From: Pirellulales bacterium
Lineage (GTDB): Bacteria; Planctomycetota; Planctomycetia; Pirellulales; PALSA-1355
Assembly (NCBI GenBank): GCA_963733035.1
Contig: CAVTBU010000006.1
Coordinates: 928,001 to 992,000, forward strand
Reading direction: 5' to 3'
Length of the DNA stretch: 64,000 bases
In this document: positions 1-64,000 of the stretch, piece by piece
Layout of the letters: each line of letters opens with the position of its first letter
How positions within the stretch are numbered: the stretch's first letter is position 1
The notes under the pieces: generated by a model
What the model was told of the DNA's origin: nothing
Databases searched by the model: none
Seen by the model: only the letters and a program-made list of their open reading frames with translations
Program-made: the position numbers and the translations under genes

Positions 1-2712
1 GATCCACAGTCGGGCGTTTCGCAGTACGGTCGTAGCCGCGACGATTGGGGCAACTGGTTCGGTAATTCGAACAGCAACCCGATGTACCACTACGTGCTCG
101 CCGACCACTATCTGCGCCGCAATGCGCGCGTGCCCGCGATCGATGGCAAATTGGACGTCTCGGAGCAGCCTGGGGTGTCGGAAGTTTTCCCCGCCAGCCG
201 CACGATTGCCCGGTACAACGATCTGTACGCCGCGAACCGCTTTACGTCGGCCAACAGCACGATCGTCTATCGCGACGACTTGTTCGGACCGGCGTTCGCC
301 GGCAATGCCTTCGTCAGCGAGCCGGTGCACAATCTCGTGCATCGCGAAATCATGCGGCCCGAGGGGATCACCTTTCGCAGCCGGCGTGCCGACGATGAGC
401 GCGACCGCGAATTTCTGGCCTCGGCCGACAACTGGTTCCGTCCCGCCACGCTTGTTGCCGGACCCGACGGCGCCCTGTGGGTGGCCGACATGTACCGGCA
501 GACGATCGAACATCCGCAGTGGATCCCGCTCTCGATTCAAAAGCAGATCGATTTGCGGGCGGGCAGCGACAAGGGACGAATCTACCGTGTTTATCCAGTC
601 GGAACGACGCCGCGCAAGATTCCACGCCTCGACAAGCTCTCGACCGAGCAGCTGGTGGCCTCGCTCGACAGCCCCAGTGGTTGGCAGCGCGACACCGTAC
701 AGCAAATGCTCCTCTGGAAGAAAGACCCGGCTGCGTTGGCACCGTTGCACAAGCTCGTGGCCGAATCTCAGCGACCGATTACCCGCACGCAAGCGTTGTG
801 GACGTTGGAACTGCTGGGCGACGCCCAGCCGCGGGAAATCGCCGCTGCAATGAAGGATGCGCATCCCGGCGTGCGACGTCATGCCGTGCGGATTGCCGAG
901 ATGCATCTGGCCGATTCGCCGGAACTGGGCGAGGGGATTCTTGCCTTGGCCGGCGACGAGGACTTGCAGGTTCAGCTCCAGCGCGCCTACACGCTCGGCG
1001 AGTGGAACGACCCGCGGGCGGGCGAAGCGTTGGGCCGGATCGCCCTTGAATATCAAGACAATCCGTACCTCACGGCCGCTGTGCTCAGCTCTGTTAAGCC
1101 GGAGAACCTGGCGGGCGTGATGCGAAAAGTGCTTGCCGTGCAAGCTCCCGAGCAACCACCGGCAGAACTGCTCGAGCAACTCGTCGGTCTGGCAAGTGCC
1201 TACGAAGACGAACAGACGCTGGCCGCCGCCTTGCAGCGGATCGGCAAGCCGCACGAAGGCAAGTATGCCGCCTGGCAATTGACCGCGCTGGCTGGCCTGC
1301 TCGATGCCCTCGAGCGGAGCGGCGCGGACTGGCGGAAATACGATCCCAAGCAGGCGCTCTCCAAGATGTTCGAGTTCGCGCGGGCGGCGGTCGCCGACGA
1401 TGCGGCTGACGAAGACGAGCGGCTGCGGGCGATTCGCCTGCTTGGCTGGAGCGAAGCGACGCGGAGCGACGACATCGCGTCGCTGGTGGCGTTGCTCGTG
1501 CCGCAGTCGAGTGGAAAGCTGCAGGCGGCCGCGGTCGAATCGCTCGCTCGGATCGACTCCGACGAAGTGCCACCGGCGCTGTTGGCAGGTTGGAGAAGCC
1601 ACGGGCCGGAACTCCGTTCGCAAGTGCTCGATGTCTTGTTGAGCCGGCCGAGCGGTACGAAGGCCCTGCTCGCGGCAATCGAGCGGGGTGAGATCCCGGC
1701 GGCCGACATCGATGCCTCGCGCCGGCAGCGGCTGCAGAAGTCGGACGACGCCGAGATCAAGGCGCTGGCCGAGAAGCTGCTCGCCGGAGCGATCGCGACC
1801 AACCGGGCCGAGGTCGTCGCTCAGAACCAATCGGTGCTCGAAATGCCGGGCGACGTTACGGCCGGAGCGGCGGTCTTTACCAAACGCTGCGCCGTCTGCC
1901 ATCGGCTGCGGGGCGTGGGCGTCGACGTCGGACCCGATCTGGCCTCGCTGACCGACTACTCGCCGCCGGCGCTGCTCACGGCTATCCTCGATCCGAACAA
2001 GGCGGTCGAAGCCAAGTTTCTCGATTACCTGGCCGTCACCACCGCGGGTCTCAGCCACACCGGGCTGCTGGCCAACGAAACCGGCAACAGCGTTACGCTC
2101 AAGGGACAGGAGGGCAAGCAGCAGACGATCCTCCGCAGCGAGCTCGAAGCCCTGCAAGCGACCGGCAAATCGCTGATGCCCGAAGGCTTGGAGAAGGACC
2201 TTAGCCAACAGGACCTCGCCAACGTCATCGCCTACCTGCGTGGATCGGGTGCGCCGCGGAAGGTGTTCGAGGCGAACCATCCACAGCTTGTTACGCCTAC
2301 GACCGACGGCACGTTGCAGCTCTATCCCACGAACTGCGAGATCTACGGCCCCACGATCGTGATGGAACAGCTCTACAAGAACCTGGGCAAGTGGCAAAGC
2401 GAGAACGACAAGGCCGTTTGGAACGTCGAACTGCCGAAGGCGGGCCGCTACCAGATGCTGCTCAACTATGCTTGCCTCGACGGCGACGCCGGCAACTCCT
2501 GGCTGCTCGAAGCCGGCGACGGCAAGACCGGCGGCTCATCGCTCACTCGCAAGGTTGCCGCCACCGGCAGCATCGACCGCTACCAGGAAGTCAGCGGCGG
2601 CACGATCGACCTGCCCGCCGGCACGCAGCAAATCACGCTCCGCTCAAGCGGGCCCGTGAAAGGCCAGCTGCTGCAGCTGGGTGGCGTGCTGCTCAAACCG
2701 GTGCCGGACTAG
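1..2712 (+). CDS. PVC-type heme-binding CxxCH protein (membrane-bound dehydrogenase-like beta-propeller, HEAT repeats, cytochrome c, C-terminal CBM-like domain); 5'-truncated by the window
   Basis: Frame open from base 1 (DPQSGVSQYGRSRDDWGNWF); DNWFRP..GPDGALWVADMYR motif; HEAT-like helices; CAVCH..VGPDL..ILDPN..SLMPEG haem domain. Confidence 0.9.
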   Translation, partial: DPQSGVSQYGRSRDDWGNWFGNSNSNPMYHYVLADHYLRRNARVPAIDGKLDVSEQPGVSEVFPASRTIARYNDLYAANRFTSANSTIVYRDDLFGPAFAGNAFVSEPVHNLVHREIMRPEGITFRSRRADDERDREFLASADNWFRPATLVAGPDGALWVADMYRQTIEHPQWIPLSIQKQIDLRAGSDKGRIYRVYPVGTTPRKIPRLDKLSTEQLVASLDSPSGWQRDTVQQMLLWKKDPAALAPLHKLVAESQRPITRTQALWTLELLGDAQPREIAAAMKDAHPGVRRHAVRIAEMHLADSPELGEGILALAGDEDLQVQLQRAYTLGEWNDPRAGEALGRIALEYQDNPYLTAAVLSSVKPENLAGVMRKVLAVQAPEQPPAELLEQLVGLASAYEDEQTLAAALQRIGKPHEGKYAAWQLTALAGLLDALERSGADWRKYDPKQALSKMFEFARAAVADDAADEDERLRAIRLLGWSEATRSDDIASLVALLVPQSSGKLQAAAVESLARIDSDEVPPALLAGWRSHGPELRSQVLDVLLSRPSGTKALLAAIERGEIPAADIDASRRQRLQKSDDAEIKALAEKLLAGAIATNRAEVVAQNQSVLEMPGDVTAGAAVFTKRCAVCHRLRGVGVDVGPDLASLTDYSPPALLTAILDPNKAVEAKFLDYLAVTTAGLSHTGLLANETGNSVTLKGQEGKQQTILRSELEALQATGKSLMPEGLEKDLSQQDLANVIAYLRGSGAPRKVFEANHPQLVTPTTDGTLQLYPTNCEIYGPTIVMEQLYKNLGKWQSENDKAVWNVELPKAGRYQMLLNYACLDGDAGNSWLLEAGDGKTGGSSLTRKVAATGSIDRYQEVSGGTIDLPAGTQQITLRSSGPVKGQLLQLGGVLLKPVPD

Positions 2713-3298
2713 CATCAGATGCTTCTGCACGTTCCTTTTCGTCGGCTAACCAATGCTCGGCAAAGACTGATCGTTGTTTCCAGTAGTCTTCTACGAGCCC
2801 ATTTTGTAAACGTTTCCCAAACATAAACCACTTAAGCACTTCGTCCGGCGCGCCTTCGTGTTCGGGGAATTGATCAACATTCTCTGGCGCGAATTGTACG
2901 GCCTTGTACAATCCATCTAACCAACTGTGTGACAATTCGAAGCACGATTCCGTAATTGAAATGACCAGTGATGCTGGGTTGTCTTGTTTCGTGAATCGAA
3001 CGTCGTTCGGCAATTTGCCTTCATGCACTAGTTCGCATCGAAGAAATTGATAGAAGAACTCCTGCAAAGGCATGTCGCTCGCCCGAAACCGAACGTTATA
3101 GTTTTTGATCCCGCTCGTGATAACTAGCATCTCTTCGCCAACGAACTGCGTAAACGAAGAGTGATCATTGGCGGTCTTGCAATTTCGACGTTTCCGCGCG
3201 GTCGCTGCGACCGCAACAAGCATATTCAACAATGCTCCGTCGTGACGGTCCGAGCGATAGAGCAAAATCGCATCTTCTGTCCGTTGTCTCACGCTCAT
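2693..3298 (-). CDS. Hypothetical 201-aa protein with HEPN-like Rx4H motif (RCELVH)
   Basis: ATG at 3298 (MSVRQRTEDAILL); visibly lower GC than flanks; overlaps the end of the convergent CxxCH gene by 20 nt. Confidence 0.65.
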   Translation of the reverse strand: MSVRQRTEDAILLYRSDRHDGALLNMLVAVAATARKRRNCKTANDHSSFTQFVGEEMLVITSGIKNYNVRFRASDMPLQEFFYQFLRCELVHEGKLPNDVRFTKQDNPASLVISITESCFELSHSWLDGLYKAVQFAPENVDQFPEHEGAPDEVLKWFMFGKRLQNGLVEDYWKQRSVFAEHWLADEKERAEASDASPAPV

Positions 3299-3357
3299 GA
3301 TTTCATCCGAGGCAACATTTGAACGGCGTGTACGACAGGTCTGTGACCGCTTTGGTC

Positions 3358-4410
3358 CTACGCGCTCTGCTCGGCCGGTTCGAGCAGCCTTGCAAACCGC
3401 TTGGGCTGGCGGTTCTTCCAGGCGCCCTTGTGGTAGGCATATCCGGCGACGAGCGGCACGGCCAGCGTGGCTTCGCTGTAGACCATCTGCTCGTAGGCCG
3501 TGTCGACCTTGCCCCAGCTGCTGGCTTCTTTCAGCGTGCTGCTCGACAGGGCTCCGTCGCGCACGTCGGCCACGGTCACTTGCACGGCATATTTGTGCAT
3601 CGGCGGGTCTTCGCCGAGAATCTCGGCCGCCACGACGATATCCTGCGTGAAGTTCTTCGGCACGCCGCCGCCGATCATCAGAATGCCCGTCGTCGGATTG
3701 GCAATCTTGATTTGCGTCAGCTCGTAGAAGTCCTTCACGCTGTCGATCGACACCTTTGGCTGATCGCCCCGGGCGTGCTGGTGGGCCACCAGGCCGAAGC
3801 CGGCCGAACAGTCGGAGAACGCCGGGCAGAAGATCGGCACCTCTTCTTCGTAGGCGGCCAGCACAATCGAGTCTTTCGTCTTGCCGTGCTCGGTCAAATA
3901 GGCGCCCATCTCGCGGATGAACTCGCGGGAGGAATAGGGCCGCGGCGGCAGGCTGTCGGCGATGATCTTGGTCGTGTCGTCGCACAAGCGCAGCTCGTCT
4001 TCGTCGATCAGCGTGTCGTAGATGCGGTCGATGTGCAGGTCGCGCAGCTGGTCGTCGTCGAGGCCGGCCTTCAAGCGGTCGCTGGCGATGTAATGGCTGA
4101 AGCCGAGCCCTTCGAAGAAGTCCTGGTCGACGATGTTGGCGCCCGTGCTCACGATGCAATCGACCAGCCGGTTGCGCACCAGGTCGACGAACACCTGCTT
4201 CAGGCCCGCGCTGACCAGGCTGCCGGCCAGGCAAAGGATGATGCCGCAATCGGTGTCGCGGAGCATGCGGTCGTAGATGTCGGCCGCCCGGGCCAGATCG
4301 CGTGCCGAGAAGGCCATGCGGTGCATCGCCTCGACCAGCGGCACGACGTTGTGCGCTTTGATGTCGACGTGCTGGATCTTTTGGGCGAGCAACTCTTGCT
4401 TGGTAAGCAT
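3358..4410 (-). CDS. Deoxyhypusine synthase-like protein (bacterial DHS/homospermidine synthase family)
   Basis: Start MLTKQELL after AGGAA; motifs IVSTGAN, IDRIYD, PAFSDCS, IGGGVPKN, GALSSSTLKEASSWGKV. Confidence 0.9.
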   Translation of the reverse strand: MLTKQELLAQKIQHVDIKAHNVVPLVEAMHRMAFSARDLARAADIYDRMLRDTDCGIILCLAGSLVSAGLKQVFVDLVRNRLVDCIVSTGANIVDQDFFEGLGFSHYIASDRLKAGLDDDQLRDLHIDRIYDTLIDEDELRLCDDTTKIIADSLPPRPYSSREFIREMGAYLTEHGKTKDSIVLAAYEEEVPIFCPAFSDCSAGFGLVAHQHARGDQPKVSIDSVKDFYELTQIKIANPTTGILMIGGGVPKNFTQDIVVAAEILGEDPPMHKYAVQVTVADVRDGALSSSTLKEASSWGKVDTAYEQMVYSEATLAVPLVAGYAYHKGAWKNRQPKRFARLLEPAEQSA

Positions 4411-5127
4411 GGCCTGGTTCCTGCCGGAAAAAGCGAAAGCGGAAGTTGAGTGAAACGGAGAATTGTAGGCAAAACGCCCGGTGTAAGAAAGTACCATCCC
4501 GTCGTCGGCTCGGCCGGCGGGCTGGCATCCGCTTGTGACCGGCACGGAACAAATCGACTGGCTTTTGGCTCGGTTCGGAATTCTGAAAGTTTTCGAGTGG
4601 CCCGATTTTGGAGCATTGTGAAGCGCGCAAACTTTCATTTCCAAGGGAGGCCGAAAAACCGAACAATTCGCCTCCCCAAAACTCGCATTTGTCCTTGTTT
4701 GACCGCCAAAAAATCGTCCGTCGTTCAAGTTCAGAATCCTCCACCCGTACCCTAGCCGACCTGCCGGCTTGATTTCAACGAGGGTCTTTTCGCACGCGGT
4801 TTTGTCGGCGAGTTTTGCAGCGAGGTGCGAGGACGCTGGGTGCCCGCAGTCGAAACCTGCCGCGAGCCGGGCGAAGCGGCGTTGGTCGCCGCGCCGGCGG
4901 GTTTGCGCGGGGCAAGGGAACCACCAAGTCGCAAAGGGACGAAGAAAGTCCGTTGAGTGTTCGCAAGGTAAGAACTGAAACCGATCCCAATCGGGTCTCT
5001 TTGCCTCTGAAGTCTCGTTCGCTGGCGCTTGTTACGTCGCAACACCGAAAACCTTTTCGGTGCCACCCGAAAGCGTTTTCAATTTGGATTTTGAACGACC
5101 TGATCCCATAAGCCATTATGCGGTTTT

Positions 5128-8088
5128 CTAGAATTGTTTTGCCTTATGAAGCCAAACACGGTATTTGTGCTCGATCTGTGCGTCGTCTGCCTCGGACAAT
5201 CGATCGACCCTATCGGCAAGCCGCGTAGAGGCATCAAGGGCATCGGACGCTCGAAATGGAGAAGTGTTTCTCCATTTCGCGACCGCCCGTCGAAAGCAAA
5301 TGTACGCGGCTGTCGGTTCCTGCTTTCGCTCTAGCAGCTCACCAAGCCAATATGAAATCCACCCAAGGTTCATACAAACCGCTTGGCTTTCATACTCAAG
5401 CAGCCAAGCTGACTTCAAGAGGCAATGCAGAGCATCGTCGTCCTTGCTCATAAAAAACAAGGTTCGACCAATATTGCCATAAAAGTGACCGTGCCGAGAG
5501 GTGTCGATCAGCGACGGGTTGACCACATCATTTAAGTCGGCTCCATGAAGGAAGTACTTCAATGCGCGTTCGGTCTCGCCTGAATCACGCTGGGCGAGAG
5601 CCAAATCGTGTGCGCAGTCATGCCGGGTATCAATATTGCCGGACGATTTCAAGTCGACGCCGCGCTGGCCCCATTCCTTCGCGAGCTCCATCTCCTGCCT
5701 GCTCCAATAGAAGTAGGCTCGTAAACGACAGATGCATACGTATCGGGCTGTGGCGCCACCTGCAGTTTTCGAAAACTGAATTAGCTGCGCCTCTGCGTCG
5801 TCAAATCTGCCGAGTTGAGACAACACTTCTATAAGGCGTGCATACGTGTTCTCGAAGGTTGGCGATTCTATTGTCGCAGAATCATTCCAGTCACAGATTG
5901 CGAGAACTCCACATGCGACTCGGACAAAGTCCTCCGAAAAGCCGCTCGATAGGAGAGCCTCACTGGCTTCATCCAGCACGACGAGCCCTCGACGATAGTC
6001 CCTACTGTTGATTAGTAATTCTACTTTATCTGTCCATTTGTGAAGTGTGTCGAAAGTAGCTGTGCGCTGCAGACTCGGGCGAAGCTTTACTATGATGCGA
6101 TCTAGCCAGACCATGATTGCTGTGATATAGCGATCGCGTTCGTTATTCGAGAACCGCTGTCGAATAAACTCCCGCACCAATGGATGCAGCTCAATTGTGT
6201 CTGAGCCAGTATGCGGAGTTTTTACTACAACCAAATCGAGCGTCTTGAGGCGTCCGAGTGTACTGCGAAACTGGTTGCGAGAGAATTCGCAGTCTACGAC
6301 CTCCTGGATATGCTTTTCAGTTTCCGGCCGCACAAGTTCCGCCAAATACCGCAACAGTTTCTGTTGTTTCGGCACCAGCGTCCTCCATACTTCTTGTAGC
6401 ATCGCAGTCGGTAGGCCCTCCGCTTTGCCGTCTTTGATCCGAGCGATCAACACAGGAACTTTGACGCGCTTGGAAAGGATCTGATTTGCGATCAATCCAA
6501 TCCATAGAGGGTGGCCTTGCAGTAGCGCATGCAGCTCTTCCAGATCGCCATCGCTTACCGTGACTCCTCGCGCCCTTAGAAGTTCACGCGCTTCGGCGAG
6601 TGAGAGCCCTTTCAACTCGATTTGCAAAAATGTGGGCCTATCGTATCTAAGCTTCGGACGGCAGGTGAATATGCAGCGCGATGAGCCCGGTGTCTTAAGC
6701 GCACCCTGAATCAGATCGTGCATGCCCCTAGCCGCTTGAGAAGTGTTTATATCCACATATTGGTCGATATTGTCGAATACAAATAGCCCTCGCACTGATT
6801 GCGACAAATTCAAGAACAGTCGAACGACAGACTCGATGCGCTCACCACTCAGGTCAGAGGCCCTGCTTCGGCCACCAGTTAGTCGCTCGATGATACGCAC
6901 AAGATGTGTGTGAAGCGTATTATCCTGTTCTTTACAGTCGCGCCAGTCAACTATGTCGACTTGAGCAGTTGTAGCTTCAAGGTACTTAGCAACTAATGTC
7001 GATTTGCCCTGGCCACCGATCCCTGTTATCGCAATGACTTTGGCGTTTGGATCACTCAGGAGTATCAGCTCGTCAGTGCGGCCCACCCACGTTCCGGTCG
7101 GAGGAGGGGTGTCACAAGTGTCGTCAAATGGTTCGTCAATAGATTTCGGCGCCGGAACAATCGGTGAGCGATCAAGCGCCGCTACTACCGTCATTGGACC
7201 TAGTACCGTTGGTTCCGACGAGGCAACGATTTGACTGAGTTCGTCAATGACTTTGAGAAGTGGTTGTCCATAGTCTGCGAATGGAATGAGCTCAACGTTG
7301 AGTAGGCGAGCTTCACGCGCTACATCGAGGTGGTCCTTATGAATTAGGGCATAATGTGGCCCATTGGCTCCGGCAAAAACGTCGTGTACAGCCCTAAGGG
7401 TCATACCGAATTTAGGATCTGCGAAACCGAAGCCCACAAACAAAAGAGAATGGCTGGTCAAAAGAGAACGCAGAGAATGGAGGGCGGCACCATAGACGGC
7501 TTTCGTCGCGTCGGAAGGGTACAATTGATTGTAGCCATCTGGCGTCAAAATAAGCTTGGCGGAGTCGCTAATCATTCCATGCAGGTGCCAGACAACTGGC
7601 CGTGATAATCCGGACCTCATCATTGCCGCTTGTTCGGCCGGGGACTCGATGTTCCAAGCATGTAAGTCATCCTGCTGGTCGCTTGCCCAGGCGAGGACTC
7701 GATCGTAGTTGGTTGTAACTACTAGGTTGCTCCCGAGTGTCCAAAGTCGTCGAGCAAGGGCAAGGCTATCGTCCGCTGCGGCCGAACGCGGGTGGTCAAG
7801 TTGATCGCTCAGAAGCGTGTACCAGTGTGGCCCGAGCGCTTCTTTCGCGTGCCTTGCCGCCTGCAGGAAATCGGGCTTATCAATTGTTATTAGGCTGCGA
7901 ACGAGCGTCCCATAAATTGGTTTGTTTTCCTGATCTAGCCGTTGTGCGGCAAGCGTGAGCAATTCAATCCAACTAGGAAACAGGGGAGTGGCGGTATCTC
8001 GCTTCGTGACGGCTCTTGATACGCCCGCGCCAACGAAAGGCACGATCTTTCGAGATTGCAAGAGCTTTATCAGTGTAGCGGGATACAT
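5128..8088 (-). CDS. SIR2-like domain + STAND NTPase + winged helix + TPR-like region (Avs/NLR-like antiphage candidate)
   Basis: SIR2 motifs FVGAGVS, VTTNYD, HLHG, LFVGFGFADP; Walker A GIGGQGKST; Walker B LFVFDNID; LHPLVREF; helical C-terminus; lower GC. Confidence 0.85.
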   Translation of the reverse strand: MYPATLIKLLQSRKIVPFVGAGVSRAVTKRDTATPLFPSWIELLTLAAQRLDQENKPIYGTLVRSLITIDKPDFLQAARHAKEALGPHWYTLLSDQLDHPRSAAADDSLALARRLWTLGSNLVVTTNYDRVLAWASDQQDDLHAWNIESPAEQAAMMRSGLSRPVVWHLHGMISDSAKLILTPDGYNQLYPSDATKAVYGAALHSLRSLLTSHSLLFVGFGFADPKFGMTLRAVHDVFAGANGPHYALIHKDHLDVAREARLLNVELIPFADYGQPLLKVIDELSQIVASSEPTVLGPMTVVAALDRSPIVPAPKSIDEPFDDTCDTPPPTGTWVGRTDELILLSDPNAKVIAITGIGGQGKSTLVAKYLEATTAQVDIVDWRDCKEQDNTLHTHLVRIIERLTGGRSRASDLSGERIESVVRLFLNLSQSVRGLFVFDNIDQYVDINTSQAARGMHDLIQGALKTPGSSRCIFTCRPKLRYDRPTFLQIELKGLSLAEARELLRARGVTVSDGDLEELHALLQGHPLWIGLIANQILSKRVKVPVLIARIKDGKAEGLPTAMLQEVWRTLVPKQQKLLRYLAELVRPETEKHIQEVVDCEFSRNQFRSTLGRLKTLDLVVVKTPHTGSDTIELHPLVREFIRQRFSNNERDRYITAIMVWLDRIIVKLRPSLQRTATFDTLHKWTDKVELLINSRDYRRGLVVLDEASEALLSSGFSEDFVRVACGVLAICDWNDSATIESPTFENTYARLIEVLSQLGRFDDAEAQLIQFSKTAGGATARYVCICRLRAYFYWSRQEMELAKEWGQRGVDLKSSGNIDTRHDCAHDLALAQRDSGETERALKYFLHGADLNDVVNPSLIDTSRHGHFYGNIGRTLFFMSKDDDALHCLLKSAWLLEYESQAVCMNLGWISYWLGELLERKQEPTAAYICFRRAVAKWRNTSPFRASDALDASTRLADRVDRLSEADDAQIEHKYRVWLHKAKQF

Positions 8089-8341
8089 CGCGATGCGGGT
8101 GCGAAAGTCGGAGGTGGGACTACGTCAGCGAATTGTCGCAAATACCATGTGGTAATACCAGTCGAGCGACGGGGTGTTGGCCCAGGAGGCCTCGCAGGTG
8201 GCGCCGATAGATTTGTCGGGATTGCGCGGCAACAAGAGTACCGCCAGCTTGGCCCGACGCTCTAGACGCCTTGTTCCGTTCAGACAAATGGTGCAGTACC
8301 TGACGCCGGGTTGGCGCTTTGGGCAATAACGCGTGTGCGAG

Positions 8342-8377
8342 CCACCGAGCAGTGCCGCTTAACGGCTCACGGCGTGA
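8342..8377. repeat. REP-like palindromic repeat (copy A)
   Basis: ccaccgagcagtgccgcttaacggctcacggcgtga, near-identical to 10431-10466. Confidence 0.75.
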
Positions 8378-8793
8378 AGAGTGCTACATTGCCGGCGGCC
8401 TCAAGACGCAGGTCTCAAGCCTCGGCACTCAACTCCGCGTTGCAATACCCATCCCGCACATCATCGTCGTTTCACATCGCGACGAACTTCTCGAAACGTC
8501 GGCCGGTCGTCGGCGCTCACGGCCCGTAATGGTTTGCGTCAAGATACGCAGCACGAACAACTTCCTGGCCAACAACTTACGCGGGGTGGCGACGCAGTTT
8601 TCCCAGCTTGTTGCGGGGTTCTGCAAAGCGGCGGGCGGGGGCGAATTTGCGATTTCGGGGGGCGAAAAACGCATATAGTGAGGAGAGGCACCGGTTGGTT
8701 CCGTGTGCCTGCGAGGGGAAACACGTCGAGCCTCGCGCTCGATCTCTCGGAGCTGAGTTTGGCATTGCGTCGCCTTTTTTTTGGAGACCTCTC

Positions 8794-9868
8794 ATGCCTA
8801 CGACCATTTACCGTCCTGCATCGCAACCGCGCGGCGTGCGCCGCGTAACTCCCTCGGTGGTCGATCCGGCCACCGCCGAGCCGTTTACGCTCGAGCAAGA
8901 GCTCAAGCCGTTTGGGGCCTGGGTGGGAGATCCGATTTGGGTGCCCCCCAAGGACGTGAGCAAAGACCTGGCCCAGACCATGCTGCACGAGACGCGGCCG
9001 TTTGCCGCGCCGGAGAAGCGCTGGCAGGCGGTCGTCAAGAAACATCGCGGCGAGTTCACCCAGGTGCGCGAGCTCGATCTGTTTCAGGCATCGATTCGAC
9101 TGCCGAAAGGCAGGTTCTTTGTCACCGTGACCGAGCAAAAGAACTTCGACAAGATTACCGATCCGATACCCGACTGCGTGCAAACCCGGCTGGACGAGTT
9201 TTTGAGCGGGCCGGGCCAGGAGCGGGGCGTGAAGGTGTATTACCTCAAGCCGCTGTGCGTGGAGATGGGGGACGAGCTGATTTTGACCTCGCGCGAGGAC
9301 CTGACCGCCGCGATCACCAAGATCCAGGACGAAGTGTTTGCCGAGTATCGCCGGCGAGCCCCCTGGCACCGGACGCTGCAAGCCGTGGCGGGGACGGCGA
9401 ACCTGGCTTTGACGCTTCCTCGCGCGGTGATGCGGATTGCGATCGATCGCAAACAGCGAGCCCTCGACGCGATGCAGGCGCGGCTCGAATTCGAACGCCG
9501 CAAGCTGGCCTTGCGCAGCGCCCACGCCTATTGCAAGCATCGCACATCGGGCTGCACGTTCGACGAGATGCTGGAGCTGACCAACCCGCTCAAGCGCACC
9601 GACGTGATCGATCAATACTGCACCGAGCAGGAGCTTTCGCGGGCGCAGTGCGCAGTTGCTGCATATCGCGGCCGGAACGCTGCCGTGGTTCGTCGGGATG
9701 TCGATTACGTTCGGGGGCTATATATCGACGCTGGCGGCAATTTGTCTGTCGCCGCCCGTGCTGGTTTGCGACCCGGCCTTCGTCGCCGAAATGCCAGGCG
9801 CGCGGGGCATGCTGCTGAAGATCGGCCACTTCGACGAAGTGGGTGGCGTGACGCACGTCGAGATTTAA
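8794..9868 (+). CDS. Hypothetical protein, frameshifted near 9650
   Basis: MPTTIYRP.. after GGAG; coding-like frame switches to 9656..9868 (LLHIAAGTLPW..CDPAFVAEMP..IGHFDEV). Confidence 0.7.
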
Positions 9869-10020
9869 CAGCCAGTTGAAAAATGCCGTCGTGGCATTTT
9901 TCAACCTCGCCAAGTGCGAAGCAAAGCTCCGCACGGCTCGCAAAATAACGACTTACGTCGCTATTTTGGCATCGCATCCATGCGATGACGCAGCCCGCCG
10001 AATTCTTCAACGGCCTGCTG
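9866..10020. mobile_element. MITE-like element (about 155 bp), copy 1
   Basis: Imperfect terminal inverted repeats (taacagccagttgaa / ttcaacggcctgctg); high similarity to 22850-23007. Confidence 0.8.
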
Positions 10021-10131
10021 GCGCAGCCATTGGAAGCTATTGGAAGGGGAGGGCGACGCGTGCGCGGTTGACGCGATGCGCTTCGCCGACGGTTGGCGAC
10101 GCTGTTGGTGCGCCGCGGCGAAGGGACGTGT

Positions 10132-10238
10132 CGCCCCTGGCGGGGCTTGGGGACAGGCGGAACAACTTCGCGGGACATGCACCGGGTCCCGGGGGTTCCC
10201 ACCAGAGCGGCTATTGACTGAGCGCCCCTGCCGGGGCT
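10132..10238. repeat. REP-like element with paired cgcccc-tg(g/c)c-ggggct hairpins
   Basis: cgcccctggcggggct at 10132 and cgcccctgccggggct at 10223 around a central GC hairpin. Confidence 0.6.
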
Positions 10239-10246
10239 GAAGGATC

Positions 10247-10475
10247 GTAGCAGGCTCACGCCGTGAGCGGATAAGTTCCTCCGCCGCGGCTCGCGGCGTG
10301 AAGCGTGCGCGGCAGCACGTGCGCGATAACATTCGGTTTGGTTGATGGAACCGCGTTGGTGTCCGTTCAAGTGCGTGGCGGGCAGGCGCAGATACCGAGT
10401 TGGTTTGATGGGGCGCGTCACGTCGGCAATCCACCGAGCCGTGCCGCTTAACGGCTCACGGCGTGAGCCTGCTAC
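10247..10475. repeat. Inverted pair of GTAG-type REP-like palindromes (BIME-like)
   Basis: gtagcaggctcacgccgtgagc at 10247 and its reverse complement gctcacggcgtgagcctgctac ending at 10475. Confidence 0.8.
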
Positions 10476-10667
10476 CTTTGCAGGACGGCATGCCGCGCTT
10501 CGGCGACGCGGTTGGTGCTCGTGGGCGATAGCACGCGGTCTGCTCGCGGATTGATATTGCTCGATTTGGCGCGAGCGGATTGAATGGGCCGCTGGATGGG
10601 CACAAGCCGAGGTGCTGGCGCTCGAATCGGCGAAATCGCTCCCGCATACTTGAAAGGTGAACTGGCA

Positions 10668-11177
10668 ATGAGCATTCGACTATCACGCCTGGCGACGGGT
10701 ATGTTGGCTCTCGCGGCAATCGTACTGATGGCGGACCGCTGCTGGGCGATACGCCAGGGGCTGGGTCCCTCGCGAGACGAATGGCAGTTGAAGTACGACG
10801 TGACGGTGGAAGACGCCGACAGCGAAACGCTGACCGTCGTGTTTACGCTGGCCGATGAAGGGAGACTGAAACCCATCTACTCGATCGACGCGGTTGCCTT
10901 CAGCAAGCAGACCGACCGCCAGGGCGGCCGCTCGTATGACTTGAACGAGCCGATCAAGTTGCAGCCGACCAAAGACGGCGAGCGCACCGGACGGGTGCAG
11001 ATTCCCAAGCGACTGATCGACCGCGCCAAGATCCGAATCATCACCCTGACGCTCGACGGGAAGCGGCAACCGTCTGGCGGCGTGTTCTACGACATTCCGA
11101 TCGCCAAGTACCTGCACAAAACGCCGGGGGCAGGTTCTCCGCTGGCCTCGCCGCCGCGAGCGAAGATCACCAAGTAG
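10668..11177 (+). CDS. Secreted hypothetical protein (paralog of 27680..28192)
   Basis: Signal peptide; shared LGPSxDEWxLKY..FTLxDEGRLKPI..YDIP motifs. Confidence 0.8.
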   Translation: MSIRLSRLATGMLALAAIVLMADRCWAIRQGLGPSRDEWQLKYDVTVEDADSETLTVVFTLADEGRLKPIYSIDAVAFSKQTDRQGGRSYDLNEPIKLQPTKDGERTGRVQIPKRLIDRAKIRIITLTLDGKRQPSGGVFYDIPIAKYLHKTPGAGSPLASPPRAKITK

Positions 11178-11245
11178 GCCGCAGCGCGTGCTCGACGCGT
11201 CTCGAAGCTCCGTCTCGTATACACTAGCGGGAGGAGGTTTCGACG

Positions 11246-12051
11246 ATGCGCAACTGGATTCTGGCGGCGGGGGTGTTGGCGGGCGCGATCGCGGCCGGTG
11301 CGCTGGCCGACGACGCTCGCAAGACCGTGACGCTCGAAGTCTATCTGCCCGAGGGCGCGCGGCTGTTGATCGAGGGTTACCAGACGAAGTCGACCGGCAC
11401 GATGCGGCGCTTTGTCTCGGGGCCGCTGCCGCCGGGCAAGTACACCTACACCGTGACGGCGATCGTGGCCGGCCCCGGCGGGCCGCAGGCGGTCACGCGG
11501 CGGATCGACGTGCGGCCGGGGGATTTTGAATCGATCGACCTCCGCCCGCCGGGGGAGCGGCCGATCGCCGACGTCGAGTATGAGCCAACGCCGCAAAAGG
11601 TGGTCGACGCGCTGCTGCGGCTGGCGAAGGTCAACAGCCAGGACGTGTTGTGGGACCTCGGCAGCGGCGACGGGCGGATTCCGGTGACGGCGGCCGAGCA
11701 GTATGGCTGCCAGGCGCGCGGATTCGATATCGACCCGGAGCTGGTTGAAGCGTCGCGCGCAGCGCGCGAGAGCACGGCGTGGAGCGGCTGGCGACGTTCG
11801 AAAAGCGCGACATTTTCACGCTCGACCTGCGCCGGGGGCCGAGCGTCGTGGTGCTCTACCTGCTGCCGCACCTCAACGCCCGGCTGCTCCCGCAGCTTCG
11901 CCAGTTGCCGGCGGGCGCGCGCGTCGTTTCGGTGGCGCATCGGATGGCCGACATCTCGCCCGACGAGCAGATGGTGGTCGAAACGGAGCAGGGGGAGTTC
12001 GACGTGTACTTGTGGAAGGCCGAGACGCTGCGCGGCGGTTGCCGGGATTAG
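11246..12051 (+). CDS. Signal peptide + TIGR03000-like planctomycete domain + class I SAM methyltransferase; frameshift near 11770
   Basis: GGAGG RBS; V.LPEGA.L.IEG..T..TG..R.F...L.PGKYTY domain; YEPTP..VV, DLGSGDGRI, DIDPELV; continues in 11779..12051 frame (VVVLYLLP.LN). Confidence 0.8.
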
Positions 12052-12140
12052 CAGCCGCGGCGATAGCCCCTTGTGTCGCTCGGCAAGTTTGTCGCGGGCT
12101 GACGGCGCGAAGCGTGCCACTTTGCGACGGGCCTCAGGAG

Positions 12141-12713
12141 TCAGGCCTCGCGCCTCACCTCGTAGCACAGCTCGACCATGCCGTTCTGGTAGGCTTTGAC
12201 TTCTGCCAGGTGCAGGGGGATGTCTCGGGCGAGCTTGTCGAAGAAGGGGATGCCCTGGCCGATGAGGATCGGCACGATCGAATAGCGGATCTCGTCGGCC
12301 AGCCCGAGCCGCAGGCAAGCGGCGCAGACGGCGCCGCCTCCGACGAACCAGATGCTGCGGAACGCGGGGCGCAGCTGCCGCCCGACGAACCCGGCAAGAT
12401 CGCCGGAGTGGAACTGAACGGTATCGCGCACTCGCGGCAGCTGACGGGTGGTGAGGACGAAGACCGGCTTGTCGCCGTAGGCCCAGCCGTGCCCCTGGGC
12501 CTCGAAACCGAGCGCGGTTTCGTAGGTGCGCGAGCCCATCACGTAGCAGTCGATCGACTGGAGGAACGCTTCGACGAATCCTGGATCCATGGTGTCGCCG
12601 GCGGGGAATTCGTCGGCGGTCTCGAGCCAGTCGACGCCGCCGCCGGGGCGAGCGACGTAGCCGTCGAGGCTGGCCACCATGTGGATGGTTACGCGCGAAT
12701 CGTCGATGGCCAT
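12141..12713 (-). CDS. Dihydrofolate reductase family (RibD C-terminal-like) protein
   Basis: ASLDGYVA, VMGSRTYE, IWFVGGG, PILIGQGIPFF. Confidence 0.88.
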   Translation of the reverse strand: MAIDDSRVTIHMVASLDGYVARPGGGVDWLETADEFPAGDTMDPGFVEAFLQSIDCYVMGSRTYETALGFEAQGHGWAYGDKPVFVLTTRQLPRVRDTVQFHSGDLAGFVGRQLRPAFRSIWFVGGGAVCAACLRLGLADEIRYSIVPILIGQGIPFFDKLARDIPLHLAEVKAYQNGMVELCYEVRREA

Positions 12714-12884
12714 GGAGTTGCCTTTACGTCATGCATCGATGCCAGCGGCGTTGGGTCGAGAAAGGGGTTGGAGGATCTCGGCGATTGGCAGGGGGTCGGG
12801 AAGCACCAGCGCGATCGGCGCCAGTCGAGCTTCGCGCCGATCGGCATCGCGGCCAGCTTTCGGACCGAAGAATTGTCGCACGTC

Positions 12885-13613
12885 TCACGCCTCAACCGGG
12901 AGGTCGGCGTTGTGGTAGACGTCTTGCACGTCGTCGCAGTCGTTCAGCATGGTGATGAACTTCTGGAACATCGGGAGGTCTTCCTGGCTGACGGCTTTGG
13001 TGGTTTGCGGGAGGAAGGTGATTTCCTGGACCTCGAGCTCCACGGTCGGAAACGCTTCGAGCAGGGCGGTTTTGGCTTTGTAGAACTCGGCCGGGGGGGC
13101 GAAGACGGTGAGCTGGCCGTTCTTGTGCTCGATCTCCTCGATGTCGACGTCGGCATCGAGCAGCGCTTCGAGCACCTGCTCCTCGTTGTCGCCCTTGAAC
13201 GACAGGACCGCCACCTGGTCGAACATGTGGGCGACCGAACCGGTGGCCCCCAGCTTGGAGCCGGTCTTGGTGAAGCAGGTGCGGACGTCGGTGATGGTGC
13301 GCTGGGCGTTGTCGGTCAGGCAATCGACGATGACCAGCGAGCCGCCGGGACCAAAACCCTCGTAGCGGGCCGGCACGTAGTCCGCGCCGCCGGCCCCTTT
13401 GGCTTTTTCGATTGCCTTTTCGATGACATGGGCCGGCACCTGCTCGCTCTTGGCCTTGTCGATGAGGGCCTTGAGCACGGGATTGGCCTCGGGGTCGGGC
13501 ACGCCGCTTTTGGCGGCCACGTACAGCTTGGTGCCGTACTTGGAATAGAGCTTCGATTTTTGAGCGGCCGTCTTGAAGATCGCGTGTTTGCGATTCTCGA
13601 AACTTCGTCCCAT
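12885..13613 (-). CDS. yebC: YebC/PmpR family protein
   Basis: [32 protein letters not shown]. Confidence 0.95.
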
Positions 13614-13789
13614 GGCAGTCGATTCTTGGTCTGGAAAGCTGGTGGCGTGAAGCCCTGCAAGGTAGCACGGCGGGGGCGATTTTTCCAGGCGGGGGTGGGA
13701 GGGGGTGGTGTCCCAACAGTGCGTTGCTGGCCGGTGGGAACCCGAAAAGCCGCCCCTCGGGTTGGGAGGGGTGAGTCATGAATAGGGAG

Positions 13790-14635
13790 TCAGGGAAACT
13801 CAGGCGCGAAACTCTCAACAATATTGCGAACGTGTGCGGCAATCTTTCCAAGTGTCGAGATGACTGGGAGTCGTTCTACTGCGCTGCACCCATGTCCGAA
13901 TTGCACCTCCGGCAGCACGTGAATTTGCACCTGCACGTCCTCTGGAGAAGCGGCGTCAATCTCGGCGACCTGAGTGCCATTATCAAGGGGGCGACCGCTG
14001 AAAAGTTTGGTGGTAGGCGCAGACATGACCCGAAATCGTCTGCCGCCGATTACATGGGTTCCTACTGGGCCCTTCAAGATGGCAGTATTTGCACGGACAG
14101 CAATGGCAAAGAGGACGAGGAGTCTGTGCTTGTCGGTGTTGTTGAGCGAATGAAGAAGCCACAGCAGGTTTTGCCGGTTTCCGTTTCCGCGCTTATATGG
14201 CTGCAATCTCTCAATAGGTGCTACAAATCGACCAAGCGGCTTGATCCTCGCGGTGTTTCTGTCAAATCTGTTTTTTCGTTTTGTACTGTGAGGGCCACGA
14301 AGAAAGATCGGGAACATGACTTGACCACAAATACCTTCGATGTCTCCGTGCCCAGCATTGAGGCAAGCCAGTTGGCAGGCTAAGCCGTCGAGGGTGGATC
14401 GCAGATTATGGGCGATCATCCCGGCGAGAATTGCGAAATCGGGCGGGATGGATGGAACATCTCGAAGTATAGCGTCGCACTTTCCTGTCTGGATATTCTG
14501 CTCGATGGAGACTCTGTGAGGGCGTTCCTTGAAGAATCGCTTGACGCCACTTTCGAGCGTTTGGATGTAGTCTTCTGTGACGCGAATTCTAGCCAAGGGG
14601 CCGTCCAATGAGGGTGTCACGGGTGTTGGTGTCAT
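13790..14635 (-). CDS. Hypothetical protein with HNLRSxLD and LNNxDKHR motifs (HEPN-like by inference)
   Basis: 281-aa ORF; lower GC; motifs AHNLRSTLD, FPI, LQPY, LHSLNNTDKHR; downstream hairpin aacccga..tcgggtt near 13740-13762. Confidence 0.7.
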   Translation of the reverse strand: MTPTPVTPSLDGPLARIRVTEDYIQTLESGVKRFFKERPHRVSIEQNIQTGKCDAILRDVPSIPPDFAILAGMIAHNLRSTLDGLACQLACLNAGHGDIEGICGQVMFPIFLRGPHSTKRKNRFDRNTARIKPLGRFVAPIERLQPYKRGNGNRQNLLWLLHSLNNTDKHRLLVLFAIAVRANTAILKGPVGTHVIGGRRFRVMSAPTTKLFSGRPLDNGTQVAEIDAASPEDVQVQIHVLPEVQFGHGCSAVERLPVISTLGKIAAHVRNIVESFAPEFP

Positions 14636-14706
14636 TTACTTCGCCCCGCGCACGCAGTTGGCACAGGAGTTTCGGGTCTCACCTGATGGGAGCTCGACGA
14701 CAGCAG

Positions 14707-15246
14707 CTATATGGACGGGGTTAGCTTCGCAATAGCCTTCCCAACGTCAATGTCCCATTTCGGTCGCTCGTTGAGGATGAGATCATGAACCACGCGGATC
14801 AGAAGACTAATGCCGTGGTTTATTCCACGCTTTACTCGCCATTTTTTCTTCAGATGGCCCTCGTAGCTATAGCGTGCATCAACAAACAGGTCCTCCGCTC
14901 GTTTAAGGATCGTTTTAATATCAAGCCTATAGCCCAGGCGCTGCGTCACGCGGTACAAGTCGTCATTAAGGACCTTCTCAGCGAGCATTCCTTTAATCTG
15001 CTTCTTGTCAGCCTTATCCATGCCCTTCCAGGAGAGTTGTATTTGGTGTCCGTACGCCGATCCCTTTCGCCCTCGAAGCTCGTGCAGGCACTTAAAGTGA
15101 AGCTCCAAGGCAAAGGCCTCTAGTGAGTATGCAAGTGACTTATAGCCGTTTCTGCCAAGTAGCGCAGCGGTCTTCCAGCTAAATGTGGCGTCAACAAAGA
15201 CGTCGAATGGTTTTGGTTGCTTCTTTTTAGCCTTTTTCTTTGCCAT
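14707..15246 (-). CDS. HEPN-like hypothetical protein
   Basis: AFALELHFKCL..GHQI..ARYSYE pattern typical of HEPN folds; lower GC; start MAKKKAKK after GAGG. Confidence 0.65.
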   Translation of the reverse strand: MAKKKAKKKQPKPFDVFVDATFSWKTAALLGRNGYKSLAYSLEAFALELHFKCLHELRGRKGSAYGHQIQLSWKGMDKADKKQIKGMLAEKVLNDDLYRVTQRLGYRLDIKTILKRAEDLFVDARYSYEGHLKKKWRVKRGINHGISLLIRVVHDLILNERPKWDIDVGKAIAKLTPSI

Positions 15247-15334
15247 TCGAACCGATCCTCTGATTGCTTTGTCAAAACCTTGCGCGGACCAAACCTGCAA
15301 GTGTCCCGACAGTTTGTCGTCGTGAAAAGCCGGG

Positions 15335-15577
15335 CTATGCCTGAGGTGGTTGACCGTCCAGCTCGGCCGGGCGTCGGTAGAGCGCCGCGAAGTCCGGCGT
15401 TCTGGTGCCCTGCCGATTCACCAACACGCTCATCCACTGAAACTGCTCACGCGCCTTTCGGCGTTTCAGGAAAGCCTCGCGGTTCCGTTTCAATTCCTCT
15501 GGCGTAGCGCGGCGACCAGCGCGCAGCTCGTGGGCTCGCACTAGGGACTCCCATGCTTTTCGATCACCCTCGTTCAT
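15335..15577 (-). CDS. Small basic hypothetical protein (80 aa), leaderless cassette 7
   Basis: ATG 8 nt after TAGAAT of repeat unit 1; MNEGDRKAWESLV.. Confidence 0.55.
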   Translation of the reverse strand: MNEGDRKAWESLVRAHELRAGRRATPEELKRNREAFLKRRKAREQFQWMSVLVNRQGTRTPDFAALYRRPAELDGQPPQA

Positions 15578-15624
15578 GCCAGCCGATTCTACCGCGGGTT
15601 GTGGCCTAGGAGCGAGTTGGTCGG
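15575..15624 (-). repeat. Cassette repeat unit 1 (hairpin deleted)
   Basis: Minus strand ccgaccaactcgctcctaggccacaacccgcggTAGAATcggctggcATG. Confidence 0.85.
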
Positions 15625-15633
15625 CTGGATAGG

Positions 15634-15945
15634 TCAACGCCACCAAACATTCAAGACCCAAAGCGAAAGGCCGTTCAAAATAATCGCGAAGAATATCACG
15701 GCCAGTGACTGCTGGCGTTTAAGCCGAATGCCAGCTGCGATAAAGGGAACTTGGACGAGGATGAATACTGCCCCTCCCCAGAGACCAACCCCCAGCGGCC
15801 GCCTGGTCAGATTTGCCGCGACCAAGTACCACATGAGTCCTATGCAGGCTGCAAGCACGACACTGCCCAGCAATAGGTTCCTTGGCGAGAGCGACCACGG
15901 TGTCTCATCGCCTGGGGCCGGTGACCGATATGGATTGTCGCTCAT
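15634..15945 (-). CDS. Small membrane protein (about 3 TM) with N-terminal NPYRSP motif, cassette 6
   Basis: MSDNPYRSP..; hydrophobic stretches; ATG 6 nt after TAGAAT. Confidence 0.8.
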   Translation of the reverse strand: MSDNPYRSPAPGDETPWSLSPRNLLLGSVVLAACIGLMWYLVAANLTRRPLGVGLWGGAVFILVQVPFIAAGIRLKRQQSLAVIFFAIILNGLSLWVLNVWWR

Positions 15946-15971
15946 GCCCCCATTCTACTGCGTGCCCTAGG
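15943..15971 (-). repeat. Cassette repeat unit 2 (promoter part only)
   Basis: Minus strand cctagggcacgcagTAGAATgggggcATG; its CCTAGG supplies the upstream stop codon. Confidence 0.8.
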
Positions 15972-16188
15972 ACTGTGGTGGTCGTGTGAATTGATCCGCG
16001 TTGAGGCGAGCCCAAATACCAAAGCCCAAGACCGCACCCGCCACAAAGCAACTGCCCAATAAGAGCAAGCCGCCGAGAAACCGCAGCTCGAACGCTGCCC
16101 AGACAGCCGCGAGCATCGCGAGACCGATTGCAATTGCTCGGCGGGCCGCCCGCCTAACTCGATCTTCGCTCAAGTCGCTGGTTCTCAT
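15967..16188 (-). CDS. Small 2-TM membrane protein (73 aa), cassette 5
   Basis: MRTSDLSEDRVRR..; two hydrophobic segments; ATG 6 nt after TAGAAT. Confidence 0.75.
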   Translation of the reverse strand: MRTSDLSEDRVRRAARRAIAIGLAMLAAVWAAFELRFLGGLLLLGSCFVAGAVLGFGIWARLNADQFTRPPQS

Positions 16189-16265
16189 GCCCCCATTCTA
16201 CCGCGCATGAAAAAGCCCCGGCAGGGACGGGGCGGTTGTGGGTATCCTAGGAGTGAGTTGGTCGG
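16186..16265 (-). repeat. Cassette repeat unit 3 (full length: conserved head, terminator-like hairpin, -10 box, ATG)
   Basis: Minus strand ccgaccaactcactcctaggatacccacaaccgccccgtccctgccggggctttttcatgcgcggTAGAATgggggcATG. Confidence 0.92.
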
Positions 16266-16280
16266 GGGGCGGGCGCCGTC

Positions 16281-16400
16281 TCACGGTCGTCGGCCGCGAG
16301 TGGAGACGGCAACTAGGAGCACGATCCCGATAACCGCTGCCACGAGTAGGGCTATCGCGCCTCCGCCGATATTGCCCGATGCTGATCCAAATTCGTACAT
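16281..16400 (-). CDS. 39-aa single-TM micro-protein MYEFGSASGNIGGGAIALLVAAVIGIVLLVAVSTRGRRP, cassette 4 (absent from the ORF track)
   Basis: Fills the space between repeat units 4 and 3; ATG 6 nt after TAGAAT; TM helix followed by basic residues. Confidence 0.75.
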   Translation of the reverse strand: MYEFGSASGNIGGGAIALLVAAVIGIVLLVAVSTRGRRP

Positions 16401-16441
16401 GCCCCCATTCTACCGCGCATGAAAAAGCCCCGGCACGGGGC
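16398..16441 (-). repeat. Cassette repeat unit 4 (hairpin + promoter)
   Basis: Minus strand gccccgtgccggggctttttcatgcgcggTAGAATgggggcATG. Confidence 0.9.
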
Positions 16442-16455
16442 CGGTGGACAGTGGC

Positions 16456-16758
16456 TTAAGAGGATGGTGGTCGGGGGCGGGAATGGGGAAAGTCGGCCTG
16501 CGACCGCAATCGACTGGCAAGGCGGATGAACCCCCATGCTCCTCCGCCGAAGATTGCCGACAAAAGCAGGCCGATAAAGAGGTGCTGGATACCGCTGAGA
16601 ATCGACCAGCGAATCGCAGCGACGATAAAAATGGCACTGGCCAATCCGAATGGGATCGCGACCAGGTAAAGCAGCAAGGCAATTGCCCACCTCCACGCGG
16701 GTACGGGCTGCCGTTCAACCGTGCTCGGTGGGCGGTATGGGTTTTCGGGGTCACTCAT
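16456..16758 (-). CDS. Small 2-TM membrane protein with NPYRPP motif, cassette 3
   Basis: MSDPENPYRPP..; hydrophobic segments; ATG 6 nt after TAGAAT. Confidence 0.8.
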   Translation of the reverse strand: MSDPENPYRPPSTVERQPVPAWRWAIALLLYLVAIPFGLASAIFIVAAIRWSILSGIQHLFIGLLLSAIFGGGAWGFIRLASRLRSQADFPHSRPRPPSS

Positions 16759-16836
16759 GCTGCCATTCTACCGCGCATGAAAACGCCCCGTTAGCGACGG
16801 GGCAGTTATGGGTGTCCTAAGGAATGAGTTGGTCGG
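16756..16836 (-). repeat. Cassette repeat unit 5 (full length)
   Basis: Minus strand ccgaccaactcattccttaggacacccataactgccccgtcgctaacggggcgttttcatgcgcggTAGAATggcagcATG. Confidence 0.92.
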
Positions 16837-16841
16837 ACTCG

Positions 16842-17180
16842 TCAATAGTCGGCGACCCAATTCTGATAGGTTCCAAGGCCAGTTCCCGCACTGCGAATTA
16901 GCTTACAGGAACGTGGGGCATCATGGCGGTGGACCGCGACGTAATAGACCACCGAGCCTTCGTATCCGCATTCAATCCCGTGGGCCTCTAGCAATTCCCT
17001 CATTGCCTTTGCCGTACCGGGATCGCCGACCGCGGCGATATCCACCCACTCCATGGCAGCTGAGTATCTCAACCACCCCCCGATGCAAATGGCTGAGATC
17101 GTGACGACCACGAACAGCGCCGATAGCGACCAGCGGTACCGGAAGCGCTTCGGGGTGGGAGTGGGGTCTGCTTCGTTCAC
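16842..17180 (-). CDS. Membrane-anchored protein with DUF2007-like domain, cassette 2 (coupled to cassette 1)
   Basis: GTG overlaps the upstream TGA (GTGA); RFRYRWSLSALFVVVT anchor; A.AMRELLEAHGIEC..V.V..D pattern. Confidence 0.7.
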   Translation of the reverse strand: MNEADPTPTPKRFRYRWSLSALFVVVTISAICIGGWLRYSAAMEWVDIAAVGDPGTAKAMRELLEAHGIECGYEGSVVYYVAVHRHDAPRSCKLIRSAGTGLGTYQNWVADY

Positions 17181-17461
17181 TTATCTGTCCTCTGGCGAGT
17201 TCCAACAAACCAAGCAAAGATGGCGATTACAAGTCCGCTTCTCCAGATGACGCCGATAATCGCGCCGCTGGCGGCTGTCCATCTCTTGCGTGCAATCTCG
17301 GCTTCAAATCCAACGTAGCCAAACCAGCAGTTGAGCGCAAGGACAACAAGGACCAGGGCAAAGACTCCCAATCCAAAGCGAGGCGAGCGCGATTTCTCGG
17401 CCAGCCTCCGGCACATTAGGCCCGCGGCTACGAACGGGAGCATGACTAGTATTTCGGTCAT
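17177..17461 (-). CDS. Small membrane protein (about 3 TM), cassette 1
   Basis: MTEILVMLPF..; hydrophobic; ATG 6 nt after TAGAAT. Confidence 0.75.
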   Translation of the reverse strand: MTEILVMLPFVAAGLMCRRLAEKSRSPRFGLGVFALVLVVLALNCWFGYVGFEAEIARKRWTAASGAIIGVIWRSGLVIAIFAWFVGTRQRTDK

Positions 17462-17508
17462 GCCCCCATTCTACCGCGCATGAAAAAGCCCCGGCAGAGG
17501 ACACGGGC
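17459..17508 (-). repeat. Cassette repeat unit 6
   Basis: Minus strand gcccgtgtcctctgccggggctttttcatgcgcggTAGAATgggggcATG. Confidence 0.9.
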
Positions 17509-17632
17509 TCGCCGGACTGACCCGCGCGGATTCTCGCGTACCGCCCAACACATCGTGGTCGCGCGGGGCGGGGCCCGTGCGCGGAGCTCGCGGCGGACGA
17601 TTCGCTCGCGTTCCGGAAAAAAATCGGCGAAT

Positions 17633-17669
17633 ATATATTGACGAACATCAATATAGATGATAATCTATA
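17633..17669 (+). promoter_or_regulatory. Sigma70-type leaderless promoter of the ArsR gene with overlapping operator palindromes
   Basis: TTGACG (17638) -17 nt- TAATCT (17661), ATG 6 nt later; inverted repeats TATATTGA-n6-TCAATATA and TATAGAT-n4-ATCTATA. Confidence 0.75.
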
Positions 17670-17672
17670 TAC

Positions 17673-18014
17673 ATGCTTCAACTGGACGATGCTTTTGCCG
17701 CGCTGGCCGATCCGACTCGTCGGGGGATTGTGCTGCATCTGGCCCGCGGGGAGGCGACGGTTTCGGAGCTGGTCGATCAGTTTGATTTGACGCAGCCGAC
17801 GATTTCGTCGCACTTGAAGGTGCTCGAATCGGCGGGGCTGATTTCGCGGGGGCGAGTGGCCCAGACGCGGCCTTGCAAGCTGGTGCCCGAGCGGTTGAAG
17901 ACGGTGACCGACTGGCTGGAGCAGGTGCAGAAGATTTGGGAAGGCAATTACAAGCGGCTCGACGCCTTGCTGCTGGAACTCAAGCGCGCACAGAAAAAGG
18001 AACGAAAGAAATGA
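17673..18014 (+). CDS. ArsR/SmtB family transcriptional regulator
   Basis: FAALADPTRR..SHLKVLE.AGLI.R.R.AQ.RPC. Confidence 0.93.
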   Translation: MLQLDDAFAALADPTRRGIVLHLARGEATVSELVDQFDLTQPTISSHLKVLESAGLISRGRVAQTRPCKLVPERLKTVTDWLEQVQKIWEGNYKRLDALLLELKRAQKKERKK

Positions 18015-18499
18015 AGCCCGCGGAAGTGACCACCCCGAGCGACACCGAAGTGCTGGTTCGCCGCAGCTTCGACGCGGCGGCCGAACTCGTGTGGCGAACG
18101 TACACCGAACCGGACTTGCTGCGGCGGTGGATGCTGGGGCCGCCGGGCTGGACGATGCCGGTGTGCGAAATGGACGTGCGCGTGGGGGGCAAGTATCGCT
18201 GGCGGTGGCGCAGCGACGAAGACGGCCAGGAGTTTGGTTTTTACGGCGAGTTTCAGGAGGTCGCTTTGCACCAGCGGCTGACGCAGACGCAATCGTTCGA
18301 CCCGGGCGACATCGGCGGCTCGATGGGCGAGGGAGCAACCGTGGTCACGGCCACATTTGAAGAGCGCGACGGGGTGACCCTGGTAAGCACGTCGATCCGG
18401 TACGCCTCGAAAGCCGACCGCGACGCGGCGCTTGCCACCGGCATGACCGAGGGCATGGAAATGAGCTACCAGCAGCTCGACGCGGTTCTGGCGAGCTAG
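18011..18499 (+). CDS. SRPBCC (AHA1-like START) domain protein
   Basis: RSFDA..LVW..T.PDLLRRW..CEMDVRVGG.YR; ATGA overlap with the ArsR gene. Confidence 0.9.
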   Translation: MKPAEVTTPSDTEVLVRRSFDAAAELVWRTYTEPDLLRRWMLGPPGWTMPVCEMDVRVGGKYRWRWRSDEDGQEFGFYGEFQEVALHQRLTQTQSFDPGDIGGSMGEGATVVTATFEERDGVTLVSTSIRYASKADRDAALATGMTEGMEMSYQQLDAVLAS

Positions 18500-18502
18500 G
18501 AA

Positions 18503-19256
18503 CTATTTGCCGAGTTCGGCCAGCGCGTTGTCGAGCGATCGGCTGGAGACTTGAATCACGCCCTCGAAGGGTTGATTCAAGTCGACGATCAAAAAGATCG
18601 CGCTGGCCACCGACAGCGAGCACATCAGCAGCACCACGACGACGGTCACATTCCGCGCCCAGAAGGCGCTCAGGCTGGCGAACAAGACGAAGAACCAGAA
18701 CAACAGCACGATCAAGAACGCCATCGGCAGCGAATCGTCGTTGGGCTGCGCCAATTGCCAGCGGGCCCGGGCCAGGGCGCTGGTTACTTCGAGCGCGTGG
18801 GTCTGCGAGCCGCGATGGCGCTCGTCGGCCGGCGCGAGTTTTTCGATCGCATCGAGCAGCGCGCCGCCTTGCGCGGTGATGTCGGCGTCTGCCATTCCAG
18901 ACTCGCCGCTCGTATCGCGGAAACGCTCGACCATCACGGTGACCATCTCGCGGAGTCGCGCGGGCCGGTTTCGTCTCGGGGCCGTAGTGCGCGAGCGTGC
19001 GGTCGAGCAACACGATGTTGGTTGCCAGCTCTTGCAGTCCGGTGCGCTCGGTGTCGAACGACGACTTGGCTCCGCCGATCAGCAGCCCAAGCACGAGCGC
19101 GGCCATCGTGGCAATCAGCCCGGTGCCAAGTTCAATGCCGTCCTTGGAGTCTCGGTGCAGGTGCGCGGCGGGAACGAGGCGGCCCAGGACCAGGCCGAGG
19201 AGCACGCCCCCGAAACAGAACGCGAGCACCGTCGCGGCGATGTGGATGGAATTCAT
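18503..19256 (-). CDS. DUF4239/bestrophin-like membrane protein; frameshift near 18955
   Basis: GLIATMAALVLGLL..AKSSFD..LDRTLAHYGPET in the first frame; DLNQPFEG.I.VS in the second frame. Confidence 0.75.
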
Positions 19257-19516
19257 GAACCGCCGCCAGTTTCCAGATGATGGTTCGAAGCGACAAGGTC
19301 ACCTAGCTGATTGGTCTTGAATATAGCGACGCGCCCGTTTGCAAAATAGCAGGCCGCAATCGGCAAGCCGATTTGCAAAGGCATGCCGACCGCCGCGGAG
19401 AGGGGCCGCGTCCTCGTCATCGTGAGTCCTCCTCGACCGCCTGGCGTTCTGCTAGACTTGGTCGCCGCCTGAATCAAGCGTTTGGGGAGCCGGCCGGCTG
19501 GTCGGGAACGAATACC

Positions 19517-20578
19517 ATGCGACTGGGAGTGATTGGTGAGAACCTGATCGAACGCATCATCGCGCGGACGAATCTGGCGCCGGCCCCGCTCGTCGAAACG
19601 CAGATCGCCTTCAGTATGGCACGTTCGATCATGGCCGGCGTGCGTCTGGGCATTTTCGACGCGATTGGCGCGGGAGCGAAGACGGCTGCCGAAGTGGCCG
19701 CGGCTTGCAAGACGGATCGGGAGGCGACGACGAAGCTCCTGAATACGCTCGTCGGCTGCCGCTATCTCCGGCATCGCGGCGGCCGCTATACGTTGACGTC
19801 GAAGGCGCGCAAGTGGTTGCTGCGGAGCTCCGCCAGCTCGATCGTCGACAAGCTTCTATTTCAATACGACGAATGGGACATCGTGGCGAAGTACGAAAGC
19901 TACATCGAGACGGGGGAACCGCTCGAGTTGCACGGGTCGCTTGAGGATGAGGGGGTGTGGAATCGGTACCAGCGCGGCATGCGTGCCTTGGCGTCGATCT
20001 CGGCCGAGGAAGTGGCCAGCCGCTTGCCGGTTCCCCCGGGCTCGACGTCGATGCTCGATATCGGCGGATCCCACGGCTACTACTCCGTGTGTGTTTGCCG
20101 GCGGCACGATGGCTTGCGGTCGACGATTCTCGATCTTCCCCGGGCCGTCGAACAGGCCGCGCCGATATTGGCTCAAGAGGGGATGGGCGAGCGGGTTTCG
20201 CACCGGGCCGGAGATGCGCTCTCCGATGAGCTTGGCAGCGAAGCCTGGGATGTGGTCTTCGTGTCGCAGTTGGTGCATCACTTTTCTGACGAGCAAAACC
20301 GCGAGCTGATGGGCAGGATTTTCCGGGCGCTCAGGCCGGGCGGCGTCTGTGTTTTGCTCGACGTGCTGCGCCCCTCATCGCCGGAAAGCGCCGGGGGAAT
20401 CGGCGCGGTGCTTGATCTCTACTTCGCCGCGACGAGCCGCGCTGGCACCTGGCCGCTCGAGACGATGCAGGCATGGCAGCGCGACGCTGGATTGGCCGTT
20501 GAAAAGCCGATCCACCTGCGCACGTTGCCCGGCGGCGCAATGGTCGTCGGCAGCAAGCCACCTGCTCGCAGAACTTAA
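19517..20578 (+). CDS. Class I SAM-dependent O-methyltransferase with dimerisation domain
   Basis: LGIFD N-terminal region; MLDIGGSHG, ILDLP, GD, LVHHF. Confidence 0.9.
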   Translation: MRLGVIGENLIERIIARTNLAPAPLVETQIAFSMARSIMAGVRLGIFDAIGAGAKTAAEVAAACKTDREATTKLLNTLVGCRYLRHRGGRYTLTSKARKWLLRSSASSIVDKLLFQYDEWDIVAKYESYIETGEPLELHGSLEDEGVWNRYQRGMRALASISAEEVASRLPVPPGSTSMLDIGGSHGYYSVCVCRRHDGLRSTILDLPRAVEQAAPILAQEGMGERVSHRAGDALSDELGSEAWDVVFVSQLVHHFSDEQNRELMGRIFRALRPGGVCVLLDVLRPSSPESAGGIGAVLDLYFAATSRAGTWPLETMQAWQRDAGLAVEKPIHLRTLPGGAMVVGSKPPARRT

Positions 20579-20656
20579 GCAACGAGTTCGGCGAGCTGGT
20601 GGCGAGCGTTTGGGTTGATGATCATTGCGCAGCGCTCGACGACGTTTGGGCGATGC

Positions 20657-22849
<2,193 letters not shown>

Positions 22850-23007
22850 CTAGCAGTTTTTTGAAAGATGCCGTCGTGGCATTTTTCAACCTCGCGAAGT
22901 GCGGAGCCAAGCTCCGCACCGCCCGCGAAATATCGACTTACGTCGGCTATTTCGTCATCGCATCCATGCGATGACGCCGCCCGTTGAATGCTTCAACCGG
23001 CCGCTAG
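22850..23007. mobile_element. MITE-like element, copy 2, immediately upstream of the katG RBS
   Basis: CTAG at both ends; imperfect TIRs; body nearly identical to 9866-10020. Confidence 0.82.
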
Positions 23008-23343
23008 CGGCGTAATCTGTTGTGCAGCACGATGTTTATGAGTAATCGTATTTTAGCGGCCATTTAGGTTCGGTCGAGGTGGCCCAGAGGCCGACCCGAC
23101 ACGGGCGAGTTGATCGCTGTTGGGTTCGAGTTTCACGAAGTCCGATGGTTCGAATCGTACCGCCCGTCACGCGCGGCGACAACCTAGGCAGATGGGATCG
23201 CGGAGATGGGAGCGAGGCCCGAGGGACCAACTCGGTGCAGCATTTGGTTCGACGTCCGGCGGAGGTCGCCCTGGTCTGTTCGGAGAACCGTGACGTCGAA
23301 GTGACCGACGCAGCGGCGGAAAGCTTGGTAAGCGACGGTCCTC

Positions 23344-23366
23344 GGTTCAAATCCGCTTGCCCCGAT
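23344..23366 (+). other. tRNA-Pro-like 3' fragment (possible att scar)
   Basis: ggttcaaatccgcttgccccgat resembles T-loop plus acceptor 3' strand; no 5' half upstream. Confidence 0.45.
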
Positions 23367-23408
23367 AAGGGGACATTCTACGGAAAAGTAGAATGTCATG
23401 TCCCCCTT
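23367..23408. repeat. Palindromic element aaggggacattctac-n6-gtagaatgtc(atgtc)cccctt
   Basis: Inverted repeat with a duplicated atgtc pentamer in the right arm. Confidence 0.65.
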
Positions 23409-23612
23409 TTTCTTTCCACGGGGTCCGGCATCCGAGGGATTGTTCCACGACGGATAACCGTGCCGCGGGTTGAGCTTCTACAAGAAGGCACGTGGCCGCG
23501 GCCGCGCAGTTCGAGACTATCCCTTCGCGCCAGGCGTTTCGACTGCTCAGACTCCCCCGCCGGGCGCTGCACATTTCAACCGCCGTTCACACGCGCTTTA
23601 GCGCGAGGCGGA

Positions 23613-24038
23613 TCATGCGCCCTTTGAAAGTTTGTCGAGTTTCTCGGAGAGCCGTTCGACCTGGAGCGACAGTTCTGTAAGCGCCGCCTCTTGAAAATCG
23701 TGACGGGCCCACACAAAACCAAAGCCGCGAAAAACAAGGAGACCAATGCACCCCACAATCACGACAACGGCACCGGCGATCAGTGTGCCAAAGCCGAGCC
23801 TCGTCAAATGGGTCATATCATGCTGACCATTGGCTGCAATTACAACGGCAATGAACCCGAGCAGCATCAGGACGCCGCCCGCCAGGCAGACGTAAAGCGC
23901 GTAGCGACCACGGCGAGTCATGTGAGTCACCTTCTGCTTAAGCCGCTTGCGCAGCTCGGCCATCTCCTCCTCGCTCGGTTGCTCATCGGAAGCAATGAGC
24001 TGGTCGATCATTTGGTCGATATTGTCATTTCCGCGCAT
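23613..24038 (-). CDS. 2-TM membrane protein, putative anti-sigma factor
   Basis: Overlaps the ECF sigma gene end; two TM helices, coiled C-terminus. Confidence 0.7.
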   Translation of the reverse strand: MRGNDNIDQMIDQLIASDEQPSEEEMAELRKRLKQKVTHMTRRGRYALYVCLAGGVLMLLGFIAVVIAANGQHDMTHLTRLGFGTLIAGAVVVIVGCIGLLVFRGFGFVWARHDFQEAALTELSLQVERLSEKLDKLSKGA

Positions 24039-24582
24039 GTTGTTGTTCCTCGATTACGGAGCGGATCTCTTGGTTCGCATAGTGAAGTCGTGATTTAACA
24101 GTCCCTTCTGGACAACCAATCACCTCGGCGATCTCCCGGATGCTCATCTGCTCGATGAAGCGTAACGTCAACACTTCACGGTGGTCGGGCGAAACGCATG
24201 ACAGGGCATAGTGAACTAGCTCGGCGGATTCCATCGCTTCGCTTGCATGGTGCACCACACCAGGTGCGTCGGCTTGTTTGTGCTGTTCGGTACGACGGCG
24301 GCGCGTCTCGACGCGAATCGCTTCGACCGTCTTTCCATGGGCGATCCGGTACACCCAGGCTCGAAAGCCATCCGGCGAGCGGAGCGACTCGCGCGTTCTC
24401 CACGCCGTTAGCCACACTTCTTGCAGCGCGTCGAGCGAACGCTCCGGATCGCGCTCGAATCGGCGCAGGAAGTACAACAATCGTCTTTCGACGAGTTGAA
24501 CGAGTTTCATGAAAGCCTCGGCATTTCCCCGCTGGAACTGCTGGACGAGAAACCGCTCGCGCACCCGATCGGCAAGTTTCAC
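24025..24582 (-). CDS. ECF RNA polymerase sigma factor
   Basis: GTG after GAGG; D.LQEVW, FRAWVYRIA, REIAEVIGCPEGTVKSRLHYA. Confidence 0.92.
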   Translation of the reverse strand: MKLADRVRERFLVQQFQRGNAEAFMKLVQLVERRLLYFLRRFERDPERSLDALQEVWLTAWRTRESLRSPDGFRAWVYRIAHGKTVEAIRVETRRRRTEQHKQADAPGVVHHASEAMESAELVHYALSCVSPDHREVLTLRFIEQMSIREIAEVIGCPEGTVKSRLHYANQEIRSVIEEQQHARK

Positions 24583-25123
24583 GTCGGACCTCTTTTCTCG
24601 GTTCCGTGCAAGTGTTGCACCGGAAGCTGAACAGCGGCGGCAGTTGTTACTCGGATGCCCTACCAAACAGTCGCTGGCCACGAGCCGATTGTTCAACAGA
24701 GGCTCATACAATTACATTTATTCCTGTCGTTGCGCGGACTTGCATCCCGAAATGGACCCTTACGCGTTTTGCCGGACGTGCTGCGAGAATTGCCGTAAGT
24801 GCCAGGGCCGACTTGACTAACGAGTTTGGCCAGGAATCGACAGCAGCCAGAAAAAGTTCTAACCGTGTCCAGCCGCCCCGATCTTCGATCTGCGAAAGCT
24901 CGTTGCCATGAATCACGGCGTGCCGTTTCCGGCTTGGCACGAACGATTTGAGGTTGATTTGTCGAGCCATTAACCTGGTTCAAACGTCCAACCGGACCCG
25001 AATCGCTGGCAACGTGATTCGCCGCAACGCATTGCCGACCAGAGAATTACAGAGTTCAAATCCCGTCGCCAGTCTCCGACCGGTGCCAAGGATCAGTGGT
25101 CTTGCGCTCCGCACGCGTCACCC

Positions 25124-26653
25124 TTACGGCTTCGATTCCTCTGTCTGGGGCGGCAGGATTTTGGGCTCGTCGGTTTCCAGCCCACGCGGTTGTCTGGAAA
25201 GCCCTTGCAGTTGTCTGTAAAGCTTGTGCAAATCCTCGGCATAGGCAGTGTCCGAAATGTCATCGATTCGTATGGGATGCAAGGTGTTGTTGTCCATCGA
25301 GCCAAACACCAGCGGCGATTCCCCTTCGCCCCATAAGGTTTTGACCACTCCGGCGTCGCGCCGCAAAGCGCGTACTGCATCAATCCACTCGACGAACGTC
25401 GCCGGCACATCGACCTCCAACTGAGTCGCAACCCTGCGCAGCACGCCTCGCGCGTCTCGCAAGTCGGGGTGGTAACAATTGGCTACCAGCGGAATGCTGA
25501 GTTTGCCGTTTGTCACAAGTGCATCGCGTGAGCCTTTATACGGTGCCAAAATCCACCACGAGTATTCCACGCCGTACCACTCGACGTGGAACAGTCGCAT
25601 CGTGTAATGGTTGGAACTCGTGCCCGTCGGTACATTATGCGATGCGACATCGAGCGCCGTGTAGTTGAAGCCCAGCCTGCGTCGGAGTGGCGGGTACTTC
25701 TTGAGAAACTCTGGCGTGCCACGCGCCGAAGACACAATGTAGTACAACCCGCCTTTGAGTGGGATGACTCTGTGGACCGCGAACAATAGTCCTTCCACTT
25801 CGCGCTGGGCCAATGCCCTATGGAGCGGATACAACTCGTCCAGGCCCTGATCAACGTCGATCACGCGCGACGATCGCGGAAACGATGCGATGAACCGATC
25901 CGAATCGACCTTCGCATCGAAGTCGATCGTAATGCGCCGATCTGCGCTCCATTTGCCGTCAAGGCGGCGTTGGTTAATCACTTGCCGCGGTTGTTCATCC
26001 CCATCGATCAGCAGGATTGCTCGCCGCTCGATGCCTTCTGGACTGGAAGGACCTTTCGTCGATTCTGTTGGGCTCGGCTCTTCGATCAAATAGGCTTTGC
26101 AGGGAAACTCGCCCACCTCTTGATCATATGCCGGAGAACGATTCTTGCGCCAATCGGGCGGGGCTCGGGAAAGGTCCAGCATCGAGCCGACTATCGTCAA
26201 CGCGTCGGAACTGGGTCGCCGCAAGACAACGCCATCCGAATGGGCATCATCGGTATTCCACATCCAGTTCGATTTGCCATCATCCACGACGATCGTGTTG
26301 CCATGCTCGGTGCGAACGCCGAGCGCTTTATCAAACCAGATTTCAGTAAACTGCCTGGCGCCTTTGTCGAACGACTCGATCAACACGTGGGCTCGCCCGG
26401 CCTTTCTCAACGTTCGCTGCACCGCAGCATACAACGTGACCGGAGTCGAGAGTTGTGCGGCAATCACGATCAGGATTGTCGCCGCCGTGGCTAACCCGCC
26501 AGTGACAAGTATCATGGCCCAACGACGCTTTGGAACGGATGACCGCAACTGCGGCGTAATCACAACTTTCTCCGAAACGAATTCCCGGACTGTCGGAATC
26601 GGCCATTCTTGTCCCAGTAGTCGCAGTTTGTCTTCAATGTGATGCTCAATCAC
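25124..26653 (-). CDS. Single-TM protein with large extracytoplasmic (LolA-like) domain, putative anti-sigma factor
   Basis: Directly downstream of an ECF sigma gene; short N-terminal cytoplasmic part, TM, beta-rich domain. Confidence 0.7.
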   Translation of the reverse strand: MIEHHIEDKLRLLGQEWPIPTVREFVSEKVVITPQLRSSVPKRRWAMILVTGGLATAATILIVIAAQLSTPVTLYAAVQRTLRKAGRAHVLIESFDKGARQFTEIWFDKALGVRTEHGNTIVVDDGKSNWMWNTDDAHSDGVVLRRPSSDALTIVGSMLDLSRAPPDWRKNRSPAYDQEVGEFPCKAYLIEEPSPTESTKGPSSPEGIERRAILLIDGDEQPRQVINQRRLDGKWSADRRITIDFDAKVDSDRFIASFPRSSRVIDVDQGLDELYPLHRALAQREVEGLLFAVHRVIPLKGGLYYIVSSARGTPEFLKKYPPLRRRLGFNYTALDVASHNVPTGTSSNHYTMRLFHVEWYGVEYSWWILAPYKGSRDALVTNGKLSIPLVANCYHPDLRDARGVLRRVATQLEVDVPATFVEWIDAVRALRRDAGVVKTLWGEGESPLVFGSMDNNTLHPIRIDDISDTAYAEDLHKLYRQLQGLSRQPRGLETDEPKILPPQTEESKP

Positions 26654-26670
26654 GGCGACCTCTCAGTCTT

Positions 26671-27195
26671 TCAATCGCGAATGAGATTCTCGAATCGAGT
26701 TTTGAGGCGACTGACGGCGCGCGACAATTGTTTGGTCACGGTGCCAACGGGCCGGCCAGTAAGCTTTGCCACTTCGGCGACGGAGTGGCCGTTCAAGTAG
26801 TACAGTACGGTCACCAGCCGTTCGTGTTCGGGCAATTCCCCAAGGGCACCGATGAGTTCAGCTTGCTCGTTCGTCAGCTCGCTCCTCACGCTCGGAGCCG
26901 CGACATCGATCTCCGAAATGGGTATGTCTGCGCGCTTTGCCTTCGCCACTCGCAGAGCCAGCCGCCGGGCAATCCGCAACAACCAAGGGCCAACCGCATT
27001 CGGCGTGCGCAGCTCACTCAAATGTTGATAAGCCTGCAGAAACGTTTGTTGCGTGACGTCTTGGCTGGCGTGGAAATCTCGTAAGACGTGCCAAGCGGTA
27101 GCCCACACGGCCCGCTCGTATCGCGTAAGCACTTCGCCGAACGCCTGCCGGTCACCGAGCTTCGCCGCGTCAATCAACTCGGCGTTGCTCTTCAT
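26671..27195 (-). CDS. ECF RNA polymerase sigma factor
   Basis: GDRQAF..RYE, DVTQQTFL.AY, WLLRIAR, VAEVAKLTGRPVGTVTKQLSRA. Confidence 0.92.
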   Translation of the reverse strand: MKSNAELIDAAKLGDRQAFGEVLTRYERAVWATAWHVLRDFHASQDVTQQTFLQAYQHLSELRTPNAVGPWLLRIARRLALRVAKAKRADIPISEIDVAAPSVRSELTNEQAELIGALGELPEHERLVTVLYYLNGHSVAEVAKLTGRPVGTVTKQLSRAVSRLKTRFENLIRD

Positions 27196-27679
27196 GACGC
27201 GGCCTGTGTCCGGTGACGATTCACGCGTAGTTCGCGGCTCTACAGCAATAGAGACGCTTTGCATTGCATTTGCGGCACGAACGACTAAATAGTACCGCCC
27301 TAGCGACTTGAATTTGCGCGGACGGTGCGTGCACCAGTGCCAGATAGAGCCGTAAGTCGTTGACTGACAAGAAGAAGCGACACTGGCCAGCCTCTGATCC
27401 CCTTGATGAAGAGTTCTACCCGTGTTCTGTTGCCCCGACTTTCTACACGGTTAGTCCATTCGCGGCCCAGCGTGGGGCGGCGTTGCTCGTTACCCCACCT
27501 ACACGCTTCCCCTGCCAGCTCTTACTTGGGTTGGACGGTTTTCGAGCCCCGCATTCTTCGAGATTGATCTTGTCCAAATTGGCGTGCTTCGCTTGAATAG
27601 CCCGCCCCTTGTTTGGACACCGGCCGGGTCACCGGCGATCGGTTCGGACGATCTGTATCTCGCTTACCAGGAGTGTGCT

Positions 27680-28192
27680 ATGAGCGTTCAACGGTTTCGA
27701 TTGGTAACCGGTCTGTTGGCCATCGCGGCCGTCGCGCTGATAGCCGAACAGGCTTGGGCGATCTACTTTGCACTTGGCCCCTCGAAAGACGAGTGGGGGC
27801 TGAAGTACCAAGTAGAGGTCGAAGACGCCGGCTCGGACATGGTTACCGTCAAATTCACGCTCGAAGACGAAGGACGCCTGAAACCGATTCACTCGGTCAG
27901 CCTGTCGGTGCTCGACAAGCAAAAGTCAAGCAAAACGTCTCGGATCTCCCATGTGAAGGGACGTCTCGAGTTTAAGCCGACCGCCGACGGCAAGCGCGTG
28001 GGAACCATTCAAATCCGCAAGGATCAGGTCGACCTGGCCAGTCTTCAGGTCCTCACGCAACGGGTCGACGGAAAGTTCCAATCGGCAGGCGCCGCGTACT
28101 ACGACATTCCGCTCGAAAAACACCTCCAGGACGACGCCGCGCCGGCCGTGGCCTCACCGCTGCCGCCCGCGTCGGGCCGAGTCAAAAAGTAA
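27680..28192 (+). CDS. Secreted hypothetical protein (paralog of 10668..11177)
   Basis: AGGAG RBS; signal peptide; shared motifs with the paralog. Confidence 0.8.
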   Translation: MSVQRFRLVTGLLAIAAVALIAEQAWAIYFALGPSKDEWGLKYQVEVEDAGSDMVTVKFTLEDEGRLKPIHSVSLSVLDKQKSSKTSRISHVKGRLEFKPTADGKRVGTIQIRKDQVDLASLQVLTQRVDGKFQSAGAAYYDIPLEKHLQDDAAPAVASPLPPASGRVKK

Positions 28193-28265
28193 TTCAGCGG
28201 CTATCTGCTCTCGACCGAGCAAACCGCCGCCACGAGTCAGGCAGTTGTCCGCTGGTTCCGTCCGA

Positions 28266-28325
28266 TGTCCCCCCGGCGAGGCCTTGCTCCGGCGGCTCGT
28301 CACAGCCATCCTCCAGGAAACCGAG
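28266..28325 (+). mobile_element. IS256-family transposase C-terminal relic (left)
   Basis: Translates PGEALLRRLVTAILQET (cf. IS256 FPNxxSLLRLVxAxLxE); 25-bp identity with 32901-32925. Confidence 0.55.
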
Positions 28326-28369
28326 CGGCCCGTTGCGTGGCAACGGTGATTTGCTGTTTCCTCACGGGG

Positions 28370-29155
28370 CTAGAACAGTAACTCCAGGCCCGCTAGGACG
28401 ACCACCGTCCAGATGAATGTCTCAAAGATTCTCTGCGGGACAAAGGAAACCAGCAACCGCGCGGCGACCACGCCGACGATGGAAAACAGCCCTAAACCGA
28501 AGCTGAGGGGCAAATCGTCCAGGGCCACGGTTCCAATCAGGTAGTGCAGCGGCAGGCAAACCACGTTGCTGACTAGAATCAGCGTGGCGAAGGTGCCCAA
28601 GAAGACGAGTCTGGGCAGGCTCAGTCGTATAAGGTAAATCACCAGCAGTACGCTGCCCGCGTTCGCCAACATACTGAAGAGCCCGGAGAATACGCTCACG
28701 GTCCGCTTTACGAATGCATCTCGCCGCGCGGGTTGTTCATCTGACCGCTCCGGGCGCAACCGCTTGGACCAAAGGTGCCGCTTGGACCAAAAGTGAAAGA
28801 ACACCAGCAGCAGCAGGAGGGCGCCGATGAAGTGCTGGTAAAAGGCGCCGGGCAACAGCTTGAAGACGAGTGTACCGATCAGCGTGCCGCCAATCAGGAA
28901 GGGCAACATCCCTTTCACGAACTTTAGATCCGTGTGGCGGCGGTAGATAACAACGGCGTAGATATCCGCACAAATCAGCACGGACACGAGCATGCCAACG
29001 GATTCTTTGGCGCCGAATACCTTCACGTACATCCAAACCGCAATGCCGCTGATGCCAGGCAGGCCTCCCTTGCTCATCCCCACAAACACAGCACCGACAA
29101 CAACCAGCACCCAGTCGAGGGTTGAAAGGTGAAAGCTGTGAAGATAATCGAGCAT
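28370..29155 (-). CDS. TauE/SafE (sulfite exporter, TSUP) family membrane protein
   Basis: GMSKGGLPG, ADIYAV..YRRH, SMLANAG; multiple TM. Confidence 0.88.
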   Translation of the reverse strand: MLDYLHSFHLSTLDWVLVVVGAVFVGMSKGGLPGISGIAVWMYVKVFGAKESVGMLVSVLICADIYAVVIYRRHTDLKFVKGMLPFLIGGTLIGTLVFKLLPGAFYQHFIGALLLLLVFFHFWSKRHLWSKRLRPERSDEQPARRDAFVKRTVSVFSGLFSMLANAGSVLLVIYLIRLSLPRLVFLGTFATLILVSNVVCLPLHYLIGTVALDDLPLSFGLGLFSIVGVVAARLLVSFVPQRIFETFIWTVVVLAGLELLF

Positions 29156-29225
29156 GATCGCGTTTGGCCGAGTTTTTGCCCTTTATGCGCCGGTCCACAA
29201 GCAGGCAGAGGCATTTCGGGTGTCT

Positions 29226-31952
29226 TCATCCATGATGGTTAGCGCCGCCGTAGAGCGCCTCGTAAACCCGATCCGCACTGAAGGGGAGACTCGACAGCCT
29301 GACACCGATAGCGTCCTTGACGGCATTCCCCAGCGCCGCGCTGACTGGGACAATGGAAGACTCGCCCATCGGTTTGGCTCCCAGCGGACCCATCGTATCG
29401 TAGGTGTCCGCGTAAAAGATCTCGGTGCGCGGAATATCCGCGAATGCCGGGATTCGATAATTCCTTAGCGTTGCATTCAGGACCTCACCTTCACCGTCGA
29501 TCACCACCCGTTCGAACAACGTGCTTCCAATCCCTTGGGCAATCCCGCCCTCGATCTGACCGGCTAGCTGCATGGGATTCACCACAGTGCCGGCGTCAAC
29601 GGCTTGCACACTCTGTAGAATCCGGATCTCGCAGGTATCTTTATTCACCGCGACACGAAAGCCCTGGACCAGGAATCCCAGGGTCACCGGCGTGGCATAC
29701 GCCTTGCGCGCGACGCTGAATCTTAGGTCGGCCTGCGGAGTTTTCCGATAAAGCTCCGAAAAGCCAATCGATTGGTCTTTGAAAACCGGCGCCCGTCGAT
29801 CAGCGTCCCGTCTGCAATGGGGCGATCGAAGAGCCGCGCGGCGGCAGCAAGCAGGCGTTCTTTCAGGGCGTTGGCCGCGAGCTCAACCGATTTGGCGCAC
29901 ACGCTGCTGCCAGCACTGGCGAACGTGCCGCCGTCATAAGGAGTCCTATCCGTATCGGCGACAATCGTCTCAACCTCCGCGGCACGGACGCCAAGAATTT
30001 GCGCGGCAATTTGGCGGATCATATTCATCGAACCATTGCCGAATTCCGCCAGGCCATTCGCCAACAGGAACCTGCCGTCCGGCCCGAGGGACAGGTTGGC
30101 TTGCGACCGGTGCTCTTTGGGGGGCGCGCCTTCCTGAACATGCAACGCGATCCCTTTGCCTTCAAACCACTCGTGGCTTGCAGGTTTTGGTTCGCCGCGA
30201 CCGCTCGCAAGGGCCGCTTCGACGAAATCGACGCATTGGTCCAGCCCATAGCTTCCCATGTCGAATTCATCGGGGCCCGGCCGAACGCCCCGAACGGCAC
30301 TATCCGCGCGGATCATGTTGATCCGCCGCATTTGGAAGGGATCGATGCCCAACTTCTCGGCCAATTCATCGATTGCACATTCGATGGCAAACGTCGTCTG
30401 TGTTCTTCCGAATCCGCGGAAGGCGCCCGCCGGAATTGCGTTGGTGTGAACCGCGTAGCCCGTCCCTTTCTTGTTCGGACAGTCATAGGTCAGAACGGGG
30501 GACGTGAGAGCCGCAGACAGAACTTCCCCGGCGTGATTTCGATACGCGCCGGTATTCGAAACCGCGCGAAGCTCGATGGCCGTGAGGGTTCCATCGCGCC
30601 GCGCTCCTGAGTTTGACGCGCATCTGATACGGATGCCGTCCCGGACCGGCGATGAACTCCTCGCCTCGCGTCCATTCCCACTGCGTAGGCCGACCGGTCT
30701 TCAGGACCCCCAAGACGCAAAGATCCTCGGTCAGCATCTCCTGCTTGGCCCCAAACCCACCTCCAACTCGCTCGGAAAAAACATGCAGCGACTGCGGATC
30801 GAGAGAGAATACGTAGGCGAGTTTTTCCTGGATCAGGTGGGGAGTTTGGGTGTCGGTTCGAACGTGGATTCGCCCGTCGTCGGATTTCCAAGCGATGCTC
30901 CCATGCGTCTCCAAATGCACGTGTTGAACCCGCTGGGTGATAAACTCCCCCTCATAGATTTCATCCGCCTCTGCAAACCCCTTGGCGACGTCGCCAACTT
31001 CACTCTCCATGCGTTTGAAGATATTCTTCTCGGGATCGTCGATTCGCGCCTCGGCTCCTTCCGGGAAGAGCTGCGGCGCGCCCGGCTGCATGGCTTCTGC
31101 GGGATCGAAAACCGCCGGCAACACCTCGTAGTCGACGTCGATCAGCCGGCAGGCCTCCTCCGCGATCGCCTCGGTGTCGGCATAGACGGCGACCACACGC
31201 TGCCCCCTGAACCGGACCACGTTATCCAAAACGTAAGTATCATCGGGGTCGCAGTGATAGTCGTCGTGCGCTGCCGTGGTGTAGGGCTTGCGCGGCACCT
31301 CCTCCCAAGTCAGGATCAATTGCACTCCCGGCAGGGCTTGGGCGGCGTCCTGACGAATCCTCAGCACCTTGGCATGGGCATGCGGTGAGCGGACCACCTT
31401 AACATGGAGCAGGTTTTCGATGGCGCAATCCATCGTGTAGTGCGCTCGCCCTCGGACGAGTCCCTCAGCGAACGAGTTGCCGATATTCGAGCCGCACGTG
31501 CGACCGGCGACATCTTCGTCCACGACCGAATGGCCGCGAACAGCGTCCTCAATGGCATGATAGCCGGTACAGCGGCAAAGGTTCCCTTTGAGCCGAAAGG
31601 GCAGGTCTTGCTTGTCTTCCTCACCCAGGCTCGCGCACGTCATGATCATGCCCGACGTGCAGAATCCACATTGAAAGGCCTGAGCCTGCAGGAATGCCTC
31701 CTGCATGGGATGCAACTGGCCCTCGGAAGCGAGACCTTCCAAGGTCGTGACGTCCCGATTCTCGGCGCGAAAGGCAGGCACCAGACAGCTATGGACGGGT
31801 CGCCCGTCAAACCAGACCGTGCATGCTCCACAATCCCCGGCGTCACATCCTTTCCTGACTGACAACCACCCCAGATCGCGAAGGTAGGTGCGCAGGCACT
31901 GTCCTGGCGCGGGCTGCTGATCAAACTCCTGTCCATTCACCCGAAGTTTCAT
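29226..31952 (-). CDS. Xanthine dehydrogenase/aldehyde oxidoreductase family, fused 2Fe-2S + molybdopterin subunit; frameshifts near 30607 and 29790
   Basis: GCDAGDCGACT, FQCGFCTSG, NLCRCTGY, VGGGFGAKQ, GQIEGGIAQGIG, GAKPMGE across three frames. Confidence 0.88.
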
Positions 31953-31958
31953 AAGCTG

Positions 31959-32777
31959 CTAGGCGATCAGTTCCGCGCGGATCTGCTCCGCGAAAAGGTA
32001 CGTGAGGTGCTTGCGGTGGCGCGGCGAACCGTGCGTGTCATCTAAATACATGTCGCCCGGAATGGCGGCATCCAGCGCGCCGCGAACATCCGCCCTAGCG
32101 ATTCCGGCCGGGAAACGAAACTGGTACGGGCGCAACGTGGAAGCGGTAACAGTCAAGAGGATATCACCATTGCCGGGGTCGTGTGTCCCAATCAACAGCG
32201 CCTCGGACCGGCCCAGATGCGTCAGCGTAAATCTCCGGAACGCAAATGTCTTCTTCAGCGCGGCCTGCGGCAGAAAAATCGACCGGACAAGCTCGCCCGG
32301 CCGCAGGATATTCTCGTTGTTGCCGGTGACGAACTCCACAGCCGGCACCTGGCGTTTGGTGCCGTCGCGGGACCATAACGTGCACACGCCTTCGAGTGCC
32401 GTCGTCAGAGAAATCATCGGGCCCGCCGGCAACGACATGACCAGATTGCCTCCCACGGTGGCTTCATTCCAGATCTTGTAGGAGGCCAAAAACGACCGGC
32501 AGCACATCGGAATCAACGGGGCCACCAACCATTGGGGCGGCGCCTCGAACCCGTTCAATTGAACCACGCGACAGGTCGCGGCGATTTCGAGACCGTCGGC
32601 GGTGACCTTGAGAGGCTCCCAGCCAAACCCATCGATATCGATCAGAGTGTCGGTTTGAAGCTGCGGTTCCGAAAAGAGCCACGTTCCGCCGGCGAGCCAG
32701 GCATGCCCGTCGGCCCAGGTTTTCACCTCTTCCGGACGATTCGGTCGCCGAACGGTCTTGATCGTGTGCAGGTCCAT
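31959..32777 (-). CDS. Molybdopterin dehydrogenase FAD-binding subunit
   Basis: LAGGTWLFS, ATVGGN, upstream of the Mo subunit. Confidence 0.9.
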   Translation of the reverse strand: MDLHTIKTVRRPNRPEEVKTWADGHAWLAGGTWLFSEPQLQTDTLIDIDGFGWEPLKVTADGLEIAATCRVVQLNGFEAPPQWLVAPLIPMCCRSFLASYKIWNEATVGGNLVMSLPAGPMISLTTALEGVCTLWSRDGTKRQVPAVEFVTGNNENILRPGELVRSIFLPQAALKKTFAFRRFTLTHLGRSEALLIGTHDPGNGDILLTVTASTLRPYQFRFPAGIARADVRGALDAAIPGDMYLDDTHGSPRHRKHLTYLFAEQIRAELIA

Positions 32778-32874
32778 AGTCAAAAGGACTCGTCAGACTC
32801 CAAGGTCGAGTTCTTGGTATGGTAGACGGTTGGATCGCCGAACCCAAGCGGATCTTGACGCGACGTTCCGCGCC

Positions 32875-32930
32875 GCGTTGTTCCCCAACCAAGCTTCGCC
32901 CCGGCGGCTCGTCACAGCCATCCTCAAGTC
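32875..32930 (+). mobile_element. IS256-family transposase C-terminal relic (right)
   Basis: Translates ALFPNQASPRRLVTAILK. Confidence 0.6.
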
Positions 32931-33229
32931 GGCGCTCTGCGGCCCTCCAGTCCCCGGGAAACGTAATTCGCATAGCCAGGATATATCGTCAACACACTCG
33001 TCGAGGCCCAGGGATTGCGGCCAGCACGGCAATCAGATGCACGAACAACAACTCCGGAGGCGATGAGTTCATCGCTTGTTATCTCAGGTCCTCGCAACCT
33101 GCCATCCCCTTCAAGAATAGCTCAATAGCCGTCCTGTCGCCCCGACCTAAGCTAGTTTGAGAGCTCTTCGGCGTTTGTCGCGGAGGGGTCTTCGGTGCGC
33201 CGGTGCGCGTTGGGGTGTCGCGGCAGCGG

Positions 33230-34101
33230 TCACTGGGCGGGCTGGTACATCTCGTCGGCGGGTGCCGGGGCGACGCCGAGTTCGGTGGCAACCGCGTCGA
33301 CTGCGTGCTGGGCGAGGTCGAGATCGACTCGACCATCGGAAGTGAAGTAGGGGCCGATATAGCGTTTGTAGTACCGCTCAACTTCATCGCGGTTCAGCCG
33401 GTCGAGGAACGAGGCGACGTAATCGACGGCCAACTGCGGTTGTTCGGCGATCGTGAACAGGGCTCGCCGGTTGGCCCGCACCAGCGCCTGCAGCGCCGGG
33501 TTATCGAGCGGGATACGAGCGGGATCCACGGCGATTCCCACGGTGGGGATCTGAAAGTGGTCGCCAACCCAGGACAACACCGAAAAGCCCTCCTCGCCGG
33601 CGACCTGTTCGGCGCCAAGGAGCTGCCCACGTAGGCCGCATCGATCGAACCGTCGCGAAGGCGCCGCAGATCCATCTGGTAGTCACCCGGAGCGCGTGCG
33701 ATGCACTCCAGGTCGCGATCGGGGTCGAGGCCGTGCTTGCGGAGCACGATCCGCGCGAAACAGCCCGGCGCCGTGCGGGGCGGGTGGACCGCCAGTCGGC
33801 GCCCGCGAAGATCGGCCATGGATTTCAGCTCGCCACGCCCGAGGAACCAGAACAGCGGACGATGGGTGTTGACGGCGAGCGCTTTCCATTGGATGCCGTC
33901 GGTCAGCCGCGACAGCAAAGCCCGGCCCAAGCCGATGGTTGCGCCACCGCGGAGGCGCTCGGTTTTCCACCGGATTCCGTCGCGGATGGCGACGTGGACA
34001 CCCTCCTCCTCGAAGTATCCCTGCTGATCGGCCACATAGGCGATGAGTTCTTCGTGGAGTCCACGCCCGACGTAGGTCAGATCGATCATGTGCATCTGCA
34101 C
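33230..34101 (-). CDS. NMT1/THI5-like ABC substrate-binding protein; frameshift near 33612
   Basis: QGYFEEEGV, DLRGRRLAV, L.KHGLDPDRD, GSIDAA; C-terminal part in the 33230..33580 frame. Confidence 0.75.
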
Positions 34102-34149
34102 AATCGCCTTTCTCCGAATCTTGGGCAGCTGCGCTGGCTCTCGCCAGAT

Positions 34150-34893
34150 TCAGTCCATTGCCAGGCCGCCGTTGACCGGAAGGTAGTGACCAGTGGTGAA
34201 ACCGGAATCCTCACTTGCCAAGAAAGCCACGGTCTTGGCGACATCGTCGGGACGAGGCAGCCGCCGCATCGGCGTGGCCGCGGCCAACTCGTGCATCCGC
34301 TCGGCCGTGAATTGCCGGGTCACCCTTGTCCCCTCCACAGTAGCCGGTGCGACGAGATTGGCCGTGATCCCGTGCGGCGCGAGCTCCAAAGCGACGTACC
34401 GCACGAACTGGTCGAGGGCCGCTTTGGCGGTGCCCAGCGCGATCATCCCCTCACGTGCACGGCGCGACAGCCCGGTGCTCAGATAGATCAGCCGACCGTA
34501 GCCGCGCGAAATCATTCCGGGCACAACGGCCTTTGTTGTCAGGAACGCGGCATGCAGCTCGCTGTCCAGCTTGCCGCCCAGCTGCTCCCAGCTCAGCTCG
34601 GCGAACGAGGTGATGGCGAACGGAGTCATCGCGTTGTGCACGAGCACGTCGGTCCCTCCCCAGCGCTGACCGATTTGGTCGACCATCGCGGTGACGTCAT
34701 TCGGCACGGTGACGTCGGCTTTGATCGCCACGGCTTCGCCCCCGGCCGCGGCGATGGTTGCCACCACATCCTCGGCCTGCGGTGCGCTTGAGCGGTAGTT
34801 CACGACCACGCGGTAACCATGTTTGGCCAGCACCGCTGCGGTTGCCGCACCGATTCCGCGGCTGGCTCCGGTGATGAGCGCGACTCGTACCAT
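34150..34893 (-). CDS. Short-chain dehydrogenase/reductase (FabG-like)
   Basis: ITGASRGIG, VLVHNA, ELAPHGITANLVAP, TG..LPVNGG; the usual catalytic Tyr position reads Leu (LGTAK). Confidence 0.9.
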   Translation of the reverse strand: MVRVALITGASRGIGAATAAVLAKHGYRVVVNYRSSAPQAEDVVATIAAAGGEAVAIKADVTVPNDVTAMVDQIGQRWGGTDVLVHNAMTPFAITSFAELSWEQLGGKLDSELHAAFLTTKAVVPGMISRGYGRLIYLSTGLSRRAREGMIALGTAKAALDQFVRYVALELAPHGITANLVAPATVEGTRVTRQFTAERMHELAAATPMRRLPRPDDVAKTVAFLASEDSGFTTGHYLPVNGGLAMD

Positions 34894-35332
34894 CGTCCTT
34901 GCTTTCCGCTGGGGTTGTTCACTGTTCTGTCGAGGCGGACATTGCGCGTCGCCACGGCGTCGCCGAGCAATCGCCGTACCGTTTGGCATCGCACGCCTCC
35001 GCAAACGCGTTTGTGAATCCAGTGACCGACGACCGGGCGGAAAGGACTGGTCGGTCAGCAACCATTCTGGACGTCGCGCGTGCGGAATGACTGCTCGACT
35101 GGGCCAGCAGATTTAGGCAGCTTGTGCGATCCGTTCACGCCAAGCCTCGCACAGCAAGTGATGCTTCCGCACCGACGTGCATCGAAGCGGGGCGCACGCT
35201 TCGACGCTTGTATCCTCCGGATTGACAATCGGGCATCCGATTTGCGGTGCTGCCCGCCGAAATGTTCCGGATGCATTCATTCGGCCCGCAAGCAGCGCGG
35301 AAATACGCGGCGGCGTCGATCATCTCGCAACC

Positions 35333-35359
35333 TGTCACAAAACCCAGGTCGCGAGCGTC
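35333..35359 (+). promoter_or_regulatory. ECF41-type promoter TGTCACA-n16-CGTC
   Basis: Exact match to the ECF41 consensus, upstream of a cupin + NAD-binding epimerase-like operon. Confidence 0.7.
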
Positions 35360-35426
35360 CTTGATATAGAAAGCCGGGGAAGCTGGTGCTCCGCAGAGTC
35401 CGCCGAACATCAAACGAGGAAGAATC

Positions 35427-35864
35427 ATGCTCCGCAGTTTACTCGTTCTGGCGTTTGGGGTCGGCGTTGGACTCGGCGGATTTGCGGCGGCAAACTGTTT
35501 TGAGAACGGTGAGTCCGTGAAGATCCGTGCCGCTCGCAACATCAAGGAGAAGTTGGACGGCAAGGGCGCGAAGGTGACGGTCGTCGAGGTGACCATCGAC
35601 CCGGGAAAGTCTGGCTTGCCTCATCGCCACCCGGGGCCGGCGTTCGTTTATGTGGTGGAAGGTGAATACGAGCTCGGAATCGATGACCAGCCGACGAAGT
35701 TTTTCAAAGCCGGCGAGACATTTTACGAGCCGACCGGTTGTCTACATCGGGTGTCGAAGAACCCGGCGGCCAAGGGCAAGACGCGCCTGATTGCGTTCGT
35801 GCTACATCCGCGCGACGCAAAGGAAATCGCGATCCCAGAGCACGCAACGGAACCGTGCCGGTGA
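35427..35864 (+). CDS. Cupin domain protein with signal peptide
   Basis: PHRHPGPAFVYVVEG, GETFYEP..LH.VS.N. Confidence 0.9.
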   Translation: MLRSLLVLAFGVGVGLGGFAAANCFENGESVKIRAARNIKEKLDGKGAKVTVVEVTIDPGKSGLPHRHPGPAFVYVVEGEYELGIDDQPTKFFKAGETFYEPTGCLHRVSKNPAAKGKTRLIAFVLHPRDAKEIAIPEHATEPCR

Positions 35865-35907
35865 TCAGGCGCGTCCTTCGGCACCACGACAAACCAAGAG
35901 GTTCACA

Positions 35908-36669
35908 ATGAAAATCGTAGTCATCGGCGGCACCGGGCTGATCGGAACCAAGCTCGTGCGTAAGCTACGGCAGCAAGGCCATGAAGTCGTGGCGGCGTCG
36001 CCCTCGTCGGGAGTCAACACCGTCACTGGCGAGGGACTGGCTGACGCGCTCGTGGGCGCGGAGGTCGTCGTCGACGTGGCAAACGCGCCGTCGTGGGAGG
36101 ACAAGGCGGTCATGGAGTTTTTCGAGACCGCAGGGCGCAACCTCCTGGCCGCGGAGGCGGCCGCCAATGTGCGGCATCACGTGGCACTGTCGGTCGTCGG
36201 CACCGACCGCCTGCTGGCGAGTGGGTACTTCCGCGCGAAGATGGCCCAGGAGGAACTGATCAAGGCTTCGGCGACGCCCTACACGATCGTCCGCTCGACG
36301 CAGTTCTTCGATTTCGTAGGGGGAATTGCCCAATCAGCAACGGACGGGCAAACCGTTCGGCTGCCGCCGGTCCTGATGCGGCCGATTGCTTCGGACGACG
36401 TTGCCGCGGTGCTGGCCGGTGTCGCAACGGCAAGACCGAAGAATGGCACGGTCGAAATTGCGGGCCCCGAATTGATCCGGATGGACGAACTGGTGCGGCG
36501 ATTCCTGGTCGCCAGCAAAGACACCCGCCAGGTGAGCACGGATCCAACAGCGCCGTATTACGGCATTCCGGTGAACGATCGAAGCCTGGTGCCTGGCAAA
36601 CGTCCGCGCGTCGGCCCGACGCGCTTCGCGGATTGGCTGGCTTCTCAGTCGCTGGCGGTGGCCCACTGA
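35908..36669 (+). CDS. NAD(P)H-binding NmrA/epimerase-like oxidoreductase
   Basis: MKIVVIGGTGLIG, HHVALSVVG, YFRAK, RSTQFF. Confidence 0.9.
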   Translation: MKIVVIGGTGLIGTKLVRKLRQQGHEVVAASPSSGVNTVTGEGLADALVGAEVVVDVANAPSWEDKAVMEFFETAGRNLLAAEAAANVRHHVALSVVGTDRLLASGYFRAKMAQEELIKASATPYTIVRSTQFFDFVGGIAQSATDGQTVRLPPVLMRPIASDDVAAVLAGVATARPKNGTVEIAGPELIRMDELVRRFLVASKDTRQVSTDPTAPYYGIPVNDRSLVPGKRPRVGPTRFADWLASQSLAVAH

Positions 36670-36697
36670 GATCTTAAAAGTCGTTGTGTGTGGGCGC

Positions 36698-37828
36698 TTA
36701 AAAAAAGGCCTTGGTCTGCATTCGCGGGCGAAGACGGCGCGGCCGCGTCATCGCCAATCCGGCAAGTGCGATCAGGCATAGCGCCGCGCTCGACGGTTCG
36801 GGAACGAGCAGAGTCGGGCTGACCGCACCCGCCGTGAAACTGCCACCGTCCGTGACGATGTCATGGCCGGCGTATAGATTCCCATTGGCCTTACTGAGGC
36901 TGGTGAAATTGATGTCGCCGTTGGGCGCGTAGACCGTGCCCAACAGATTCGTGAATTGCACGGCAAAGTTCGCGTGGGTCTCCCAATAGATCTGGCTGGC
37001 GGCAATGCCCGGCACGCTATTGAATGCGGCGCCATTGAGCTTCATTTCTGCCGAGATCAGAAACACGTCGCCTGTGACAAAGATGTTTATCGGGCCCTGG
37101 GTGGTCTCAAAGTTGAACGTCACGAAGGAGCCCAGTGAGCGAATGTCGCTGAAGTAATAGTCTCCGGCGGAGAGGTAGACGGTGTTCGAGCCGATCATGG
37201 TCAGCTCACCGTAGCTGCCCGGCGAGAGCGTTCGCGTATCAAATAACGCCAGGTTGACATTCGTTGCGCCGGCGGAAAAGCTGTGTGAGCTGGGCAAGTC
37301 AACTGGCGTGAAGGCAGGGGGCGAAACCGGCGAAAAGGGAAAGGTCCCGGCTCCCACGGTTGCCGACAACCCCAGCGAGATCGAACCGCCGGCTTTGATG
37401 CTGCCGGTAACGTTCCCGTTCGAGACGACGTTGCCACCGGCCACGATGTTGCCGGCCACATTGGCGGTGGTATTCAGGCCGCCGCCTACGTTCAGGTTTC
37501 CGCCGATGCTGCCGGAAAACGTCATTAGCGCATTCCCGTTGATCGTCACGTCGCCGGTGGTGGTGACGGCACCGAAGTTGTCATAAATCGAGCCGCCAGC
37601 GCGCACGGATTTTGCCGTGGCTCCACTCAGGAACAGATCGCCATTGCTGCCGATGACGCCGGTGGGATCATTGAGCGAGCCGCTAATCGCCGTGATCGCA
37701 TGACCGGCAAAGACGTTGTAGCTGGCTATTGAATCGGCACGCGCGGCCGACGCCGCCATGGCCAAGACCACTAGCAGTGAGAGAGCGCACGTGCGACGCG
37801 GGGTTGTTGTACTGCCCATGTTGTTCAT
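36698..37828 (-). CDS. PEP-CTERM exosortase-target surface protein (beta-helix/adhesin-like)
   Basis: Signal peptide; G-N-V repeats; GTVYAPNG; C-terminal VPEPSS-TM-RR. Confidence 0.85.
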   Translation of the reverse strand: MNNMGSTTTPRRTCALSLLVVLAMAASAARADSIASYNVFAGHAITAISGSLNDPTGVIGSNGDLFLSGATAKSVRAGGSIYDNFGAVTTTGDVTINGNALMTFSGSIGGNLNVGGGLNTTANVAGNIVAGGNVVSNGNVTGSIKAGGSISLGLSATVGAGTFPFSPVSPPAFTPVDLPSSHSFSAGATNVNLALFDTRTLSPGSYGELTMIGSNTVYLSAGDYYFSDIRSLGSFVTFNFETTQGPINIFVTGDVFLISAEMKLNGAAFNSVPGIAASQIYWETHANFAVQFTNLLGTVYAPNGDINFTSLSKANGNLYAGHDIVTDGGSFTAGAVSPTLLVPEPSSAALCLIALAGLAMTRPRRLRPRMQTKAFF

Positions 37829-38467
37829 GAATCTCGAGCGTGGGGGGATATCAAAAGGACGATTTGACTGACGAACGAAAGTCGGCTCTGGCCAGGGCGC
37901 AAGCCGAGTTGCGGCTGCCATGGCGCGCAAAATCAGCCTTCAGGGAAGTCAGAGAAAGAATGAGAGGCGTCGGCGGCGGTAAAGAGGTAGCAATGCTACC
38001 GGCGGAATGCGTTTGCCTTTACCAGCCAAATTGCATGAGCGCTCGCCGCGACACCAGGAAGGAATGTTCCAGATTGCACCCTAGTATACTGACCGTCATC
38101 AACCGAATCAAGCACCAATGGGGGGCGAAGCGTGGTCGCTTGAGCGGTTCTGGCCCGCTCGTCAACACCCCGGCGCGGCTGCGGACCTGGCTTCAATCCT
38201 AAATGGCGGTGGTGCCCATTCTTGGTTCTTGAGACCACGATCCGCGGGCGAGAGGGCCGGTGCTGTTGTTTCGTGTGCCTCGGTGAACGGAGGCCTCGAC
38301 AATCAAGTCTCGTCGTCGGTCGATATGTTGCCGTTCTTGTCGCGTGGCGGCGGTGCGTGGAACGGATTGGCTTGCGCGGTTCGAGGGCTCGCATTTTCTG
38401 TTTCGGCCGAATCCATCGAGCGGATAAGATCGGGTATCCCAGGAATCGTACGAAAAATGCGCCGGCA

Positions 38468-39298
38468 ATGATTTACCATTCCCACACTCCCTCGCGGCTG
38501 GCCGACTTCGTCGAACGCTTCTGGCTGTGCCTGGATGTTCCCTTCGATCGACGCGTGCGGATTCTGCCGAGCGGCGCGATGGAGTTGGTGATCAACCTGT
38601 GCGAGGATGAGATTCGGGTTTTTGACTCCTCGCCATCCGAACGCTGCGCGCGGTATTCGGGGACCGTTGTCTCTGGTCCCTACACGGGATCGCTGATGAT
38701 CGACCCAATGCAGCGTTCGACGGTCATCGGCGTGCATTTCAAGCCCGGAGGAGCGTTCCCGTTCCTGAGTGCACCGTCCCACGAACTGGCGGACATGCAC
38801 CTCGACCTTGAAACCCTCTGGGGACGGACCGCCGCCGAATTGCGCGAGCGGCTGTGCGCGGCACGGACGGTTGGACAGCGGTTTTCGCTGCTGGAGGAGA
38901 CGCTTGTCTCGCGGCTACGAAACGGAACTGCGCGCGATGGCGCGGTAGCGATCGCCCTGGCGACGTTCGATCGAACGGACGGAAGAGCAAAGGTCCGCGA
39001 CGTAGCGCGCCACGTCGGGCTTTGCCAGCGGCGACTGATCCAGGTGTTTGCGGCCGAAGTCGGCCTGACGCCGAAAATGTACTGCCGCGTGCGACGGTTT
39101 CAAAAGGCCCGCGACCTCGTGCGCAACCTCGCGGCGCCGGACTGGGCTCACGTGGCAGTGGACTGCGGCTATTGCGACCAATCGCACCTGATCCGCGATT
39201 TCCAGGCACTCTCGGGCCTGAGTCCCCGAAATTACCTCTGCCAGTCGAGCGGCCAATTCGGGACGGTCTTTTCGAACCACATGCCGCAGGCCGGATAG
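38468..39298 (+). CDS. AraC family transcriptional regulator
   Basis: ILPSG, GVHFKPGG, VGLTPK..RVRRF, GYCDQSHLIRDF..SG.SP. Confidence 0.92.
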   Translation: MIYHSHTPSRLADFVERFWLCLDVPFDRRVRILPSGAMELVINLCEDEIRVFDSSPSERCARYSGTVVSGPYTGSLMIDPMQRSTVIGVHFKPGGAFPFLSAPSHELADMHLDLETLWGRTAAELRERLCAARTVGQRFSLLEETLVSRLRNGTARDGAVAIALATFDRTDGRAKVRDVARHVGLCQRRLIQVFAAEVGLTPKMYCRVRRFQKARDLVRNLAAPDWAHVAVDCGYCDQSHLIRDFQALSGLSPRNYLCQSSGQFGTVFSNHMPQAG

Positions 39299-39400
39299 GT
39301 CAATTTTGTCCAATACCGGCAGCTGCCGCGGTCGCAGAATGTGAAGGACCGGCGGGACGGCAGCGTCCCCATTTCAAAATCCAGACCAGGAGATACACCG

Positions 39401-39895
39401 ATGGTTAACTACTATCCTGTCGCCACCTGCGGCTTAATGACATTCGCACTCGCGGCTTTCCTAAACCCACAAGCGGCCGGCGGCGGCGATGCGGAAAAAG
39501 AAAAGCCGCCCGCTTTCCGCGCGGTGGCGATCCGGTATCAGGTCAAGGACGTTGACGCTTCGATCGCGTTCTACACCAAACACCTGGGCTTCCAAGTCGA
39601 GCGGCAATTTGGCGCAGGAGCGCCCTTCGGCAGCGTCTCGAACGGTCCGTACGTCGTGTGGCTCAGCGGTCCCGACAGCTCGGGCACTCGGCCACTGCCC
39701 GACGGTCGCAAGCAACAGCCCGGCGGTTGGAACCGACTTGCGCTGGAAGTCGACGATTTGCCAGCCTGCGTTGCGGCACTAAAGAAGGCGGGCTTGCGCT
39801 TCCGGAACGAAATCGTGGAAGGGCCGGGTGGCAAACAGATCCAGCTTGAAGATCCCGACGGCAACCCGGTGGAGTTGTTCGAGTCCGCCTTTTAG
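39401..39895 (+). CDS. VOC/glyoxalase family protein with signal peptide
   Basis: RYQVKDVD.SIAFYT..LGF, PGGWNR, GPGGKQIQLEDPDGNPVELFE. Confidence 0.9.
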   Translation: MVNYYPVATCGLMTFALAAFLNPQAAGGGDAEKEKPPAFRAVAIRYQVKDVDASIAFYTKHLGFQVERQFGAGAPFGSVSNGPYVVWLSGPDSSGTRPLPDGRKQQPGGWNRLALEVDDLPACVAALKKAGLRFRNEIVEGPGGKQIQLEDPDGNPVELFESAF

Positions 39896-39983
39896 CGGTC
39901 GCGGCTTTGCCCCGCACATGGCGAGGTCGTAAGGATGCGATTGGCCTGGCCGATCATCGGCTCCACAAGCGGCGCTCGCGCGT

Positions 39984-40038
39984 CGTGCCGTTTAACGGCT
40001 GAGGGGGTGAGCCTGCGCCATTTCCTGGTCGCTCGACC
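39984..40038. repeat. Degenerate REP-like repeat with ccatttcctggtcgctcgacc tail (copy D)
   Basis: Matches 10441-10472 and 44901-44953. Confidence 0.7.
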
Positions 40039-40373
40039 TCGATTTGTGGGGCGTTGGTGAAACATGACAGTTCGTCATGCGGCACGAACGCAGCCTCTCG
40101 TAGGCCGACAAGCGTCATCAGCTTGAGGTCTTCGCCGCCCGTGACTGCGGTCGGAGGCCGCGCGTTGCGACAGTTCCGTTGTGCGGGCGGACGATCCAGC
40201 CGACACGACTTGGAAGAATTCCCAGAATGCGGCGTGTGTCACACCCCCCGCAGCTAGTATCGGCCGTCGGCAGCGTTTATACTTCTGTGCAGAGGCGCTG
40301 TAGCGGGTGGCGCACAGCTGAGCTGAATCGTTTGGCGACAACGATGGCCCAACTTGGCGTTGAGGAGGTTGGA

Positions 40374-41372
40374 ATGCTGATCTGTCGAGCCACGCGTTCC
40401 TTGGTCGCTGCCGCCGCATGCTCCGTCCATTGTTTGTTGCTGGGGGCCTCAGCCGTCACCGCCGTCTGGCCCTCTGACGCTGCCGCCGTCGGGTGGGACG
40501 GCGACGACTTTCTCATCGCCGGGGCCGGAACGGACACTATCGGCGTCTACGACAGCGACTTGACGTTTAAGGGCAACCTCGATGCGAGCTTCGACAGGGT
40601 CACCGGCCTCGACTTTGACGCTGCGGGCAACCTCGTGGCGGTGGGGCAGAATCAGCAAGTGCGGGTGTACCGAAGCGACGGCACGCTGCTCTCAAGTTTC
40701 ACCAACGCGGACCTGGGCGCTCCGTACGAACTGAAGGTCGGGCCAGCCTCCGTCGGCGGCAATTACTACGTCGGAACCCAGGATGCCAACGGGGGAACCG
40801 GCTTGCGGGAATTCAGTCCCGCAGGAGCGACGCTGCGGCAGTTCGCCAGTGGCGACTACGAGTCCGTGGCCGTGTTGCCTGACAATGTGCTTTGGGGTGG
40901 CGGCTCTTTGAGCGTGAGTGGGATCCACGCGTTCGACCTGATCTCCGGCAACCCCACCGCGACGCTGCCGATCTCCACCGTCGTGACGATGTCCTACAGC
41001 CCCGTCACCGACACGGTGCTGCTGGGCCAAAATAGCGGTTCTGGAATTGTCGAATGGCAGACCGACGGCACCTTGCTCGACTCCTTCAGCGCAGCCGGCT
41101 TCCTGGCCCGCGGCGTGACCCGCGGCCCCGGCGGTGAAGTGTTCGCCACGAGCCAGTTTGACAATGGCGTCTATCACTGGCACGCCGACGGCACTTTCGT
41201 CGGATTCACCGACCTCTCGACTAGCATCGTCGGCACGCGAAACATTGTCTGGACCGGCAACGCCATCCCCGAACCGAGCACCGCCGCACTACTGGCGCTG
41301 GGCAGCCTAATGCTCCTATGGCGTCTGCCCCGCCAGGGAGCAGGAGCGTTTCTGTCCAGCTTACGGAGGTAA
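40374..41372 (+). CDS. PEP-CTERM surface protein, beta-propeller (NHL-like)
   Basis: GAGG RBS; signal peptide; repeated G.L..F blades; IPEPST-TM-R. Confidence 0.85.
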   Translation: MLICRATRSLVAAAACSVHCLLLGASAVTAVWPSDAAAVGWDGDDFLIAGAGTDTIGVYDSDLTFKGNLDASFDRVTGLDFDAAGNLVAVGQNQQVRVYRSDGTLLSSFTNADLGAPYELKVGPASVGGNYYVGTQDANGGTGLREFSPAGATLRQFASGDYESVAVLPDNVLWGGGSLSVSGIHAFDLISGNPTATLPISTVVTMSYSPVTDTVLLGQNSGSGIVEWQTDGTLLDSFSAAGFLARGVTRGPGGEVFATSQFDNGVYHWHADGTFVGFTDLSTSIVGTRNIVWTGNAIPEPSTAALLALGSLMLLWRLPRQGAGAFLSSLRR

Positions 41373-41453
41373 TGATGACGCTGTATTTGCCCTCCCTCCG
41401 ATTGGACATCGTAGGTCTTCGGACCTAACGTCGGTCACATCGACGAATGGCAC

Positions 41454-42874
41454 TTAGATGTTGATAAGGCCTTTGGCCATCAGGCGTTTGACTTCGGTGC
41501 GTGGCTTGGTCAGCCAGCCGTAGTGGTTGCGTCGGTGCTTTTTCACTCGGGGCTCGAAGCGGTCTGGCCGATCAGCGACTTGATGCGTGGCGACGGCGTC
41601 AAGCAATTGTTCGTAGATAGCCCTGCGGTGCGGTACGCTGCGTTCGCCTTGTAGAGCGATCAATGGCTGGAACGCCTCCAAGGTCTGAATCGTCCCCTTG
41701 AAGCTGATGGACCGCGGCTGAATATCGTGCCTGCTCGCTGCCTGCGCGATGATCGTGCGGATGAGGTTGTACGCCAGGATATGCGTCCAGATCTCTTTGC
41801 GCACCAGTTCGGGGGTCCTGCAGCGCAAGTCACGCATTTGCATCGTCGACTTGATGGAACGTAGATCGAGCTCATTGTTCCAACGAGCGCGGTACAGCAT
41901 CGCCAGATCCTCCTTGGTGGTTTGCCGCGGGTCCAGCAACGTCGTCACCACCACAATTGACTTGGTCCGGAACCCTGGTTGCGCAACTCGAATTCTCGCT
42001 TCTCGAACGGTGATGTATTCTGGGAGCGATTTGTAAGTGGTCCAGTCCAGAGAACGAATCGAGGTGGGCTTGAACCAGCGGACAAGGTGGTCACTATCGC
42101 CAAGGCGCTTTCCACGCCGAAAGTCCGATTTGCGATTGGCCTTGTTCAGGCGACTGACCAATTCAACGCCGCGTTGCTGGACCACAAAATGTTCGCCCAA
42201 TTGGCCATCAGGCGATCGGTGAGCAACACATCTCCGGGACAAAATGTGTCCCACAATCGGCGGAGCAAGCTGACTTCGCCCTCACCTTTGCCAGCGTACC
42301 GGCAGATTCCAAGATTGATGATCGCCCCGCATGATAGAGACGTGATGGCCCCGATCCGTGCAATCGGGAAGCCGAGCCCTGGCTTCTGATTGTAGACCTG
42401 TGGATAGGCTTGTTGATTCTCTGGAGTATCCGGCATGGTGACCGTCGTGCCATCGAACATGTAGACTCGCCGCCCTTTCCACAGCCAGCGGCGATCGGCT
42501 TTGGCCTCCAATGCGCGACCCACCAAGCAAGCCACCGTCGAGAAGAACTGTTCCGGTAACCGTTTTCTTGCCTGGCAGTACGCACCCGTTTCGGCTGAGC
42601 ACGGACTCTGTCCTTGCGACACACGATGCGCGATCAACCGGGCAACGGCCGCGCGGCACGACGCGTCGGCGCTCAGGACCTGGCCCAAGAAGACCCACAA
42701 CGTGACCAGCGGCGAATAGATCCTGTCGGTCCAGCACACGCCAACCGCTGTCAATGCTTGCGCGACAATTCCTTCAGAGTGCACATCACCGAATGGCAGG
42801 TCCCCGTCTTGAAGAAACTGCCGCCGCAGGAATCTCACCTGTTGCCGAAATCGTCCGCCGCTAGAATAGCGCAT
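41454..42874 (-). CDS. IS4-family DDE transposase; frameshift near 42190
   Basis: FDGTT, LTDR, YRARWNNELDLRSIK (YREK-type), RPDRFEPR. Confidence 0.92.
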
Positions 42875-42980
42875 CCTTGGCCTCCTTGCCGTTGATGGAT
42901 GTGTTGCCAAACACCATCTACGCAAGCGAGGCTTTTTTGCCTATTGCAAAAGGTCACATTCCGTACCGCCTGGAAAGAAC

Positions 42981-43370
42981 TCACAGTGGGGCATAAAGCT
43001 CAGGATGAGCTGCCAAGTGACGCTGGAATATCTGCACAAGCGTTTGATCGTCCGGAACGTGAACCGCGTATTCCTCATCGACTTCTTTTTCAACACTGTC
43101 AACCTGCGGTCTAGTCTCGATCAGGGTTCGAGCCCGAATGAACAGATCTGCAACGGCATCGAGCCCGTAATACCGATAAGCACGAAGCGCCTCCTCCATT
43201 TCACCGTGGCTCAGTACGTCGAATGGATGAAATACGCCTCCATTCATTGTCAAGCCATGCAACGAAAGAAGCGCGCGCAGTGCGAGATCGCCCTCGTAAC
43301 CGGCGGTACCTGGGCCCTGGTTGGGTTCACAGGCCCGATTCCAGATCTTGTCCGCGAAAGAAAGCTCCGT
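42981..43370 (-). CDS. Passenger gene, acidic DUF4375/DMP19-like protein; start codon reads ACG
   Basis: GGAGG-acgct-ACG GAG CTT..; ELSFADKIWNRAC..MNGGVFH..RAYRYYGL; lies within the IS ends. Confidence 0.6.
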   Translation of the reverse strand, partial: TELSFADKIWNRACEPNQGPGTAGYEGDLALRALLSLHGLTMNGGVFHPFDVLSHGEMEEALRAYRYYGLDAVADLFIRARTLIETRPQVDSVEKEVDEEYAVHVPDDQTLVQIFQRHLAAHPELYAPL

Positions 43371-43895
43371 AGCGTCCTCCCTCAGTCGCGTTGGAATACT
43401 GCATCACCGGCGTCCTTGCCGCTTCTGGATGTCTTTAGCATACGCTCAACTACTCACGCGTTGGCCTTTTGCGTATGTCAGTCTGAGCCAATATCTTACC
43501 AAAGAACTACGTGCCATTCGTCACATCGACCCATGCAGATTGGTGATGATCGGGTATTTAATGTGAATTTTCGAAATGCGCGCGGCGAAGGGAATCGAAT
43601 CGTCATGGCAGTGTCGATCGTTGGAATTCAAATTGAGCGAATCTAGGACAATGCGCGTGTAGCTCACATCGACCACGAGTCGCAGCCTGCTTGGGTGCAT
43701 CGGTACTCCAGTCCGATGCGTTGAAATCGCCGCGACGTTGCTCAGGAGGGCGTGACCTGTGCACGCGGAGGGCTGGCCGCACAGTGTTCGGGTCGACATG
43801 CCGACGTGCCTTCGAAAGATCTGTGAAAGCCGCTTGCTTGCTGCCGCTTGCAGCGCGTACAGTAAAGCGGACCGCCCAACTCGGAGTAGACTCGC

Positions 43896-44456
43896 ATGGG
43901 ACTTCTGACCTTCAGCCTCAACGTCACCCTGGACGGCTGCGTCGACCACCAGGAGGGAATCGCCGACGATGAGACGCACGCCTTCTTCACCCGCCTCATG
44001 GACGAGGGCGGGGCGATGCTGTGGGGCCGCGTCACCTACGAGATGATGGAGAGCTACTGGCCGTCGGTCGCCCGTGGTGACGAGGAGGCGCCGCCGTCGA
44101 TGCGCGAGTGGGCGGTCAAACTGGAGGCCAAGCCGAAGTACGTCGTTTCGTCGACGCGAACGGACTTTCCGTGGACCAACAGTCACCACATCGCCGGCGA
44201 CTTGCGCACGAGCGTGCAGAAGCTCAAGGATTCGACCCCTGCCGGCGTGCTCCTCGGCAGCGGCAAGCTTGCGACCGAGCTGGACCGGCTGGATCTGATC
44301 GACGAATACAAGTTCCTCGTTCACCCCAGGATCGCCGGCCATGGCCCGACCCTGTACCAGAGCGGGCTGCCCAGCACGCGACGGCTTGAGCTGGTCTCGG
44401 CGAAGCCGCTCAGCAACGGCGCGGTCGCCATGCACTACGGGCGTGCACGCGGCTAA
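43896..44456 (+). CDS. Dihydrofolate reductase family (RibD C-terminal-like) protein
   Basis: NVTLDG, LWGRVTYEMM, KYVVSST, LIDEY..VHP.IAG.G. Confidence 0.9.
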   Translation: MGLLTFSLNVTLDGCVDHQEGIADDETHAFFTRLMDEGGAMLWGRVTYEMMESYWPSVARGDEEAPPSMREWAVKLEAKPKYVVSSTRTDFPWTNSHHIAGDLRTSVQKLKDSTPAGVLLGSGKLATELDRLDLIDEYKFLVHPRIAGHGPTLYQSGLPSTRRLELVSAKPLSNGAVAMHYGRARG

Positions 44457-44900
44457 CGAGGCGGTGAACTTGAGCGGCGGATCGGGCGGGTATTGATGTC
44501 AACGGTTCTTGGCCGCCGCGAGGTTACCTTGGTCGTTCGGCAACGCGCATCGGCCACAGCGTCCAACTCATCCGAAGATCGATTCATGTTTGGCGCGCTT
44601 CGGCGTTCACGACCCGCGCGGGAAACTGCACTGTGCCAGCCTACGGAAGGTGGTGTTGGAATGCGTGGTCGAAACGATGGCATCCGCTTCCTGCGCTGTC
44701 ATCCCCAAAGTGCCTAAGGTGGGCGTGTCCTTGGCGTGCCGTCGATTCGCCCTTGACTGCCGGGGGGCGACTCGCCGAGTGTACTGGGGTGTGGCACCGA
44801 TTGGAAAACGAACGCCACGCGGAACACGACTACGGCCGGCTCGACGCTTGGAAACGCCTTGTGCCGGTTGATCGACTCCACAAACGGTGTCCCCGCGTTA

Positions 44901-44953
44901 TGCCGCTTAACGGCGCACCGGTTGAGTCCGCACCATTTCCTGGTAGCTCGACC
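44901..44953. repeat. Degenerate REP-like repeat (copy E), direct repeat of copy D
   Basis: tgccgcttaacggc..ccatttcctggtagctcgacc. Confidence 0.7.
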
Positions 44954-45061
44954 CTGGATTTCGATTATCGACCCGCGCTGCCGCGAGCTAAACTTTACGC
45001 GGAGTGGCGCGGCCGAAGTCCGCCGCGCCGGGGCTCGAAGCGACAGGGGAGGAAGCGAGGT

Positions 45062-45673
45062 ATGTCGGGACGCATGCTGGATTGGCTGGTGGTCAAATGG
45101 CAGTGGCCGTATGCGGCGCTGCTGGCGGCGGGTTTCTTGGGCTTACTGGCGCCCGTGGTGTTTTTCTTGGAGGGGGTGCCGCTGGGGCTCGTCTATTTGC
45201 AACTGCCGATCTACATGGTGCATCAGTACGAAGAGCACCGTGGCGACCGGTTTCGGTTATGGATCAATGGCCGGATCGGCCAGGGCCGCGAAGTGTTGAC
45301 GCCGATCGCGACGTTTTGGATCAACTCGCTGCTGGTGTGGCTGCCCGACCTGGTCGCCCTCTATCTGGCGTGCTTCGTCAATTTGTCTTTTGGACTGGTG
45401 GCCATCTACCTGCCGCTGCTCAATGCGGTGGGGCACATCGTGGCGGCGATCGTCACCCGAAGCTACAACCCGGGGCTCTGGACCAGCGTGGGGCTGTTCG
45501 TGCCGGTTGGCCTCGTGAGCGTGGTGGTCGTGTCGCGCGCGGCCGGCAGCACGCTGGCGAATCAATTGCTGGCGCTCGGCGTGGCGGTGGCCGTGCACGG
45601 GGTGATCATCGTCGACGTGCGCCGGCGACTGGCGATCCTTTCGCCACGAGAAGTTCCGTCGGCTGCGGGCTGA
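45062..45673 (+). CDS. HXXEE domain membrane protein
   Basis: HQYEEH, YNPGL.T; multiple TM. Confidence 0.85.
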   Translation: MSGRMLDWLVVKWQWPYAALLAAGFLGLLAPVVFFLEGVPLGLVYLQLPIYMVHQYEEHRGDRFRLWINGRIGQGREVLTPIATFWINSLLVWLPDLVALYLACFVNLSFGLVAIYLPLLNAVGHIVAAIVTRSYNPGLWTSVGLFVPVGLVSVVVVSRAAGSTLANQLLALGVAVAVHGVIIVDVRRRLAILSPREVPSAAG

Positions 45674-45952
45674 GTGGGCGGCGGCCGCTCGAAAAAATCC
45701 GGCGCCCTTGCCCGGTGACCTTTCTGATCGGTTCGCGGCATCTCTGGGAAACGGCCGTCCTTTAAAACGGCTGTTCGCGCGAATTGCGGGACATGCTTCG
45801 CGGCGGACCCTACAATGTCCACCTGGTTCTCGACTGGCGAGGGAATCGCCTCTCGTGCGAGAAGTCGGAGAGGGTGAAACAAGACGGCGCGCTGGAAACA
45901 TGTTTGTTTCACAAGCCAGGTTCGCTAACCGTGTAAGAACAATGAGAATGCC

Positions 45953-47374
45953 ATGCCGTGCAAAACCCTGATCTTGATCGTTGTCGCGAGCATCGCTTGC
46001 CGTGTGGTTCAAGTGGCGGCAGCCGCCGACGCGACGAAGGGGGGTGATCGGCCCAATATTGTCTTCGTCCTGTTCGACGACATGGGCTGGGGGCAACCTC
46101 CCTGCTATAGCCCGCAATCCGCGCTGCGGACGCCGAATCTCGACAAGCTTGCCGCGCAGGGGATGCGTTTCCTCGATGCGCACTCCGCGGCGGCGGTCTG
46201 CACGCCCACACGCTACGGCGTGCTCACGGGGCGCTATCCCTCGCGGATCGGACAATTTGGCGTGCTGACAACCTATTCGCGGCCGCTCATTCCGCCGAGC
46301 CGCACCACGGTCGCCTCGCTGCTCAAACAACACGGCTACTCCACGGCGTGCATCGGCAAATGGCACCTGGGGCTGAACTGGGTGGACGGCAGACCCGGCT
46401 CGGAAAACAAGCTCCCCATCGGCGCCCGCACGACGGACGGCCCGAACGCGCTCGGGTTCGACTACTTTTGCGGTTACACGCACGCGCGCAATATCGGTTC
46501 GGTCATCGAACAAGATCGCGTGGTGGCTCACGTCGAGGAGGACGAGAACCAGCCCCTGATGATCAGCAAGGCGCTCGAGTGGCTCGGTCAGCGGAAACCG
46601 GGCGAACCGTTCTTTCTCTATTTCCCGATGTGCCCACCGCACACGCCGATCGTGCCCTCTGAGGAATTTATCGGCAAGAGCGGCGCCACGGACGTCGTGC
46701 GCAACGACCCAAAGTATGGCGACTGGGTCTATCAGGGTGACGCCATGCTTGGCGAGATCATGGATTTGCTCGATCGGTTGAACCTTGCCGAAAATACGTT
46801 GCTGATCGCAACCAGCGACAACGGCGCCGCGCATCGGCCGTATGCACCGCTACGGGAGTCAAAGAGCAGCATCTACGAAGGCGGGCACCGGGTGCCGTTC
46901 GTCGCGCGCTGGCCCGGCCGGGTGAAGGCCGGGTCGAACTGGAAACACACCGTCTGCTTGAACGACCTGCTGGCGACCGCGGCCGAGATCATCGGCACGC
47001 AGCTCCCCTCGGCGGCTGGTGAGGACAGCGTGTCTCTGCTGCCGGCCTTGCTCGGCACTATCGACGCGCCGACGCGGGAAGCCACGGTCCATCAGTCGCC
47101 AAAAGGTGACCTGGCCATCCGCCAGGGAGCGTGGAAGCTGATACTTCACGCCTCTGGCCAGCGCGAGCTCTTCCAGCTCGTCGACGACATCGGTGAAACG
47201 AACGACGTGTTGGCGGCCAATCCTGATGTCGCCTCAAGGCTCACCGCGCTCATGCAGAGTTATATCGACTCTGGCCGCAGCACGCCCGGTGCAGTGCAGC
47301 AGAACGACCGCAGGCTGTCTTTACCGCGCCAGAAGCCCGCGCCGGGTTTGCCGCAGCAGAAAACCTCCGAATGA
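45953..47374 (+). CDS. Arylsulfatase (formylglycine-dependent)
   Basis: RPNIVFVLFDDMG, CTPTRYGVLTGR, GKWHLG, SDNG, EGGHRVPF. Confidence 0.95.
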   Translation: MPCKTLILIVVASIACRVVQVAAAADATKGGDRPNIVFVLFDDMGWGQPPCYSPQSALRTPNLDKLAAQGMRFLDAHSAAAVCTPTRYGVLTGRYPSRIGQFGVLTTYSRPLIPPSRTTVASLLKQHGYSTACIGKWHLGLNWVDGRPGSENKLPIGARTTDGPNALGFDYFCGYTHARNIGSVIEQDRVVAHVEEDENQPLMISKALEWLGQRKPGEPFFLYFPMCPPHTPIVPSEEFIGKSGATDVVRNDPKYGDWVYQGDAMLGEIMDLLDRLNLAENTLLIATSDNGAAHRPYAPLRESKSSIYEGGHRVPFVARWPGRVKAGSNWKHTVCLNDLLATAAEIIGTQLPSAAGEDSVSLLPALLGTIDAPTREATVHQSPKGDLAIRQGAWKLILHASGQRELFQLVDDIGETNDVLAANPDVASRLTALMQSYIDSGRSTPGAVQQNDRRLSLPRQKPAPGLPQQKTSE

Positions 47375-47449
47375 GAGCGGCAGAAACTTCCATCGCGCCC
47401 GCGGCGCTGAGTCGAGGACGCCGAACGTCTACGCAATGGCAGGTCTCGC

Positions 47450-48199
47450 CTAGGGCGCTGCTGTTTTGGTGCCCAGTTTCCTGACCGCGTCGACGACCTC
47501 CGCAGGCTCGGCCCGCTTTTTGTAGTCGGCGTCGAGAAACGCGTAGCGAATGACGCCGCCGCGATCGATGACATACGTCGCCGAGAGGGGAAGTTCCATC
47601 GCGTCGCTGCCGTTGCGCTCGGCAAGTTTCAGACGATCGCGATAGAGCGGCAGAATGGACTCCGGGAGCTCGAAAACGAGACCATATTTCCGGGCCGTCG
47701 CGTTGCCTTGGTCGAACAGCGTGATGAAGTCAACCTTGTTCGCCTTGGCCGTTTGCTTGGCGTACTTGGGTAGCTCGGGCGAAAGGACCACCAGCTTCGC
47801 GCCGTTCTCCTCGAGGGACTCAAGCTGCTGCTGCATGCCGCGGAGTTGCAAGTTGCAGTAAGGGCACCAGCCACCACGGTACCACATGAGCACGATCGGG
47901 CCTTCGCTCCACAGATCGCTGAGGGTGACTTGTTTGCCGTTCCAGTCGGTAAGCGTGGCGTCGATGGCCTCGTCTCCCACCTGTCGGGCGGACTTCTCGA
48001 TGCCCGACTGGCGAACCGAATCAATTGCCTGCTCCATCGATTGCAGGAGCTCGGCGGGAAAGCGCTTCGCGGAGGCGTTGGCGACAGCGTTGAGTTGATC
48101 CGCGAGTGTTTTCGGCGGTTGCTGCGGCTCGGCGGCCAAGACGACGGCGGCCATGCTGATGCTGCAGAACAACGAACAGGCGATGACGGTGGGTTTCAT
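47450..48199 (-). CDS. Peroxiredoxin-like AhpC/TSA family protein with signal peptide
   Basis: YRGGWCPYCN, LP..ATYVID..G.IRY..D.DY.KRAEP. Confidence 0.9.
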   Translation of the reverse strand: MKPTVIACSLFCSISMAAVVLAAEPQQPPKTLADQLNAVANASAKRFPAELLQSMEQAIDSVRQSGIEKSARQVGDEAIDATLTDWNGKQVTLSDLWSEGPIVLMWYRGGWCPYCNLQLRGMQQQLESLEENGAKLVVLSPELPKYAKQTAKANKVDFITLFDQGNATARKYGLVFELPESILPLYRDRLKLAERNGSDAMELPLSATYVIDRGGVIRYAFLDADYKKRAEPAEVVDAVRKLGTKTAAP

Positions 48200-48397
48200 G
48201 ATGACCTCTCCTTGCGCGTGGCACTACGAGATTTTTGTCGCCTGAAATTCAGTCAGGCTCTGCCGCGTATTATAGGCGACCCGGCCAGCGGGTACACGAC
48301 GACGGGTTGCCGACCTTGATCGTGCACGGTTTGACCCTTGGCGAGCCGGCTGGGATAATCGCCGCCAGCACGATTTTCCCATTCGGAGTCTAAGATC

Positions 48398-49291
48398 ATG
48401 CGGTGGTTCGCGGTCGTTGTTGTACTGGGCATCTGCGTTCAATTCGCTTCGGGCGCGTCGCCCGAGGCCGGCGGTGAGAAGACGCTCAAGGTGTTATCGA
48501 ACAACGTGGGCATCTTTCCGCGGCAGGTTGCGGCCAACTATCCGGAAAACGTCAAGCAGAAGAAAAAGGACATCGTTGCCGACGAGGAGCAGCGGGCCGA
48601 ACTGCTGGCAAAGGCCCTCATCGATTTTGAAGGAGACCCCGACGTCTTGCTGTTGCAAGAGATCTGGTCGATCAAAGCGCGCGACCGGCTGATCAAGGAC
48701 CTGGCGCCGAAGTATCCCTACTGCGAGCATCCGCCGACGATCGGCGACGGAAAAACCACGATTCAGGCCTCAGGACTGGTCGTCTTCAGCAAGTACCCAC
48801 TGCGTGACTTCGCCTTCAAGGAGTTCACTCGGGGGATCGGCCTCGACAAGGTCGCCCGCAAGGGGATTGTCGGCGCGAAGCTGACTAAGGGGGGGCGCAC
48901 GATCGCGGTGTTCAACACGCATCTCCAGGCGGGCGGCAAGCGAGATCCGTCGGTCAAACCCGACCAGCTTCACGAGTGCAACGAGTTCATTCGCGAGTTG
49001 ACCGGCGACGACAAAGACACGATCGCCGTGATGGCGGGCGACTTCAACATCCCCTCGATCGACGCGGACGCCTACAACCTGATCTTCACCTCGCTGTCCG
49101 GTGCCCACGATAGCTATCGAGAGGAGCTGGGTCCGATCAAAAAGACGGGCCGCAACAAGAAGTTCCCGAACAAGCGGATCGACTACCTGCTGACCTTCGG
49201 CGACACAAAAGCCGAATCGACGATTGTCGATCCGGGCGGGGAGCGGCTATCCGACCACTTCGCGGTGTTTGGAACGATTGACCTTGACTAG
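48398..49291 (+). CDS. Secreted EEP-family phosphodiesterase (sphingomyelinase C-like)
   Basis: LQE, SKYP, KG, NTHLQA, GDFN, RIDY, SDHFAV. Confidence 0.88.
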   Translation: MRWFAVVVVLGICVQFASGASPEAGGEKTLKVLSNNVGIFPRQVAANYPENVKQKKKDIVADEEQRAELLAKALIDFEGDPDVLLLQEIWSIKARDRLIKDLAPKYPYCEHPPTIGDGKTTIQASGLVVFSKYPLRDFAFKEFTRGIGLDKVARKGIVGAKLTKGGRTIAVFNTHLQAGGKRDPSVKPDQLHECNEFIRELTGDDKDTIAVMAGDFNIPSIDADAYNLIFTSLSGAHDSYREELGPIKKTGRNKKFPNKRIDYLLTFGDTKAESTIVDPGGERLSDHFAVFGTIDLD

Positions 49292-49383
49292 GCGAGCGGG
49301 TGCGGGCGGCGATCGCAGTGGGCTGTGCGCCGGCGTCGTCAAGCCCCTTGAGCGGTTGCTCGACATTTTGAAAAGGCATCTCG

Positions 49384-51551
49384 ATGAGACGGCAAGCCAC
49401 GCGGCAGTCGCCGAGCAGCGCATGGAATGCTATTCGCCCGAGTTTGCGACTCGCGGTGGTGATCCTTACGTCGTTATTCGCTGGACAGGAGGCGCTACTC
49501 GCCGGTGACAATCCAGATTCGCGCGTATTTCCCAAGGAGACGTGGAGCGTTGCAAGTCCGGGGGAAGCCCGGCTGGCGGAGTCGCGGCTGCAAGCGGCGC
49601 GTGACTATGCGTTGACCGGCGGTGGATCGGGACACGTCACGCGAGCCGGCAAGCTGGTGATGTCCTGGGGCGATCCGCGGAAGCGATACGATTTGAAGTC
49701 GACGACCAAGTCGATTGGCGTAACGGCTCTCGGATTGGCGATTCAGGACGGCAAGCTCGCAGTCGACGACAAGGCCCGACGCTATCACCCGACACTTGGC
49801 ACACCGCCTGCCGCGAATGCGGAGACCGGATGGTTGGACGAGATTACCATCATGCAACTGGCGACCCAAACCGCCGGCTTCGAAAAGACCGGTGGATTCG
49901 GCAAGCTGCTGTTCAAGCCTGGCTCGAAATGGTGTTACAGCGACGGCGGCCCAAACTGGCTTGCTGAATGTATCACCAAAGTCTACGGACAGGACCTCAA
50001 CGAATTGATGTTTGATCGTGTCTTTGGGCCCATCGGCATCACGCCAAATGACCTGGTGTGGCGCGAGAACGACTACCGACCAAAGCAACTTGACGGTGTC
50101 AAACGGCGGGAGTTTGGCTCGGGCATCAGCGCGAATGTCGACGCGATGGCGCGGATCGGCTACTTGTATCTTCGCCAGGGACGTTGGAACGGCAAACGAA
50201 TCGTGCCGACGGAATTCGTCAAACAAGCAAGCACCACGGTATCAAAGGTTGTGGGCTTGGAAGAGGTCGACGCGGCGAACTACGGCAACGCTTCCGACCA
50301 CTACGGCTTGCTGTGGTGGAACAACGCCGATGGAACGCTGGAGAAGGTACCCCGCGACGCGTTTTGGTCATGGGGGCTCTACGATAGCTTGATCGTCGTC
50401 ATGCCCAGTCTTGACATTGTTGCGGTCCGCGCTGGTGGGGCGTGGCCGCGGCAATCGCGCGAACACTACGAGGTATTGCGGCCATTCCTGGAGCCAATCG
50501 CCCTGGCGGCCGGAAAAACGGACGACCGCGACGCCGACCTGCTCGAACGCAAGATTTCCGCCCGCCGTAGCGCCAGCAAAGCCCTTGCGCCACCCTATCC
50601 GCCGAGCCAGGTGGTCACACGCGTTGAATGGGCCGCGGCGGCCGAGATTACTCGGCGGGCGCGCGGAAGCGATAATTGGCCCATGACCTGGGGGGACGAT
50701 GATGCGCTCTACACCGCCTATGGCGACGGCAAAGGTTTCGAACCGACTGTGGAGTTGAAGCTCAGTCTTGGGCTGAGTCGGATCACCGGAGGCGCGAACG
50801 ATTTCATCGCTGAAAACATTCGATCCCCGACGGTTGAAATGCACGGCGACGGTGCCATCGGAAAAAAGGCAAGCGGCATGCTGATGGTCGACGGCGTGCT
50901 CTATCTGCTGGTTCGAAACGCCGGGAACTCTCAGTTGGCCTGGTCGCGCGACCACGGTCGCACCTGGACGTGGAGCGCGTGGAAGTTCACCAAAAGTTTT
51001 GGCTGTCCGACGCTGTTAAACTTTGGCCGCAATTACGCCGCGCGCGCGACGGATGCGTCTATATCTACTCGCACGACAGCGACAGTGCCTATCAGCCGGC
51101 GGACCGGATGGTGCTCGCACGGGTTCACAAACAGAGAGTCTCCGATCGCAGCGCGTACGAATTCTTCAGCGGAATGGAGTCGGGCCGCGCGACTTGGAGT
51201 TCGAACGTCGACGATCGGGCCGCTGTGTTTTCGTTTCCCGGGCAGTGCTGTCGCTCATCGATCAGCTATGATCCCTTTATTGAGCGATACCTATGGTGCC
51301 AAACCTTACCCGGCGACGACACGCGGTTTGCCGGCGGACTGGGAATCTACGATGCGCCTGAACCCTGGGGCCCCTGGACTACCGTGTTCTTCACGGAAAC
51401 ATGGGACGTTGGGCCGGGCGAAACAGCAAGCATTCCAACGAAGTGGATGGAAACAGACGGCCGGACGATTCATCTGGTGTTTTCCGGCGACGACCATTTT
51501 TCCGTTCGCCAGGCAACCCTGACGCTCGCCAGCCCACCAAAGCGTCCTTAG
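49384..51551 (+). CDS. Serine hydrolase (beta-lactamase fold) fused to a DUF4185-like domain; frameshift near 51045
   Basis: STTK (SxxK), YSD, YGLLWW; GSDNWPMTW.DD..YTAYGDG; APEPWGPW..PTKWM in the second frame. Confidence 0.8.
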
Positions 51552-51767
51552 AAACCGCAGCAGGTTGCGAAGACGACAACCCGACCGCCAAAACGGATCT
51601 TGGGAAATGGTTGCCTATCGTGGCGCGACAGAGCCGTAGGGCTCGCGGCGCCGCTTTGACTTACCGGCGTTTCTTCCCCGGGCGAGCGCACGGCGCGGCA
51701 ACTTGTCGCGACTGCTAATTGCGTTGGGCGGTCAACGGTGCTTTGACCCTGACGGGCGTCAGCTTGT

Positions 51768-54173
51768 CTAGCCGCCGCGAACCACGAGAATGTCGAGGTT
51801 TCGGGGGTGGCGGGGATCGATGGGGACTTTGATGGCGAACAGGCCGCCGGGGTGCTCGTCGGTGGGGGGCAACTTGAGTTCGGTCTGGCGGCTGGCGGCA
51901 AACTCGGCAAGCCAATTCGAGGCGCCTTGATCTGGCTGCCAGGCGAAGTCGCGGCCCGACTCGGGATGGAAAGCCGCCATCACGCTGCCGGTGCGATCGG
52001 CCAGCAGCACGCTGCCGGCGGCGGTGTCGCGGGCCCATTCGGTGAGGAGATAGTCGATGTCGATTTCCAGGCTGACGGCGCCAAACAGTTCGCCGCTCGC
52101 CGCGTCGTAAATTGGCACCGCCAAATGTAGAGTTAGCGGTTGTACCTCGGCGTCTTGCGGCACCCTCGCCGAGTTTGGGTTGGGGGCCTTCAATTCCGAA
52201 ATGGCCACGTCGCCCACGTTGAGCGAAGCCACGCTGCTTGCCGGAGAGTCGGCCGCCAGATCGATCCTCCGCGCGGAGCGAACCGCCTCGACGGAAGTTC
52301 GATCGAAGCGATTTCGTTCGACCCGCACAATCTCCTTCGCCTCGTCGCCGAGCGAACTGTAGGCGATCTGGAGGTATTGTGGGTTGGCTCGCAGCAGGCC
52401 CAGGTAAATGGTCTCCAAGCGGTCGCGCCAGGTTGCTTCGTCGTCTTGTTCGCCACTGTCGGGCTGTCGCGCGCGGATGATGCCTTGAATTGGCGGGATG
52501 CGCGACATGAAGCGGACGTTTTGGCGCCCGCTGTCGACCGCCGCTGCCAGATTGACGCTTAATCCCTTGCCGTCGAGGTAGAGCGCTTCCATGCGGGCTT
52601 GCTCGGCGGCGACGCGGCGCTCGTTGGCCGCATAGCCGAGAAACACGAGCGGAATCATGACGGCGGCAAGGACGGTGGCGGCCAAGACCGACAGCCCGCG
52701 GTGCTTGCGCAGCAACCGCGTCAGCTGCCTGGCGCCGGGCTCGCGATAGGCCGACACGGGTTCGCCGGCCATCCACAATTGAATTTCTTCGGCCAGGTCG
52801 GACGCCGACGCATAGCGGGCCGCCGGCGCCGACGCCATGGCCTTGGCGCAGATGGCGTCGAGCGGGGCCGGAACGTCCGGCACGGTATCGCGACAACGCG
52901 GCGTCGGGTTGTCGACGATGGCGGCGTATAGCTCGGCCCCCCGCGCGCTGCGCATGGAACCGGCTTGCGACGCCTCGTGCGGCGCGTAGCCCGTGAGAAT
53001 CGCGAACAGGGTTGCGCCGAGTCCATAGACGTCGGTTCGTTCGTCCATGCACTCGACTCGACCGGCGGCTTGCTCGGGCGACATGTAATGGGGCGTGCCG
53101 AGTACCTGGCCGACCATGGTTTGTTCGACGGTCGACCCGCCCGACAGCGTGCCCGGCGCGCTATCCTGCCAGTCGCCGTCGTCGGTGCGCTTGGCGAGTC
53201 CCCAGTCGAGCACGATCACCTGGCCGAAATTGCCGAGCGCCACGTTTTCGGGCTTCAGATCGCGGTGCAGCACGCCGCGCGAGTGGGCGAAAGCAACCGC
53301 CTGGCAAACCGAGAGAAACGCGCCCAGCAGTCGGTGCAGCTCGACGGCGTCGGCCAGGCCCTCGGCGCGGCGCGTGTGATAGTCGGCGATGGCGTCGGAG
53401 AGCGTTTTCTTGCCGACGAACCGCATCACGTAAAACGGGTGATGGCTGGTCGTGTCTTCGCCGGCCTGATAGACGGGCACGATGTTGGGGTGTTCGAGCT
53501 GGCCGGTGATTTCAGCCTCGCGCCGAAAACGGGCCAGCGCCACTTCGGAGGCGGCGCCGCGCTCGTTGACCTCCTTGATCGCCACCAGCCGCTTGAGCGA
53601 CTGGTCGCGCGCCAGCCAGACGCTGCCCAGGCCGCCGATACCCAGCCGACGCACGATCGCGTATTCGACCATTGCCGTGCGCGGGGCTTCCTGGTCGGCG
53701 GATTCGTTAGCGGTTGCGATGCCCAGCATCCGGCAGATCTGTTCCCACCCGTCGGCGCCAGCCAGAAAGCGCAGCCGCGCGCGCAAGTCGCCGTCGGGCT
53801 GGGCTTCGCACTCGGCCAGCAGTTCGAGCGCGTCCCGCTCCAGCTTCGCTCGATTGTCGGTCGTGATCACGCCTTGACCGACGAGATGCTCAGCCAGCGA
53901 GCGATGACCGTGAATGGTCCAGTTGCCCAAAGCGCGGGCAACTTGTCGCGAGTTCACCTCGCCCGACTGCATCGTCGCCATGGCGAACAGAATATCGCGT
54001 TCCACTTTCCCGGAGCGCTGGAGCGCCGCATCGAAGGCAACCGTGGCGTCGAAACTTGCGCTGCTCGCGTTGCGCGGTGCGCGATGGTCGGGCTGCCGCG
54101 GGAAATCGGACGTGGTTTCGGTGCCTTCCGCCTTGGTTTTGGCGGACGAAGGGGACTGCGATTCTTGCTTCAT
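51768..54173 (-). CDS. Hanks-type Ser/Thr protein kinase with TM and C-terminal Cache-like sensor
   Basis: GIGGLG.V, VAIK, HRDLKPEN, DWGLAK, GTPHYMSPEQ; TM; FMSRIPPIQGII..YLQIAY..EIVRVER. Confidence 0.92.
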   Translation of the reverse strand: MKQESQSPSSAKTKAEGTETTSDFPRQPDHRAPRNASSASFDATVAFDAALQRSGKVERDILFAMATMQSGEVNSRQVARALGNWTIHGHRSLAEHLVGQGVITTDNRAKLERDALELLAECEAQPDGDLRARLRFLAGADGWEQICRMLGIATANESADQEAPRTAMVEYAIVRRLGIGGLGSVWLARDQSLKRLVAIKEVNERGAASEVALARFRREAEITGQLEHPNIVPVYQAGEDTTSHHPFYVMRFVGKKTLSDAIADYHTRRAEGLADAVELHRLLGAFLSVCQAVAFAHSRGVLHRDLKPENVALGNFGQVIVLDWGLAKRTDDGDWQDSAPGTLSGGSTVEQTMVGQVLGTPHYMSPEQAAGRVECMDERTDVYGLGATLFAILTGYAPHEASQAGSMRSARGAELYAAIVDNPTPRCRDTVPDVPAPLDAICAKAMASAPAARYASASDLAEEIQLWMAGEPVSAYREPGARQLTRLLRKHRGLSVLAATVLAAVMIPLVFLGYAANERRVAAEQARMEALYLDGKGLSVNLAAAVDSGRQNVRFMSRIPPIQGIIRARQPDSGEQDDEATWRDRLETIYLGLLRANPQYLQIAYSSLGDEAKEIVRVERNRFDRTSVEAVRSARRIDLAADSPASSVASLNVGDVAISELKAPNPNSARVPQDAEVQPLTLHLAVPIYDAASGELFGAVSLEIDIDYLLTEWARDTAAGSVLLADRTGSVMAAFHPESGRDFAWQPDQGASNWLAEFAASRQTELKLPPTDEHPGGLFAIKVPIDPRHPRNLDILVVRGG

Positions 54174-54406
54174 GGTGGAGCCAAAGAGCTTAGCGCCCGA
54201 GTTGCCTATAGAAAACAGTAGCACAGGGACGTGGTGGACCGGGGGACGATGGTGTCAGTCATTTTGATCATTCTGGCGATTAAAAGCGAATCGGCCGCGG
54301 TACGGCCGATGGGCGGGGCGAGTTGGCTGCCATAAGCCATTTTAGTGGCATGCGTTAGCGTGCTTACGTCGCGACCGCCCGACGACGCGCTGCGAGCGTC
54401 GCGATG

Positions 54407-54540
54407 GGGGTGCATTTGGGTCGTTTTTCCAGAAGGATTCCGACTGGCCGGGCTGGCTCAGGTACAGGGCGCGGAGGTGGCAGACGGCATCGGAGCCATC
54501 TTCGCCCCAGCGCATGCCGCTTCCCTTGAGGCGATTGGCA
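54407..54540 (-). mobile_element. ISKra4-family transposase C-terminal relic with probable IS end
   Basis: Translates NRLKGSGMRWGEDGSDAVCHLRALYLSQPGQSESFW, followed by aaatgcacccc. Confidence 0.7.
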
Positions 54541-54763
54541 GCGCCTCACCCCGAATCGGCCGGTCCATCGTGATGCCTCCACGGCACGGAAAACAGGTAA
54601 CGCCTACTCGACAGCTTATCAACCGCCACGATTTTCCACCCACAATTCAGATGCGCCCACCCGTCAATTAGCGCGGTGGTTTTATCGCTTGCCAGTTCTG
54701 TAACCTCCGCCGAGAATAGACGGTCTTGGGCACCCGGGCTTGAAGCAAACTTGGCAAAGCAGC

Positions 54764-55675
54764 GTGTACGTCGAAACGCATTCACTCACCAAGCGGTATG
54801 GAGATTTTACCGCGCTCGATGATTTTAGCTTTGGCGTTGCCCGGGGCGAAGTCGTCGGCCTGCTCGGCCCCAACGGTGCCGGCAAAACCACCTTGCTGCG
54901 ACTACTGATGGGCTTTCTTCAGCCCACGGCGGGCCGCGCCACCATTGATGGACTTGACTGCTATCGTTGTTCGTACGACGTGCACAAGCGCGTCTCGTAT
55001 TTGCCGGGAGAGGCCCGGCTGTTTCGCACGATGTGCGCCCGCGAAGTGATCGACTTTTTCACGGCCATTCGGCGAGATGGCAGCCGGCCGGCGGCCGAAG
55101 CCTTGGCTCGCGACCGTTTTGGGCTCGATCTGACGCGGCCCGTGGCGTCGATGTCGACCGGTATGCGGCAAAAGCTCGCCCTGGCGGTAACCTTGGCCGT
55201 GGCGACGCCGCTGGTTATTCTCGACGAGCCCACCTCAAACCTCGACCCGACCGTGCGCGCCGACGTGGCCGCGCTGGTGGCAGAGGCCAAGGCGTCCGGC
55301 CGCACCGTCATCTTTTCCTCGCACGTCATTTCCGAGGTGGAGCAGGTGTGCGATCGTGCGATCATCCTGCGAGGCGGGAAGCTGGTGCACACCCAGGTCG
55401 TTTCAGAGTTGACGCGCAAACATCGCATTCGAGCACAACTCACCGGCTCGCTGCCACCGGTACCCGAGAGCTTCAACGGCCACGTCAACCTCACGACGAC
55501 TTCCGCCGGCGAGTTGCTGATCGAAACGCCAGGCGAGCTCTCCGGACTATTGGGATGGCTGGCGACGTTGCCGCTCTCCGAAGTGCGCATCGAACCGCTG
55601 GGACTGAACGCCGTGTACGATCAATATCATCCCTTCGAGAATGCGCAGTCGCCCGTAACGCCGCACCAGCAATGA
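54764..55675 (+). CDS. ABC-2 type transporter ATP-binding protein
   Basis: GPNGAGKTT, MSTGMRQK, ILDEPT, SSH. Confidence 0.95.
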   Translation: MYVETHSLTKRYGDFTALDDFSFGVARGEVVGLLGPNGAGKTTLLRLLMGFLQPTAGRATIDGLDCYRCSYDVHKRVSYLPGEARLFRTMCAREVIDFFTAIRRDGSRPAAEALARDRFGLDLTRPVASMSTGMRQKLALAVTLAVATPLVILDEPTSNLDPTVRADVAALVAEAKASGRTVIFSSHVISEVEQVCDRAIILRGGKLVHTQVVSELTRKHRIRAQLTGSLPPVPESFNGHVNLTTTSAGELLIETPGELSGLLGWLATLPLSEVRIEPLGLNAVYDQYHPFENAQSPVTPHQQ

Positions 55676-56529
55676 ACCTCGCGCTTTGGAAAAAGACGAT
55701 CAGCGAATCTCGCTGGCTGCTGTTGGGTGGCCTGGCGTTCATGTTCGTGGTGCAGTGGCTGCGGGTGTGGATCGCCAGTTTCTTCTCGACCACCGCCATG
55801 GAAGGCATCTTCAGCTTCATGCCCATGGAAGTCGAGGGACTGCTGCCGGTGTCTTACACGCAGATGGCGAGCACGTCCGGCCGGATCGCCGTCGGCTACG
55901 ATGATCCCATCGTGCTGCTGCTGGTTACGGTGTGGGCGTTTTCGCGCGGATCCGATGCCGTCAGCGGTGAACTCAACCGCGGCACGATGGAAATGGTGCT
56001 CGCCCAGCCCGTCACGCGGCTCGGCGTGCTCAGTTCGCAGGCGATCGTCACGCTTGTCGGCGCGGCCTTGCTGGCGGGCATCGCGCTGTTCGGCACGTTC
56101 GTGGGATTGCTCACGGTGACACTGGACCATCCGACCGAGACGCGCGTCTTCGTGCCCGCGGCGCTGAATCTGTTTGCCGTCACGGTTTTCCTGGCGGGAC
56201 TCAGCACGATGGTTTCTTCGGGCACGAACTACCGCGCGCGTACGATCGGGATCGTGGGTGGCGTGTATGCCGTGTCGATGGTGATGAAGATCGTCGGTCG
56301 CGTCGTACCCAACTGGCAGTGGCTTACGTATTTGTCATTTTTCACTCCGTTCGAACCGCAATTACTCGTCGGCGACCGTTCCAAAGCCTGGGCCTTGTGG
56401 GTGCCGGCCGGCGATTCGTTCGCGCTGGGTGGCGTCGGATATGACAGCGTCCTGATCGGTCTGGGGTTGGCGTTCTACGTCGTCGCCGCCGTTGCCTTCT
56501 GTCGCCGCGACCTGCCGGCTCCGCTCTGA
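55672..56529 (+). CDS. ABC-2 type transporter permease
   Basis: ATGA overlap; GELNRGTMEMVLAQPVTR; ends F.RRDLPAPL. Confidence 0.9.
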   Translation: MNLALWKKTISESRWLLLGGLAFMFVVQWLRVWIASFFSTTAMEGIFSFMPMEVEGLLPVSYTQMASTSGRIAVGYDDPIVLLLVTVWAFSRGSDAVSGELNRGTMEMVLAQPVTRLGVLSSQAIVTLVGAALLAGIALFGTFVGLLTVTLDHPTETRVFVPAALNLFAVTVFLAGLSTMVSSGTNYRARTIGIVGGVYAVSMVMKIVGRVVPNWQWLTYLSFFTPFEPQLLVGDRSKAWALWVPAGDSFALGGVGYDSVLIGLGLAFYVVAAVAFCRRDLPAPL

Positions 56530-56715
56530 AATGGGCCTTTTTGGTAGCCCAGGCGCCGGATTTGCAAGCATTTGTCGATGTTATTGCGAATGGTTGTTTG
56601 GCGACCACGCGGCGCTAGTTGCATGGCCTGAATTCGCATGGCGTCGATCGGCCCTTGCCGTCATAATGCTGCCGCTTTTGGCCCGATAGTTCGTTGTGTT
56701 CAGAAAGGAGCAGTC

Positions 56716-58311
56716 ATGCTTCGCCCTGGTATTCGGCGTTGGTCCTGGTGTGCGATTGTGGCCTGTAGCGCGCTGGTGTTTCCTGCCGGCACCGCGGTCG
56801 GCGACGAAGAAGCGGCTCCCGCGGAGAACGGCGTTCAACTGCTGCACCAGGCGATGGAGGTGAAACTCTCGGCCGAGAACCTTACTGATCTCAATCGGGT
56901 AATCAAGCTTTCCCAGGAAGCCATTGATGCCGGACTCCCCGAGGCCGACGTGACGTTTGCCGAGGAGCTGCTGGCCAGCACGCTTTCGCAGCGAGCCGAA
57001 CTGGTTTGCCACGAACTGTTTGAAACTCCCATCACTCCCGGCCGCGGCCAGGCGCTATTGCGGATGGCACTCTCGGATTTGGAGAAGACGACAGCGCTCA
57101 ACTCTGAGCAGCCCGAGGCCCAGTTTCTACTTGGCCGGCTGTACGCCCACCTCGGACAAACCGACAAGGCACTAGCTGCCCTCGATACGGCCGTCCGGCT
57201 GGCAGCGGACGACCCGGCCGCCAAGAGCAAGGCGTTGATGATTCGCGCCAACCTCAAAACCGATCCGAATCAGCGCCAGGCTGATTTTGACGAAGCCGTG
57301 AAGCTGACGCCGACCGAGCCCGACGCACTTCGCTTTCGTGGCATGAACTATCTCACGCAAAACAATCTCGAGTTGGCCATTGCCGATTTCAACGCGGCAA
57401 TCCAACTCGACCCGGACGATGCCGAAACCTACGAAGCCCGCGGCATGGCCGAAGCCGCCAGCGAGAAGCTCGACGAATCGCTGGCCAGCTTCACCAAGGC
57501 CATCGAACTGGAGCCCAATTCGCCCGCCGCCTTGACACACCGCGCTCGGATTCGGGCCATGAAGGGTGACGTACCGGGCGCGCTGGCCGACGTGGAACAG
57601 GCCATGAAGCTGCGGCCCGGTTCGCAGGCCCTGTTGCTGCATGCCAGCCTGCTGGCCGCCAGCGGCAAGTTCGAACAAGCCCTGGGCGAACTGAACGTAC
57701 TCAGGCAAGTGATGCCCGACAGCCCGGACGTGCTGCTGCAAGTCGCGGCCGTGCACCAGGCCTCGCGGCAACCGGAAAAAGCAATTGAAACGTACAGTCA
57801 TCTGCTAGGCGTCGATCCGCAGAACGTCGCGGCGCTGCGGGGTCGGGCCGACGCCTATCTCAATCAAGGTCAACAGGCCGAGGCCATTTCCGACTATGAA
57901 GCAGCTCTCAAGGCCGACGCCCACAATAGCGGCGTGCTCAACAACTTGGCCTGGGTACTAGCCACCTCGCCCAACGACGAACTGCGCGACGGCAAGCGGG
58001 CCGTCGAATTGGCCGACGAGGCCTGCAAAGTGACGGACTACAAGCAGGCCCACATCCTCAGCACGTTGGCGGCCAGCTATGCCGAAACAGGCGACTGGGA
58101 AAAGGCCGTCAATTGGTCGCAGAAAGCCGTCGAGCTAGGAAGCGATCCGATGAAAGCGCAACTCGCCAAGGAACTCGAAAGCTACCAGCAGCAAAAGCCT
58201 TGGCGCGAAGCGGCTCCGCCCGACGCACCAGCCGTCGACGCAACCGCCCAACCCGAGTCCAGTGCCGCTCCCTCGCAAGACGAAACGGCTCGCGCGAAGC
58301 GGGGAACCTGA
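56716..58311 (+). CDS. Secreted tetratricopeptide repeat protein
   Basis: AAGGAG RBS; signal peptide; many TPRs; NNLAWVLAT..RDG..A..LA.AC C-terminal motif. Confidence 0.9.
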   Translation: MLRPGIRRWSWCAIVACSALVFPAGTAVGDEEAAPAENGVQLLHQAMEVKLSAENLTDLNRVIKLSQEAIDAGLPEADVTFAEELLASTLSQRAELVCHELFETPITPGRGQALLRMALSDLEKTTALNSEQPEAQFLLGRLYAHLGQTDKALAALDTAVRLAADDPAAKSKALMIRANLKTDPNQRQADFDEAVKLTPTEPDALRFRGMNYLTQNNLELAIADFNAAIQLDPDDAETYEARGMAEAASEKLDESLASFTKAIELEPNSPAALTHRARIRAMKGDVPGALADVEQAMKLRPGSQALLLHASLLAASGKFEQALGELNVLRQVMPDSPDVLLQVAAVHQASRQPEKAIETYSHLLGVDPQNVAALRGRADAYLNQGQQAEAISDYEAALKADAHNSGVLNNLAWVLATSPNDELRDGKRAVELADEACKVTDYKQAHILSTLAASYAETGDWEKAVNWSQKAVELGSDPMKAQLAKELESYQQQKPWREAAPPDAPAVDATAQPESSAAPSQDETARAKRGT

Positions 58312-58313
58312 TT

Positions 58314-58883
58314 GTGGACCGTGAGGCGGCCTGGCAACTCGTCTGCCAATACACCTCCAGCGACAGCCTGCGCAAGCACATGCTGGCGGTCGAAGCCGCG
58401 ATGCGGGCTTATGCTCGGCACTACGGTGAAGACGAAGCCACCTGGGGCATCGTGGGGCTACTTCACGATTTTGACTACGAGCGATGGCCCGATCCGCCAG
58501 ATCATCCGCTCCAAGGCGCCGCCATTCTGACCGAACGAGGTTATCCCGAGCACGTGATCTACGCCATCAAGTCACACGCCGACTACCTGCCCGACTGTCC
58601 CCGCGTGTCGCGGCTGGACAAGGCCCTCTATGCGTGCGATGAACTGGCCGGCTTTATCACGGCATGCGCGAAGGTGCGTCCCGAGGGCATCCGGGGCATG
58701 AAAACCAGCAGCGTGAAAAAGAAACTCAAGGCCAAAGCCTTCGCCGCGGCGATCAATCGTGACGACATCACCCGGGGCGCCGCCGATCTGGGCGTTGAGC
58801 TCGACGCACATATTCAGTTTGTCATCGACGCCCTGGCCGACCAGGCTGAATCGCTCGATTTGCTGTCAAACAATGGCAGCTAG
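58314..58883 (+). CDS. HD-domain metal-dependent hydrolase
   Basis: LRKHMLAVE, GLLHDFDYE, ACDELAGF, FAA.INRDDI. Confidence 0.9.
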   Translation: MDREAAWQLVCQYTSSDSLRKHMLAVEAAMRAYARHYGEDEATWGIVGLLHDFDYERWPDPPDHPLQGAAILTERGYPEHVIYAIKSHADYLPDCPRVSRLDKALYACDELAGFITACAKVRPEGIRGMKTSSVKKKLKAKAFAAAINRDDITRGAADLGVELDAHIQFVIDALADQAESLDLLSNNGS

Positions 58884-58943
58884 AGCCGTCGCTTGTTTAG
58901 CTGGGAGGCATCGCCGACCGCGCATCGGTCCGGTGGCCCCGTA

Positions 58944-59249
58944 CTATTCGGCCACCTTCTTGCCCGCTTCGGCCGATTCCTTGTTGCCGGTGATGACTTC
59001 GATTCTGCCGTCCGCCGCCACGGTAATTTGCTTGCCCTGCTTCATGAGCGAGCCCAAATACTGAATCGTCGCGGGCGTGATCTTGAACTGCGACGGAGCC
59101 CCTATCAACCCGCGCTTCGGCTCGACCTTCTCGAATTTCAACCCGGCAAGTCCGCTCTGAACGATGGCTTGAGTTTCGGAAATGTACATGGCGGCGCTAG
59201 CCAGGCTGGCGGTGCCAAGCACCGTGGCGATACAGAAAATTCGCTTCAT
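58944..59249 (-). CDS. Small secreted hypothetical protein
   Basis: MKRIFCIATVLGTASLASA signal peptide. Confidence 0.6.
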   Translation of the reverse strand: MKRIFCIATVLGTASLASAAMYISETQAIVQSGLAGLKFEKVEPKRGLIGAPSQFKITPATIQYLGSLMKQGKQITVAADGRIEVITGNKESAEAGKKVAE

Positions 59250-59400
59250 GGCTAAACCCCTGGAGGCAAGGATTGTCTCGACCACAACGCCAATCTAGCA
59301 CACCGCGAACCGCTTGCGATGACTGCCGCAAAAGGGCACCGGCCACGGCGATGCGGCTTGGCCCGCGCGGCGGAAACCGCGACAGCGTTCGAAAGAAAGG

Positions 59401-59805
59401 CTACAGCGCCCGCTCTTCGGCAACGCGATAGACCCGCCGGATGATCGCCCAGAAAAACGGGAGGTAGGCGATATCACTAAAAATGAGCACCACGAAAAAG
59501 ATCGGCGGCATCTTGCCGAGCAGGACATAGCCGGTGCCCAGCATCGAGCCCAGCAGCTTGCTCAAGAAGCCCAGCAACAGCAGATTGCGGTTCTGGATCG
59601 GGCGAAAGGCGACCATCAGGTAACCCGCGCCGAACAGCGCCACGAGAATGCCGACCAGTTGCACGTACATGATCAAGTTGGGCTTTGGCAGCCCAAAGAA
59701 CTTGAACATCTCATGATAAAAGACCGTCAGATTGATGCCGACCAGCAGGTTGTAGCAGCCGGCAAAGCAAAGCAGCTTGCGCATCCACGGCTTGAGCGGA
59801 TCCAT
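59401..59805 (-). CDS. 4-TM membrane protein
   Basis: AGCYNL, Q.VG..V..FG.GY, GFLSK.LG, D..LP.F. Confidence 0.75.
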   Translation of the reverse strand: MDPLKPWMRKLLCFAGCYNLLVGINLTVFYHEMFKFFGLPKPNLIMYVQLVGILVALFGAGYLMVAFRPIQNRNLLLLGFLSKLLGSMLGTGYVLLGKMPPIFFVVLIFSDIAYLPFFWAIIRRVYRVAEERAL

Positions 59806-59846
59806 GAGAATTCCCTTTCTCGATCCAATTTGGCAGCAGCGTCTGC

Positions 59847-61583
59847 CTAGACGCCGGCTTCCTGGGCGGCGTATTTTTCCGTCCAGTTCACCAGGTCGTC
59901 ACGTCCTTTGCGATCGCAGAAGTCGCCCAGCGTTTCGCCGTCTTGGCGGTCCTGCTTGAAGTAAGCCAACAGCGGCACGATCGTACGCACCACCTCGTCG
60001 GCGGGCACCATGTCCTTGAAGTTGAAATTCAGGCGATCACCAAGCAAGCGGCCGCCAACGAAGACCGTGTACTTGCCCGCCGCCTTGCCAACCAGACCGA
60101 TATCGCAGTTGTACGGCCGCGCACAACCGTTCGGGCAGCCTGTCATCCGCAGTGTAAAGGTTTCGTTCGAGAGCCCCAGCTTGGCCAGTTCGACTTCGAG
60201 TTGATCGATCAACCCCGGCAGTGCCCGCTCGCTCTCGGTGATTGCCAAACCACACGTTGGCCAGGCAACGCAGGCCATCGACCAGCGGCGGATGTTCGAA
60301 ATCTCTTCGCTCAACTTGACGCCGTGGTCGCGGAGAATGTTTTCCAGGGTGGCGCGATCGCCCGGATCGACGTCGGTAAACAGAATGCTCTGATGAGCCG
60401 TCAGGCGAATGCCCGGCTTAATCGTTGTACAGATTTTTCGCAGCGCGGTTTTGAGACGGAAGTCATCGACGTCGTGAATGCGGCCATTCTCGACATTCAA
60501 GCCGTAGAACAACTTCCCGTCGCCCTGCTCGTGCCAGCCGATATGATCGTCGAAGCCACATACGTCGTCCGGATGCGGTTCGGTGAGCGGCTGGCCATAG
60601 TACTCCTCGACCTTGGCCTTGAACGCCGGCAACCCCCAGTTGTTGATCAGGTACTTGAGCCGGGCCACTTTGCGATCCGAACGGTTTCCGAAATCGCGCT
60701 GCACCTTGACAATGGCCGTCGCCACGTCGATCGCCTGCTCGGGCCGAATGTACGCCATCCGTTTGGCGACCGCCGGAAACGTCTTTTCGGCGCTAGGTGT
60801 GACGCCCATTCCGCCGCCCACCAGCACATTGTAGCCGCTGATTTTGCCGTCCTCGATGACCGCCATCAGCCCCAAATCGTTCGCGTACAGATCGACGCAA
60901 TTGTCGCCGGCTAGTCCAACGGCGGTCTTGAACTTCCGCGGCAAGTAGGTTGGGCCATAAATCGGTTCCACCTCGTGACCGTCGCTGCCGCCACCGGCCA
61001 GCGTCTCTTCTCCGCTCTGGGGATCGGTAAGCCACAACTCGTGATAGGCCGTCGTCCGTGGACAAAGGTGCGCGGCCAGATCGTCGGCGAGCTGCTGCAA
61101 TTGTTGGCGAATCGAATCGCAGAGCGGCGCGGGGCAACACATAACGTTGCGTTCCACATCGCCGCAAGCGGCCAGCGTCGAAAGCTGAATCTCGTTGATC
61201 CGACAGATCGTCTTCTGAAGATCGCTCTTCACGACACCATGCAGTTGCAGGCCCTGCCGACTCGTGACCCGCAGCGTCGTATTGCCCACCTCGTCGCACA
61301 GATCGATTTCGGCGAGAAGCTGAGCGCTCGTGAGTTTGCCCCCCGGAATCTTGGTGCGAACCATGAACGAGTAATGTTTGCTGCTCTTCGCACCGTCCTT
61401 TCGTCCGGCGGCCCGCGCATCGCGATCGTCTTGCTGGTAGGTACCGTGATGTTTTAGTAGCTGAATGCTGCTCTTGCCGAAATTGTCGTTCCCATCGCGC
61501 AATTCCTGGGCGATCTCGCCGCGCAGGTAATTGCTCTCGCTCTTGAACGTTTCCACAGGGCTGAGTTTCTTTTCGTCGGACAT
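59847..61583 (-). CDS. cysI: Assimilatory sulfite reductase hemoprotein (siroheme/4Fe-4S)
   Basis: HGTYQQDDRD, TSRQGLQLHG, YLPRKFK, ARLKY, MACVAWPTCGLA..MTGCPNGCARP. Confidence 0.93.
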   Translation of the reverse strand: MSDEKKLSPVETFKSESNYLRGEIAQELRDGNDNFGKSSIQLLKHHGTYQQDDRDARAAGRKDGAKSSKHYSFMVRTKIPGGKLTSAQLLAEIDLCDEVGNTTLRVTSRQGLQLHGVVKSDLQKTICRINEIQLSTLAACGDVERNVMCCPAPLCDSIRQQLQQLADDLAAHLCPRTTAYHELWLTDPQSGEETLAGGGSDGHEVEPIYGPTYLPRKFKTAVGLAGDNCVDLYANDLGLMAVIEDGKISGYNVLVGGGMGVTPSAEKTFPAVAKRMAYIRPEQAIDVATAIVKVQRDFGNRSDRKVARLKYLINNWGLPAFKAKVEEYYGQPLTEPHPDDVCGFDDHIGWHEQGDGKLFYGLNVENGRIHDVDDFRLKTALRKICTTIKPGIRLTAHQSILFTDVDPGDRATLENILRDHGVKLSEEISNIRRWSMACVAWPTCGLAITESERALPGLIDQLEVELAKLGLSNETFTLRMTGCPNGCARPYNCDIGLVGKAAGKYTVFVGGRLLGDRLNFNFKDMVPADEVVRTIVPLLAYFKQDRQDGETLGDFCDRKGRDDLVNWTEKYAAQEAGV

Positions 61584-61679
61584 GGCGTGATCGGCGGCTG
61601 CGGGAGAGAGGGTAGGTGCGCCCCTGGGGCGCGGCGGTCAACTGCGCTATCTATGCAATCGTCATCATGATAAGCATCA

Positions 61680-61722
61680 TTGTAATATTTATCCGGTTCG
61701 GCGGTCAAAAAGTCAACTGACT
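61680..61722 (-). promoter_or_regulatory. Sigma70-type promoter of the sulfite reductase gene with adjacent palindrome
   Basis: Minus strand TTGACC-18 nt-TACAAT; AGTCAgtTGACT just upstream. Confidence 0.55.
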
Positions 61723-61880
61723 ATAGCCACCGAGGCTGTTTTGGACCATGTCGTTTCGGCCCGTGTCTGCCCAATGAGAAGCCCCGGATGCGACAGTAAA
61801 CCAGGGGTCCGCAGGGGATTGGTCTCACGGCATCCAGTGGGCTAGAATGCGTCCTCCCGCCGCGTTTCGAAAGCCAAAGG

Positions 61881-62759
61881 ATGGTTCCCCAAGTGACGGC
61901 CGCAATCCTGGACGGAAAACAATTGGCACGCCAAATCCGCGAGGAATTGCGCGATGAGGTGGCTGAATTCATCCAGAATAACGGCGAGGTTCCCACGCTG
62001 GCCGCGGTGCTCGTAGGAAACGATCCATCGAGCGAAGTCTATGTGCGCAATAAGGTTAATGCTTGCGAGCAGGCCGGAATCATCAGCCGACTATTCCGCC
62101 TGCCGGCCGACACGCCCCAGGATGATCTGCTCACCCTGTTGGCCAAACTGAACCGGTCCAAGGACGAGCCAATCCACGGCATCCTGGTGCAGCTGCCCCT
62201 TCCCCCCCAGATCGATGCCACCCGAATTCTAAGCGCCGTGAGCCCACTCAAGGACGTCGATGGTTTTCATCCGGAAAACGTGGGGCGGATGGTCCAAGGG
62301 AATGCCCGCTATTTACCCTGCACGCCGTACGGAATCCAGCAATTACTTGTTCGAAACGGGATCAAAACGTCGGGACAGCATGTTGTCGTGGTCGGCCGCA
62401 GCGAAACGGTCGGCAAGCCGATGGCCCTGATGCTGATGCAGCGCGGCTCGGGAGCCGACGCCACGGTGACGGTGTGCCACAGCAAAACCCAAGATTTACC
62501 GAGCCTTACGCGTCAGGCTGATATTCTGATCGTGGCCATCGGGCAGCCGCAGTTCATCAAGGCGGAGATGGTCAAGCCTGGGGCCGTGGTCATCGACGTG
62601 GGAATCCATCGGACCGCGCAAGGTTTGGTCGGGGACGTTGATTTTGCCGGGGTCAGCCAAGTGGCCAGCCACATCAGCCCCGTACCCGGCGGCGTGGGAC
62701 CGTTAACCGTGACGATGCTGCTGGCCAACACCCTCACGGCCGCTCGTTTACAACAGTAG
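61881..62759 (+). CDS. folD: Bifunctional methylenetetrahydrofolate dehydrogenase/cyclohydrolase
   Basis: YVRNK, GILVQLPLP, KDVDGFHP, PCTP, VGRS..VGKP, PVPGGVGP.T. Confidence 0.97.
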   Translation: MVPQVTAAILDGKQLARQIREELRDEVAEFIQNNGEVPTLAAVLVGNDPSSEVYVRNKVNACEQAGIISRLFRLPADTPQDDLLTLLAKLNRSKDEPIHGILVQLPLPPQIDATRILSAVSPLKDVDGFHPENVGRMVQGNARYLPCTPYGIQQLLVRNGIKTSGQHVVVVGRSETVGKPMALMLMQRGSGADATVTVCHSKTQDLPSLTRQADILIVAIGQPQFIKAEMVKPGAVVIDVGIHRTAQGLVGDVDFAGVSQVASHISPVPGGVGPLTVTMLLANTLTAARLQQ

Positions 62760-63100
62760 CGTCTGCTTAACCTGGCGCCGCCGGGCACCAACAGTCCGGT
62801 TCTCGTTACGTTGACGTTGGACACGCCGGGGGCGACAGACGGCACCTAGAGCGGCGGCGGAACACTCACCGCTCCACAAGTGACCGACCTGACTGCTGGA
62901 AACATCGAGATCAACCTGCGCAGGCAGATGTTTCCAAGGGGTAAGATTCGCGGACAACTTTCCGCGGTTCCCGAGCCAAGCGGCGGGGCGCGTTTGGCAT
63001 TGGGAGCCGTGTGCGCCGCGGTGGTGACGCGGCGCCATCTGCGACCGGGGGCTCGACGACCGTCGCGCGGCCTGGTATCCAAGGCTGGCGGGCGAGCGGC

Positions 63101-63463
63101 TTATTCCAACTCGTGCACGTCGCCGAGCACGCCGCGGGGAATGCAGATGGTGAGCACGGTGAGCTTGCCGTTTGGACTGGCCGTGGCTTTGTGCTTGACG
63201 CCGCGGGGGACGTAAACGACCACGCCTTTGTGCAGTTCGATCTGGTCGTTATCGAGCGTCATCGTGCCGCTGCCGTCGATGACGTAGTAGAACTCGTCGG
63301 TCCGCGCGTGGTAGTGGAGCTTCGCGTCCTGGATTTCCACCTGATGGATTTCCGCGGCCGCCCCATCGGCCTCTTCCACCAGGCAGCGAATCTGCCCACA
63401 AGTCTCGGCCCAGGGTGTGGCGTCGGCCGGATCGCGCCGCAGATAGCTGGCTTTCACGCTCAT
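63101..63463 (-). CDS. Cupin domain protein
   Basis: LHYHARTDEFYYV..G.G, VYVPRGVKH.A. Confidence 0.88.
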   Translation of the reverse strand: MSVKASYLRRDPADATPWAETCGQIRCLVEEADGAAAEIHQVEIQDAKLHYHARTDEFYYVIDGSGTMTLDNDQIELHKGVVVYVPRGVKHKATASPNGKLTVLTICIPRGVLGDVHELE

Positions 63464-63665
63464 GGGATTGACCTCGTGGATATGAGTGGGGGCAATACCG
63501 CATTCAGGGTAACAAGTCATGGGCGGTGCGGCAAATTTCGCCGGCCTTGTGCCAGGTGCTGGCGGTTGTCCTTTCTTTGTTTGGAGCGGGCGATGCCAAG
63601 ATTTGGCCCATCGCGGCGAACAACTCCGCGTGGACCGTTTGAAATGCGCGTACGAGAGCTGAAGC

Positions 63666-64000
63666 ATGACGAGACTTGCATCGCTGGTTTTGGTTTGTTT
63701 GCCCCTGACGCTGCCGAGGCTGCTGTCGCCGGCCATGGCGGCGGATCCCGTGCCGACGGTCGATACGCAACGTCTGGGCGAGCTTCAGACGCGCTTTCAG
63801 GCAGGACTCGACGCCGTTTGCGCGAAGTACGAACTGCCGGGAATGACCGCTGCCTATGTGCTGCCCGACGGCACGGTGCGAGCCTTTGCCAGCGGGCTGG
63901 CGGACAAGGAAAGCGGCACCAAAATGACCGTCGACTCGCGGATGCCGGCCGGTAGTATCGGCAAGACGTTCGTCGCGGCCACCGTCATCGGCCTGGCACA
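63666..64000 (+). CDS. Secreted serine hydrolase (beta-lactamase family); 3'-truncated by the window
   Basis: MTRLASLVLV signal peptide; LPGMTAA..G.AD..RMPAGSIGKTF (SxxK). Confidence 0.85.
   Translation, partial: MTRLASLVLVCLPLTLPRLLSPAMAADPVPTVDTQRLGELQTRFQAGLDAVCAKYELPGMTAAYVLPDGTVRAFASGLADKESGTKMTVDSRMPAGSIGKTFVAATVIGLA

What the first reader, a model, noticed from the sequence alone, without database searches (positions are those of the whole stretch)
15335..17508. Repeat-delimited array of self-contained, leaderless expression cassettes encoding small membrane proteins
Seen: six copies of a minus-strand unit. The full unit is about 80 bp (copy at 16186-16265: CCGACCAACTCACTCCTAGGATACCCACAACC-GCCCCG(n6)CGGGGC-TTTTTCATGCGCGG-TAGAAT-GGGGGC-ATG). 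Copies lie at 15575, 15943, 16186, 16398, 16756 and 17459; two are full length and four are truncated. Each copy ends exactly on the ATG of a different, mutually unrelated small ORF. The array holds seven ORFs of 39-112 aa; six are hydrophobic, and one is coupled to its neighbour by a GTGA overlap instead of having its own unit. Known: hairpin plus U-tract is an intrinsic terminator signature, and a TAnnnT box 6-8 nt before an ATG with no SD is a leaderless promoter. Inference: the unit terminates one cassette and launches the next, so variable payloads are swapped between constant junctions. This resembles phage morons or T4-type promoter stem-loop shuffling cassettes, but with no integrase in view. 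It is the best candidate here for an undescribed cassette-capture or diversification system.
Basis: partly seen in the sequence, partly recalled or inferred. Interest (0 to 1): 0.9.

Follow-up and report, generated by a model that had tools for sequence, protein, structure and literature searches.

The report
Transposon-end cassettes with leaderless promoters
A planctomycete carries a row of small, mostly membrane-protein genes, each preceded by the same compact terminator-plus-promoter and followed by a worn-out transposon end, so the row looks like transposon-delivered gene cassettes, not a new recombinase system.

Summary
The repeat array is real. Six minus-strand units end exactly on the ATG of seven small ORFs, six of them with membrane-like segments and none detectably alike.

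The unit has three parts:
- a roughly 25-nt motif homologous to the terminal inverted repeat (TIR) of an IS1-family transposon found in 29 of 33 genomes of this bacterial family;
- a G+C hairpin with a T-tract (terminator-like), present in three units;
- a TAGAAT box 6 nt before the ATG.

TAGAAT at 6-7 nt before an ATG is a genome-wide signal here, which supports leaderless transcription.

Two intact copies of the transposon elsewhere in this genome, each with a perfect 8-bp target duplication, end in the same arrangement: hairpin, promoter, small membrane ORF, TIR. Their two ORFs differ. Intact elements of the family sit with their tip 38-40 nt upstream of a promoter -10 box. The full array junctions show 37, 37 and 34 nt.

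The hairpin-promoter block also occurs in 95 distinct metagenome contexts, in front of 44 unrelated ORF clusters.

My best reading is stacked transposon-end expression cassettes. How the row grew is inferred, and no transcript data exist. No integron integrase gene or attC-like fold was found. This is a new variant of known kinds (mobile promoters; IS1 elements with passenger genes).

The parts
17455..17510 (-). Head unit: weak half-hairpin, T-tract, CATGCGCGG, TAGAAT, GGGGGC, ATG of ORF A. No TIR-like motif upstream.
   Evidence: profile hit 17493-17455, E 4.7e-14; weak terminator-like call at 17502-17488.
17177..17461 (-). ORF A, 94 aa, 2 hydrophobic segments; a conserved small membrane protein.
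   Evidence: Relatives in 7 of 32 other family genomes, best E 7.8e-15. One relative (G047) also has TAGAAT 6 nt before its ATG.
16842..17180 (-). ORF B, 112 aa, GTG start overlapping ORF A's stop (GTGA); N-terminal anchor of the KRFRYRWSL..VVVT type.
   Evidence: Only itself among 5.8 billion clustered proteins. The N-terminal motif alone matches many loci.
16756..16841 (-). Full unit between B and C: TIR-like motif (16808-16841), hairpin (16784-16804), T-tract, TAGAAT, ATG of ORF C.
   Evidence: 86% to the reference unit; 37 nt from tip to TAGAAT.
16456..16758 (-). ORF C, 100 aa, 3 hydrophobic segments; its C-terminal ..RPRPPSS and stop lie inside the TIR-like motif.
   Evidence: Only marginal hits in 2 of 32 family genomes.
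16398..16478 (-). Unit between C and D: diverged TIR-like motif, hairpin (16426-16442), promoter, ATG of ORF D.
   Evidence: 80% identity; 34 nt from tip to TAGAAT.
16281..16400 (-). ORF D, 39 aa, 1 hydrophobic segment.
16186..16270 (-). Full reference unit between D and E: TIR-like motif (16238-16270), hairpin (16215-16233), T-tract, TAGAAT, ATG of ORF E.
   Evidence: 37 nt.
15967..16188 (-). ORF E, 73 aa, 2 hydrophobic segments; its C-terminal RPPQS and stop are encoded by the TIR-like motif.
   Evidence: marginal hits only.
15943..15990 (-). Truncated unit between E and F: TIR-like motif joined directly to TAGAAT. Hairpin and T-tract are missing.
   Evidence: 0 nt from tip to TAGAAT.
15634..15945 (-). 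ORF F, 103 aa, 3 hydrophobic segments.
   Evidence: The exhaustive representative search found only two long multi-stretch proteins and no small relative.
15575..15629 (-). Truncated unit between F and G: TIR-like motif, then CGCGG-TAGAAT. A clean loss of about 28 nt removed the hairpin and T-tract.
   Evidence: 5 nt.
15335..15577 (-). ORF G, 80 aa, soluble and charged; a conserved small protein.
   Evidence: Relatives lie in a similar array of another genus (L107, E 2.9e-12) and in a same-genus genome (L009).
15322..15358 (-). Seventh, decayed TIR-like motif overlapping ORF G's end (..GQPPQA, stop), followed by a remnant of the T-tract part.
13790..15246 (-). ORFs H (14707-15246, 179 aa from the ATG) and I (13790-14635, 281 aa), with lower G+C. 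Their relatives lie beside the IS1-family transposase in other genomes.
   Evidence: G+C 0.50-0.55; H: L237, E 4.4e-15; I: L253, E 2.2e-8.
13704..13738 (-). Well-kept terminal inverted repeat of the IS1-family transposon, same orientation as the array motifs. A TAnnnT hexamer lies 39 nt beyond its tip.
   Evidence: (E 2.2e-4).

Best explanation
The stretch 13.7-17.5 kb (minus strand) is a row of independently expressed small-gene cassettes built from ends of an IS1-family transposon.

Each junction unit has up to three parts:
1. A decayed transposon terminal inverted repeat that closes the upstream cassette. It often supplies the stop codon and the last residues of the upstream ORF.
2. An intrinsic terminator (G+C hairpin plus T-tract) that stops read-through.
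3. A promoter that relies on its -10 box. TAGAAT lies 6 nt before the ATG, so transcription should start at or next to the A of the start codon and give a leaderless mRNA with no Shine-Dalgarno sequence.

Shown from sequence:
- the anatomy of the unit;
- the homology of the 5' motif with the transposon TIR;
- the genome-wide TAGAAT-N6/7-ATG signal;
- the same hairpin-promoter-ORF-TIR cassette, with different ORFs, at the right end of two intact transposon copies in this genome;
- insertion of this transposon family at a fixed 38-40 nt upstream of promoter -10 boxes.

Inferred:
- The row grew because such transposons, or their end fragments, landed in front of promoter modules of cassettes already in place. 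That geometry would create the junction of TIR, about 37 nt, then TAGAAT.
- The transposase parts were later lost, and recombination between the 50-80-nt junctions reshaped the row.

The roles of the small membrane proteins are unknown. ORFs A and G are conserved genes, H and I are typical passenger genes of the transposon, and the rest are orphans.
For: Anatomy and chance level.

Terminator-like hairpins at three junctions. Among 111 distinct copies of the block, a stem of 7 bp or more abuts the T-tract in 49, against 50 of 555 shuffles. The 81 stems of 5 bp or more fall into 61 different sequences, some differing by paired changes.

Leaderless promoter: in this genome TAGAAT is followed by an ATG opening 50 or more codons 23 times at 6 nt and 9 times at 7 nt, against 0-7 at every other distance from 0 to 20. 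Control hexamers give a flat profile. This matches the TANNNT signal about 12 nt before the start codon that marks leaderless genes (PMC3160421, passages read).

TIR homology: alignment A1. The pattern occurs in 29 of 33 family genomes, while the reversed control pattern is nearly absent.

Transposon family: 43 of 79 loci picked by transposase alone have inverted TIR pairs 1.8-7.0 kb apart, and all 43 have a perfect 8-bp target duplication. The transposase matches Pfam DDE_Tnp_IS1 at 27.5 bits (cut-off 24.1) and the IS1/IS1595 zinc domain at 32.3 bits (cut-off 28). The ends begin GGnnnTG (PMC6807381, passage).

Intact copies in this genome: C8:74032-77760 and C5:1179095-1184417 have perfect target duplications. 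Each ends in hairpin, promoter, leaderless 44-aa or 92-aa membrane ORF, then TIR.

Fixed-distance insertion: 17 of 43 elements have an outward sigma-70-like promoter at one end, with the -10 box starting 37-42 nt from the tip. The reverse orientation gives 0, and displaced control windows give 6 of about 167. Without any threshold, TAnnnT falls at offsets 38-40 in 27 of 84 flanks, and controls are flat.

Array junctions: 37, 37 and 34 nt. At least three TIR subtypes occur among the junctions, which argues for more than one origin.

A similar TIR-separated row of small ORFs, including an ORF G relative, exists in another genus (L107).
Against: - No transposase and no opposite-facing TIR lie in the 64-kb window.
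- The promoter block sits near an end in only 2 of 43 intact elements picked by transposase. The cassette is therefore cargo of some members, not a fixed part of the transposon.
- Beside the 102 block copies in the metagenome loci, the canonical TIR was found 0 times upstream and once downstream.
- The TIR tips of two array units share the same derived changes and the same AACC/AACT spacer. That pattern fits duplication or gene conversion of a whole block as well as it fits independent insertions.
- 37 and 34 nt lie at or just outside the 38-40 nt peak.
- Promoter and terminator activity are inferred from sequence only.
Confidence: 0.5

Rival explanations
1. A self-spreading 'mobile promoter' block. 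A single ancient transposon insertion in front of a promoter made one 80-nt block (TIR remnant, hairpin, promoter). That block then spread as a unit by recombination or gene conversion in front of pre-existing or newly arisen small ORFs. The transposon plays no further part in the array.
For: - The hairpin-promoter part occurs in 95 distinct metagenome contexts, in front of 44 unrelated ORF clusters, without the canonical TIR beside it.
- Array units share derived TIR tips and spacer.
- The core is identical over 33 nt in three units.
- This fits the published idea of putative mobile promoters (PMC3575422, whole text read).
Against: - At least three TIR subtypes occur among the six junction motifs. 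One resembles the right end of the intact C8 element more than it resembles the other array motifs.
- Both intact transposons in this genome carry the cassette at their end.
- No mechanism is known that would move such a block alone, and no target duplications or inverted repeats bound it.
Confidence: 0.28
2. Diverged tandem duplicates of one ancestral small membrane-protein gene. The non-coding junctions are kept alike by selection or concerted evolution, while the coding parts diverged beyond recognition.
For: - ORFs C and F share the N-terminal MSD..NPYR.P motif.
- Several ORFs end in ..RPPQS-like tails.
- Hydrophobic small proteins lose detectable similarity quickly (general knowledge).
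Against: - The shared tails are encoded by the TIR motif itself.
- There is no residual DNA similarity in 20 of 21 pairs.
- Lengths range from 39 to 112 aa.
- ORFs A and G each have their own relatives in other genomes, in other contexts.
- The junctions are up to 100% identical while the ORFs share nothing.
Confidence: 0.08
3. A row of type I toxin-antitoxin-like loci. The small hydrophobic peptides are membrane toxins, and the repeated flanks encode or regulate antisense RNAs.
For: - The products are small hydrophobic proteins in tandem with repeated regulatory DNA.
- Leaderless transcripts are common among toxin-antitoxin genes in some bacteria (PMC8485053, abstract seen in the listing).
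Against: - The copies are not homologous to each other, unlike known tandem type I loci (recalled).
- No Rfam family matched.
- No sigma-70-like promoter was called on either strand in 13500-18100.
- ORFs of 94-112 aa with 2-3 membrane segments are long for such toxins.
Confidence: 0.05
4. An integron-like or other site-specific recombinase cassette array (a cluster of attC-like sites without an integrase).
For: Small, mostly orphan ORFs lie in one orientation and are separated by a repeated element of about 80 nt.
Against: - No integron integrase scores over the cut-off anywhere in the assembly, which is 92% complete. The best match is 81 bits against a cut-off of 265, as in ordinary control genomes.
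- The unit shows only a short local hairpin, with no long imperfect palindrome. Folding z-scores are -2.65, -0.45, -0.38 and 0.57 for the four units on the sense strand, and -2.53 and 0.89 for two of them on the opposite strand.
- Each cassette has its own promoter, unlike integron cassettes (recalled).
Confidence: 0.03

Closest known systems
Putative mobile promoters (Matus-Garcia, Nijveen and van Passel 2012; commentary PMC3575422, whole text read)
   Same: Highly similar non-coding upstream sequence recurs in front of unrelated genes, within one genome and across genera. The means of movement is unknown, and some cases are linked to insertion sequences.
   Different: Here the block abuts the start codon (leaderless) and carries its own upstream terminator. 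In this genome it is joined to a transposon end and occurs in tandem rows. The published screen looked only at positions -150 to -50 and would have missed most of it.
IS1-family insertion sequences with passenger genes
   Same: DDE_Tnp_IS1 transposase with an N-terminal zinc domain, ends beginning GGnnnTG (PMC6807381), 8-bp target duplication, and sizes of 1.8-7.0 kb that imply cargo.
   Different: The transposase is a distant member: the NCBIfam IS1 equivalog scores 78.7 bits, below its cut-off of 100. The family shows a fixed-distance preference for sites 38-40 nt upstream of promoter -10 boxes. I did not find that preference described; one search returned nothing relevant, so this is weak evidence of novelty. 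The array itself has no transposase.
Integron cassette arrays and clusters of attC sites lacking an integrase
   Same: A one-directional row of small, mostly orphan ORFs separated by a repeated element tied to the 3' end of each ORF.
   Different: No integron integrase, no attC-like fold, each cassette has its own promoter, and the repeated element derives from a DDE-transposon end.
Promoter-carrying miniature elements (Correia, ERIC, REPIN), named in PMC3575422
   Same: Short dispersed repeats that bring promoters or terminators next to genes. A 165-bp miniature element with the same TIRs exists in a same-genus genome (about 45 TIR hits).
   Different: The array units are not bounded by inverted repeats or target duplications of their own, and they are not high-copy in this genome (7 core copies).

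Membership tests
Integron cassette array / attC cluster | Integron-type tyrosine recombinase (IntI) in the genome | tested here: not met
   TIGR02249 search of the whole assembly gave 17 matches. The best is 81.1 bits against a cut-off of 265, and none is over the cut-off. The same sub-threshold ringing occurs in all 14 control genomes. The assembly is 92% complete.
Integron cassette array / attC cluster | attC site: a long imperfect palindrome folding as single-stranded DNA, with GTTRRRY / RYYYAAC core sites (feature recalled) | tested here: not met
   DNA folds of four units on the sense strand, and of two of them on the opposite strand, show only a 5-7-bp local hairpin. Two of the six folds are better than shuffles. 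No core sites are seen on reading.
IS1-family transposon (for the TIR part and the intact elements elsewhere) | DDE transposase of the IS1 family with an N-terminal zinc-binding domain | tested here: met
   For the intact G000 C5 element: PF03400 at 27.5 bits (cut-off 24.1); NF050000 at 32.3 bits (cut-off 28); NF033558 at 78.7 bits, below its equivalog cut-off of 100. There is no transposase in the window itself.
IS1-family transposon (for the TIR part and the intact elements elsewhere) | Terminal inverted repeats beginning GGnnnTG, and short target duplications | tested here: met
   Tips are GGTAGTG / GGTGGTG, with perfect 8-bp duplications in both G000 elements and in 43 of 43 paired elements. 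The GGnnnTG feature is cited from PMC6807381. The array copies have degenerate tips, so they are remnants and not active ends.
Putative mobile promoter (PMP) | At least 80% identity over at least 50 nt between upstream regions of genes whose coding parts are not alike | tested here: met
   Within a 66-nt repeat family, identity to the reference copy is 86% in one copy and 73% in two copies. The full units match at 86% and 80%. The ORFs are unalike.
Putative mobile promoter (PMP) | Located at -150 to -50 relative to the start codon (the window used by the published screen) | tested here: not met
   The block spans -1 to about -80. It works like a PMP but falls mostly outside the published window (PMC3575422).
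Intrinsic (factor-independent) terminator | G+C-rich stem-loop directly followed by a T-run on the coding strand | tested here: met
   Three clear calls and one weak call on the minus strand. Stems are enriched over shuffles across 111 copies. Termination itself is not testable with these tools.
Leaderless gene with a -10-only promoter | TANNNT about 12 nt (counted from its first T) before the start codon, with no Shine-Dalgarno sequence | tested here: met
   TAGAAT plus 6 nt plus ATG in five units and plus 8 nt in the sixth. A genome-wide peak lies at 6-7 nt. The criterion comes from PMC3160421. Transcript starts could not be tested because no RNA run was available.
Type I toxin-antitoxin tandem loci | Homologous small toxin ORFs, each paired with an antisense RNA | tested here: not met
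   The ORFs are not homologous and there is no Rfam match. Antisense transcription is not testable here.
Phage moron | An autonomous promoter-gene-terminator unit embedded in a prophage | tested here: not met
   None of the 9 ORFs matches a PHROG family. Among 15 neighbouring ORFs no phage structural or integration gene was found by Pfam, and the window has no tRNA gene.

The most novel reading that the evidence does not exclude
An IS1-family transposon that homes to a fixed position upstream of promoters carries cassettes driven by that same kind of promoter. Cassettes therefore stack, end behind end, into rows of self-expressed small membrane-protein genes. The retained TIR copies at each junction could serve as alternative ends, letting the transposase pick up and move different numbers of cassettes. 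This would be a transposase-based counterpart of integron cassette arrays, operating in soil Planctomycetota.
Probability: 0.2. Interest if true: 0.85.

Novelty: new variant of a known kind. Interest (0 to 1): 0.6.

Why it matters
If the reading holds, it shows a route by which bacteria collect and independently express many small, fast-turning-over membrane proteins. Transposon ends would deliver ready-made expression cassettes (terminator, leaderless promoter, ORF) in front of existing promoters.

It also points to a transposon family with a precise promoter-proximal target choice. That would be of interest for transposon targeting and as a natural marker of promoters in a phylum where promoters are poorly mapped.

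Finally, it provides a compact, conserved terminator-plus-leaderless-promoter module that could be tested as an expression part for Planctomycetota.

Tried and rejected
- Sequencing runs: one search listed no RNA holder and a single soil DNA run with a 0.09 share of the words. Laying it gave only short pieces identical to the window, plus one 271-nt contig about 85% alike over 16025-16141. It says nothing about expression or strain variation.
- Rfam: no match at E up to 1 in 13000-19500.
- Pfam, PHROGs and PADLOC: no family for ORFs A-I. NCBIfam, run only on H and I, also gave none.
- Synteny with the three same-genus genomes: only scattered fragments at 70-78% identity, on different contigs. 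Cassette order between close strains could not be compared.
- Consensus folding of 68 hairpin regions gave no consensus structure because loop lengths vary and the 5' arms misalign. It was replaced by per-copy stem counting.
- Transposon targeting of terminator hairpins: only 2 crude hairpin-plus-T hits among the 86 flanks of 43 intact elements. Rejected. The same output revealed the promoter-distance pattern.
- The promoter as a decayed left TIR (GGTAGAAT..ATGAG against GGTAGTGT..GTGAG): only about 12 of 20 positions agree by eye, and conservation continues leftwards through CATGCGC and the T-tract, which a TIR origin would not explain. Kept as speculation only.
- TTTTCA as a -35 box: its spacing to TAGAAT is 7 nt in the common form and 18 nt in an insertion variant, so it cannot be a fixed -35 element.
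- Earlier notes of this scan: nothing near this place or like this sequence. One note from another genome concerned a leaderless Pirellulales gene.
- Literature on promoter-targeted bacterial insertion sequences: one search returned nothing relevant. A search for leaderless transcription in Planctomycetes returned 2 papers, both on another organism.

Full report
**1. Checking the observation**

Reading the minus strand of 14800-18200 shows the six units at the stated places, each ending on an ATG. The 19-nt core GCGGTAGAATGGGGGCATG occurs five times with up to 3 mismatches, against 0.01 expected. The 5' motif CCGACCAACTCACTCCTAGG occurs three times, against 0.00 expected. The repeat finder groups four copies of a 66-nt segment, five of 25 nt and six of 14 nt.

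The seven ORFs are A (17177-17461, 94 aa), B (16842-17180, 112 aa, GTG start in a GTGA overlap), C (16456-16758, 100 aa), D (16281-16400, 39 aa), E (15967-16188, 73 aa), F (15634-15945, 103 aa) and G (15335-15577, 80 aa). Six have 1-3 hydrophobic 19-aa segments; G has none.

The ORFs are not detectably related to each other. No blastp pair is convincing. By DNA local alignment, 20 of 21 pairs do not exceed codon shuffles, and the C-D pair has z = 3.06. In all nine ORFs from A to I the annotated frame has the best codon score of the six frames. The scores (0.00-0.19) are below the genome's typical 0.31 ± 0.15, and third-position G+C is lower. That fits real but atypical, possibly imported, genes.

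- Three units have the hairpin, not two.
- A seventh decayed copy follows ORF G.
- C and F share an N-terminal MSD..NPYR.P motif.

**2. The 3' half of the unit: terminator plus leaderless promoter**

The consensus scan calls terminator-like hairpins with T-runs at 16784-16804, 16426-16442 and 16215-16233, and a weak one at 17488-17502, all on the minus strand.

The box TAGAAT lies 6 nt before the ATG in five units and 8 nt before it in the sixth. This is not a local oddity. Across the 6.6-Mb assembly, TAGAAT is followed by an ATG that opens 50 or more codons 23 times at a distance of 6 nt and 9 times at 7 nt. Every other distance from 0 to 20 has 0-7 cases. TAnAAT gives 39 and 27 against 6-19, and control hexamers are flat. 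Several of these cases are large genes of 555-715 codons.

The first T of the box is then 12-13 nt before the start codon. That is the position of the TANNNT signal taken to mark leaderless genes in a survey of bacterial genomes (PMC3160421, passages read).

There is no sigma-70 -35 match at the proper spacing. The -35 region is occupied by the 3' arm of the hairpin. Transcript ends could not be checked because no RNA run was available.

**3. The block is dispersed and conserved**

The same hairpin-T-tract-CATGCGCGG-TAGAAT block occurs at five other places in this genome (seven exact-core copies in all; profile hits). At four of those five places it lies a few nucleotides before the ATG of a small ORF with hydrophobic stretches. 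At the fifth the ATG is 68 nt downstream.

A 25-nt core with up to 3 mismatches is present in 6 of 33 genomes of the family (4 of 15 genera), and the reversed control pattern gives none. In 11 of the 13 copies examined in relatives, the ATG is 6-7 nt after the box. The ORFs are short (14-133 aa) and differ from one another.

An exact 20-mer of the core found 100 stretches in metagenome contigs. These hold 95 distinct copies. In 61 of them an ATG lies 6-8 nt after the box. The 48 downstream ORFs of 30 aa or more fall into 44 clusters at blastp E < 1e-3, and 33 of them have hydrophobic segments.

Across 111 distinct copies, a stem of 7 bp or more abuts the T-tract in 49, against 50 of 555 shuffles. 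The 81 stems of 5 bp or more fall into 61 different sequences, including variants with paired changes. This suggests the hairpin is kept as a structure.

In concept this is closest to the putative mobile promoters of Nijveen, Matus-Garcia and van Passel (PMC3575422, whole text read).

**4. The 5' third of the unit is a transposon end**

The motif after the small ORFs recurs about a dozen times in the genome, as CCGACCACCTCACTGTTAGGACACTACC. A degenerate form of it is present in 29 of 33 genomes of the family. It often occurs as inverted pairs, and the reversed control pattern is nearly absent.

Fetching such pairs showed complete elements with a transposase of about 340 aa and other genes. In 79 loci chosen only by that transposase, 43 have inverted end pairs 1.8-7.0 kb apart, and all 43 have a perfect 8-bp target duplication.

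The transposase is a distant IS1-family member: Pfam DDE_Tnp_IS1 at 27.5 bits (cut-off 24.1), the IS1/IS1595 zinc domain at 32.3 bits (cut-off 28), and the NCBIfam IS1 equivalog at 78.7 bits, below its cut-off of 100. The ends begin GGTAGTG or GGTGGTG, which is the GGnnnTG feature noted for the IS1 family (PMC6807381, passage). Record titles of the relatives place the family in Planctomycetota, mostly Pirellulales-type genomes assembled from metagenomes.

A same-genus genome has about 45 end copies, many of them as pairs 144-146 bp apart. The copies inspected are miniature elements of about 165 bp. Another genome has a 465-bp element carrying a single 92-aa membrane ORF between the two ends.

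The alignment of eight well-kept ends with the six array motifs (A1) shows clear homology through CCGACCA.C..CA.T..TAGGACAC. In the array copies the last 4-5 nt are degenerate. The profile built from intact ends finds only one good end in the window, at 13704-13733 on the minus strand.

**5. The link between the two halves**

This genome has two complete elements: C8:74032-77760 (3729 bp) and C5:1179095-1184417 (5323 bp). Both have perfect duplications. At the right end of each, just inside the inverted repeat, lies the same block (hairpin, T-tract, TAGAAT) followed by a leaderless small membrane ORF whose 3' end runs into the repeat. The ORF is 44 aa in one and 92 aa in the other, and the two are unrelated. 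So the array's cassette (promoter, small ORF, transposon end) exists as the terminal cargo of live-looking transposons, with a different ORF in each.

ORFs H and I, between the array and the good end at 13704, have relatives beside the transposase in other genomes. A row of small ORFs separated by same-orientation ends, including a relative of ORF G followed by a translationally coupled B-like gene, exists in another genus (L107).

**6. A target preference that fits the junction geometry**

While testing whether the transposon targets hairpins (it does not), I saw sigma-70-type promoters just outside the elements.

Scored with thresholds, 17 of 43 elements have an outward-reading promoter at one end, with the -10 box starting 37-42 nt from the tip. 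The reverse orientation gives none, and displaced control windows give 6 of about 167, at scattered positions.

Without thresholds, TAnnnT falls at offsets 38-40 in 27 of 84 flanks and TTG at offsets 14-17 in 30 of 84. Displaced flanks are flat.

Both G000 elements have TAnnnT at offset 38 on their left flank, and the window's end at 13704 has one at 39. In the array the ungapped distance from the decayed tip to TAGAAT is 37, 37 and 34 nt in the three full units. It is 5 and 0 nt in the two units that lost the hairpin. The junction of end, about 37 nt, then -10 box therefore looks like the footprint this family leaves when it lands in front of a promoter.

**7. Most likely history and working**

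Each cassette is probably transcribed from its own -10-only promoter as a leaderless mRNA. At three junctions, transcription coming from the upstream cassette probably stops at the hairpin. E, F and G lack intervening terminators and may also be read through.

I infer that the row grew by transposons, or their end fragments, landing in front of the promoter blocks of cassettes already in place. The transposase parts were later lost, and recombination between the 50-80-nt junctions followed.

Points in favour:
- The geometry described in section 6.
- At least three end subtypes among the junctions, one of them closest to the right end of the C8 element.
- The cassettes at the ends of the two intact elements.
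- The similar row in another genus.

Points against:
- No transposase or opposite-facing end in the window.
- The block lies near an end in only 2 of 43 elements picked by transposase.
- The canonical end is not found beside the metagenome copies of the block.
- Two array junctions share the same derived tip and spacer, which a duplicated or converted block would explain equally well.

I therefore give the transposon-cassette reading about 0.5 and the self-spreading block reading about 0.28.

**8. Other readings tested**

- Integron-like: no IntI over the cut-off and no attC-like fold.
- Phage moron: no PHROG hits, no phage genes among the neighbours and no tRNA gene in the window.
- Defence system: no PADLOC hits for the ORFs.
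- Known RNA family: none.
- Diverged tandem duplicates: no residual similarity, and the shared C-terminal tails are encoded by the transposon end itself.

**9. What the ORFs are**

- A is a conserved small membrane protein, with relatives in 7 of 32 other family genomes (best E 7.8e-15, 39% identity). Its relatives sit in varied contexts, one of them with TAGAAT 6 nt before the ATG.
- G is conserved.
- B is unique apart from a common N-terminal anchor motif.
- F has no small relative among 1.84 billion representative proteins.
- C and E have only marginal hits.
- Function is unknown for all of them.

**10. Verdict**

The terminator and leaderless-promoter reading is well supported by sequence statistics. 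The claim of an undescribed capture system is not shown. Instead, the junction repeat ties the row to an IS1-family transposon with a notable promoter-proximal target choice. This is a new variant of known kinds (mobile promoters; IS1 elements with passenger genes), of moderate to good interest, with clear experiments that could decide it.

Noticed in passing
L210-L288, and G000 C8:74032-77760 and C5:1179095-1184417: The IS1-family transposon family sits with its tip 38-40 nt upstream of the -10 box of an outward-reading sigma-70-type promoter (17 of 43 elements by threshold; 27 of 84 flanks without a threshold). This suggests promoter-guided target choice.
   Followed up: yes
window 9866-10019 and 22850-23007: Two direct copies of a roughly 155-nt multi-hairpin repeat bracket a 13-kb region that contains the array. 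The same repeat has more than 40 copies in same-genus genome G001. It does not carry the transposon TIR.
   Followed up: partly
window 5128-8088 (-): A 986-aa protein with SIR2-like, NACHT/NB-ARC-type ATPase and TPR parts, and PADLOC hits to LmuA- and ThsA-type SIR2 models. It is a likely anti-phage defence gene.
   Followed up: partly
window 18345-19256 (-) and 18503-18946 (-): Two overlapping ORFs in different frames match the first and second halves of the Bestrophin-like domain PF14023. This may be a frameshifted gene or an assembly error.
   Followed up: no
G001 (L102-L104) and G017:C1047 (L112): Miniature elements of about 165 bp with the same TIRs and 8-bp duplications lie in G001, which has about 45 TIR hits. 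L112 holds a 465-bp element carrying a single 92-aa membrane ORF between the TIRs.
   Followed up: partly
L113, L153, L177 (metagenome contigs): In metagenome arrays the block is followed by a variable small ORF and then by a member of a repeated gene family. That family has a DNA-conserved N-terminus (MRFRKLRIAWSV..) and C-terminus (..RFSLRTLL..VVLGLIV..), and the two-gene pattern repeats. ORF B of the window has a related N-terminal anchor.
   Followed up: partly
G000 genome-wide, e.g. C5:119122, C8:322612, C10:49360: Hairpins followed by TTTTT(C/T)(A/G)TGCGC recur at places without the promoter part. This may be a preferred sequence after terminators in this organism.
   Followed up: no
G000 C8:75249-76283 and C5:1182074-1183359: The transposase of the C8 element is split into two ORFs (139 and 204 aa). 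The C5 element appears to hold an inserted two-ORF element of IS3 type, judged by eye from the translations and not scanned.
   Followed up: no
window 17673-18499 (+): An ArsR-family regulator and an AHSA1/SRPBCC protein lie divergently upstream of the array head. No link to the array is evident.
   Followed up: no
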